A DNA stretch of 58,671 bases, the filler included, from Sphacelaria rigidula (lineage: Eukaryota): NCBI GenBank assembly GCA_964200075.2. It is 9 parts of 9 records of this genome, joined end to end, with 100 filler letters (N's around TTAATTAATTAA, not from the genome) between each part and the next. Parts side by side here need not be neighbours in the genome. Positions count along the whole stretch, not along the records: positions 32,653 to 39,082 come from CAXNAA020020114.1; 8 more parts are not named here. One strand, given 5' to 3'. The notes beneath the pieces are model-generated. The model did not search any database. It was not told the DNA's origin and was given only the letters and a program-made list of their open reading frames with translations. Positions within the stretch are counted from its first letter, which is position 1. Each line of letters begins with the position of its first letter. Position numbers and translations under genes: made by a program. Of this stretch, positions 1 through 58,671 are shown in pieces.

Positions 1-10450: not shown

Positions 10451-13400
10451 CCTGTAATTTCTGGACACCGGTACAATGGAGCATTGCCAAAATCACCGAC
10501 ACAGGCATTCCCTGAATGACCTCCTGAACCAACTGAATTTGAGGTTTCGATATTATGGTGTCCGAATTTCAACTTACGGGTCGCCCTGTACGCTAATGCC
10601 TATTAATCAGTGCTGCACGACACCGCACTGACTTTCTGTCCTTTGTAGAGCATCATACTGTTTTGGACTGCAGCTCTGCGAGGAGTGTAAGCATGGCGAA
10701 TTTGACAGAAACTGACAGTGAGAATGATCTATACTATCTCCATGTGCAAGAATATGTGCGGCTCATGTGTGGGAATGTGTAGGGCTGCCATACTATTTTC
10801 GGAGTATCTTCCGAGTGTGACGGCAAACAACACACTCTTGTCACTATGGCGGGATAGGGTACTGCGATGCGCATCGCCCATCCTCTCCAACGACCCATCA
10901 TTTCGGCGGGTACTGGGACGTACACCTCTTAGCCTCCTGAAAAATAGCTCATCTTCGGCGGGTACTGCTACCCACACATCTCCATCTCTTGAACAAAATG
11001 TCACCTCTTCAGACACAAAGCCAATCTGCCGCAGCTACGGACGCTCTCTTCACCCTGAAAAAAAACCGACCTTACTGACGTGCATACAGCGGTCTTTTTT
11101 CACCACTCTTCGGGGACGGGGAACTTAACTCCAGGTGAACGAAATGGAAATCGCGATTCCGCGCTTTATCCACCGGCAAACACACTCCGCGTAGGCTCTC
11201 CTGTTTGTATCTGGACAGTTTTTCTCCTTTAATTTGCTCGACGCGACCTAAGAATATCTATGCATAGGAACGTACAATTACTGCAAAGAACGCGACATTT
11301 AAATAACCTCCTTATTTGAGCGAGACTCGAGTCCGCGAGACTCGAGTCCTATTTTCTTTCCGATTTCAGCAGAAATATCCATCCCTTAGACAACGAACCC
11401 CCCGCTGGTGGACTGAGTTGGGCTATGTCACATTTGGGGTTCAGAACAGCTCTTTTCTCGCTACACAAAACGCCTTTTTCTTCATCATGTGGATGCTGGG
11501 CATCTATATAGAATTAGTTCCGGAGAACTCCTGGCCGGTTTTGACCGTGCAGTCAAAATCGTACAGAGTCAGTGTGTGTGCGGTACAGGTATGTCTCCGC
11601 TGGATATATCGGCAAGAAACAGTCGGTGTTCCATCGCTCTCAACTGAACACAATTTACTGCGTGCGACTGATGCCTCTGCTGAGCATTCAACAAGAACAC
11701 TGCAGCAGTGTGAAGCTATGCTGGCAACACATGAGGCATCAGACAGGCGGCTCAGGCCTCGACCAGAGTACAAAACAAGCTATTTGTACCCATGTCATCT
11801 ATGGTTGAATTGCCATGACCAAAATGAGAAATGCCAGTAGACAGCGAAGTAGCCCACCTGTAGTCCACCTGTAGGGGAACTACGTGCTCATTTTGACGGC
11901 CGTAATTGGTCAAAATGCTCATCCCGCGCGTCTCGCGGGAAACTTCCAAATACACGTGGTTGACTTGGTGAGCTTTTCGGCTGATCTGCGGACAGACCCC
12001 CCCCCCCCCTCAAAAACCACCTCCCCCGGCCACTGGGAACCCCCGAATATCTCCGGACTGTCAGCCTGTGAAACTGTTCCGAGGCGACGCTCGCTGTCTA
12101 AGGGTTTAATCCAAATTATTATTGCTCGAATATGTGCATAATGCCAACTTCTCAAGATTGAAATTCTTATTTTGCACAGCGGCAGTTCTTCGCCATTTCA
12201 GGCCAAAGTCTTGCCCTCCCAATTCTTAACTAAATGGAGGGAAAAAACATATTCCGACTGGAAATCAGGTACATACGTCGAATGGGAGGTGCGATCTGTG
12301 ACACTAACCCTTCTCCCATTGGAAAATGACTTGACATACTCGCACTGCCGATTCGGGGTATTAAAGGCACGTGAAAATAAAAATGCAATTCCGGAATCGA
12401 ATCTGCGCTATCGGATTACGGGGGATAGAAATACCTTGCGGCCGAATCGGGCGACGTCAGTCGTGACAAATGCCATGTGGAGGTTTTAGCACATCGAGCG
12501 ACGGGTCCTGACCAATTCATTTGAAGGTAGAACAACCTGCGGGCTAATGTTGCCCCGCTTTTGTTTCGGCTCTTTTAAGTACATTCAGGACCCTCATGAA
12601 GAGTTGAAGAGCTACTGCATGACACGCACGACTATATGGCACACATCTTCAATGCATTGATGTCTCATGAGGAGGTTGGGCCGATGGTCCTAGGGATAGG
12701 AAAAGTAGTCGTTCCCGGGGGTGGTATCCACCGTTTTATCCTGTCGCAAACGAACACTAGTGGTCCTCACTATCCCTAGGGAACATTGTGAGAGTGTCGA
12801 TGTTTTCGGGATATCTCTCATGCGTTCACAAACACCATATAGTCCGCACGCGAACGGCCAATGCATTGAGGAACACCCCCCGGGTGAACGTGTTTTGGAG
12901 AGGAGATATGCTCATCTCATGTTTGGGGAAGGGGGGGGGGGGGGGGGAGGTACTCATGATGANNNNNNNNNNNNNNNNNNNNNNNNNNNNNNNNNNNNNN
13001 NNNNNNTTAATTAATTAANNNNNNNNNNNNNNNNNNNNNNNNNNNNNNNNNNNNNNNNNNNNAGCAAGGGGGGGGGGGGTCATGATGTTGCATGCCATAG
13101 TCATATGGTAAAAACGGGGGGAAGGGTAGAGGGGGGGGGTCGACACTAGCAATAGTACGCGCACCGGGGACACTCACATCAGCAACGACACGCACCATCA
13201 CACATGAAGAGCATACTGGGTTGATGGGAGGGGGAGGGGGCGGGGGCGGGTGTCAGGGGAAAGTCGATAGGGGACGTCATTTGTCTCATCCTTGCCTGAT
13301 AAATCCACTCGAAGCTACCGACAGACGCTTGCCGCGTTTTCCAACTCCTGGCGCCGATTTCCTGAACAGCGCTCTCGGCAATGTCTTTCTGCAGCTTCTC

Positions 13401-14475
13401 CAGCAATAACAAGCAAGAAAAACACGGCCCGAGATTGACAACAAAAATAAATATTCCAATGGCGCGGGAGAACTTTCACACGGGGCGAAGATGTCATAAA
13501 TTAGTCAGGCAAGTATTGAAACACCGACCCCCGGGTTGTGGGTTCGGTGTGTGAAAGCATGTGCCATGAGGCGCTGGTGTAGAGGTATAAACTGATAACG
13601 CAATCGCGGCACAACATTGCAACTTGCGATAACATGGAACACAACGCAAACGGTAAAACAACTGGCGAAATACGCAGGGAGTGCAGCCCCCAATTAAATA
13701 TCCGGATTTCGATGATCAGACTATGAAGCCAAGTCGGACCAACGAAACCCCTATACCAAGTGGTAAACTCTTCTACTGAACACGGAAACGCAACGCAAAC
13801 GGCACAGCAACTTCCTGCGTATTTCTGGGTTAATTGTCTTGCCGTTTGCGCGGCAGCGCGCCCAACGGTCGTGCGGTGTGTCGATCACTCCGCAGGGGTC
13901 TCGCTTGTTTGGGGTGGAGGTTAGTATACCACTTGGGAGGGTGATAAATTTCTCGGAGATTTATACTTTTGAACAAGCTATAATCCTAACGCTAACCCTA
14001 ACGTTACCAGACCTCAAATCGGCGCCCCAGGAGCCGATTTCGATAAAAACGCATTCTGCGCACGCTAGGAGTACGCTTGGAGCACAACCGCAATAAAGAT
14101 CCGGATTTCGCTGTCCACACTAAAATCAAGTCGCATTGAAAATCAACCATACAGTAGCACCCTTCCAAGTAGTAAACTATACTGTTGGGGTGGAAATCAC
14201 CGACGGCGGAATCTTGAGTCTCCAGGCCGTACAAAGCGATAAAAAAAACGTTAGATACCTTCTTCGGCCATTCGATTTTGTGCCGTGCGGTGGATCGGAC
14301 GGCATTGTTGGAACGCCGACGGTGTTGCAAATGAGGGTACACTATAGAAACTATACGGAGGTGTCGGGAATACCTTTTTGCAGCGACATATCAGAGACTG
14401 ACGCCACACGTGTATGAAGAGCCAGAGCAGGTACAAGGTGGGAACGGTCCGAATGGACTAGATTACCGAGGACCC

Positions 14476-14711
14476 TGTAATGCCAACGAAACTTGGGCTG
14501 ATGCCAGGAAGAGCCTAATATTCAGGACGGTCCAACATCCCCCGAGGAACTGGTCGCCTCCAGCGACCACTCTCTGTCTGACCCAACTTCTTGCCCACAT
14601 CTCACGAGAGGAAATCATCGTCAGCTTCGGAGTTCCTTCTGCATCAGGACGACATCTCTCGGGACAGCCTCCTCCTTAGTTTGTCCCCCCCGTCGATACG
14701 TCTTCCTTACA
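14476..14711 (+). repeat. Candidate 5' LTR of the gypsy element, followed by the primer-binding site
   Basis: Starts TGTAA and ends TTACA (inverted termini). T-TGGCGACACC follows at 14712, complementary to a tRNA 3' end (..CGCCA). No second LTR in the contig to confirm the left boundary. Confidence 0.5.
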
Positions 14712-15983
14712 TTGGCGACACCAGAACAGAACTTAAGTAAGACATTTAGTAGAAAGGCACACGTCTTTCACCATGCCGAGAAAGAAATCAGCCCACAAAA
14801 AATCCACCAAGACAGCTACATAGAGAAGGGTCACCGCGAGGACCTTCGAGCATCCCACCACGGCCATCACCCCATCAGTTTCCACCTCGGCGGCGAAAGC
14901 GGCAGAGTCCAGAGGCGCAGCTCAACCAGTAGTACCTACGCCGGCCGACACGACTCTGCCCGCCCAACCTCCGTACAGCCACGAGGGGGAAAGCGAAAGC
15001 GACAACTCTGACAACTCTGAGCGGAGCACGGATATCCGTCAGGTGTACACCGGAAGGTTTGATGCGCTACGCGATCCCACCACACTATCCTGATCCTCTA
15101 CGCCAACCCCTACGCCACAACCCACCATCAAGGAAAAGGCAGCAGAGCTCGCATATAGGGCGTTGGAGAGGAGCGACGAGGAGGGTACGGAGCCAGCTCC
15201 GTGGGTGATGCAAGCATTGGGGTTTTCGGTACCGTAAGACCAGGGAGTTTCACAGGTATCGAAATCGAGCAACCCAGTAGCATCGGAAATAGAACACCCA
15301 AGTAACAATACGATGCTACAGAACAATACGAGTAAACCCCAGGATAGTGTCAATGATTCAGTCGATCATTTCGAGGTCGAACTGCCTAACACTACGCCGA
15401 TCCAATCCACAGAGAGCTCCAGGACTTTGACGTTAATTCCGCCAACAAGCCTCACTAACGTACAAGAGAACAGCCACAACGTAGAGCCTCTGTCTAGTTC
15501 AGTGCTGACTCCGCCATCTACAAGCCATAGTAGCACCATGAGAACTCAAAAACTTTCGATAAAACAATCGGATCTCCCATCAACGTTAATCCTAGAAGGA
15601 AAACGGAGTGAGGACGTGCCGGCAATTTTCGGTGCGTTTCTCAATCGAGTTAGGTTCATGCCCCTGATGATTGCACAGAATCCACGGTACAACGGCACGC
15701 CATAAAACACATACCACTTATCCTAAGAGGATCAGCAGAAAAGTTATACACCCCCCTGGGAAGCGGAAAAGTAGAGTGGCGCCCACTAGCTGCACTACAA
15801 AACCTCAAATCGAGAGGAAAAGATACTGCACCCATCACCCCGAAAACTTGGACAGAATGGGTAGCGGCATACACCCATTGCTTCTCTCCACCAAACCAAC
15901 TAGCACTGTTAGCCCGTGCGATAGCCGATCAAAAATAGAAAGATCAGAACGTAGACGACTATGCACTGGAGTGTACGACTTCG

Positions 15984-16580
15984 ATGGACAGATTCGTGAC
16001 CGAGGCCTTGCGGGTGAAATTCCCCGGCCACGCCACGCTTCGCCTCATAATAGACGTGATCACAACAGCAGCATTTGAGACCGGGCTCAAACCCCATATC
16101 AGAGTTGAAATGGTGAGAGAAGATAGTACGCTCGACTTACAAACTGCGACAGCGCGAGCGATAAAACACGAATCAAACAACCTCCGCACATGGCCAAACC
16201 AAACCGGAGACACTCCCCATATCTCGGCCGCAACCGTAAATTCCCCACGTCCACAGCTAGCGGAAATGATAGCCGATCATGGCGCAATCCTTACGGACCT
16301 TCAATCGCAGTTACGAGCGATTCAAGGAGAGAGAGGAAGAGCGGAGAAACGGTGTGCTAGCAGGGACAGGAGCGCGAGTAGATCAGGGGGAGAGTGGAAA
16401 AAAGTGCGCTTCAAGGACAGTAACGATGAGAGTACATCCAGTGACAAGCAGTTGAGCGGTAAAACGAAAAAGTCAGGCCGTTGTGAGTACGCACCATGCA
16501 GGTACAAGAACACACACGAGACAGCGGATTGTCGCCTTATGCAGAGCCATGTAGAGTTTGCTAGAAAGTACAACCCGTGA
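15984..16580 (+). pseudogene. Gypsy gag C-terminal part with CCHC knuckle
   Basis: ORF with AFETGLKPHIRVEMVREDSTLDLQTATARA (gag capsid C-terminal-like) and CEYAPCRYKNTHETADC. The upstream gag part (~15540-15980) is frameshifted. Confidence 0.75.
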
Positions 16581-16691
16581 AGACGCCCAAGAGAGGACCC
16601 CTCGTCTGATCAGGGCAGAAACGGTAAATCCTTACGTAGAAAATCGAGGGAAACAGAAGGACTCGAAATCGTCAACCCCCTGGCTCGTAAG

Positions 16692-17783
16692 ATGGGAGAG
16701 TTTCATTTTTCTGACAGTACAGCAGACCAACCGCGGAGAATACGGAGAAGGTCTCGGGTAGAGGTCAATCACGTACGAGATGAGCACGAGCAAGAGCATA
16801 GCAGCAGAGGGCAGAGTACAAATAGCGAATGCAAAGAACAGACGCAACGTATATTTTTAGCTCCACAGGCGGCTTTTGTGAGTAAGTCATCGCAGAAAAA
16901 TAAAAAATCGAAACACCAATCTTCGTTTTCGAACCCGATCCTAAATGATCACTGTTATGACTCATACAACACATTTTCGCTTGCCAAATATACAGTTGCG
17001 CCTTTAGCGTTGTCCTGTGCATCAGCCCGTGTGAGAGTCACGGCCAGAGTAAACGGCACCCCCGCTGAAAAAATCACATTTGATTCCGCAGCAGATGTGC
17101 CCTGTATCAGGAAAAGGTTCATCGATGAATACCCGGTCATAATGGCAGCTGATATAAAGCCAGTACCGCCAGGATCGATAGACCTCAGAAGCGCGGATGT
17201 TTTCCTCATGAAAATTGTAGGTTTCAGACGTTTCGAACTTACGTTAGGGAGAAAAACCCCACCAGTAGAAGCGTTCGCATTGCCTAACTTAGGACCGGAT
17301 TGCCTGTTACTGGACAATTCCGTTATGAGTGCTTTCCAAGCTATACTCGACTGGCAAGCGGAAGAGCTAACATTCCGTGATTCCAGTTTGAAAATCAAAG
17401 CATCGCATCGAAAACAACAGTGTTCACAAAACACAACACACCCCGATACGATGCATTGTTCTGTAGTCAGTGTGAACTGTTCAAACGCTGTTCAAGTTTT
17501 TCTCACGAAGAAATGCAATGTGCCCCCTTAGAGTGAGGTGGCAGTGTTAATTAAAACGGAAAATACCCCGTCACCAACAACAGCAGCCGTCGTTGAGCCA
17601 CGCATAATAACCGAAGAAAACATTCGATCAACCGATATACCCCGAGCGTTCACGCGCATCGTCGTTGCAAAGACGGTGTGCACATGGTCGGCAACAAAGA
17701 AGACGGCAATGGTACAAATCGCCAACCCGTCGAACCGACATGTGAACCTGAAACGTAATACGATTTTAGGCTATATCACCTGA
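16692..17783 (+). pseudogene. Gypsy aspartic protease region
   Basis: ARVNGTPAEKITFDSAADVPCI (D-S/T-G/A protease motif) and CLLLDNSVMSAFQAILDW. In-frame stops at 17531 and 17783. Confidence 0.8.
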
Positions 17784-17811
17784 GTACGAGAAACAAAACC
17801 AGCTACAGTCA

Positions 17812-19310
17812 GTGCAATGGCGGGAAATAAGGTGTCAGAGAGAAAATACGAAAGAGGAATTACGTCCAGCTTTACGCAAAGCTTTCGAAAACACGACCTT
17901 TTCCCCCAAACAATGCTCTCAAGCACTGGATCTTTGCGCAAAATACCGTTCTGTGTTTTCACTTACTCCGCAGGAGTTGGGCTGTTGTATGTTAGATGGA
18001 GCTCGATTTCCGCTCAAACCTGGGACTCAGCCGGTAGACCGAGCACCATATAGAGCAAACCCCAGAGTGCAAGATGCAATCGACAAATGCGTCGACCAGA
18101 TGGAAAAAGATGGTATAGCCGAACAACGCCCAAGCCCGTGGGGATCAGCAGTTACAATAGTCGCAAAAGTAGACGGAACAGCACGATTTTGCGTAGATTA
18201 TCGAGCAACGATCCATAAAATCTTGGTTCGCAAATCATGGCCCATGCCAGCTATCAAAAGTCACATAGACACAGCAGCGGGGGCGAAATTCATAACACTT
18301 TGCAATGTACAAAGTGCGTTCCACCAGATACCAGTGGCGGAAAGAGAAAAAGAGAAAACAGCGTTAGTAACTCAAAGAGGGAAATGGGTGTGCAACCGGT
18401 CACCATTTGGTTTAGCGTGTTCACCCTTTGTCTTTTCACGCATAATGGCACTCTCATTTTCACACTTTGGACCCAAGAGTGGTTTACTAGTGTATATGGA
18501 TGGCATAATGTGTTATTCATCAAGCTGGGAGAGTCATCTCACCCTACTAGAAAGCACGTTCAAAGCACTGCAAACAGCAGGCCTTACACTAAAGCCGACA
18601 AAAATTCAATTTGTTCCAGAGCAAGTCAAATACTTGGGCCATGTACTGTCCGCAGATGGCATCAGAGTGAGTGGTGAAAGAACGAAGGCTATCCTCGACT
18701 TGCCGAAACCCACCAATATCAAAGAGTTGCGATCAGTACTCGGTACAATGAATTTCGTACGGAAATTTATACCAGACTTGGCTACAACCATAGCACCACT
18801 GGGAGATCTCACAAAAAAAGGGGCAGCAAAACAGGTGTCGAAACTATGGAATACTGAACATGATGAAGCCTTCGGAAGAATAAAATATTTGATGACCGAG
18901 GCACCCGTTCTTTATTTCCCAGATTTCACGAAATACTTCACTATAAACGTCGATGCTTCAGACCGTGGGGCCGGGGCCTACGTTTCCCAAAAGAAAGGCG
19001 AAGACGAGGCAATCGTAGCATACAACGACGCCCAAGCCCGCTATTCGCTCAACATGAAAGAATGTATACGCGGTCGTATTAGCGATCCAATATTTTAGGG
19101 CCTTTTTGTGGGGACGTCACTTTACGTGTGTAACAGACCATTGCCGCTCTTCGATATTTGTATGCGATGCAGGATACAAGTAATATGTTGACCCGCTGGG
19201 CGGTCGCATTGCAATCGTATGATTTCACGGTCAAACAAAAACCGGGGAAACTTCATGTTATACCGGACACCCTGTCACGGCTGTTCGCGTTTGAAAAGCG
19301 ACAGGAAGCA
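17812..19310 (+). pseudogene. Gypsy reverse transcriptase-RNase H, inactivated
   Basis: SPWGSAVTIVAKVDGTARFCVDYR, SAFHQIP, PFGL, VKYLGHVLS, INVDASDRGAGA and the frameshifted RH tail (WGRHFTCVTDH...LTRWAVALQSYDFTVK...KPGKLHVIPDTLSR). Catalytic residues are altered: YMDG for YxDD, and LCNVQ at the first Asp. Confidence 0.95.
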
Positions 19311-19592
19311 TAAATCAAGCCGTTGCTTGCGCCGATATGCCGTAACGTCCCAGAAAACCCTGAGTTACAAATAGCTAAGCCACAACATCAGTTGACAGCC
19401 GATCCTAATTTTTGGGTTGAAACATAAAATGAGGTTGAAGTCCCATTTCTCTATTGCAGGGAAGATACGAAAGAGTAACACGGAGCGAAAGTNNNNNNNN
19501 NNNNNNNNNNNNNNNNNNNNNNNNNNNNNNNNNNNNTTAATTAATTAANNNNNNNNNNNNNNNNNNNNNNNNNNNNNNNNNNNNNNNNNNNN

Positions 19593-20815
19593 GCCGAACG
19601 CCCCACGCCGCTTCGCGCTCGGTGGTTTGCGTGCAAGCCTGGTCCGGCGAAACCCGACGTGCTCCGTCCTGGCATTTGAGGGATGCGAGGTCAATGATCT
19701 CATGGCTATGGCATGCATGATCATGAGTACACCCCCTCCCCTCCCTAGTGAACACGCCACGGCTTGGCCCAATCATAATCCACTTTTTGGTGCATGATCC
19801 ACAGCTGAACATGCATCCCTTTCGAGACGGAGCGGAAAAGAGAGTGAGAGAAGGGGAGGGGTGGGTGGGTGGGTGGTAGGGGGGGGGAGGGCGCACTCAA
19901 TGATTACTCGCCTTGGTCGTTTGGCCGTTGACCTAGGGAGGGAGAAGGGGGAAAAAAAGGTAGATCCAACGCGCAGAGTAAATTGAACAGAAACGAAACA
20001 TAAATGTTGGAGGTGTCTCTATTTGGAGTAGGAACGGTGCTCCGTCCCTGAAGGAATGTGTTCAAATGGTGAGACAGACACTCATGAGGCAGCGTATAAG
20101 CCTTGGCTGTCTCTGGAAGTAGCAATACCAGAGAATAAAGCAACTCATTCTAGGCTGTCCGGCGAATACCCGGCGTTCTCCGTCCCGGCTTTGCAGGGAT
20201 GCGAGGTCAATGGTTTTATGACTATGACATGCAAGATCATGAGTACGCCCCTCCCCCCTCCGCCTGGTCCGGCGAAAACGCGGCGTGCTCCGTCCCTATG
20301 GGGCTGGCGTCTGCTGGCGGTGACGGTGTCAAACACGCCACTCACTGCGTAAGCTCGGCAACCACGTTTTCGATGTTTTTCGCGCGCTTGCGTTTTTATT
20401 TCGGTAACCATGATGGTGGTCGAGCTAGACCATATTGTGCGCGGTGGGAGAACCTCAACTCCGCGCAAACAGGGTGATCTTACTACGTGGTGTTGAAATG
20501 GTGAGGCACCCATGAGGCAGTGTGTAAGCCTTGGCTGTCTCTGGAATTGACGACACCAGAAAATAAAGCAACTCGTTGGAGACTGTCATCCAAGCGCAAG
20601 ATAATCAGTACGCTTCTGGCCGAAGAATCTTGGCAGGGCGCAGCTCATCCTTCATGCGACTCGTCGAACACACCACGGCGCTTCAGGCTTTTTGATTGAT
20701 TGCGAGCCCGATCCGGCGACATCCCGGCGTGCTCTCCGTCCCGGCTCTGCAGGGATGTGAGGTCAATGGTCATATGTCTTTGGCATGCAAGATCATGAGT
20801 ACACCCCCCCCGGTA
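19593..20815 (+). repeat. Tandem copies of a ~450-550-bp dispersed repeat family
   Basis: CATGAGGCAG.GT.TAAGCCTTGGCTGTCTCTGGAA at ~20082 and ~20511. CTCCGTCC.GGC...GGGATG.GAGGTCAATG...CAAGATCATGAGTAC.CCCC at ~19660, ~20178 and ~20733. The same family occurs inverted at 52243-53165. Confidence 0.85.
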
Positions 20816-21225
20816 TTGTGCTGCTTCTGTATGCTAGATCTGAGAGACTTTCTGTTTTGTGGTCTTACCGTCTGCTCCTCTTTGTTATTGTTGCTGTTTT
20901 TTTTTTTTTTTTAACCGTGCTGATCGCTCAGGCTAGTGACTTTGCTGCAGCGTGTCCCGTTATCCCTGGTCGATCGGCATACTCTCTTACCCCTGGCCGA
21001 GAAAAACGGTTTCTTCCGAGCCGCTGTTATTCTACTCAAGGCGGTAAGTCATGGGTAGCGGCGGGAAGGGGGGGGGGGGGGGGGGGCACGATGTTGTTTT
21101 TTGTTGTACATGCTATCAATCGGGGCTGAGCGGGAGGCACATGGCTCCGCCCNNNNNNNNNNGGCCCGCCGTTTCCCCTCCCCCCGGACGCAAAAAACTT
21201 CTTTTTTCTTGCTTGGGTTTTTCTT

Positions 21226-21279
<54 letters not shown>

Positions 21280-21518
21280 GCACGATGTTGTTTTGTGTTG
21301 TACATGCTATCAATCGAGGCTGAGCGAGATGCACATCGCTCCGCCCCAAGTAGTGGATCGTAGATAAGGAGGCGTGCGTCATGAGCGGTACTGTCAAGGT
21401 ACACTTGTTTTAATGTGTGTTGTGTTGAGGAGGGGGGGTGCGTGTGCTGTTCTCAATCAAATTAAGGTAAAGATATTAAAGGGCCTACATATTGCACCCC
21501 GACTTGTTTTTAACACTC

Positions 21519-21657
21519 TTTTTTTTCATAAATTCGTTGATTGATGAAATGAATACTGCATTTATTATCGATGATTATTATTCTTTTTTTCATAAATTCG
21601 TTGATCGATGAAATGAATACTGCATTTATTATCGATGGTTATTATTCTTTTTTTCAT
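21519..21657. repeat. AT-rich tandem duplication, ~65-bp unit x2
   Basis: TTTTTTCATAAATTCGTTGAT(T/C)GATGAAATGAATACTGCATTTATTATCGATG(A/G)TTATTATTC occurs twice. Confidence 0.9.
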
Positions 21658-22298
21658 GCATCAAATTGACTAATTGATTCATTCAACTCACTCATCATTC
21701 ATCAATTTATTTATTTTTTAAAATCGAGTATAAGCCAGCGTGTCCTGGTGGTCTGTATCAAAGGGATGGGACAACAGAGATAGGGCGGGCGGAAGGTGGT
21801 GGATTCGAATCCCGACAGAACATGCGGCCTTTTTTGTCGGAGAGAGACAGAGAGGTAGGAAAAGAGAGTCAGAGAAGGAGAGCTGAATCGGGTGCCCGTG
21901 GTTCTGATCCAGTCCTCGATTACCACAGGGTGTGGAGATGCTGACCTAGTCCTCGATTGCCAAAATTGCAGGTAGACGGAGGTACCGGGGGAGGTATGAA
22001 GGAGGACTGTGGTCAGAAGTATGACGAAGGCAATGAAACAGAAAAAAAGAAGGAGAACAGAGCAAAATTTGCCATTCTGCTCAGGGATTTTGTTGTCATG
22101 AGTAACGCTCGGGGATGCCGTATAGTAGTCATGAGCAATTTTCGAGTTCTGGCTGGATGACGACAGAAGAAGAAATTTGTCCTAGAGGGGTATTGCGTGT
22201 TTTCTTCTCCTCTGGTGTCCTCCTCTCTTCTCCTCTCCTTTGGCTTTCTCTTCCTTCGATTTTTCTCTTCCCTTTATTTTTATTTTTTTCATTTCGGC

Positions 22299-22660
22299 TG
22301 TCGGCCGACAATTGTTGCAGTAGGCGTATACTCTACGTAGTAGTACATTTTTGTGTCAATTGCAACCGTTGACGATATATTGTCCAGTATAAAATTGTCG
22401 GCCGACAGTGGCTGCAGTACGCCTATACTCTACACAGTACATTTTTGTGTCAATTGCAACGGTTGACCATATAATGTCCAGTATAAAATTGTCGGCCGAC
22501 AATAGTTGCAGTACGCCTGTACTCTACGCAGTACATTTTGTGTCAATTGCAACGGTTGACCATATAGTGCAGTATCAAATTGTCGGCCGACAACAGTTGC
22601 AGTACGCCTGTACTCTACGCAGTACATTTTGTGTCAATTGCAATGGTTGACCACATATTG
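22299..22660. repeat. Minisatellite, 91-97-bp unit x ~4, palindrome-rich
   Basis: Units start TGTCGGCCGACA at 22299, 22396, 22490 and 22581. Each contains GTCAATTGCAA..GTTGAC. Confidence 0.95.
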
Positions 22661-22807
22661 TATAGGGTACAGAGTGTGCTGCCTCAAGCACCACTCGATG
22701 TGCGACAATCAATCATTTGAAGGGTGTGTTGGGTAGTTGACTCTTCCGAATTTTGTGGTGTGATGGTCCCATCTCCAAACTTTACCCAAATATTTGGGTG
22801 AAGTTAG

Positions 22808-22848
22808 GTTGTTGTTGTTGTTGTTGTTGTTGTTGTCGTTGTTGTTGT
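22808..22848. repeat. (GTT)n microsatellite, probably the tail of a minus-strand retroposon end
   Basis: A (GTT)~13 run is followed by CACATTAAAAAGCCGTTCCG.TA.CTGCGC.GTGC, which recurs at ~33357. Confidence 0.8.
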
Positions 22849-23379
22849 CTTCACATTAAAAAGCCGTTCCGATACCTGCGCGGTGCATTCGTACTGGGCA
22901 TCTGATGCGGATACCTTCCGTGGTCACAGGCTAGCAAATATATACATATATATGTATATATGTACACCTAGATTATAACTCACAAAACGCGATACGAGTA
23001 AAAATAGGTACGACCACATTTCTCTTCCAAATATCTGGGTATTGCTGTTGTGAGTACGATGACCCGCGGTCGAAAAATTCGGTGAAATACGTAGCAGGGG
23101 TCTACTTGTTTTCTGGTTGGATGAATGAATAAAACGCTGAAGTTATTTTTGATGAATGAATTGCATGTTGTGTGTGCGTGCGCTGGTGTTTGTGTGCCGC
23201 ATGTGTGTGTGAGTGCGGTGTTTCTGTTCTGGGAAAAAAAGAAAGGTCACGGTATCCGTTCCGCTCAAGTCACTACAAAATGTCGCCCAGTATGCACATG
23301 TCATCACGTATTGTAGGTGAAATCGTCTTGTTAAACTGTGTCTGTGTTTGTGCATCTGTGTTTTTTTTGTTTTTTTCAG

Positions 23380-23471
23380 GCGGTAAGTCTCGGTGAACAA
23401 CGCGGTTTCCTCGTGGAGCAGTTTGCCAGAATCGTCAGGTGTTACCTTAAGGATTCGGAGGATGGCTTCAG
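23380..23471 (+). CDS. Isolated internal exon of an unknown gene
   Basis: Strong poly-T + CAG acceptor, open frame AVSLGEQRGFLVEQFARIVRCYLKDSEDGF, and an AG|GTATGC donor. Confidence 0.4.
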
Positions 23472-23689
23472 GTATGCTCGTGGCGCCCTACGCGGCCAGA
23501 AGAGGCTATGTTAGGCCGTTTCCATCATATATAGCTAGTTGAACTCGGGTACCCGCTTGGTCAGCGAGCGTGCATGAAAGGGTACCACTACCTTCTCTGG
23601 GTGGTGGATAGTTGTGCGGGACCTTGACCATGTCCGATTTCGTTTTGTTTCCTCTTGTTGCGTTGTTCGACGCTTTTGGAGGGGTTTAA

Positions 23690-23929
23690 CCCTTGGATGG
23701 CGAGAGTAGGTCATCTATTGAATCGGCATCAATTTCCCTTGAAAAAACAATGCATGATTCAGATGGACTACCCACGCGGTGTCAGGGTTAACCCTGTTGG
23801 AGCTGAAGTGCTGATTTTCGCTTTGTGAATCTTTGTGAATCGGCATCATTTCGACTTGAAAATGACTGAAAATTATGCTGATACGCAAACACAAAATCAG
23901 CACTCCCTGGAGATCTAGTTCCCGAAGGG
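23690..23929. mobile_element. Two abutting piggyBac-like MITEs (98 bp and 138 bp) sharing a TTAA site
   Basis: TTAA|CCCT...AGGG|TTAA|CCCT...AGGG|TTAG. Each unit has internal inverted repeats and the shared core GAATCGGCATCA.TT.C..CTTGAAAA. Confidence 0.6.
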
Positions 23930-23938
23930 TTAGACCAA

Positions 23939-23946
23939 TATATATA

Positions 23947-23983
<37 letters not shown>
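23939..23983. repeat. (TA)n microsatellite
   Basis: Direct observation. Confidence 0.95.
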
Positions 23984-23986
<3 letters not shown>

Positions 23987-26900
23987 CATTGATGCTTGAC
24001 CCATGCGGCCGAATGACCGCTAAGAAAATCAGTCGAACCGAAAATGGCCGTAATTCGCCTCTTTTCCGGGGAGAAAACAAAAAAAAAGGAAAATAAATGA
24101 AAAAAAAACGATTTAGCTCTTCTTTAGCTTGCTTGTTTGTACAGAAGCCAGTCACGTCTCGTCCTAAACCACTTTTTGTCACCTTGTCGCTTCTGTCCAC
24201 CACAAAATTCCCAAACCATGGGTCGAATTTGGATGAAATTGGATTCAAAGAGGCCAGACTTGGGAGTCAATGCTGTACCCCGAAATGGTGTACACAAAGA
24301 TATCTCATTATTTCATTTCTTCACCGATCCTAACTGTAATATCATAAGCGCCTTTGCTCGGGAGATACGATCTGCACCCCCGAACCACGTAGAGTTATGA
24401 GACGAAGGAAGCATACGACAAAAACCCCCGGCTTTGACAGCGCTTCTTTGCCGCCTTGGCGAGTTGCCAAAGGAGTGAATTGACTGACCCGCTTGCTCGT
24501 CTCAAGTACATTTTTCTACTGCTGAGCAGGACTGTGGGCTGCAGTGTAGATGCGAACGCTCTATGCTTTTGAGCAGTTACTGTCAAGAATGATCTCGTGA
24601 TCTGCACTCGGAGAAAATCGCTTCTCTGCGCAACGCATGGAAAGAAAAGACAAAAAAGGGAATAAGGCCCGTTGAACCTTTTTCCCCGCCGCGGTTTCGA
24701 AGGCGTTCAATTTTTGTTTTTATTGTCGAGGTGCGCCCGTACCATTTCCTAAAATTAAACGACATGCAGTTTGTTTTGTTTTTTATTCGTCTTGATGTTT
24801 TTTCGGCATATACTGTCAACTCCTCCCAAAGTGACACTCCTCAACACATGACGATTGCCAAAGTGCACTTCTACATGACAGTATGTTGTGCAACGCATAT
24901 CTTCACCGTTTAGTTGCCCCCACCCCTTCCCCCCGTCCCTCCCACATAATAATATGATACTTTGTTGTGCATTAGCATCTTACGTTCGAACCGAAAACAG
25001 CGCATGTGTTCTCCCTCCGTCCCGTAAATAGGCCGGTTATTTTTGCACGGGACATTGACCGTCTCACGATAATGTTTTCCAAAATATTTGATTCTTTCGT
25101 TTTTTTTTTTTTTCAATTGTTCGCGCATTACCTTATCCTACGCGGGTGAATGGCCGGAAGAGAACCAATCGGCCCGAAAATGGCCGTACTTCGCCCCTGC
25201 TCCGGGATTGAGAAAATGTTGAAAGAACAGCAAATAAGCAATTCTGCCTGTCGACCGTCCGCATCGCCGCGGCCTTGTTGGAGTGAGAAGCGACGGTCGC
25301 CGACTCCGACGTTTATTTGAGCAGTTGAGCTCCCCGGTGTCGTCTGCTTGAGCTTGCTGGCAGTTTTCCCACAGTCGTATCGGGTACTCGGGACAAATAC
25401 CGTAGCGCTCGGCGAACTGACCAAAAATGCCCTTTTGACACCCTTGAAGAGCTGCCTGGCGGGAATGGCCAGCGCTATCTATCTCCATTGCCATAGCGTA
25501 ACGGCGGCTCAATGATACTTCGGCGCTCCGTTTACGACATGGGGTGTGTGTGCACGGGAGAGACCATCGTGGTCGGGGTACTTATCGTAGTGGGCGGTTG
25601 GACGTCGAACTCTGCAAATAGCGGACAATTCTGAAACAATAATCAAAACCTTGACCGAAAAATTCCCAAAACTGATCCCGAAATAATATCAAAATATTCT
25701 CCCAACATACGGGAATTTGCGTCGTCGTCAATATTCTCGATGAGGATGACTCCATTTTTTCTTTCCCTTCTTTCTCCCTATGGGCATCTATCCCCATGGC
25801 TTTCTTTTTTTCGATGACCCCAACTACAGCATCCTAGGCACCTTCGTTGAGGAGATGTGATGTGCACCGAAGAACCGACTTGACCTGTGGGACAAATAAG
25901 TGTGTATTTATATACATTTGTATATTTGCTGCCCCCTCCCCCCCCCCCCCCCCCCCCCCCCTTCCCCCCCCCCCGTCGCCGCGGTGTTGTTCCATCTTCC
26001 ACCGTGAGAGAGGGGTAGCAGCNNNNNNNNNNNNNNNNNNNNNNNNNNNNNNNNNNNNNNNNNNNNTTAATTAATTAANNNNNNNNNNNNNNNNNNNNNN
26101 NNNNNNNNNNNNNNNNNNNNNNCATGCATGCGCCTATTGGGTAGGTTCTGCGAAAGGCATTTGCTGATGACACAATTTTGGGTGATGAGTGTGGACATTT
26201 CGGTCAGTTACAACGATATCTTCCGGGGAATATCCACAATACCATGGTCGAATATTTCGTTAGAAGTTTCGCCACCGCAAATTTTTCATGTGTGTAGGAG
26301 TATCACGGATCGATCCAGGGAACGGTCTGAGCCCTAAGGCAGTATTGTGCCTTCCTCCACTTGCTAGGATCAGCCATGTGTCATGTTTCAGTTTCGAACA
26401 TCGGAGGACGGCTTTCCTCCCCTCAGTGCTTCATGCAGACTCCCTTGTACTTCGTTGTCCAGACCTCCATTCGAGTCTAGGCCTAGCAGCAGCAATCAAT
26501 ACAAGACACAACGGCTCTGCAATCCTGGGATTTGTCCTATACTGCTTCCACTGCCTCATCACTGAGGATCCGCTGACCACATCTCTAGTGAGCTCCCGGG
26601 TTAACGATTTTACATAAAGAAGGCAATCACATACAGGTGCCTCGCAACGGTTTGGGGTTATGTACAACGCATCTAGAAGCAGCCAGCTGTATATCCAGAC
26701 AGCTGTTATCGAGAAGCCGTGCCAACACTCTGAGTATGCGCCAATCTTCCTTGAGATCTATTTCATGGTGACCAATCCGAGAACCGAACTCGGGCTTCCA
26801 TAGCCACAATGTGGTATACTGATGAATACACTTCTCCGCTTAGTAGCACTGTGTTTTCAGTCGTGTGAAGACATGGAGAATTTCGAATTTGGGGATTTGG

Positions 26901-29431
26901 GGATTTGGGGATTTTTTCTGAATTTGCCCGCGATTTTTTCGGTGTACAGACTCAGTAGCACATGTTCTCGTTGTCACTCTAGCCAGCTTCCTTCACGGTA
27001 GGAAGGACGATGGTGTTGGAGCGTCCCATATTGCGCGAAGATTGTGCTTCGCTAGGCAGACTTCAGGAGAACCCTCGTATTGGGGGCAGTACTCGACAGA
27101 TAATGCGTTGTACCGACCATGTTGAGTTTGCCAGCACCCTACTCTGCCTCGTCTGCCCGTCCAATTGCTCTCATGTGCCCTGCACACTGCGTTGTGAGCG
27201 CCCACAAGTCTGTCAATTTCAGCTTCACGCCAGAGGTGGGACCAACGCCAAGTGACAGTGCTAACGGATCGAGAAACCAGAGCAAAGCAATACAGCCGTA
27301 AAGCCTGCCTGTTTTTTGCTGCACGATGGGGTTATCCGGATGTTCCTTCCAAGACGACGCTCGCTTGCTTTGTGGATAGTTTGATAAATGAAATCAATAT
27401 GCCAAATTATAGCCACTGTCGTTGTATTCGTGAAGTATAAGTGGATCCCAAGCATGTTCTGTACACAGATGCAGAAGAAAAGTTATTGCATGATTGATTG
27501 TTTCTGTAGACATGCATAATAAGTCACTCCTTGTACTTTACGCTTTTCCTTCTGCTGAACTGCTCATGTCCGGGCTTGATCCGCAAGCCATGCCTCGTGC
27601 GTCGTGCTGACATTGATTTATCGCCTATAACCTGCGACCTGCATTACACTAGTAGGCAGAATATCTCAACCTGCTTCCGATTATTTGTTGTGATTTTTTG
27701 GCGCGCTGCCCACGACCACTCACCGACCCACCGAGGTCACTGTTGATTGCTGGGTTCGTTGCCTTTCAGTCTGTTGGGGAATCAAACTGTGCTATCGGGT
27801 GACTCCCAACTAAGAGACGGCTGCTTGTCGAACTAGCTGTGTTCGACGGTACACGTTGACAGCCTTTCCTGGAGAAGACTCCCACATTCGCCGTCATGGA
27901 GTTACTGTTGTGTACCTCATAATGCTTGCTTCTACTGGTGACTGTTGCAACATGCCTGTTATCCATCATGCTGGCTCTACACATTTTGTCTGCACAGTGC
28001 TTGTTTACCATTGTGCTGCTGCTCGTCAACATACCAGTTTTTCTGCGGAATGCGAGCTACATTGCATTGTTATGCTCGCCCGTTTGCTTGCCGTCTGTGC
28101 CGCGTGCCGTCTATTCGCTGCCTGCTAGGATTCCCCCACGCTGTACACTGTATCCTGTGAAGCTTGAGTTTTGTCGGAAAAATTTCGTCGCCTACTCTGC
28201 AACCCACCTACACAGCTGCCGCGTGTCCACAGTATTTTGCCTTATCACATACTAGTAACTCGTATACACTTGCTGTGTTGGGGTACAGTTGATCGAATAT
28301 GCTCACTCTCAGTCATGAACGAGAATGGTGTAAGAAATCGTGCAGTACATGAAACATCCATGTTGGGTCTGTGGAGGATTGTGACACGAGTAGCCAATCA
28401 GGAGAAGAGTGTCCAATGACGAAGGTTATGCGAGTACGGTGCATTTGCGGTACAGGCAGGTGAGCTGCCTCAGTCGGTCAGTCTAGTCTGGGTGTCTATG
28501 CCATAGTGCCCCTCTGGAGGGGTTGGATCTAAGTGTTTGATGAGTGCGTGTGAGTGATTGAGTAAGACAGAGATCGAGTGTGGGTGATTGAAAGAGAGAG
28601 AGATTAGAGAGAGTACGCAGGGTTTGACCGGAAATAGTCGAAGCGTTATACAATACTGTTCTCTGCCTGGGATCAGACTTATGACTGCCGTTCGCACACC
28701 CCTGAGTTGTGTGCACCATCACCCCTGCATCAGTGCGGCTTCACACGCTAGCGGAAGAGACTTGCCGCCCTAGCAGTTGGGTTAGGGATTGAAGATGGTT
28801 TATGCAAGAGGCGAGTTCGAGTCGAGAAGTTTTTGAGTGAGATATGTCAGAGAGATTTCGGATTTGAGTAACACGGTTGAGCAAGTCTGACAATTTGATT
28901 GAGTTATACAGACGGTGGAGAAGGAAAACAATCCAGGAGAACATCAGCCAGTGATCTCGGACAGAATAAGCATAATATGGCAGAGCACCACGAGACTACA
29001 ATGAATCCAGCAGAATGAAGACCAACAGAGCAACTGAGAAGAGTGACTGAAGAGTTGGATAAGATGAAGCAGGCGTCTAACAGCACACCCGTGATGCCTG
29101 CTATAACGACAGCATCAAACCTACCCCCACTATCCGACTTCCAGACCACTCCGTTCCATACTTCCCAATCCCACCGTATTCGCAGCAAGAAAAGCATACC
29201 CCCTTGGGATGAAAAGGCTGGATCATCCATAGATGTGAAAGACAGATTCGACGTGTTCTACATACAGATGTGTGCGTACTTTGAAGACGAAGAGTGCCAT
29301 GACGCGTTGGAAAACAACAATCCCATCAGAGAACACGGTGAAGACTTAGGAGCGCATTTCGGTAAAGTAGCTGTCGATAAAGCTAAACGGACCGTTAAGA
29401 TCGCCCTCGAAAAGATCACGTATCCCCCCTT

Positions 29432-29508
29432 GTTCGCTCCGTCTCGAAAGGGATGCGTGATCAATGATCAAATGACTAAGGCAAGCAACAAATGAGTACC
29501 CCCCCCCT
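29432..29508 (+). mobile_element. ~75-bp short dispersed element inserted in copia gag
   Basis: CTCCGTCTCGAAAGGGATGCGTG(A/G)TCAA.G.TCAAA.GACTAAGGCAAGCAACA.ATGAG.AC+poly-C. Also at ~6538, ~40869, ~52020 and, inverted and partial, at ~19815-19832. Confidence 0.8.
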
Positions 29509-30599
29509 GGTTAGGCAGATCGACATGCTTGCGGGCTCTAGCTAAGCATGGAATCATGTGGTAAAGTACCACCTTACCCCACCAGCCACGGAAGAGGCCG
29601 AACTCCAATACGAATGGCAGACGTTGCAGATGGCTGACGGAGAATGCCGATGGATTTTTCACTCGGGTTAAGTTCATTCGCACAAAACGCGAGGAGTTCG
29701 ACGTTTTTCTCTCGGACTCGGAGGCAAATAGACATGTCGTAAGATGCCTTTCATCTGAATATGAGCACGAGCGCAGGACATGGTTAGCATACCGCGAAAT
29801 CAAGACGGAGGAATTGAACCATCATCTAGAGACTACCCATGCAGAGTTGCAGCTGTTTAGGGAGAGAGACAGGAATACATCAAACCAAGCCCTCTCTTCT
29901 ACTGCTACCGGCGGCAGAGGGGGACATGGCTCACCAGGCAATAGGCAGAATGGGGGGGGGGGGCAACGTTCCGACAATTCCCAACATCAATACCATCAGC
30001 ACAACCCATCCCGATCCCGCCCCAATTCCTCACAGCAGTCCAATTACCATTCACAACATGGCCCACAGCATCACTACTATGGTAATGGTGGTCGAGGGGG
30101 GGGTGGTATTCCCCGAGATAACAACAACAGTGGCGTCCACATAACCCTTGGAACCGGGCGGGACCGGGCCGTGGTAGGATGTACCAACATAATCAACGGA
30201 TTCATACCAGATTCGTTGCCCTTTAAACTGTGTCCTAATTGCTTTCCCAGCCAAAAATCTATCCACCCAACGAATCCACGCCCAGACAACCACCGCTTTT
30301 CAGGTAGTTAGGGCTCAATCCACAACCCACATCAACAATACCACGTCCACAGCCATCCACCTCACGCCAACACCGTTCAGCAAACCGATACCGCCCAGCA
30401 GCATCACAACGAAAGCGTCGATAACTTCGCTTACGAAGACAAGGCTTTCAACGAGGCCGATTCTGCTCACACAGTACAGTATCACACCACCCAGCATCAA
30501 CTGCAAACGCAGCCTACTCCCGATACCGAACATCTCCCCTGCTATACATCACCCCCACCATTCTATGACCGCCCACCACGGAACCAAGCACCCGGCTAC

Positions 30600-30780
30600 T
30601 GCCTGTATCATTCCTCAGCTGCACGACCACCACACCACTCATCACCGCCTCCACAACCCAGCCAATCCCAGCATCATTCCTCATCGATTGCACCGCCGTC
30701 ATATCACCCATCACCAACTCCACTGTCCAACCAATTCCCGCATGATCCCTCCTCCACTGCACAACCACCACCATACTCTT
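30600..30780 (+). repeat. Diverged ~66-69-bp tandem repeat x3 inside copia ORF
   Basis: ATCATTCCTCA.....TGCAC..CC...CA.A.CAC.CATCACC..CTCCAC...CCA.CCAAT.CC.GC repeats. Confidence 0.6.
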
Positions 30781-31304
30781 GACTACATCCCTACGGGTCA
30801 TCCGATCGACATTCCCATCCGGTAACCCCCCATCCTACGTCCACTGCCGAGCTGCCGCATGCTGGTAACCTTGATATTAACATGTACATGGCGCTTTCTG
30901 CCTCCCCAGGAGATTCAGTTTTTAGTTTGGGCAATTTCGATGTGAGGGATAGGATGTTGCATCAGACGAATCCCTGCCTGTTTCTGATTCAGAACTATGG
31001 ATTGCAGACTCGGGTAGATCGCACCACACCCCAGTTACTGAGGCGACTAGTGTACTGCTCACGGATGTGCATGCATTGGAAGGGATTCAGTTTATTCTTC
31101 TCTCTGTTCACCGTGCTCAAAAGAGCCGACGAGTAATCTGCGAGGGAGAAGGTGTACACCTGTTCGACGGCAAGCTACGTTTCGACTACAATGAGCGTTC
31201 CTCATCACAATTTGCCACACGCCTACCATCGACCTACGGACGGATTCCATTAGCCATTCCTGTTGTCGCCACTAAGAGTGATACTAATTCTGCTTCCATT
31301 GGGC

Positions 31305-31540
31305 ACAGCGAGTTAGTGTCAGCAAGATTCCCGCGGACTGTGCTTCTGCTCCACATCGAGTTAGTGTTAGTCCGACCCCCTCGGATTCTGCTTCCATTCC
31401 ACAGAGAGTGATTTGACGGTAAGATTCCCCCGGACTCTGCGTCTGCTCCACAGCGAGTGAGTGTCAGTAAGATTCCCCCAGATTATGCTTCTGCTCCACA
31501 GCGAGTTAGTGTCGGTAAGATTCCCCCGAATTCTGCTTCA
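31305..31540 (+). repeat. 48-bp tandem repeat x ~5 encoding a 16-aa unit (QRVSVSKIPPDSASAP-like)
   Basis: CAGCGAGTTAGTGTCAG(C/T)AAGATTCCC.CGGA.T.TGCTTCTGCTCCA units. Confidence 0.88.
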
Positions 31541-31545
31541 ACCCG

Positions 31546-32552
31546 AGTGGTGGAAGCTCTGTTGTATGGGTGTGCCACATGAACGCTACGTTCTGAGGAC
31601 TTCGACAGTCTGCGCACTGCCCATCACAAGCTCTTTCTGCGAGTGGTTGGATTCCGCAGGAACGATCGAAATGGCTACTAGACTTTTTCGTACAGAGCGG
31701 TGCTCGAGATGACCAACTGCGAACGTATCGAGACGACTATCCGCAAACGTCAACTCTGCTTCGAGGGAGCCCTTGTCCGGCAGAAGGACAAACGCCTTCC
31801 CAAGCGTGTCATGAACGGTCGGCTTTCCACACGAGGACCCAAGGAGGTCTGCCGCCCCCCCAAGCAATGGGAGGATACGATACCCTAAAGGAGAACCTAC
31901 GCGCGTTAGGGGCTGTCCCGCACAAAGAAGCCCGACGAAAGTGGTTCGTCTACGGTGTAGAGGTGAACGATGCATACGATTGGGTCACTGCGGCGAAGGA
32001 CCTGGGCAAATGGCACATTGGAGTCGAAAAGGGAGCGGAAGACTTTGAGGACACGTGGCGATGCGCGCACAAGCGAGAATCAGACCGCTGTCACAAGCGA
32101 GAGGCTGCTGCGTCGAGGGCTGCCAACCGGAGAATCCTGTTTGCTCATATCGGTTGTTGATTATGTCCTTAGTCGGTGGCTCTGCGGTACCCACTGGTGT
32201 GTACTCTGCTGCCCTGAATCCCTCAGGCCTTTTCCTTCTTGTTTTTTTTTTCATTTTCCCCCCCATCGTTTCATTGTATTTTATTTTATTTGCTTTGTAC
32301 TTTCCCCTTCTTTTCATTTTTTTGTTTTAGGTCGGCCATTTCTTTCTGTGCTTTGTTTGTCTTGATTTTTTTATTACTTTTTTTTGTCACGACTTGGTCT
32401 GCTATGTCGTTCTGTTCGGCCCGTCTTTCTCTTTTTTTTCTGTTCCTTTTTTTCTTTCTCAGAGTGTGTTCCAGTTTCGTTTTTGTTGGGTACGTCTATC
32501 ATGAGACCACGGCTGGACCCCTGGGGGGTCAGTTAAAGTGCGACAATCAAAA
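31546..32552 (+). mobile_element. 5'-truncated RTE-like non-LTR retrotransposon: ORF C-terminus, 3' UTR and (CAAT) tail
   Basis: VVEALLYGCAT*TLRSEDFDSLRTAHHKLFLRVVG...CERIETTIRKRQLCFEGALVRQKDKRLPKRVMNG...RPPKQWED is the typical RTE post-RT region. T-rich UTR ends GTCAGTTAAAGTGCGACAATCAA. Stops and frameshifts present. Confidence 0.88.
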
Positions 32553-32744
32553 NNNNNNNNNNNNNNNNNNNNNNNNNNNNNNNNNNNNNNNNNNNNTTAA
32601 TTAATTAANNNNNNNNNNNNNNNNNNNNNNNNNNNNNNNNNNNNNNNNNNNNAAAAAAAAAAGGAATAAAATAGACAAGAAGACAGAGCCAGGCTCGTTC
32701 CGGCGGCGGGGGGGGCGGGGGGGGAGGGGGGGGGGGCGAAGCAC

Positions 32745-33355
32745 AGACGAAACAAAAACAAACAAACAAACAAACAAAACAACAGGAACAAACGATGAAC
32801 AAAGCAGAGATGGGGACCAAATATAATGCTCTGCGTATCTGGCGTCGGCTATGGCGAGTTGCTGTTGGTACTGTCGGTCCCAGGTGCTGTCGGCGGTGCA
32901 TCTTGGCCTGCAGCTTTCGCGTGCCGTATCGCTGCCTCTGCGTCGTCCTTTTGGCACCAGTCCGCCATAAACCTTTCTGCTCCCTGTCCAACACAGCTGT
33001 GCCACTCTACTGCATTCAAGGCTCTGGTAGTCCAACCCTGCCATTCGATACCGGACGCCTTCATGTCTTCCGCTAGGCAGCGGATCCAGTCCTTGTGCCT
33101 GCCGTTAAACTCTCTTTCTTGCCCCTTCACGGCTATAATTTCACCGAACATGACGTGTTTCGGTATCCGTCCGGGTGACATGCGCGTGATGAAACCGGCA
33201 ACATGGAGTCTCCTCTTCGTCACCGTCGTCTCGATGCTTTCGCACCCTGTCCTCGCGAGGGTCTCTTGGTATAACAAAACGTGGTCTGTGGCGATTGCGC
33301 CTGTGCCATCCAAGACAGCGCCTGAGCAACGCATGGTGGGCCGTGCGAAGAAGAG
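32745..33355 (-). mobile_element. 5'-truncated RTE-like LINE fragment (second subfamily) with (TTTG)n tail
   Basis: LRTAHHALLRRCLGWHRRNR / TDHVLLYQETLARTGCESIETTVTKRRLHVAGFITRMSPGRIPKHVMFGE...KDWIRCLAEDMKASGI. (AAAC)n on the + strand at ~32750-32790. Confidence 0.88.
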
Positions 33356-33453
33356 GACATTAAAAAGCCGTTCCGGTATCTGCGCAGTGCCGTCCTGGGC
33401 ATCTGACTCGTACAGTTGGACTTTGTACTTGTGGTACAGTAGCTCGTACGAAT

Positions 33454-34229
33454 CTAATCTACCCAGTCTTCGTCGGTTGTCGGAGTATCTTGAAAGACGC
33501 AAATAAGTCAAACTGGTAGACACGGGACTACGGGGTTTTTGAAGAAAATGGGTATCAATCGGACGTGACCGGCGATACCCCAGGCATACTTACCTGGCGG
33601 GGGCTCGCCAGTGGTCATGATGACTGGTGACCCCAGGGGGAGCAGGCTCTTGCACTGGCTGAGATAAGCCTGGAGTGCTGTAATCCCTGGAGAATATCCC
33701 TCCGGGGGTATCTCTACCGCATAATTTTTTGCCGGGGAGGTGTCCGCTTGCGGCCCTCCCAACACACACCTGACACAAAAACAACACCGCCCACGGTAGG
33801 ACGAAGGCGATAACACAAACCACGTATGTAATATAAATCAATGCGCACACACCGCTCGTTCCTCTGTCCTAGGAGTACCAGTTCTATCATCATTCTGATT
33901 GCGCTGTCTGCTGCTGTCTGTGCGTACACTACTGCGATGCATAGCTGTGTATTACGGTGTACTCTTCTGCGCGTGTCTGAGGCAGTGGAGGTCCCTCGCC
34001 ACGTACATACATACGGCATACTGTACTGTATGTATACAGTAGTCAGTTTTATCACCCCTACCCTGGCGATGGGAGGGTGAACGCTTCGATTCCGTCACTT
34101 CTTCTCTTATTTCGCTACTATGGTCCTCGTTCTTCAGACTACTTCGTTCGTTGCGTGTATCTTGATCTTCCTTCATCTTTCCCCTTCTTCGCGAGGTTCT
34201 CCCACCATGTGTTTCCGTTTTGCTTTCCT
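33454..34229 (-). CDS. Hypothetical antisense gene: exons 34229-34062, 33944-33849 and 33488-33454 (stop)
   Basis: Three AG/GT-bounded, phase-1-compatible open segments giving ..ESKTETHGGRTSRRRGKMKEDQDTRNERSS..SPSHRQ-AMHRSSVRTDSSRQRNQNDDRTGTPRTEERAV-YTPTTDEDWVD*. No homology recognised. Confidence 0.35.
33515..33546 (+). promoter_or_regulatory. Putative snRNA proximal/upstream sequence element (U1)
   Basis: GGTAGACACGGGACTACGGGGTTTTTGAAGAA starts 71 nt upstream of U1 +1; same motif at the same offset before U5 and U2. Confidence 0.8.
33586..33760 (+). ncRNA. U1: U1 spliceosomal snRNA (possibly a variant)
   Basis: 5' ATACTTACCTGG (5' splice-site pairing); stem-loop I TCGCCAGT-GGTCATGATG-ACTGGTGA; TTGCAC in loop II; Sm site AATTTTTTG at 33723-33731; terminal GC hairpin GGGAGG...CCTCCC. 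Length ~175 nt. Confidence 0.93.
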
Positions 34230-34386
34230 CTGAGTACGAGTATAGATGTCTAGCTTGTGACCACTATCGTGTGGCTGGGTTCGTACGGTATAGCTCGTGA
34301 CAATGCAATGAAATCATGAAAAAATCTAGTCATTTGTCATTTGGGTACTGCCTACTGCAGTGGGTGGGCCAATACCGTGTCATTTT

Positions 34387-34415
34387 AGTAGACTCTGAGC
34401 GACGGGGTTTTCGAA
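34387..34415 (+). promoter_or_regulatory. Putative snRNA proximal/upstream sequence element (U5)
   Basis: AGTAGACTCTGAGCGACGGGGTTTTCGAA; the ACGGGGTTTT core begins 56 nt before +1, as for U1 and U2. Confidence 0.72.
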
Positions 34416-34457
34416 AGTTGGTGTACTCAATCCGGGAAACTCTGCAGGCCTTGTTGC

Positions 34458-34567
34458 ATCTCCGATCCTCTCGCATCACGAACTTTACCCTCGCCTTTTA
34501 CTAGGATAAACCGTGCTGAGAGGATCCCGAAGGAGTTCTTACGATTTTTGACCCCACTCGTGGGGTA
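34458..34567 (+). ncRNA. U5: U5 spliceosomal snRNA
   Basis: Invariant loop 1 GCCTTTTAC (34493-34501) on top of a long stem (GATCCTCTC/GAGAGGATC, CACG/CGTG, TTTA/TAAA with the CCG bulge); Sm site ATTTTTG (34544-34550); 3' hairpin ACCCCAC-TC-GTGGGGT. Length ~110 nt. Confidence 0.93.
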
Positions 34568-34988
34568 ACCAACAACAAGCAACCGAAATCATCAGCTGCC
34601 TGTATGTTTCGTTGCGAACTCCCGTCGGTACTCGTGTAGATGAGTAAGATGACGATCGTACACCAGACGCAGACTTCGCAATTATACAGTAGCCTTTCTC
34701 CAACGACACGCGTAGACCACATAGCCGACACCAACAACAGCATTTTCGAGCACGGTACTGCCTTCGTGGCTGCGACGGGTGTCTCGCTGGTATATCTTGG
34801 TAAAGATCTGGCTGTGGCTGAGGAGAACAATATCTCTTCACACCTCCGACCCCATTTTGGTGCGCAGTCACATGGCAAGAACGACAACAAAGCAGCAGTC
34901 AGCGGTCTGAGATTGCATTCAAGAGTCCTACTCGTAGCGCAACATACTGCACTCGCAGCTTTTTCTCGGTTGCGATCAGCGTGTGATC

Positions 34989-35021
34989 GGTAAAACCGGG
35001 ACTACGGGGTTTTCTGAAGAA
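34989..35021 (+). promoter_or_regulatory. Putative snRNA proximal/upstream sequence element (U2)
   Basis: GGTAAAACCGGGACTACGGGGTTTTCTGAAGAA starts 71 nt upstream of U2 +1; 17-nt exact match CGGGACTACGGGGTTTT with the U1 element. Confidence 0.8.
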
Positions 35022-35059
35022 TGTGGTTCAGAAAAACGTTACATGCACCTGCCTGCAGC

Positions 35060-35241
35060 ATACCTTCTCGGCCTTTTGGCTAAGATCATGTGTAGTATCT
35101 GTTCTAATCAGTGTGAAAACTGATTGACACTCACCGAGTGTCATTTTCACACCTGTTTTTGTGATCGTCGGGTTGGCCGTGCTTGCAGTGCTCCGACAGG
35201 ATTTCCTCGGCATTTCACTACCGCCTTGTGAGGTCCATCCC
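35060..35241 (+). ncRNA. U2: U2 spliceosomal snRNA
   Basis: 5' ATACCTTCTCGGCCTTTTGGCTAAGATCATGTGTAGTATCTGTTCT with branch-point recognition GTAGTA (35092-35097); stem IIa ATCAGT/ACTGAT; stem IIb TGACACTC/GAGTGTCA; Sm-like GTTTTTG; stem III GTCGGG/TCCGAC; stem-loop IV GGC-ATTTCACTACC-GCC. Confidence 0.96.
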
Positions 35242-36813
35242 CTCGGGGACAACTGAGCGTAACTACAACAATGTTCTCCAACAACGCATATACCGAGAAA
35301 AATCACCTTGACTGTCGTACTCGTTACCGCATGCTCCCGCGGCAGCAGACCCCAACAAACAGTGACCACAACAAGACGATAGACATTGAGCACCAGCAGC
35401 AAATCTATACAGTACATGATAATACCATAGTCGGTATTGCGGGCGGACCTCAGGCTTCCCTCGATTTATTATGCGAAATGTCTGGGAAAACGTTTTGAAA
35501 TCGTGACACCCCGATTTTTTCTCTCCCGATTTGGCCGAGTTTGGGGTCGGTCCATAAAATACGTTCCCCGATTTGTTACCCCCGATCTGCCGATCTTCGT
35601 AGTAATCAAAATTGGTGACTACTATCAAAGATGGTCTAACTTAGCCGAGGAAAGCATGCTCCTCTCAGCTGGTGAGAGCCTTGTCAAATGTGCAAAAGAG
35701 ATATGTATGCCTTTAGACACGAGAAGAATGACTGTCAGTGCACCGCAAGGAAAGCTATTGTCGCTGAATAATTGGAAATGTGTATTAAAAAAAACTGTTT
35801 TCTCGCTGTGCTGTGGTGGACCAGTACGTAGCAGGTTGACTGCATGAACAACAGGAATAACTGCGTACCAGCAGGTAGTAGGTTGGCACTAGAACGCCGA
35901 CATACAGCGAGTCATGACTAGTTGGGTAGACAGTGAGTGTGTGGTTAGGATCACCAATGACGAACGACGACGACCCCGACGCAGTTGCCTTGCAGCAGCA
36001 TTAGAAAATGACATATATATCTATATGTATGTGTGTGTTTCATGAATAATTCGTAATAATATGCACAGCTACTGCTTGCTTCCCCCCTGTGAAGCCTGTC
36101 TGTGTTCTACATCTCGATAAATAGACTGAAAACAACAATAGTGACGATGGCAACAACGGTACTGCACTCCATCGGGTAACGGGGATGGTACTAATACTTC
36201 ATTATTTTGATGAAATATTTTCGGTACGGGTCTGAGATACGCACATTTGTCGAAAGTCGACGCTAACCAGCAAGCAAGCAGAATAATCACTTGCGAAGAG
36301 CGCACGCACCCAGATGCACCCGAGGCTCACAGAAAGCATAGCCAGGATCCCAGCACCCCATCAAGCACAAAATCTGCTAAAAATGTCAAAATTTTCGAAC
36401 AGATATGCATGTAGACAAGTTGCAAGGTAGAACGGAAGGGATTAAGGTGAAATGAAAAAGGGAGGTGAAAAAAACGCGCGGGTTTTTGGGGCTGCATTCA
36501 AGCTCCGGCGACACATGTGCGTCCCGTCAGTTCATAATTTCACTCCCCCTCTCGACGGACTGGGCGTACTGCGTACGTACATCTCGATTTTTCAGGCTAA
36601 GATATCGAATGGAGGGACACAGGGGCTAAGCCTGGAGTGCAGAAGACGTAAAGGGCATCATTGACAGAGCGCGGGGGTGAAAACGGGGGAGAAAACAAGT
36701 GCACCATCAGTAGTATAGTTTCGGTGTAGCAGCTACTCCTCCTGCTGTAATGACCACCGAAGGGAAAGATCCAGCACACCAGCACCACCACAGCTGTCGA
36801 AAAAACACCCGTC

Positions 36814-37155
36814 ATGGATGCGGCTCCACACCAGCAGCAGCAGCAGCATAAAGCGGGTGGGCGCACTGGGGTGCGTGGAAAGTGTCATTACATGCACCCC
36901 TGCACTTCGTGCGAAGAGACCCTTGTTTTCAGACTTGTTACCGCCCGAATTGAACGACAACTTGGGTGCTGGGAGTGTGCGCTGGGGCTGGTGGCCGTTC
37001 TTAGGGGATGTCTTGGTTATAGTGGGGGCGACGCGATCTTCTCAACTGTCTCAATTGCTCAAGAGGAAATTTTCGACAAGAGACCGTACAGGAAGAACCC
37101 CGAGCGGGAGCCTGGGAAAGGGGTTGCATTTTCCAGCTACACCCCCGAAGATAAG
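36814..37155 (+). CDS. Probable first exon of an unknown protein
   Basis: ATG in GTCATGG context, 114 open codons with a short poly-Q, ending at an AAG|GTGAGG donor. Confidence 0.5.
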
Positions 37156-38560
37156 GTGAGGCGTGCTCTTCAGGTTGTCGTGTTTATTCCGTTCGGGTAG
37201 TATGTTGTCTCCCTTGTCGTACCATTCTGTTGTGTTGCGCGTGAACTGTCTGTGCACGATACGATCACATATCGCAGCGTACTCTGGGTGGTCTTTTGTA
37301 ATCGTGCTGCTGACATACGGATGACCCGATCTGGCTCATCGCTTTTCTCTGCATTGTTGCATACAAAAAGCTCTGTTGGGACTCACAGACTACACTGTAC
37401 GAACGTGCGCTGTACCTACCTACCGTCTGTGCTCTTTGTGCGTGACGTTTGAACGCATATACTACCTGTTCAGCACAGACATCCAAAGCTGTGTGTGACG
37501 GACGAGGTGCTGTTTGATTAGACTATCGTCTTCTTTCGGGCTTCTTGCATAATACGATAATCTAACTGTTGGGGTTTTACGGCGCATATATAAGCTCCAG
37601 GGCCACGTATATTGTCATGAAGATATTGGGAATCCCAGTACACAAGATTGCAGGTCTGTTCAGAGTTGGTCGGGTTCGGATGTGAGCTTGTATATTTGTA
37701 GAAGATGGCGAGATATATCGGCTGGGGCCGACATAGCTCGCCCATCGTCCAGCACTATCAACTGCTCCCCTCTGCTAGCCAGCAAAAGGAAGTCTAACCA
37801 TCGGTGAGAGATATTGGCTGGTCTGGGTTGGATTGATTGAGTGGGTATCGGAGTTAGAATCAAGATAACTAAGAGAGAAGTGAAGAGCCTATTGCGTGAA
37901 CTTCGTCTGATAGTTGGATGCTGAGCAGGTCACACGGTATCTACAAGTTGTAACAGCCTAACGGTTGTACACTTGCCTGCCAAGCTTGTGCCTTGGGTTG
38001 CAAGCTGTGTCCTTGCATTATACTGCCGCTTGCTCTTTATCACAATATCGTAAGATTTTGCACCCTTCCGTAGGATGAGGGGTGGTGACACGAACCAGGC
38101 TTTGAACCACGGTCTCGAGGAAGAAAGGTTTGATGAAATCATATAGATGGCTGAGCGTGCGTGCGAGAAGCTTGAAAGTCAAACATGTACATACGACGAG
38201 AGTTGTATCGTAGTTTTTTCTTCGAACAAGGCGGGTGCACGGGAAAAAAAATCCCCCACTACCACGCATCCCCCCCCACCCCCACGGAGGGCCGGCAAAA
38301 AAAAGGTTTCTTGCCAGTTTACATTCTCTTCCCTCTGCATTTCCCCTCTCACTTCGTGCTCACAAGCAATGCACGTTGCCACTCAAACACACACTGAATA
38401 CCTTCTTGTTGGGAATACCTGCATGCTGCTGTGGGTTGGCTTGGGTTCATCACACGTGGCCATTTGGATACGCTCAAAAATCCCTCCGCACGAAATTGAC
38501 CCCTCCAAAGGGTTCGGGCTACCCCCTGAGGAGTCATCTCCCTCTGGAGCGTGGATAGTG

Positions 38561-38742
38561 TCCCCCTCCAAAGGGATTAAACACCACTAGAGGAATAGAG
38601 TGACCTCTATAGGGATTTCATCTTGTGTTGGATCCTCCAAAGTGCACACAACCCCTCTATGGGGGCTCCATCTCCCTCCGCCTTCTAGACTGACTTCGTG
38701 TGGGCTGTCCCTCCAGCGGTGTCAAATCCCCGTGGAGGGGGA
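38561..38742. mobile_element. MITE-like foldback, ~180 bp
   Basis: 33-bp inverted repeat: TCCCCCTCCAAAGGGATTAAACACCACTAGAGG versus the reverse complement of CCTCCAGCGGTGTCAAATCCCCGTGGAGGGGGA. Confidence 0.65.
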
Positions 38743-39571
38743 TACCACCATCCACCGAACCTTCGATAGTAGAATGAAAAAGAACAATCAAAACATTCGC
38801 CGCACTTCTTATGTAACCGGGAAAAAAACAACTGTCATTTTGGCCCTTCATCATTTTTCGCCTCAAACGAAGGGTTGGGCGGGTGTTGGCAACTTGGAAT
38901 GACTTCCTCTACTCTTTGAGATCGTTTCGGAGGACCCTTTCGTGTTCCGGAATTCACACTTTTACTTTCGCCAAACTTGCATTTTCAAGAAGAAATGGTC
39001 AAGTTATCAAACTTAACAGTGTTTTCGTGAGATTGAGAGTAGATGATACGATTGAGAGTGAAAAGCGGTCAATCAGTGAATGNNNNNNNNNNNNNNNNNN
39101 NNNNNNNNNNNNNNNNNNNNNNNNNNTTAATTAATTAANNNNNNNNNNNNNNNNNNNNNNNNNNNNNNNNNNNNNNNNNNNNCCCCCCTGTGCAAAACAA
39201 GTCGTAGATTCTTGTGATGCATGTGGGACCTTCAGACCACCGTTCTATGTCGTCATATTTTTCGCCCGAGACGGATTCATCCAGTTCCTCGCTGCTGAGC
39301 CTGTAGATGTAGTCGGCAATTCTGAAGCACAAGGGTGTTTGTAGATAAGAATGGCTTCAGTACTGGTACAGGCGAAGAGGCGATACTGTACCTCAACGGA
39401 AAATCCGCATTGAAAAATTGAAGTGTAAAGAGGGACGGTATTAATTTATCCGCTGCAGGCACTTGATTTCGGTGATACACTAGCTCTGAATCTAGGATAT
39501 GGTTCCCAACAGCACTAGAGGAAATCTGTGTTCTCCGCTTGTGACGTTTTGTTTGGTTACAGTATTGCCGC

Positions 39572-39863
39572 GGCGCCTGGTAGTCTAAATTAAAATAGTG
39601 CAACTAACACCTTCAGGATGGAAAGAACACGGGTTCGATTCTCGCCAGATCTCCTTTTTATATATGATCTGGTTTTCGTTCTTGAAAGCGTCAGGATGGA
39701 CTTGGGTAGCAAGAAGAACTTGCTCGGCGAGAGTTGATGCGTTGCGGGAGTGCTGATAGTCATGATTCAATCCGCGAGGCCAAAGACGCAAGGCGTGTGC
39801 CGGGGGAGGGATGAGCTGATTGATCCCTAAAGACCACGGACTCGTCCCGAGTAAGGGGAGGGG
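39572..39863 (+). mobile_element. tRNA-derived SINE, copy A
   Basis: GCGCCTGGTAGTCTAA head, B box GGGTTCGATTC at 39631, and body GTTGA.GCG.TGCGGGAGT...AATCCGCGAG.CCAAA...GCAAGGCGT...CACGGACTCGTC shared with the other copies. Confidence 0.72.
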
Positions 39864-40243
39864 TAAAAGTGTGATTGATGAAAACAAAACAAGAGTACTG
39901 TTGCATCTCCCCTGTTTCAGAAACAAGAATAGCCAATCACACACATCTGCACGTGCTTTAATTAACGACGTCTGGGTTGGTACACTTGACATTCTCGCTG
40001 AATCTATCGTACTGGGGTCTTCGATGACCTCACGTGTCTCTTCATACGCGGTGGTTTGCTGTTTTTTGGGCTCGTGCCCGCCCGCTCGCCCGCCCCCGCG
40101 CGCATGCGTGCGTGCGTGTGTATCTGTGTCCGTGCCTGTATCTCTCTCTATGCGTTCTTGGTTTGTGCGTGCGTCGGCGTGACTGTTCATTCGTCGGTGT
40201 GTCCATGTGTGTGTGTGTCTGTACGGTGATTCATGTCCGCCAG

Positions 40244-40456
40244 TGTCACGAAGGTGGAGCGGAGGACGAAGGTGCGGCCGCCCGGGCTGCCGACGCTGCG
40301 CGCGGTCGGCGCAAGAGCAAGCGTGCCTCGTCGATCACGATGAACGGTAGGCGTCAAGGGAATGACGTCGAGAACGGGGACGGCGATGAAGGAAGGGGGG
40401 TCGCTAAGAGCACCGCGACTCGAGCTCGGCGCTCGACTCGCGGCAGGGCTGCTCAG
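40244..40456 (+). CDS. Internal exon of a charged low-complexity protein
   Basis: CAG acceptor, 71 open codons (CHEGGAEDEGAAARAADAARGRRKSKR...RGRAAQ), CAG|GTTTGT donor. Phase 0, compatible with the 43517 exon in the same contig. Confidence 0.65.
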
Positions 40457-43400
40457 GTTTGTCCACTGTTGTAGGATAACGAGCAAAATCCGTGTCGCGT
40501 ATCTCGTATGCTTGTATGTAAAAATATTCGTGTATGGCATGCTTGTGTACACTGTGTATATATACCATATACTTTCTGTGTATGTACTTTATCTCCAGAT
40601 TCGTGTTAGACTTTTGACGACACCCGGATTTTTTTCTTCTTTTCCCATCCGATCTGATTGCCATTTTGGAATCCTCGATGTTTGCTTGGATTGGTCCTTG
40701 ATGTTCTCTCGGGGCTCGTTCTCGTCCGACAGACGCTGGACGCGCACCTGCCGTCCAAAGAAGAGACCCCCCCCCCCCTTCCCTCCTCCCCTCCTCTCAA
40801 ATTATTCATGTAGTAATGAGTGCCCAAATGTTGGAGGTGTGTTTGTTATACTAGGAGTAGGGCCGGTGCTCCGTCTCGAAAGGATTGCGTAGTCAATGGT
40901 CCATTGACTGAGGCAAGCAACACACGAGTAAATCCCCCGTCCTCCCTTCCCCCGTGCCAAATTATCTGTTGGGGTAACATAAAATGATCCTGCGGAAACG
41001 AAAGTCGAGAAAGTACAAAATAGGCTGATTTGGAATCAGCGTTTATCGCGAAGTAAACACCAACACTGAGGCTGCGATGATTCATAATACAGTAGTGGGC
41101 GGTCTAACTAATTATTCTGTGGCATTTTGTGATTTTTTCGTAATTGGCGATTTTCTTGGGCTCTTTTCGCTTGCCACCGCGTATCACGTTGGGGATCTGA
41201 AGGTTTTTGTATCCTCTCCACGTCCCAAGAAAAAAAAGTAATCTGTGCTCAATATTGAGTGACTTAAGGGCTGACCGGTCATCGGGGGTCCTGCCACCTT
41301 TTAGCCCAGAAAATTACTCTTCCGTATTATCGGTCGATTGAGCCTATCCGGACCATATTTATGAAGAAATGTACAGTTTTAGTTTTTTTGGGCTTCTACC
41401 TACTCATTGCACTAGAGCCAAAAAACTGTGTTTCACGGTCGATAACACCGTCCTGATAAAAGGAGTATTTGCTCGTATCGTCCGATAACACCAACTAACA
41501 CTGACTCGTGCATGGTGTTTCGAGGATGATCTGTTTATTGTATCAAAATCTACCAACGCTAGCAATTTCGAGTTCTATCGAAGAGTAGTACGCGAGGAAA
41601 ACCCCAAAACACCCTGAATAGTTAGACCGCCCACTACTGTGACGTGCACACATGAGCTGTCGATCGATACCATCTCCTACTGACTGTACAGGCAGTCGAT
41701 ATTCGTGGGACTCGCGCGACTGTGCACCGAGCCGCACATATTTTGATTGAAGTAGTCCCGAAAATGCGGGGCAAAAAATGCGGCGCAAAAACGCTTCGAA
41801 CTGTGCGTAGAACTCTCCTGCCTCGCTCTACCTCTCGCTCCGGTTTCGTGTCGAATACAGAGCACCTTGACTTTTGACATGACCCGTCGCGGGGACGATC
41901 GTGCCGGGTAGTCGTAGGCTCAAATATCAGCCTCCAAGTTTACTCTTTCCACGAATCCTCCGGGAACAGGCCGGAAAAGCGTCTCGGAAGCCCCGTTTAG
42001 AGGCGCAGATAGGATTACCACGAGCAAGGGTCAATTACGGGAATTTTCAATGCTTGAAGGGACTGTGCGCAAAATTCTTCTTGGATTAATATCGAAAGCT
42101 CTCCGTGAACAGTCCTAAAGCTGGAGGTACAGTAGAGTCAGTGGAAGGTACCGTTGTGCTCACCGGACGGAGGGGGATTCACGTCATCACCGGCCGATAA
42201 CATGGCAACACTGAGTACTTCACTCGCAAAACCGTGCGCGAGCCAGACCTAAGCTTTTTGTGGTTCTTATGACTCTATTTATCTTGTAATACACCTCGAA
42301 GTACAAGTTGAACGCGCCCACAGAGATGGTAAGCGTTATCCATGCAGTAGTTTTTCACTGGAAATCTCAGTATAAGAGTTGTTTTGCTAGGAATGAATCC
42401 TTCGAGGAAAACTCTTTGGGTCGGCGATAAATATACGCTTATCTTTGTTTGCGTGTTTTTGTTGTTGGGCCTTGGCGTACGCCGCGAAGGGATTGAGACT
42501 TGTGCGTGTATGTAATGTGGTAGGGGGTTAGGTAGGTAGGTAGGTAGGCAGGATTTTCGTTACTGTTTGAAGTTCTGCAGTCTCGAGTATTCATGGGTTT
42601 TCGGGCTCAGTGCCCGCGTGGTAAAATATTGGCTACCGCGGGGTGTCTGTAAATGTTGTTATTGATATATGGTGATACCTGGTGATGAAATCTGTCAAGA
42701 CCGTTGAATAAGCAACAGTTATCTGTCTCCTTTGATACGGTGTATCTACCCACATCCTGTGTGTCCGCTCTCTGTCTCTGTCTTGAAACCCGCGTGTGTG
42801 TTATGTACCACAATTCACGAAAAGACTAGTCGACACAATTACTGCAATAAGTATTTCATTTCCAGAGCTGTCCTCGGTTTTCTTGACCGCGGAGAGTCTA
42901 CCGCAGTGCCGTGCATCGTGGTGCTTAACAATATCCGCGGTACCACGCAAGGCCATATTCCCATCAACCAAGCACGCCATACCGCGAATACCTGGTACTG
43001 CACCGTACCGCACCCTACCGTACCGTTTAATCAAATAACACACCACCACAAATATCTCGAAAAACAGTGGCGTGGCTCAAAAGTAGGCACGAAACTAAAA
43101 CACATCGTAGGCAGGGCATGTCGAAAAACGCGCGTACCTCGGTAGGGTATAGTAGTAAGGTTTCCGGAAATTATGATCGTCTGGCCTCATGTGGTCGTAC
43201 TCCAATGCACTTTCGGACAACCACATATACTGTGTTGCCCGAGCGAAAGTGAGAAAATATAATACGATACCTTGCCAGATCGCACCCGACAGGTGCCGTA
43301 CACGGTGTACAGCAGTGACACTGCTGAAGCCATTTTTTTGCAGCGTGCCGTCATTTCTGAAGTGCAACCGCCCACGGCGGTTCTGCTCGTTTTGACTCGG

Positions 43401-43516
43401 CCGGCGCTAGCGCTTCAAGCATACTTTTTGATTTTTTTAGGTTGTAATCTAACCGCTTCCAGTAGACATCCAGAACTCGTCTAAACTTGTGGCTTGTTGT
43501 TTTTTGTACGTTTCAG

Positions 43517-44227
43517 AAGCCTGCGAGGAAAACTTCATCCGACGAGGAACAGGAACACGAAATGGAGGATGACGAAGAGGAGGAGGTGTTCCGGCCCAAG
43601 GTCAGCAGGGTCAAGAAAAGGTCGAGCAAACGCAGTCACGGCAGACAGGTGAAACAAGGAGGTGTCAGTGTTTATAACGACGAAGTAGACGACGAGCTAG
43701 AGACGGAGAATGGTGCACAGGATCGACAGAAGGATGTCGAGGCGGAAGGGGACGAGCGGGACGGAGAAGAGAACTTCCAGCCGAAAGTCTACTCCGAGAA
43801 GAGAAAGGTCAACGGGCGCGGTCATGGCAGGCGCAAAAGGGCACAGAAAGGAGCGGATAATGAGAGTGATGATGACGATGGTGATAATGATGGTGATGAT
43901 GATGATGATGATGATGGACCAGAGATCACGATGCAGGACGGAATTATTGCGGCTTCATCACGTGAGTCCGCCGCGGGAACACAAGCAATGCGGACGAATG
44001 CTAGGGCACAAGAATGGCCGAGCGACGATGACGATGAAGAGATCTTTCGGCCGAGGGTCAAAACCAAGAAGAAGAAACGTAACGAGAGGATCGACGGTAG
44101 GAGCAAGGAAAACCAGCTCGCTGGTGGGGGTACCCGTGGCTCGACTGGGAAGAGCGTGACGATTGTGCGGAAGGGCGAGGGTGGCAGGGAACGAAGGAAT
44201 TCGAGACCTCTGAGTGACCACAACTGA
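43517..44227 (+). CDS. Terminal exon of an acidic/basic disordered, probably nuclear, protein
   Basis: TTTCAG acceptor, then 236 codons of D/E-rich and K/R-rich blocks with three EE(V/N/I)F(R/Q)P(K/R)V repeats, ending TGA. Confidence 0.75.
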   Translation, partial: KPARKTSSDEEQEHEMEDDEEEEVFRPKVSRVKKRSSKRSHGRQVKQGGVSVYNDEVDDELETENGAQDRQKDVEAEGDERDGEENFQPKVYSEKRKVNGRGHGRRKRAQKGADNESDDDDGDNDGDDDDDDDGPEITMQDGIIAASSRESAAGTQAMRTNARAQEWPSDDDDEEIFRPRVKTKKKKRNERIDGRSKENQLAGGGTRGSTGKSVTIVRKGEGGRERRNSRPLSDHN

Positions 44228-46150
44228 GTGCCTCACTGGCTCGTTCCGTCGTCATGGCCGCGTGCGGAGTGTGGTTGCCCGGTGGTGAACGTTATGATTC
44301 GACGAGGGGTGTCGATTGGGATACGGCGAGCTACAGACCCGGATGGATGTAGTGTGTATTTAGGGCTTGTGGTCTATAATAAGAGCTTTTTTGGTCGCTG
44401 GCTAGGCATGCACGGTTGTGTGTGTGCGTATGTGTGTCCTCGCCCATGTATGTACGATATATGTGTCCGGTATGGGTCAGTGAGAACCCCGTGAAATGGC
44501 ACTTGCTTCACGTGTTTCTTTTTCTGTGCAGTACCGTGGGCCCTGTTGTTCGCCATAGCGGTGTGCGAAGTCGTCGATCGTTGCATATGTGTGCGTATCA
44601 CCGGCGATCGTCCTGTGCGTCGTGTGGTGTATGGCGGAGGTGAGGATATTCGGGAGACGCGGGGTGCAGTGAGGGGAGTGATGAAATCTTACGCACCGAA
44701 AAAAAAGCGCATTTGTCTTTTAAACTGTTGGCTGTGGAGTAGTCATTCGAAGTCCTATGAATGCCTTGTGATTTGATTTTAACACCTACGATGAATGCTC
44801 CTCTGTAGTGGTGAACATCCCAAAACGTTCGCCGTCGGAAAAGGATCAATAGCCAACCCCACAAGTAAGGTGTTGGGTGTGCAGGAAAGGGGGTAGGGTG
44901 ATGAAACGTATTCATGCGACTTTTCCGATAGCACGTAACAAATCACGCATGATACGAACAGAGCACGTGATTGTAAATGAGATTAGTGGACGTTGCGTGT
45001 TGGTAGTTTCGGGTCCGTTGGTGTTCAAGAAATAGATATTGAGAGTGTGAGCCTGCAGTAGCAGCAGTTCATGGTTCTCCTTGAATTTCGTATCTGAAGA
45101 TTGCATATACATATCTCGCAATTCCACCGAAGGGGGATCGAAAGGAAACTATGTAAAACGAATCTAGATTTTCACAACAGGAATATTTCAAGTCCAATAC
45201 AAGTTCAACAATGTTTTCGTGAGATTGGGAATAGAGGATACGAAGGGTGAAAAACGGCCAACTAGTGAATGAATCGTTTCAGGTCCGAAATGCCCCACCA
45301 CGAGGCCCGATATGCTTTCTCAAGTAGCTTGCCACTGAGGCCCTTGGTATCCCTGAGCAGGATATCGACGTGTAGCTGTAAGCACGCTAGTGGTAAAGGC
45401 AAAGAAAAGCACACACGGAAAGAAAAAGTGGCTAGGTTGAAGCGAACTACCAAAGTCACTTCGAATCAGCGCTCTCTACTCTTTAACTCACGAAAACGTT
45501 CTTGTTCGTAGGGTTCAAGAATGGGATATACTTGGTAAGTAACAACAAATCGTGCGAATTGAGGTTTAACTTTGAAGTGAGGTTCAAGCCTAAAACAGTG
45601 CTTTCCTCACACNNNNNNNNNNNNNNNNNNNNNNNNNNNNNNNNNNNNNNNNNNNNTTAATTAATTAANNNNNNNNNNNNNNNNNNNNNNNNNNNNNNNN
45701 NNNNNNNNNNNNTCCCTTTTGGGCAATCAGACCGAAAAAATCGTGGGTTTGGTGATTCGAACACGTGATGATTCGTCCTAACCGTGAAATGTTTGTGGTG
45801 ATGCATCTTGTTTCGAAATCCCTTTTCCCGACCAAGCTCACCTAATGTTTTGCACCGCCTCCGCTGCACCGGTGTGGTCGCGAGGATCTTCTGATCTGAA
45901 CCCAGTCTAAAGTTCGGGCCTAGTTGTGGATAAATATTGCTGAGCCGAGCATGTTCACCCGCACCTTGAAGCTCACGACTTCCCCCCTGGGTGCACATGC
46001 GTTGGTGTAACCTCTAACATGTGGTAGTAGCACTTGTCCACCGATTTTCGTGCTACGGCTCAACCGATGTGTAGCGACCTAGGTCTTCTTGCTGCTCGTT
46101 ATTTCATTCTCTCCAATGTGTTTCCTGTCGCTGCAAACGATCGTCGGCAG

Positions 46151-46230
46151 GGGCGTCCCGATTCAACCCCACGAAGGCGGAAGCCACGGCAGCCGCGAAG
46201 GCGGCGGCGGCGGCTATGGCGGAGGCAAAG
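46151..46230 (+). CDS. Candidate Ala-rich internal exon
   Basis: CAG acceptor, ASRFNPTKAEATAAAKAAAAAMAEAK, AAG|GTGCCT donor. Ends in phase 0, matching the next exon. Confidence 0.45.
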
Positions 46231-46857
46231 GTGCCTCTGTTCATTGATTTTCTGTTCATCGATTTGACAAACCTCCCGACGAACCGCATTCATCTCAACC
46301 TGGCGCTCCGCACATCAAATACCTCCAGCAGTTCATCGCGGATGAGAGAATTTCAGAGCTATGAGCCTGAACGCAGTGTGTCCTGTCGATACTGCAGCTT
46401 TTGTCGTGAAAGCGTTCACCCCGCCCTTGTGCTTTGAATGCTATTGGTATCGTGACTATAATCTTGGCAACTACCTTGTCGATGAGGGTATGGAAGTATG
46501 GTTTTACTGGGCTTCGTTCGCCCGTGAAAGCGAATTTACTTTCTGGCGCACTTGGCCAAATTCGTGTACCACGGTTCATTTTCGACACGTCTGTGCTCTG
46601 CGGTCAGCAGCTGCTGATACCTACTATTCCTGAGATTGCGTTTAAAATGACCATGTCCGAAGCGAGACCCTGCAGCGGACATCGAAATTTCCTTCGTCTC
46701 TCACCGAAGCATTAGAAAATGGTAGCTGAGGCTGCTGCTCAGCTGCGCATGCATCAAAAGCATCATGTCGGCGCCAAAACTGTTGAATAGTACAATATGC
46801 CGCCTCTCGCTCGCGCGCTGCATCCGTGCCTCTCTCGCTAACTTATACGATTGACAG

Positions 46858-47667
46858 GTCCACCTCGGCTCACCACATATGGGTCACCCGGGATCAGCAT
46901 TCAGTCGCACGATCGCGATTTCTCCTCCTGGGCAACAGCATCACCACCGCCAAAAACAATCGGCAGCAAGCGTACTACCACCAGAAGGGTGCACCTCGGC
47001 AGCCGGTGCCCCCGCTGCCCCCGCTCCCGCCCCCGTCTCCGCCCCCGCCGCTGCGCTCACCTCGCATAGCCCAACAACAGAATCGACCGCAGAAACAGTA
47101 GCGAACGCCGCAGTGGAAACAGTAAAACCGGTAGCAGCAGCGGTGGTGGATGGGCCCCGGCGCGCTCCGCCCGACCAACGAGCCAAGGCCGACGCCGCTG
47201 CTGCGTTGGCGGGGCTCGGCGGTGGCCAGTGGCGCGGCGGCGTTCAACCCGCAGCCACCGTCGTCGGCAGTGGCAACGGCAATAGCTCTGGTACCATCGG
47301 GAGGACTGTCGGAACGGCAGATCATCATAATGTGGCGCAGAACGATGCCCCCGCGACGGTGGCAGCTCCAGCTGCTGGGGCGGTAGCGGGGGTACAAATG
47401 GCTGTAGGCGTGTCGGCACCCGGTGGCGGTGGCGGTGTCGCAGGTTTTGCAGTCTTGCCAGGGGGAGTATCTTCTGGGATGACGGCGATGACGGCGCAAC
47501 CGATGGTAGTGTACGGGAATGGTGTGCCTACAACGGCGATTAACGGAGCCGTGCCGCCACCGCAGCAGCAGGAACGGCAGCAACCGCAGCAGCAGCAGCC
47601 GCAGCAACAGCAGCAGGGCGTGAAGTTTTCTGCACCCCAGACGGTTGGCGTGGTTGTCCGCTTCCAG
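46858..47667 (+). CDS. Large Ala/Gly/Gln-rich internal exon of an unknown protein
   Basis: GCTAAC branch-like site and ACAG acceptor, 270 open codons with poly-Q, CAG|GTTTGT donor. Phase 0. Confidence 0.75.
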
Positions 47668-48018
47668 GTTTGTCTTGTGTGTCTTTTGCCTCGTGTTTTG
47701 CGTCTGCATGTGTAGCTAAGTGGATTTAATTCTCCCTCCCATCGCGTGCTTGATGTAGGTGTCGACGTTGGTTCGCAGGGGGCTTGGAAGGGGCGGGGGT
47801 GAGGGGGTGAGCTACGTAGAGAACTAAGGCTTCCCGTTTTTGGTCGCGGCTGGATGGAAAATGAAATGCTGGGTGCGACAGGTAGTCTGGTTGCCTCTGG
47901 CTGCGATGAATTCGGCCGCACCGCACACGCTTGTGCTTTTCGCATGTTTTCAGTGGGTGTTTCGACTGCCGATCACATTCTTGCATTTTAATCTCACGTG
48001 CCAATCTGGTCATGACAG

Positions 48019-48222
48019 AATCCTATGCGACAGTGGCAAGCAGCCGAGAATGTCGTGCTTCACGCCTTCATGATCCAAGAGTGCGAGCCGAAGGAGATAC
48101 AGGAACAGGGCAAGGCGTTCTGGTCAGCCCTGGCGAACACTACCGGCGAGGAGGTCGAGCGAGTGATTGCGCTTGTCCGTGCGGCGGTACTACCTGCGTC
48201 CTGGGGCTCAGGTTTCCTCGTG
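48019..48222 (+). CDS. Next exon of the same gene; weak SANT/Myb-like pattern
   Basis: ACAG acceptor, NPMRQWQAAENVVLHAFMIQECEPKEIQEQGKAFWSALANTTGEEVERVIALVR..., GTG|GTAAGG donor. Phase 0. Confidence 0.7.
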
Positions 48223-49176
48223 GTAAGGGACTCCCGGCGGGGGTGGAGTGGGATACAGTCGCGATAGTTGTAGTTCCGTGTGCGCGTACTACGAGCTGGG
48301 CCAGCCTAAAAACGGATGAGCTCTCAAAGCAATATCTCGTCGACACAGACGAGTTGGGCCGTGATCCGCATATCGTTTAAGTCGTCCAATCAAGGGGAAG
48401 GTGCCCATCGCTGCTCAAAAGTCTGGGCCAATAGTTTCTCGTTGATTAAACCCCTTGACTAGTAACTCCTATACCTTACGGAGATGACGTCCGCAATAAA
48501 ATCTATATGAAACCCCGAACGATGTATTCAGCGGGGGATGATGCTTTTTGGTGTGGACGTTCCCTGGAGCACGGGGAGACGATAGATACCCTCACTTTCA
48601 CCTAATCCGTAATCTATCTCAAGATATGGCGCACATTAGGTTTTATACTAAAATCAATATCTTACGAGCAGAGGTGCTAGATGCTTCAAAACTGGATATC
48701 GCGTCTCAGTTTTTGAGAGTTGTGCTATGAAATTTGTATGGAGAAGCGCTAGGGCATAATAAAATAAACGAAACAGCTCTTCCCCCCCCCTCTTTTTTTC
48801 ATTTTTTTTTCGTATTTTCAGTGGAGTTTTGAGAAGAAATCAACATCGCTCTTGGGCCTCATCTCAATTTTTTAGCTCAATTTTTAGAAATGTGATTTGA
48901 AATCAAGCATGGAGAACCACGAAGGTGTGCCGAATAAAAGTAAAGCCTTCATTTTTTTTTTCATAGAGGTTAGGGCGTTCTCGTGAAAGAATGGTCTTCA
49001 CCATACTAGAACGCCCTAAACCAGTAAAGAAAAATCAACCTGACCACTGAGTTTTGTGAAATATGCCCTAGCGAGAGCCCACACAAAATTTCAATACACA
49101 AAGATCGAACGTGGGCCGGGGAGTGGCCTGCAAAATACTGTTCCGATTTTCTACCGACCCGTTTTTTGAAAGGCGA

Positions 49177-49446
49177 ATGCGCCGACCAATATATAGAGTT
49201 GGAGCGTAAAATTTGGTACGGACAGTAACATGAGGCATATTTTTTTCGAGTGTACCCAGTTTTTTGTTTTTTACTTTTTTTCATGAATCAAGGGCAATGA
49301 TCAGTTTTCAGGTATCAGTAAAATGGCCTCAACTAATGAAAAAAGAAAAAGACCTTTGGTACACTCGTTTTTATTTTTATTTTTTATGCCACATGCATTC
49401 TCCATACCAAATTTTACGCTCCAACTCTAAATATTGGCCGGCGCAT
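49177..49446. mobile_element. MITE-like element with ~60-bp terminal inverted repeats
   Basis: ATGCGCCG(A/G)CCAATAT(A/T)TAGAGTTGGAGCGTAAAATTTGGTA(C/T)GGA at both ends in inverted orientation. Confidence 0.78.
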
Positions 49447-50772
49447 GGGCCTGCGAACTTCAAATCCGCCTCTAGGCTGGCCCAGGTTGTTTACTTTTCA
49501 AGTGTTACTCTTGTTTGAAGAATTGTCCCGTGGCGGTGTTTATGTGTGTGGGGTTGTTCCAAGTTCTCTACACCCTGGACAATACATTATGTAATATGTG
49601 TTGCCCGCTCGATATGTCGACGCGTCAGGTGTTCAGTATATATTGGGCGAGCAATATGATGGCACGAGAGACAGGTCAAAATATATTTGTGTCATCATTA
49701 TGTCAAGTCCCGCGACATGTAATATGTATCGACTGCACAGTACATCACGACACGCGCCACCTCAAAATATATTCGCCGAGTAATATGTTGGTGCGGTAAG
49801 TTGTCAATATCCATCTGTCGAGTAATATATTGACTGCCACCCGAGGTCACTATAGTATACATATATATATATATATATATTGATGATTCAATATACTCAA
49901 CACCCGAAGCGCCATATATTGCCGCCCCATTATGTCGTGCGTCAATGCGTCCAAAATATATTGGCCGAACGATACACGATGGAATCGACGGTTACATATA
50001 TTGATGATTCAACATGTAGATTGGAAAGCGTATTGGAATTAGTTTGTTTTCAATTTGTATCATGGTAACAGTATGTTACGCATCGCTTCGGCTCAATATA
50101 TATTGACATTTCAATACATACACGGCCAGCATGCACAATATATACGTATAGAATGTTTTGTTCCCGGAGCAAATGCATGTTCGATATATATTGTCATGCA
50201 TTACCTCACAATCATGGCACGAGAAATATATGTTGCCTCAATGATGTCTCCGAAGGCATCTAAACACAGCATATTGAAAAGACAATATTTGCGCTGTCTC
50301 CAATACAAAGTATTGGAATATTACTGGAACATATTGTATTGTCCAAGGTAAAAGGAACACAGCACCGGTAACCAGAGAGGTACCAAAAGGCGCATATCGA
50401 CCCGCGTTTTTTGCGGTCGCACTGTTCAGCCAAGATATGTTACACTCTGTGAAGGGGATGGGCGGCACCGCACCGGTGGCCAGGTAGGTACCAGAAGGGA
50501 TATATACCGGGTCGCATCTTCTGTCATCATATTTTTCGGCCAATGCATGTAAATATTGAACGTATTCGACAACTCTCCGTAGCAATGCACGCGAACTTTT
50601 GCGGCTTCCTTCGAAGCTCTTCCCAATCTGCACGGGCTCCGGCATCCATCGCGTCTGGATCTTTCTCAAAGCGTACACCATACTGATAATATCAATGTAT
50701 ATATTTTGAGCGGCTGATACAGGCACACACGCGGCCCCAGCGTATATTGACCGGTCAATATGTCCCTACCAA

Positions 50773-51256
50773 AGACCGCCGTCACAAGCGAGAGGCTGCT
50801 GCGTCGAGGGCTGCCAATCGGAGAATCCTGTCTCCTTATATCGGTTGTTGACAATGTCCTTAGTCGGTGGCTCTGCGGTGCCCACTGGTGTGTATCTGCA
50901 CCTACTCTGGTGCCCTGACATCCTTTGGACCTTTTCCCTTTTCTAATCGTTTTATTGTATTTTTTTTTATGTGCTCTTCACTTTCCTCTTCTTTGCCTTT
51001 TTTGTTGTTGTTGTTGTTGTTTTAGGTCGGCCATTTCTTTCTGTGCTTTGCTTGTGTTGACTTTTTATTACTATTTTTGTTACGACTTAGTCTGCTGTGT
51101 CGTTCTGTTTGACTTTTTATTTTAATTTTTTTCCTGTTCCTCCTTTTCTTCAGAGCGTGTGTCCGTTTCGTTTTTCTTGGGCACGTCCATCATGAGACCA
51201 CGGCTGGACTCCTGGGGGGTCAGTTCAAGTGCGAAAATCAATCATCAATCAGTCAA
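50773..51256 (+). mobile_element. RTE-like LINE 3' end, same family as 31546-32552
   Basis: Near-identical to ~32081-32550 (GACCGC.GTCACAAGCGAGAGGCTGCTGCGTCGAGGGCTGCCAA...GAGACCACGGCTGGAC.CCTGGGGGGTCAGTT.AAGTGCGA) with an (ATCA)n tail. Confidence 0.9.
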
Positions 51257-51474
51257 TGCGACCAGGGGGCAGCGGGGCGAAATTTTTCAGACATGTGCCC
51301 CCCCCGCCGGAGGGTATTTTTTCGAGGATTGTCTTCTTTTTTTCTTGTCAACTTCGTTGCAAAAAATTAAGTTGACAAGAAATTGATCAATAAGCACTGA
51401 CAAAAACCGAAAAGTTTGATGGGCTTTGCGTGGTTCGTATATCTGCTTCTACTCCTTGCCCGCTCTGTCCCGAT

Positions 51475-51651
51475 TGTAATGCGTGATAGGACCGCGTCGT
51501 AGTTCGAGACACGTCAGGATCGGCGTTTTTCAAAACCGATCGGGCCACACGCCCCTGACCCTAATCCCGCAACACCAACCCTAACCGTAACCATAGGGGT
51601 GTTCAAATTCCGATGCGATCCTCGAAGCACGCGGTCCTCTCACGCATTACA
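51475..51651. mobile_element. 177-bp MITE containing degenerate CCCTAA repeats
   Basis: TIR TGTAATGCGTGA(T/G)AGGACCGCGT; flanked by CGAT; centre CCCTGACCCTAATCCC...CCAACCCTAACCGTAACC. Confidence 0.75.
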
Positions 51652-52242
51652 TCGATGATCTCAGATGCCGTAAGGTATTATTAAAAAATTGTCCTGATTT
51701 TTTTGTTCCCCTTAACTTTGTTGCAAATAATTGATCAGTAAACACTGACAAAAATCGAAAAGTCTGGTGGGCTTTGCAGGGTTTATATGTAATTTGCCTC
51801 TGCTCCTTACCCGCTCTGTCCTGATGGCCTCAGGTCTCCATACCAAGGGTCTCTGTCCACGGCAGCTGACCCGATTCGCCAACACTTTGACAATAAACCA
51901 GGGGACAGGTGCCTGCCCCCCCCCCTCCCCCCCCCTCAAAAACTGATATTTTTGATCTTGGGGCCTACATGCCAAGAATGTTTTCACGCTGCCCCCTGAT
52001 GCGACCCTGATATATATTGCTCCGTCTCGAAAGGGATGCGTGGTCAACTGTCAAACGACTAAGGCAAGCAACAAATGAGTACGCGCCACTCCCCCCCCCC
52101 CCCCCCCCCCACCACCCAAACCTCGTCCGCGGGCTCGACATCNNNNNNNNNNNNNNNNNNNNNNNNNNNNNNNNNNNNNNNNNNNNTTAATTAATTAANN
52201 NNNNNNNNNNNNNNNNNNNNNNNNNNNNNNNNNNNNNNNNNN

Positions 52243-53165
52243 GTGTGTTCGGCGAGTCGCATGAAGGGTGAGCTGCATCGTGCTGAGATTGTTCGGCCCG
52301 AAGCCTACTGATTATCTCGCATATGGATGACAGCCTACGATGAGTTGCTAATGTTCTGGTATGGCCACTTCTAGAGACAGCCATGGCTTAAACACTGCCT
52401 CATGGGTGTATCAACATGTAAACACTACGTAGTACAATCATGCCCATTGTGCGGAGTTGGGGTTCTCCCACGCCGCACAACATGATCTTGCTCCACTACC
52501 ATCATGGTTACAGCAAAAAAAACGCAAGCGCCCCCCAAAAAACTGTAACCTGGTTGCGTGTTTCGCAGCGTCATCGCCAACCGACGCCAACCCCGTCGGG
52601 GGTTCGCCCCTACAAATCTGGGACGAAGCACGCCGGGTTCTCGCCATACCAGGCTGATGGGGAGGGGAGGGGCACTCATTATTTTGCCTGCCGTAGTAAC
52701 ATGGCTGTTGATATCGCATCCCTATTATACAAAGCCGGGGCGGAGCAAGCCGCGTTTCCGCCGAACCAGGCTTGCAATCACCAAGCGCGAAGCGCCGTGA
52801 TGTGTTTGGCCAGTCGCATGAAGGGTGAGCCGCATCCTGCTAAGATTTTTTTGCCCGAAGCGTACTGATTATCTTGCATATGGGTGGTAGTCTTGAATCG
52901 TTTGCTTCGCTTTCTGGTATCGCTACTTCTAGAGACAGCCCCGGGTTCCAAACGGCCTCATGGGTATTTCAGCATGTAAACACTACGCAGTATGGCCATC
53001 CCCTTTTAGCGGAATTCAGGTTCTCCCACCCCGCATAGCATGATCTAGCTCGACCATCATAGTTATTGCGAAAGGAAAAAAGACGGAAACAAGTGCGTAA
53101 AAATGAAAAAGTTAACGTGGTTGCCAGCTTACGCGGTGAGTGGCGTGTTTTACAGCGTCAGTGCA
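52243..53165 (-). repeat. Tandem copies (~555-bp period) of the repeat family seen at 19593-20815
   Basis: GTGT.TT.GGC.AGTCGCATGAAGGGTGAGC.GCATC.TGCT.AGATT...GCCCGAAGC.TACTGATTATCT at 52243 and ~52800; reverse-complement similarity to ~20340-20670. Confidence 0.85.
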
Positions 53166-53355
53166 TGATCACCGTCCGGGCATTTGGACCGCTCCTGTAC
53201 AATCCCCATCTAAGGTCCCGGTGGCAATGGGATAAAGCGGGAATCTTCATGACTTTCCGCCGATCAAATGCGTTGATGTACATCTCAGCTGTGCTACGTT
53301 GCTGTGGGGAACCTGCGCTGCCCACCCTGATGTCGCATGCCGCACATATATACAG

Positions 53356-56300
53356 GTATTCTCAATCACGGCCGCATTTTGCGCATTCGTGGTTTTCAAC
53401 AACCTCAGCCTGCAGGCAAATGGTGTGTCATATTACCAGCTCATGAAGATTCTTACCACGCCAGCCGTCGTTGTCCTACAGCTTCTGTTCTACAACGTGA
53501 GTGTCGTTTGGTCGTGTGGAATGTTCGGAGGGCAAACAGGGGACCAGCAGTGCTTTTTTGGCGTAAGGCTGAGCGTTTTGGATATTACGGTGAAAGAGCG
53601 CGTGAGAAGAATGCTCGGCCAATAACTGAGACACCGGTCAAGCCAGATAGTTGTCATAACGTGTCATACTTCCGCCCCATCTACTGTTCGACAACTCGTG
53701 AGGGAGACCACCCTGAGTGTCATGAAAACCCCTGATGTCTTAGCTGCAGTCACTTTGCTGCATCACGACCATCTTGGCACGAACCTCGCATCTTCAATGT
53801 TTTGTAAGAATGCAATCTCTCACATCGAAAAGAGAAACGTCTTTTCTGCAGTGCTGAGACAGGTACATGATTGAACAGGAAACTGGGACCAACCATACCG
53901 TCGCGCCCTAGTGGTCTAGGGATCCGATTGCCACCACTAGGGCGGAGATAATATGGGTTCGATTCCAGCTGCGTTGAATTTTTCTTCAACCTATCTGACT
54001 TCCACCGTCAAAAGCGGGAGTACGTGAGTAAACACAAAGTACTTGACTGAGTTTGTTTGACGAATGTTGATACGGCGCGGGAGTTCTGACCCAATCCGCG
54101 CGACGAAAACGCAAGGCGTGTATCGAGGAGAGGTGGATTGATACCATGAGGCCACGGACTCGTCTCGAGGATGGGGAGGGGTTGAGAGTGTGACAAAAAA
54201 ATAAAGTAGTGACTCAAGCCCCATCAGCAGGGGCAACTAACCGTCTGTCCTATATCCACCGGTTTACGCAGGTTGTCCTTCCGACGAAGCTTGCGCTATG
54301 TCTAGTGCCTGTTTGCGCTGGCGTGGCGTTGGCAACAGCAGGTGCAGAAGGTGGCTCCTTTGCGGGGGCATTGTGGGCTACCGCAGGATTACTGGCGGCT
54401 GCAGCATACCAAGTACTGGTGAAGAGCAAGCAGGCTGCTCTAAAGGTCATGTCCTGAAAAAGGGAGGGATGGATGCGTACGTCTCATTTAAAAATGTGTA
54501 TGAATAGCCATTCGATGTGCGTTTCGGGCTGCCTTCAGAGCGATTATATTATATAGCTTACAGGAAAAGGTGTGTTCAGAGCTACTCTATTTCCTCACTG
54601 TGCACGTGTTGCTGTTTCTATCGACTAGGTGCGTGCATGTGGTAGTCTTGTATCCAGTTGACCATCCCGACTATCCCTAGACTCGTACTTTTCGCTCCCA
54701 GTCGCACCCTCACCGAGCAGAGAAGTGCACGAGTAATATTGTCCTTCACTGACAGTGGCGCCCCGGTAGTGCAATGGTCCGACTGTCGCCATTAGAGTGG
54801 AGAGAGCGAGGGTTAGATTCCCCATGCGTTGTTTTTTTCTTCGTAGTATTTGTTTTCCACCGTGGAAAGCGTGAAAACGTGAGTAAACAAAGTAGTTGAC
54901 TGAGTTTATTTGTCGTGAGTTGACGCGGTGCGGGAGTGCCGATGGTCATGATCCAATCCGCGAGACCAAAATGCAAGGCGTATACAGGGGACAGATGAGT
55001 TGATCCCTTGAGATCACGAACTCGTCCAAAGGAAGGGGTCGGGTTCAAAGTGCGACAAATGAAACATCATGGTAGGAATAATACAAAACTGGCGATTGAA
55101 TTTCCTGCATCGTCGAATGTATTATTTTACATTGCACACACGAATCGAAAGCTGTTCTCTCCTCACCGGATAATAATTCCCGACATACTATCAGTCATTT
55201 CTACCAGGAACGGTGTTTTGTCAGGTCACTGTTGATGGCCAAAATGCACTTATATTCCCGATCGGACACGAGGTGACCAACAGTGCAATCCAACTAAAAT
55301 GGTAACCCCATGTTCACTCCTCCGGTAAAAACCTAAATTCACAGGTGTCCTCATTCCAGCTTCTTCACTATCAAGCGCCTCAGGCCGCGGCGTTAGTGAG
55401 TATTCTGTCCCCCTTATTCGACGACACCGCTTCAATGATTTCGTGGGCGAAATCCTTTGTTTCGTCGGCAAGTACGAGCGGTGCCCAGGGAGGGCGGATA
55501 TATGGCGAAACGAGCCGGGAGGGGGAGACGGTGATCGACTCAGTAAAGGTGGTGTGGATAGCCGCGATGTTCCTCCTGTCGTGCGTGCTGGCCTTCATGG
55601 TAAATCTCAGCTTGTTTCTCGTCATCGGCCGAACATCTCCCGTCTCATATCAAGTGAGTGCCCCTACTGTCTCCCCGGAGAGGTGTCTGGGGGAGTGCTC
55701 ATAGCGTACGATGGGGTGCGTTCTATTTGGCAGTGACAGGACCTCGCAGCCCATTCTCGTTAAATATCTAGTGTCTTTTGAAACTCTGACTTGTGATTGT
55801 CACCGCGGCAGGGTAAGAGAGTGCAAATAGTCTAGCTGTACTAAATGTATGAATGTGGATGCTCAAAGGATGCCTTAACTTTACTGAGTTCATGGCGAAG
55901 CATGTTGGTGCCACACGCAGTCGCTCGCGCCAAGCCTAGGTGAAGCTGCATGGGGCGTGCACGCGACATGTTAAAGAATGATGAGCTAGGTTCATCGCGC
56001 TTTAGGTGTAAAATCCTAATCCCGCGAAGATACTCCGGCACTGCCGAACACGACCGTTTGTGTAACCCAGCATACGTTATCACGCGTGTTGACCAGCTTT
56101 CCGCTGGGTGACGTTGTTGATTATCCTCCAAATACACGAGTGGGTCGCTGGGAAACGCCCGCTATCTCGCACCACACGCAGCACGGGATGGAGTGCTTTT
56201 CATCGGGCTCATCCTTGCTGACCCGATCGCGATACAGAACACATTTTGTGGCTTCTCAAAGTCCTTACTCGATCACCCCAATGACTCTTAAACATCACCG

Positions 56301-56619
56301 TCCTCAAAACTTCGATGTGCATTGTTGGTAACAACAGGTACTGGGTCATTTCAAGCTCGTGGTGATTCTTGCGGTCGGCATAGCTATGTTCGACGAACAC
56401 ACTGAGCCGTTTCGCCTCGTCGGGATGGCTCTTGCTCTGACTGGGATCATCGGCTACACGAAACTCAAACAAGGCCTTGCCAGCGGTTGGGAGGCGCAGG
56501 GAATGGCGAGTAGCATTACCCCTGTCAAAGATGACGATTCGGCCGGGAAGGGGACGGGTTATGGAGTAATGACACGCCCTTCGATCACTGGCTCCTCGTA
56601 CACGATGAAGGTTCATTGA
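53356..56619 (+). CDS. Nucleotide-sugar/triose-phosphate translocator family transporter (SLC35E3/UXT-like), 5'-partial; exons 53356-53496, 54272-54445, 55345-55653, 56338-56619
   Basis: Four phase-0 AG/GT-bounded exons join into VFSITAAFCAFVVFNNLSLQANGVSYYQLMKILTTP...YQVLVKSKQAALK-VSSFQLLHYQAP...VNLSLFLVIGRTSPVSYQ-VLGHFKLVVIL...GMALALTGIIGYT. These carry the family motifs NLSL.xN.V.YQ..K and TSPxxYQVLGH.K. Confidence 0.93.
53903..54183 (+). mobile_element. tRNA-derived SINE, copy B (transporter intron)
   Basis: GCGCCCTAGTGGTCTAGGG A-box-like head, B box GGGTTCGATTCC at 53955, shared body. Confidence 0.78.
54758..55045 (+). mobile_element. tRNA-derived SINE, copy C (transporter intron)
   Basis: GCGCCCCGGTAGTGCAATGG A box, GGTTAGATTCCC B box at 54811, body shared with copy B (ACGTGAGTAAACA..AGTA.TTGACTGAGTTT.TTTG). 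Confidence 0.78.
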
Positions 56620-56792
56620 TCGTGTTTGTGGTCTAATAGTAACTCGACCTTTTTCTTTACCGTGGATATTTGATGATGGATTGGTGCATGGTGTGAGCGT
56701 TTTCTTTTGCCCATTAACATTGTAAATATAACGGGACCTGCGCCTTGGTGGAGGGAGAGTATCCCCTTATTTGACGGACATAATTAGAGAGA

Positions 56793-56950
56793 TGAATGGA
56801 TGAATGGATACACTCGTAAATTATGTTGCAGCAGTAAGCATTCGGGCACGTATGGAATGAAACGGCAGCATTGGAGATATGGCTGAATGAATGGATATAC
56901 TCGTAAAATAGATTGCAGGAAACAGACGTTCATTCGGGCACGTATGGAAT
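56793..56950. repeat. Tandem duplication, ~92-bp period, in the transporter 3' region
   Basis: TGAATGGATA(C/T)ACTCGTAAA...TTGCAG...CATTCGGGCACGTATGGAAT occurs twice. Confidence 0.8.
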
Positions 56951-57285
56951 CACAATGTGTTCCAGGTATGGACTAATCGCCATTAATCAATATTCCACCG
57001 AAAAAAGCGCGCAATCAACGGCGTTGAGTTTCGCTTGGTGAACTCAAAAATGCCAAGCTAAATAAAAATATGCTCGTGTCTACCCTTGTTTTCCGATGAA
57101 AACTTGCAAATGATACTACTCTGCAACACACGATTTCCATGGTGGCAAGTTTTTGGCACGGCTGTCGGTACCGCGCAGCCACCGCATTTTATTGTTGAGG
57201 GTATTTACCGTGAGCATATTGAGATCTAATTCATGGAATCTCACCCCATGTAACCCCCCCCCAGTATTCCAAGATAACATGAGCT

Positions 57286-57645
57286 CGCCCCGATAGTCTA
57301 ATGGGGACTTTGGTCTAATGGGACCGTTAATTGATTGTTGAAAACAGGGTGATTACGACGAAAAGGGAAGGGGGTCCGATTCCCGCCGCACAGACGGACA
57401 AATGCATCACCGTTACAATCAATGCGTCTTTTCCCCGAAGAGCATAATCTATCTGGTGATTTCTGTTGTTATAACGTACTGAAAGGACATGAATGGCAAG
57501 AAGAGTTTACTTGACGAAATTCGATGCATTGGGGGAGTGTCGACCATTGAATTTCGCGATGCTAAATCACAAGGTTTGTGCCAAGGGAGAGATGGACTGA
57601 TCCCTCGAGATCGTCGCGGACTCGTCCCGAGGAAGAGGAACGGTT
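57286..57645 (+). mobile_element. tRNA-derived SINE, copy D (diverged)
   Basis: CGCCCCGATAGTCTAATGG head, GGGTCCGATTCCC B-box-like, and 3' part CAAGG..TGTGCC..GGGAGA.ATG...TGATCCCT.GAGA....CGGACTCGTCCCGAG.AAG.GGA shared with copy A. Confidence 0.6.
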
Positions 57646-58671
57646 ACAATATACTGTAATTAGGTCGCTTCATATCGCCAGGAAACGGACTCTCTGAGAA
57701 CTGCCCTACGTTTCGAGCCCTTCATCGCGGAATTTTGGCGGAATACGGGCCTTGGCGGATTTGGCCGCCTCCGAGATATTTCAAGGGTCGGACGGATAAA
57801 TGATTCGTCTGGAAATTACTTGACTTTAGTGTTGTTGATTCGTACCGTACGAATCAATCTTGAAGCATTGTTTTCAGCGTTCCTACCCAGGTACGCGCAG
57901 CCCAGGCACGAGGAATGGCGCAAAAATTGCGTGGAGACCTTTTTGACCAGCGGTCAACTTTTTCTTCTCTTTTTTGAGCAATCAGGCCTGCAAAATTGTG
58001 GATTTGGTGATTCGAACCGGCGATGATTCGTCCGAACCGTGAAATATTTGCTGTGCTCCCCAAGAGGATTCTAGCGCACTTTCCGATTTCCTGTACGCCC
58101 ACTTTTACTCCTGACCATATTAATTCCCAATTTTTCCGGTCGCCGCAAACGTGTTCGAGTTGTGGGGAAAAGACACGTCCGTTTTCCCGACGACTCGAAG
58201 ATTTTCAAGGCGGCGGAAAAAATCAGGAATCCGGGCAAAAGCAAAACTGAGAGTACGCAAAATCGGAGAAGTGCGCTAGAATCCTCTCGGGGAGCGTAGC
58301 AAATCTTTCGCAGGAGACCAAATCCGCCAAGGTCCGTATTCCGCAAAAAATCCGCGATGAAAGGCTCAAAAGTAGTAGGGCAGTTCTCAGAAAGCCGGTT
58401 TTCTGACTGTAAGGTCGTGTCTCAGGCCGTGTGTTATCAAATTGTTTTCGACTCGAAAACGTACGTACCGTGGAATCGAATTTGCTCTTACCTAATACGT
58501 CCACGGCATCCATGTTCTCAACCATCTGAGAAAATAAATAGCGCGTGGGCGAATCAGAAACGAGCGAATTCTATTCGACCGCACGTTTTCGACACGAAAA
58601 CATTTATTTCACGGTTAAACAGCCAATCATCTATGTTGAGGATGGTGCTATTGATTGAGGATGAGAACCCG

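Follow-up and report, generated by a model that had tools for sequence, protein, structure and literature searches.

A compact, co-oriented cluster of U1, U5 and U2 snRNA genes, each preceded by its own TATA-less upstream element

Searching the window (the whole 58,671-nt stretch of DNA analysed here) with cmscan against Rfam at gathering thresholds revealed exactly three matches, U1, U5 and U2, all on the plus strand and all covering the full model. Their starts are the same as those given by the first-pass annotation for three co-oriented snRNA genes (33586, 34458 and 35060), and under the covariance models it had proposed for verification (RF00003, RF00004 and RF00020) U1, U2 and U5 all scored above the curated thresholds. 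Together the three genes span 1,658 nt, or 1,737 nt counting the first promoter element, and are separated by spacers of 697 and 493 nt. The locus is therefore a mixed cluster, with three types of snRNA gene lying within a few kilobases and each having its own promoter. Its features are as follows (all coordinates refer to the window).

33507-33543, plus strand: PSE/USE-like promoter element upstream of U1; invariant core ACGGGGTTTT at 33530-33539
33586-33760, plus strand: U1 snRNA gene (RF00003; 92.9 bits, gathering score 69.5; E = 6.2e-22; model positions 1-166 of 166)
33588-33596, plus strand: U1 5' splice-site recognition sequence ACTTACCTG, placed by motif coordinates
33650-33655, plus strand: loop of U1 stem-loop II, TTGCAC
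33723-33731, plus strand: U1 Sm site AATTTTTTG
33761-33790, plus strand: A/C-rich U1 3' flank with ACAAC at +21, a weak candidate 3'-end signal
34379-34415, plus strand: U5 upstream promoter element, core ACGGGGTTTT at 34402-34411
34458-34566, plus strand: U5 snRNA gene (RF00020; 65.0 bits, gathering score 40; E = 1.1e-8; model positions 1-117 of 117)
34493-34501, plus strand: invariant U5 loop I, GCCTTTTAC
34543-34551, plus strand: U5 Sm site GATTTTTGA, followed by the 3' hairpin
34567-34590, plus strand: A/C-rich U5 3' flank with ACAAC at +6, a weak candidate 3'-end signal
34981-35017, plus strand: U2 upstream promoter element, core ACGGGGTTTT at 35004-35013
35060-35243, plus strand: U2 snRNA gene (RF00004; 140.6 bits, gathering score 46; E = 1e-28; model positions 1-192 of 192)
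35092-35097, plus strand: U2 branch-point recognition sequence GTAGTA
35155-35161, plus strand: U2 Sm-like site GTTTTTG
35244-35275, plus strand: U2 3' flank with ACAAC at +6 and +22, a weak candidate 3'-end signal

All three genes were said to keep their key functional elements and their Sm or Sm-like sites, and every one of these motifs could be located. U1 has the pairing sequence ACUUACCUG near its 5' end and an Sm site ahead of the last hairpin, U5 has the invariant loop I GCCUUUUAC together with an Sm site, and U2 combines the GUAGUA branch-point recognition sequence with an Sm site. At model position 30, U2 shows one departure, with U in place of the A of the Rfam consensus, while the Rfam alignment places a 17-nt insertion in stem-loop II of U1 and flags several U1 pairs as non-standard. 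None of the three genes is truncated or followed by a poly(A) tail. At 36627-36640, 14 nt from inside U1 recur exactly, with an E value of 0.17; this was taken as chance.

A 37-nt repeat family forms the upstream element, with one copy before each of U1, U5 and U2. Its invariant 10-mer core occupies -56 to -47 in all three genes, with 46 nt from the end of the core to +1. The U1 and U2 copies are identical at 24 of 25 positions (E = 2e-5; blastn within the window), a match that, snRNA self-matches aside, was the only significant one when the three loci and their spacers were compared; the U5 element is 73% identical to the U1 element over 37 nt. When the three genes were aligned without gaps and anchored at +1, 25 of 100 columns were invariant, including 10 consecutive ones. 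An invariant run of 10 was never seen among 20,000 shuffles or 20,000 random real triples, for which the longest run was 5. The claim that every gene has its own upstream element is thus borne out and sharpened to a single word at an identical offset, from a consensus built on three genes of a single locus.

Different snRNA genes that share a conserved proximal element, set at a fixed distance of about -50 to -60 from the transcription start, show the pattern of a PSE/USE of the Pol II type. In keeping with the Pol II form, no TATA box (TATA[AT]A) occurs between -100 and -1 of any of the three genes; by the rule described for human and green algae, this absence indicates a Pol II-type snRNA promoter (PMC8287931). 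The published USE core (CCCRTA or TCCCA type, sought as CCC[AG][TC][AT]) is missing from the sense strand between -120 and -1 of all three genes. USE consensuses reported elsewhere include AACCCRTAA in Blastocystis and CCCRTAA in Ostreococcus (PMC8287931, Table 1). Unlike these, the USE-like word lies antisense here: the opposite strand of the core reads CCCGTA in the U1 and U2 copies, which fits CCCRTA, and CCCGTC in the U5 copy.

Several further promoter-like signals were considered and set aside. A second block, TCA near -30, was invariant in a gapped MAFFT alignment only and not in the anchored ungapped one, and is left unclaimed. Across the window, the 14-mer with up to two mismatches matched 4 times against 1.45 expected (the three genes plus 49042-49055) and the 10-mer with up to one mismatch matched 8 times against 4.5 expected. 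The extra site at 38724-38733 on the minus strand is missing the rest of the element and was rejected, as were the remaining extra sites, including 49042-49055. The promoter core followed by a degenerate U1/U2 5' end matched one locus among public metagenome contigs and one among genome contigs, the former in a bacterial-looking coding contig and the latter in a Microcoleus contig; neither had an Rfam match and both are regarded as chance.

No clear 3' box was found downstream of the three genes. What they have in common at this end is an A/C-rich flank with ACAAC between +6 and +22, a motif that was picked post hoc and has a background of 0.08 per 60 nt.

The window itself consists of nine pieces of 6429-6431 nt, joined by 100-nt linkers of 44 Ns, TTAATTAATTAA and another 44 Ns. 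The term 'one contig', used initially, is thus inaccurate for the window but correct for the cluster, which lies entirely within one piece (32653-39082) and has 6.43 kb of contiguous context. The linkage stands because the cluster sits wholly inside that single piece. U4 and U6 had gone unrecognized at first, and neither was found at E ≤ 1 in the window, where the contiguous DNA around the cluster amounts to 6.43 kb; the window as a whole likewise gave no 5S rRNA match at E ≤ 1, which leaves the cluster without 5S linkage there. No second copy of U1, U5, U2 or the element was present in the 0.9 kb upstream, the 3.8 kb downstream or the other eight pieces. Head-to-tail repetition of the unit was accordingly not seen within the 6.43-kb piece or the other pieces, although a longer unit is possible.

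The neighbourhood of the cluster is rich in transposable elements (TEs) and poor in genes. A retrotransposon remnant 0.3 kb upstream of U1 was 74% identical to a Sphacelaria rigidula protein, and the closest named relatives of two transposon remnants in the window were from Sphacelaria rigidula and Ectocarpus sp. The open reading frame upstream of U1 was resolved solely by an exhaustive HMMER search. Pfam returned nothing for the open reading frame upstream of U1 or for the others tested in the cluster piece (13, up to E ≤ 5). For the same upstream reading frame, the ESM Atlas gave weak matches only (best, 0.87) and a word-indexed search among longer proteins gave no match. Some part of the stretch was shared by 20 of 22 listed sequencing runs, with at least half of the sampled words found in 3; no RNA run was listed as sharing any of it.

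Very probably, this is a cluster of three separate, functional U1, U5 and U2 genes with TATA-less promoters of their own, located in a nuclear genome that is most likely that of a brown alga. Judged from the DNA sequence, the three would be independent snRNA genes driven by a PSE/USE of the Pol II type rather than parts of a polycistron or retropseudogenes. Independence is indicated because an element of its own precedes each gene at a constant offset, no TATA box is present and control triples never matched the conserved run, while the absence of poly(A) tails and truncation argues against retropseudogenes. Most likely, the genes came to lie next to one another when gene units that carried their promoters with them were locally duplicated or transposed.

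By analogy with such genes in animals, plants and green algae, the 37-nt element would be bound by a SNAPc-like factor, which would place RNA polymerase II at the A of the conserved GC|AT start. 4R-MYB proteins, the class that includes SNAPc4, have been reported in brown algae (PMC8854648). The short transcripts would then be capped and their 3' ends cut shortly past the terminal hairpin, where the A/C-rich flank may act as a guide, and Sm proteins would be loaded on each transcript at its Sm site. In splicing, U1 would be expected to pair with 5' splice sites and U2 with branch points, with loop I of U5 holding the exons.

It is quite conceivable that the genes are real and their linkage is a neutral accident of duplication or transposition, not conserved past close relatives and of no use for co-regulation. 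The spacers resemble each other and the rest of the window in the promoter element only, and the retrotransposon remnant and TE-rich, gene-poor surroundings also point in this direction. So does the variation among animal families, with U1-U2 linkage reported for Soleidae and absent from Scophthalmidae and Pleuronectidae (PMC3464664). Against this, all three genes share the same orientation, have similar spacing and retain intact promoters. In many lineages, too, snRNA genes of different types are repeatedly found linked, possibly because this brings some advantage. The locus was originally interpreted as co-regulated. This is not demonstrated; a shared promoter type would co-regulate the genes whether linked or unlinked, and no function of the linkage itself has been demonstrated.

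The remaining explanations concern the extent and the activity of the cluster. The 1.7-kb cluster could belong, as one unit or as the edge, to a larger tandem array with many copies that was collapsed or cut in assembly, as fish snRNA clusters are tandem arrays (PMC3464664) and the contiguous sequence spans just 6.43 kb. We consider this unlikely: the sequence upstream, downstream and in the other eight pieces holds no second gene or element copy, a unique TE remnant lies directly upstream, and a repeat unit would need to exceed about 5.5 kb. Less likely again is that the active genes lie elsewhere and that the cluster includes at least one silent variant or pseudogene. Many eukaryotes carry numerous variant snRNA genes, and the departure at position 30 of U2 and the insertion in U1 could be read in this way; yet all three genes give full-length, high-scoring model matches with intact functional motifs, retain the promoter core at an identical offset, something not expected of decayed copies, and lack the poly(A) tail or truncation of retropseudogenes. 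One strand and close spacing would also suit three RNAs cut from one polycistronic precursor starting upstream of U1, but U1, U2 and U5 require a 5' cap that is gained at transcription initiation. Moreover, a separate copy of the promoter element stands equally far from the 5' end of all three genes, which makes this highly improbable and agrees with the initial view that the cluster is probably not polycistronic.

The reading of three independently promoted genes can be compared with clusters already in print, since mixed U1/U2/U5 linkages are, as the first-pass annotation held, known in animals (PMC3464664) and are found in plants as well (PMC545797). Soleidae flatfishes have a U1-U2-U5 linkage and many other fishes have U2-U5 tandem units (PMC3464664). 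Like these units, the present cluster combines different Pol II snRNA genes over 1-2 kb on one strand, each with its own PSE; a 3' box has been proposed in the spacers of the fish units. The fish units, however, are tandemly repeated multigene families, tied in soles to 5S rDNA as well (PMC3464664). Here, by contrast, there is one copy in 6.43 kb, no 5S, the order U1-U5-U2, an unrelated (stramenopile) lineage and another promoter word.

Arabidopsis clusters are likewise small, mixed, co-oriented and independently promoted, with intergenic distances of a few hundred nucleotides (PMC545797). They differ in linking two gene types rather than three, and plant promoters combine a USE with a TATA box, their spacing depending on the polymerase (PMC8287931), whereas the genes described here have no TATA box. 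For Drosophila, U1-U2, U2-U5 and U4-U5 linkages are listed (PMC3464664) and four snRNA clusters are mentioned (PMC545797). The mixed-type linkage of Pol II snRNA genes and the PSE at about -55 are similar to those seen here, but the reported element sequence is different. In Euglena gracilis, a U3 snoRNA gene is linked to a U5 snRNA gene (PMC2784804), again a protist linkage of different small nuclear or nucleolar RNA genes, although the RNA types and the supergroup differ and the Euglena genes are multi-copy. At the level of the promoter, the short conserved element at a fixed distance of about -50 resembles SNAPc-dependent type-3 or PSE/USE promoters (PMC8287931).

U1, U5 and U2 are ordinary housekeeping genes that are essential for splicing, and with mixed snRNA clusters already known in Arabidopsis, Drosophila and fishes, the arrangement is unlikely to surprise a specialist. 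For brown algae the first-pass annotation knew of no such description, and our literature search also found none. Nor did it find a description of snRNA gene organization or promoters in brown algae or other ochrophytes; the species list of PMC8287931 may bear on this novelty. In the available part of its text, a large comparative study of brown-algal genomes omitted snRNAs (10.1101/2024.02.19.579948). The locus provides curated U1, U2 and U5 sequences for the brown-algal lineage, and its U1-U5-U2 order offers a simple synteny marker that can be scored across brown-algal genomes.

The most useful by-product of the locus is the promoter word, a candidate for the promoter element of Pol II snRNA genes in brown algae; it could be applied to finding other SNAPc-type genes and to small-RNA expression cassettes. 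More tentatively, and with less confidence than in the reading of three separate genes, the 37-nt element might be a general TATA-less snRNA promoter of brown algae, undescribed so far, with U1-U5-U2 as a conserved synteny. Its likeness to the pan-eukaryotic SNAPc word CCCRTA would then, in this still doubtful scheme, lie solely on the opposite strand. According to a published screen, the analysed stramenopiles besides Blastocystis and Proteromonas showed no USE conservation (PMC8287931). If the element were indeed general in brown algae, it would explain why that screen lacked a conserved USE in most stramenopiles, and it would make it possible to search this lineage for its other SNAPc-dependent genes, including U4, U3, MRP and possibly telomerase RNA.

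We screened the whole window with Rfam covariance models (cmscan, curated gathering thresholds), which returned exactly three matches, all on the plus strand and each covering its model end to end. They form a compact, co-oriented U1–U5–U2 cluster of independently promoted spliceosomal snRNA genes in a probable brown alga. The cluster measures 1,658 nt; 697 nt separate U1 from U5, and 493 nt separate U5 from U2.

Genes of the snRNA cluster and their motifs
33586-33760, plus strand: U1 gene; Rfam 92.9 bits (threshold 69.5), E 6.2e-22; ACTTACCTG at 33588-33596, Sm site at 33723-33731
34458-34566, plus strand: U5 gene; Rfam 65.0 bits (threshold 40), E 1.1e-8; GCCTTTTAC at 34493-34501, Sm site at 34543-34551
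35060-35243, plus strand: U2 gene; Rfam 140.6 bits (threshold 46), E 1e-28; GTAGTA at 35092-35097, Sm-like run at 35155-35161

The finding of the first-pass annotation is real and its essentials were correctly read: the three different snRNA genes that it placed within ~1.7 kb were recovered as full-length matches at identical starts, all three exceeded the gathering thresholds in the Infernal comparison with Rfam U1, U2 and U5 that it had proposed, and the key motifs and Sm or Sm-like sites were all located in the sequence. Two departures from the Rfam consensus were seen, namely a 17-nt insertion (versus 2 nt in the model) in the distal stem-loop II of U1, and U for A at model position 30 of U2, directly before the branch-point recognition sequence.

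Nine pieces (the joined record parts, 6429-6431 nt each) make up the window, together with eight identical 100-nt linkers (44 N + TTAATTAATTAA + 44 N) and a separate 10-N gap at 21153-21162, and genomic neighbourhood is not implied for features on separate pieces.

Linkers between pieces
6432-6531, 12963-13062, 19493-19592, 26023-26122: first four linkers
32553-32652, 39083-39182, 45613-45712, 52143-52242: remaining four linkers

The three genes are genuinely linked, since the cluster lies wholly within the sixth piece (32653-39082); the earlier wording "one contig" is accurate for the cluster but not for the window. Sequence truly contiguous with the cluster extends for 0.9 kb on its upstream side and 3.8 kb on its downstream side. 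Permissive cmscan of the whole window (E ≤ 1) detected no U4, U6, minor-spliceosome RNA or 5S rRNA, in agreement with the earlier failure to recognise U4 or U6, and added three unrelated sub-threshold matches, all outside the cluster; ARAGORN found no tRNA in the window. With flanks this short, the absence of U4 and U6 from the contig carries little weight. GC content was 0.476-0.499 across all nine pieces. Long G or C homopolymer runs (12-25 nt) occurred close to several piece ends, and also upstream of a transposable-element remnant (12930-12962, 13063-13085, 32700-32740 and 52100-52142); they may be native to the genome or artefacts of assembly or sequencing.

Each gene had been credited with its own upstream element, and this proved to be the same element in every case. 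A repeat finder identified a three-member, 37-nt family at 33507-33543, 34379-34415 and 34981-35017; identity to the U1 copy is 73% for the U5 copy and 70% for the U2 copy. Inside it, the 10-mer ACGGGGTTTT is invariant in all three copies, always with exactly 46 nt between its end and the first base of the gene (+1); the start-site bases GC|AT are likewise invariant in all three genes. When the three 100-nt upstream regions were aligned ungapped on +1, 25 of 100 columns were identical, including 10 consecutive ones, a run that no control reached in 20,000 shuffles or in 20,000 random triples drawn from the real window (longest control run, 5). When the loci and spacers were compared with the whole window by local blastn, the one significant cross-match was between the U1 and U2 promoter elements (24/25, E 2e-5), so duplication of a block does not account for the shared element. 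No TATA-like hexamer was found within -100 to -1 of any of the three genes. A minus-strand region 3.3 kb downstream of U2 (38440-38740) is dense in repeated GGAGGG and TTTGGAGG words; a 9/10 match to the core within it was rejected, as the remainder of the element is absent.

In the established scheme summarised in PMC8287931, the promoters of U1, U2, U4 and U5 genes are built on a proximal or upstream sequence element (USE) recognised by SNAPc, and in human and green algae such a promoter recruits Pol II when it is TATA-less. Table 1 of that paper gives USE consensuses that include AACCCRTAA (Blastocystis), CCCRTAA (Ostreococcus) and TCCCAWCATC (Galdieria), and the paper describes the USE as conserved in Blastocystis and Proteromonas, unlike the other stramenopiles analysed, a set that may lack brown algae. 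The pattern CCC[AG][TC][AT] was absent from the sense strand of all three upstream regions, whereas antisense CCCGTA, which fits the USE word CCCRTA, lies inside the conserved core of the U1 and U2 elements (CCCGTC in U5). As a lead only, the promoter element may be either unrelated in sequence to the USE or a USE-like core in inverted orientation.

The fixed-distance element, the lack of TATA and the Sm-class RNAs fit the SNAPc/Pol II scheme, and on these grounds we take each of the three genes to be an independent Pol II transcription unit. A SNAPc-like factor would bind each upstream element, Pol II would transcribe each gene, and each transcript would then be capped and 3' processed. The U1, U5 and U2 RNAs each need a co-transcriptional cap, which, together with a promoter for every gene, excludes a polycistron and strengthens the earlier view that the cluster is probably not polycistronic. 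Retropseudogenes were ruled out by the full-length genes, the lack of a poly(A) tail and the presence of promoters. No convincing 3' box was found among the three 3' flanks; all three are A/C-rich and carry ACAAC within +6 to +22, a motif chosen post hoc with a window-wide background rate of 0.08 per 60 nt. Brown-algal MYBs are reported to include 4R-MYB proteins, the class of plant SNAPc4 (PMC8854648). The co-regulated locus proposed in the first-pass annotation is, as far as an effect of linkage is concerned, a hypothesis.

Neither the sixth piece nor the other eight contain a further copy of the genes, spacers or promoter elements, which excludes a tandem unit shorter than ~5.5 kb; a longer unit, or a collapsed array, is possible but improbable. 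Pattern scans gave one match each in metagenome and prokaryote-genome collections; both lacked an Rfam match and were dismissed as chance.

The cluster adjoins a minus-strand reading frame in the same piece (32849-33589) with 662 relatives at E ≤ 1e-3. Among 10 relatives scanned with Pfam, RVT_1 was present in 8, always N-terminal of the matched part, and an integrase or RNase H domain in none, so the homologous part (~32852-33292) represents the C-terminal tail of a reverse-transcriptase protein. Its sequence points to a remnant that is probably a 5'-truncated non-LTR retrotransposon, ending ~215 nt before the U1 promoter element. The closest named relative, among the two closest overall, is a protein of the brown alga Sphacelaria rigidula (about 74-75% identity; 74% over 91 residues). 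Past the remnant's stop codon, the tail region (32653-32800) contains a (CAAA)n microsatellite, long G runs and an A run on the plus strand. The third piece carries a Ty3/gypsy-type RT–RNase H frame (17770-19098, plus strand; RVT_1, RT_RNaseH_2) cut by the piece end. Among the best 120 of its 842 matches, the top named relative was an Ectocarpus sp. protein (48% identity), with named animal and plant matches at 31-39% and unnamed ones at 57-67%; two of ten looked-up clusters for relatives of both retrotransposon frames bore a name. One 66%-identity match falls in a 90% cluster that includes an Ectocarpus sp. protein. Although transposons may pass from one species to another, the agreement of the two families makes brown-algal origin the most plausible interpretation. 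Elsewhere, a minus-strand frame in the first piece (2850-3215) encodes a zinc-binding domain of cytidine/deoxycytidylate deaminases (PF00383, E 8e-9) and probably represents a host-gene exon, and imperfect direct repeats in the fifth piece (31304-31539, plus strand; 91-nt unit, 68-84% identity to the reference copy), spaced 97 and 48 nt start to start, suggest an underlying tandem period of ~48 nt.

Mixed snRNA clusters are already known, and the U1–U5–U2 cluster is not a new kind of system. Reported examples include seven U1–U4 pairs and one U2–U5 pair in Arabidopsis, their members separated by a few hundred nucleotides (PMC545797), a U3–U5 linkage in Euglena (PMC2784804) and, bearing out the linkages earlier mentioned for animals, common U2–U5 linkage in fishes, U1, U2 and U5 linked in Soleidae, and U1–U2, U2–U5 and U4–U5 linkages in Drosophila species (PMC3464664). 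As in the first-pass annotation, which knew of no brown-algal case, our literature search, which reached few subscription journals, found no account of how snRNA genes are arranged in brown algae, nor of their promoters. The words 'cluster' and 'promoter' are both absent from a 2008 survey (PMC2396436), a Phaeodactylum small-RNA study treats, in its accessible part, a single U2 locus (PMC4247016), and a large brown-algal comparative-genomics preprint states that the five snRNAs were explicitly excluded from its spliceosome analysis (10.1101/2024.02.19.579948). Of what is new here, the most useful is the candidate promoter element, whose core keeps a strict 46-nt distance from each gene.

Follow-up and report, generated by a model that had tools for sequence, protein, structure and literature searches.

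A box at a fixed distance upstream of the U1, U5 and U2 genes of the brown alga Sphacelaria rigidula: a candidate lineage-specific snRNA promoter element

Elements upstream of snRNA genes have been described in animals, plants and ciliates as well as in a few protists; they differ from lineage to lineage, so that they need to be discovered afresh in each. SNAPc combines the Myb repeats of SNAP190/SNAPC4 with SNAP50 and SNAP43, and elements of the PSE or USE kind, accompanied by a TATA box, also stand at type-3 genes of Pol III (U6, 7SK/MRP).

The available text of PMC9652321 places the human PSE 'approximately 40-70 bp upstream of the TSS'. In insects, the corresponding element, PSEA, is 21–25 bp long, and the sections of PMC1761439 that bear on it describe a sequence that changes fast between lineages, with position and role kept. 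In humans and in the green algae analysed, Pol II is the polymerase that uses TATA-less promoters of the type-3-like kind, according to the promoter sections of PMC8287931, in which Fajkus et al. surveyed USEs across Diaphoretickes, including SAR. Among stramenopiles, those same sections give Blastocystis and Proteromonas a conserved USE and describe the other stramenopiles analysed as being without one in most snRNA promoters. This telomerase-RNA survey and a survey of MYB proteins (PMC8854648), each as represented by the text available, are all that the literature searched yielded on snRNA promoters in connection with brown algae or stramenopiles. A description of a brown-algal snRNA promoter was not found in the literature searched, a scope outside which lies the supplementary per-genome USE table of Fajkus et al., possibly relevant here.

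Here we analyse an upstream box shared by three snRNA genes of Sphacelaria rigidula. The window, by which we mean the whole stretch of DNA analysed, is 58,671 nucleotides long and consists of parts of this genome joined end to end.

A cluster of three snRNA genes

RNA genes were called by Rfam at the gathering threshold across the whole 58,671-base window. The search returned three genes, all on the plus strand and all matching from model position 1: U1 at 33586–33760 (RF00003, 92.9 bits, model positions 1–166), U5 at 34458–34566 (RF00020, 65 bits, model positions 1–117) and U2 at 35060–35243 (RF00004, 140.6 bits, model positions 1–192). The U2 gene itself goes past the Rfam match, its terminal stem, CCCCTCGGGG, extending to about 35250. 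The U1 gene begins ATACTTACCTG, and its Sm site, with a run of six T, is found at gene position 140. Together, the three genes span 1.7 kb. A permissive Rfam scan of the window gave nothing credible beyond them, the window thus containing no recognized Pol III type-3 gene such as U6 or 7SK/MRP, and no tRNA genes were found in the window.

The surroundings are gene-poor, with Pfam matches in only 2 of 91 long open frames of the window. Far from the snRNA cluster, the window holds a remnant of a Ty3-type retrotransposon (17770–19095, plus strand), recognized by RVT_1 and RNase H-like domains in an open frame, and an exon matched by Pfam to a RibD-type cytidine/deoxycytidylate deaminase (2853–3215, minus strand), whose best named relatives, each 73% identical to it, belong to two brown algae, Ectocarpus and Choristocarpus.

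Closer to the cluster, a fragment of a retroelement protein lies at 32957–33436 on the minus strand, defined by homology over residues 52–211 of P0121, the open frame upstream of U1. P0121 has six relatives, four of which are partial Sphacelaria rigidula proteins (68–89% identity), and one unnamed relative carries a reverse transcriptase domain (RVT_1); no longer relatives were found, and an Atlas look-up for P0121 returned only unnamed animal clusters (0.84–0.90). The fragment comes to within 79 nt of the U1 box described below and 150 nt of the U1 start, and it limits the amount of native upstream DNA left to the U1 gene. If U1 is active, its upstream needs would therefore fit within about 150 nt, which would make its promoter compact. 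A (CAAA)n tract at about 32750–32790 lies at the presumed 3′ end of this minus-strand retroelement fragment (region 32740–33436) and may be the tail of a non-LTR element. At 32553–32652, two runs of N surround the 12-mer TTAATTAATTAA, apparently an artificial linker between joined contigs; N letters in the window total 714.

An upstream box at a fixed distance

A box of 29–30 nt begins exactly 71 nt before +1 at U1, U5 and U2 alike, where +1 is the start defined by Rfam, that is, by homology rather than by mapping. The box reads GGTAGACACGGGACTACGGGGTTTTTGAA at U1 (33515–33543, −71 to −43), AGTAGACTCTGAGCGACGGGGTTTTCGAA at U5 (34387–34415, −71 to −43) and GGTAAAACCGGGACTACGGGGTTTTCTGAA at U2 (34989–35018, −71 to −42), on the plus strand in each case. 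Its core, ACGGGGTTTT, is the longest word common to the three 130-nt upstream regions and stands at −56 in all three (33530–33539, or −56 to −47, in U1; 34402–34411 in U5; 35004–35013 in U2). The sequence-only reading had claimed a shared element of about 30 bp at an identical offset from the three snRNAs, with an invariant core at −56, and both claims are borne out by these positions and by the counts below.

Outside the core, the copies vary. The U5 box deviates most, being identical to that of U1 at 19 of 25 positions by an eye count, with all 6 differences in the 5′ part. The U2 box has one additional base after the run of T (TTTTCTGAA), and the boxes of U1 and U2 contain CGGGAC/CGGGGT as a direct repeat whose units lie 8 nt from each other. 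We found the motif strings of the box and their reverse complements in no relevant paper of the literature searched.

Several lines of evidence, all drawn from a single genome and a single cluster of three genes within 1.7 kb, set the shared box apart from chance. First, with the boxes compared at their common offset, the three copies agree in 17 of 25 columns, a number that none of 18,035 triplets of random window positions attained (maximum, 13). A common word of at least 10 letters, at any offset, turned up in only 1 of 4,518 random triplets. Second, exact ACGGGGTTTT occurs three times in the 58.7-kb window, and all three copies are at the snRNA boxes. When up to one mismatch is allowed, the window contains 8 matches, against a chance mean of 4.49 and with 8 of 100 shuffles also reaching 8; this count is at chance level, so that what carries the signal is the exactness of the copies and where they stand rather than raw abundance. 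Third, a weight matrix derived from the boxes gives the boxes themselves 33–37 bits, a score that is circular for these three, and gives its next best site in the window 10.9 bits, under the maxima of 20 shuffled windows (11.6–17.8 bits). By word and by matrix scan, we thus found no further copy of the box on either strand of the 58.7-kb window. Finally, a repeat search run blind on positions 32500–36500 returned the three boxes as the top direct-repeat family (37 nt, 70–73% identity), and this family alone connects the three loci.

Starts, flanks and gene ends

The three predicted starts lie in the same immediate context, with GC|AT at −2 to +2 in all three genes and hence C at −1 and A at +1 at every start. 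Between box and start, no TATA word is present in the −45 to −15 interval of U1, U5 or U2. The flanks outside the box do not align among the three loci, and a search of −400 to −73 on both strands for a shared distal word gave nothing that exceeded the null set by random triplets. The start context, the unrelatedness of the remaining flanks and the lack of a TATA box near −30 had all been noted from the sequence beforehand, and each holds up in these searches. The box accordingly keeps a fixed distance across three snRNA classes whose flanks are unrelated, at a position, −71 to −43 in all three genes, where a PSE or USE is found. As the flanks are otherwise unrelated, the three loci do not stem from recent duplication of a cassette.

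The hexamer TCAATC occurs at exactly −31 to −26 in both U1 (33555–33560) and U5 (34427–34432); U2 has CAGAAA there. Judged by sequence, TCAATC could be a second, weaker promoter element of U1 and U5, or chance. Being absent from U2 and present in U1 and U5 only, it is not established as a second proximal element.

Runs of T occur within all three genes, at their Sm sites (T6 in U1, T5 in U5 and T5 in U2), and no run of at least four T is present in the 60 nt downstream of U1, U5 or U2. Internal T-runs with none directly downstream, a layout without the terminator logic of Pol III, are what is found at a Pol II snRNA gene; the pattern favours Pol II and disfavours Pol III.

The DNA that follows the three terminal stems is rich in A and C, and AACAAC and ACAACA are common to all three loci within 35 nt of the stems. 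On the plus strand, AACAACA lies 20 nt past the terminal stem of U1 (33780–33786) and 5 nt past that of U5 (34571–34577), and ACAACA (35265–35270) and AACAAC (35280–35285) follow the terminal stem of U2. Any common hexamer arises in 544 of 37,328 triplets of random 60-mers (1.5%). As a candidate signal for 3′-end formation, the shared AACAAC/ACAACA offers a weak lead.

U2 loci of other eukaryotes

We searched metagenome contigs with the 5′ stretch of the window's U2 gene, and contigs of prokaryote genomes with the same stretch carrying one degenerate position. The metagenome contigs yielded 20 U2 loci, none of them from a brown-algal relative: all begin ATCGC or differ in stem IIa. The prokaryote genome contigs yielded 30 loci, all of which are eukaryotic U2 contamination from other lineages, leaving no brown-algal copy among the 50 U2 loci of the two collections. 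The U2 gene of Sphacelaria rigidula stands out at its 5′ end (35060–35110), which reads ATACC where most other U2 genes collected have ATCGC, and by T in GATCA-A/T-GTG, a position at which most U2 copies of the prokaryote-genome collection have A.

The box matrix was applied to the DNA upstream of U2 in other eukaryotes, in 30 distinct regions each 130 nt or longer, a set that excludes duplicates and loci with shorter upstream DNA, and none of the 30 scored above 5.4 bits. Within this sample, the result shows the box to be no general feature of eukaryotic U2 upstream sequence, and it says nothing on brown algae. Rapid divergence of PSE sequences would lead one to expect 0 of 30, so that the result lends no positive support to the reading of the box as a PSE. 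One near-match, ACGTGGTTTTAGAG at locus L011, lies about 10 nt nearer +1 and was judged to be chance; that locus also has histone 3′ stem-loops. Four metagenomic U2 upstream regions aligned as a positive control are 83% identical and, overall, too similar to one another to inform. Viral contigs gave no match to the U2 pattern; they gave five matches to GGGACTACGGGGTTTT, all without box context or a downstream snRNA, and these were set aside.

Eight of the 20 metagenomic U2 loci adjoin histone 3′ stem-loops (L003, L005, L008, L010, L011, L012, L014 and L017), from which it appears that snRNA genes sit within histone clusters in some marine eukaryotes. On another metagenome contig (L020, positions 568–1551), 5S rRNA, U1 and U2 occur together. 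Eukaryotic U2 genes are also present on contigs filed as bacterial MAGs (Anaerolineae, Dehalococcoidia), some of them in tandem arrays with 2,081-nt spacing (L025–L027, L029, L030, L033, L034, L038, L039, L044, L045 and L048–L050; L022, L023, L041, L043 and L046), which points to eukaryotic contamination of the bins.

Proposed promoter and alternative readings

From its position and length, the lack of a TATA box and the pattern of T-runs, we read the box as a core promoter element of Pol II snRNA genes, and we consider it probable that it is a lineage-specific element of the PSE type in this brown alga. The factor on the box is most probably SNAPc. That a protein binds the box, which factor it is, where transcription really starts and that the genes are active are points that we infer. 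Counting against the reading are the divergence of the U5 box and the statement in PMC8287931 on stramenopiles other than Blastocystis and Proteromonas.

In the mechanism that we propose, a sequence-specific factor, most probably the alga's own SNAPc, would occupy the box at −71 to −43, making its main contacts with the invariant ACGGGGTTTT and with the RGTARA part on the 5′ side. Once bound, it would place TBP, TFIIB and Pol II on the TATA-less spacer. Transcription would then start at the A of GC|AT, at a pyrimidine–purine step that lies 56 nt downstream of where the core begins, with the start chosen by the fixed distance and not by the sequence of the spacer. The absence of TATA would mark the genes for Pol II, as it does in vertebrates and green algae, and the box would be the functional counterpart of the animal PSE or PSEA and of the plant and protist USE.

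The choice of factor is where a competing reading fares best. The box was compared with six USE consensus sequences, namely the plant USE and five from Table 1 of PMC8287931, the part of that paper used here, and after correction it showed no significant likeness to any of the six. Given that the box resembles known PSE and USE consensus sequences no more than chance would have it, one might suppose a genuine cis-element whose binder is a lineage-specific factor other than SNAPc, either an activator or an unrelated Myb-type protein, with the basal machinery positioned in some other way; the CGGGAC/CGGGGT repeat in the U1 and U2 boxes might be read by a dimer or a multi-repeat protein, whatever its family. 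We regard this as unlikely, however, because position, length, sharing across snRNA classes and absence of TATA are all traits of SNAPc-dependent promoters, and because lack of resemblance is what the rapid divergence of PSE sequences between lineages, as set out in the available sections of PMC1761439, would produce. Moreover, proteins of the 4R-MYB class, to which SNAPc4 belongs, are reported in brown algae in the available text of PMC8854648.

A different possibility retains SNAPc and turns its site around. The G-rich core would then be the widespread C-rich USE core (CCC-R-T-A; compare Blastocystis AACCCRTAA) on the opposite strand, with the SNAPc site inverted at the same distance from the start. 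Read on the opposite strand, the core (ACCCCGTAG) agrees with the Blastocystis consensus at 7, 6 and 7 of 9 positions in the three boxes (P = 0.013, uncorrected for the six motifs). We rejected this match as evidence of homology, since it falls on the opposite strand, its P value is nominal and the three boxes are not independent of one another, and we think an inverted USE very unlikely. Were it true, SNAPc would be able to position Pol II from either orientation, or the complex would have been remodelled in this lineage.

Very unlikely, too, is a block without present function, either a relic of a promoter cassette that was long ago duplicated or spread by gene conversion within the cluster, or the edge of a dispersed repeat that chances to lie near the three genes. 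With all copies within 1.5 kb, one can conceive of local sequence exchange, but three different RNAs lie downstream, the surroundings of the block are unrelated and the 58.7 kb contain no additional copy; an unconstrained relic, furthermore, would not hold an exact 10-mer and a base-identical offset in three of three cases. Finally, although PSE and USE elements work with both polymerases in known systems, a type-3 promoter of Pol III with the box as its upstream element, and with Pol III making these snRNAs as it makes every snRNA in some protists, is scarcely credible for genes whose internal runs of T5–T6 would halt Pol III and which have neither a T-run in the 60 nt downstream nor a TATA box at −30.

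Should the box prove, as a PSE-type element, to hold genome-wide, it would provide a search handle for further brown-algal genes of the SNAPc type, such as U4, U3, U6 or a candidate telomerase RNA, in the way that PMC8287931 used such elements. For a group now emerging as a model, it would also supply a compact promoter from which to express small RNAs, for example guide RNAs, and it would add a data point on how far an element can drift in sequence with its position kept.

Comparison with known promoter elements

The vertebrate PSE is, in the available text of PMC9652321, an essential element external to the gene, common to U1, U2 and U5 and, for Pol II, free of TATA; the box described here, at −71 to −43 and likewise TATA-less, is arranged in the same way. 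In sequence, the box is unrelated to the vertebrate PSE as far as the two were compared, and the interval from −400 to −73 has no shared distal element that would resemble an enhancer.

The likeness to insect PSEA lies in size, the conserved part here being about 25–30 bp. Insects have in addition a second block, PSEB, about 30–37 bp from the start of PSEA in the sections of PMC1761439 available, whereas no second element is established in Sphacelaria rigidula. Also in contrast to insect PSEA, it is the 3′ part of the box, ACGGGGTTTT, that is invariant.

The plant USE, common to snRNA genes and near −70 in the promoter sections of PMC8287931, is alike in position. Plants use a USE together with a TATA box, and the spacing between the two sets the choice of polymerase; with no TATA word in −45 to −15 of any of the three genes, a promoter of the plant type, USE plus TATA, is not what these genes have. 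Nor does the sequence agree. The best matches to the plant USE, RTCCCACATCG, cover 7, 7 and 6 of its 11 positions, all on the opposite strand, and sum to 20 of 33 against a null mean of 18.9 (P = 0.32). The sequence-only reading had likened the GGGAC half of the box to the reverse complement of the plant USE, and this resemblance falls away as being at chance level; its wider suggestion of a lineage-specific PSE or USE keeps its fit to position, to sharing among snRNA genes and to the TATA-less context.

The box is therefore PSE-like by position and context, and its sequence ties it to no described element among those compared. The logic is the one that the available sections of PMC8287931 describe for the USE of Blastocystis, itself a stramenopile, and of other Diaphoretickes, in which a short, lineage-specific element stands upstream of most snRNA genes.
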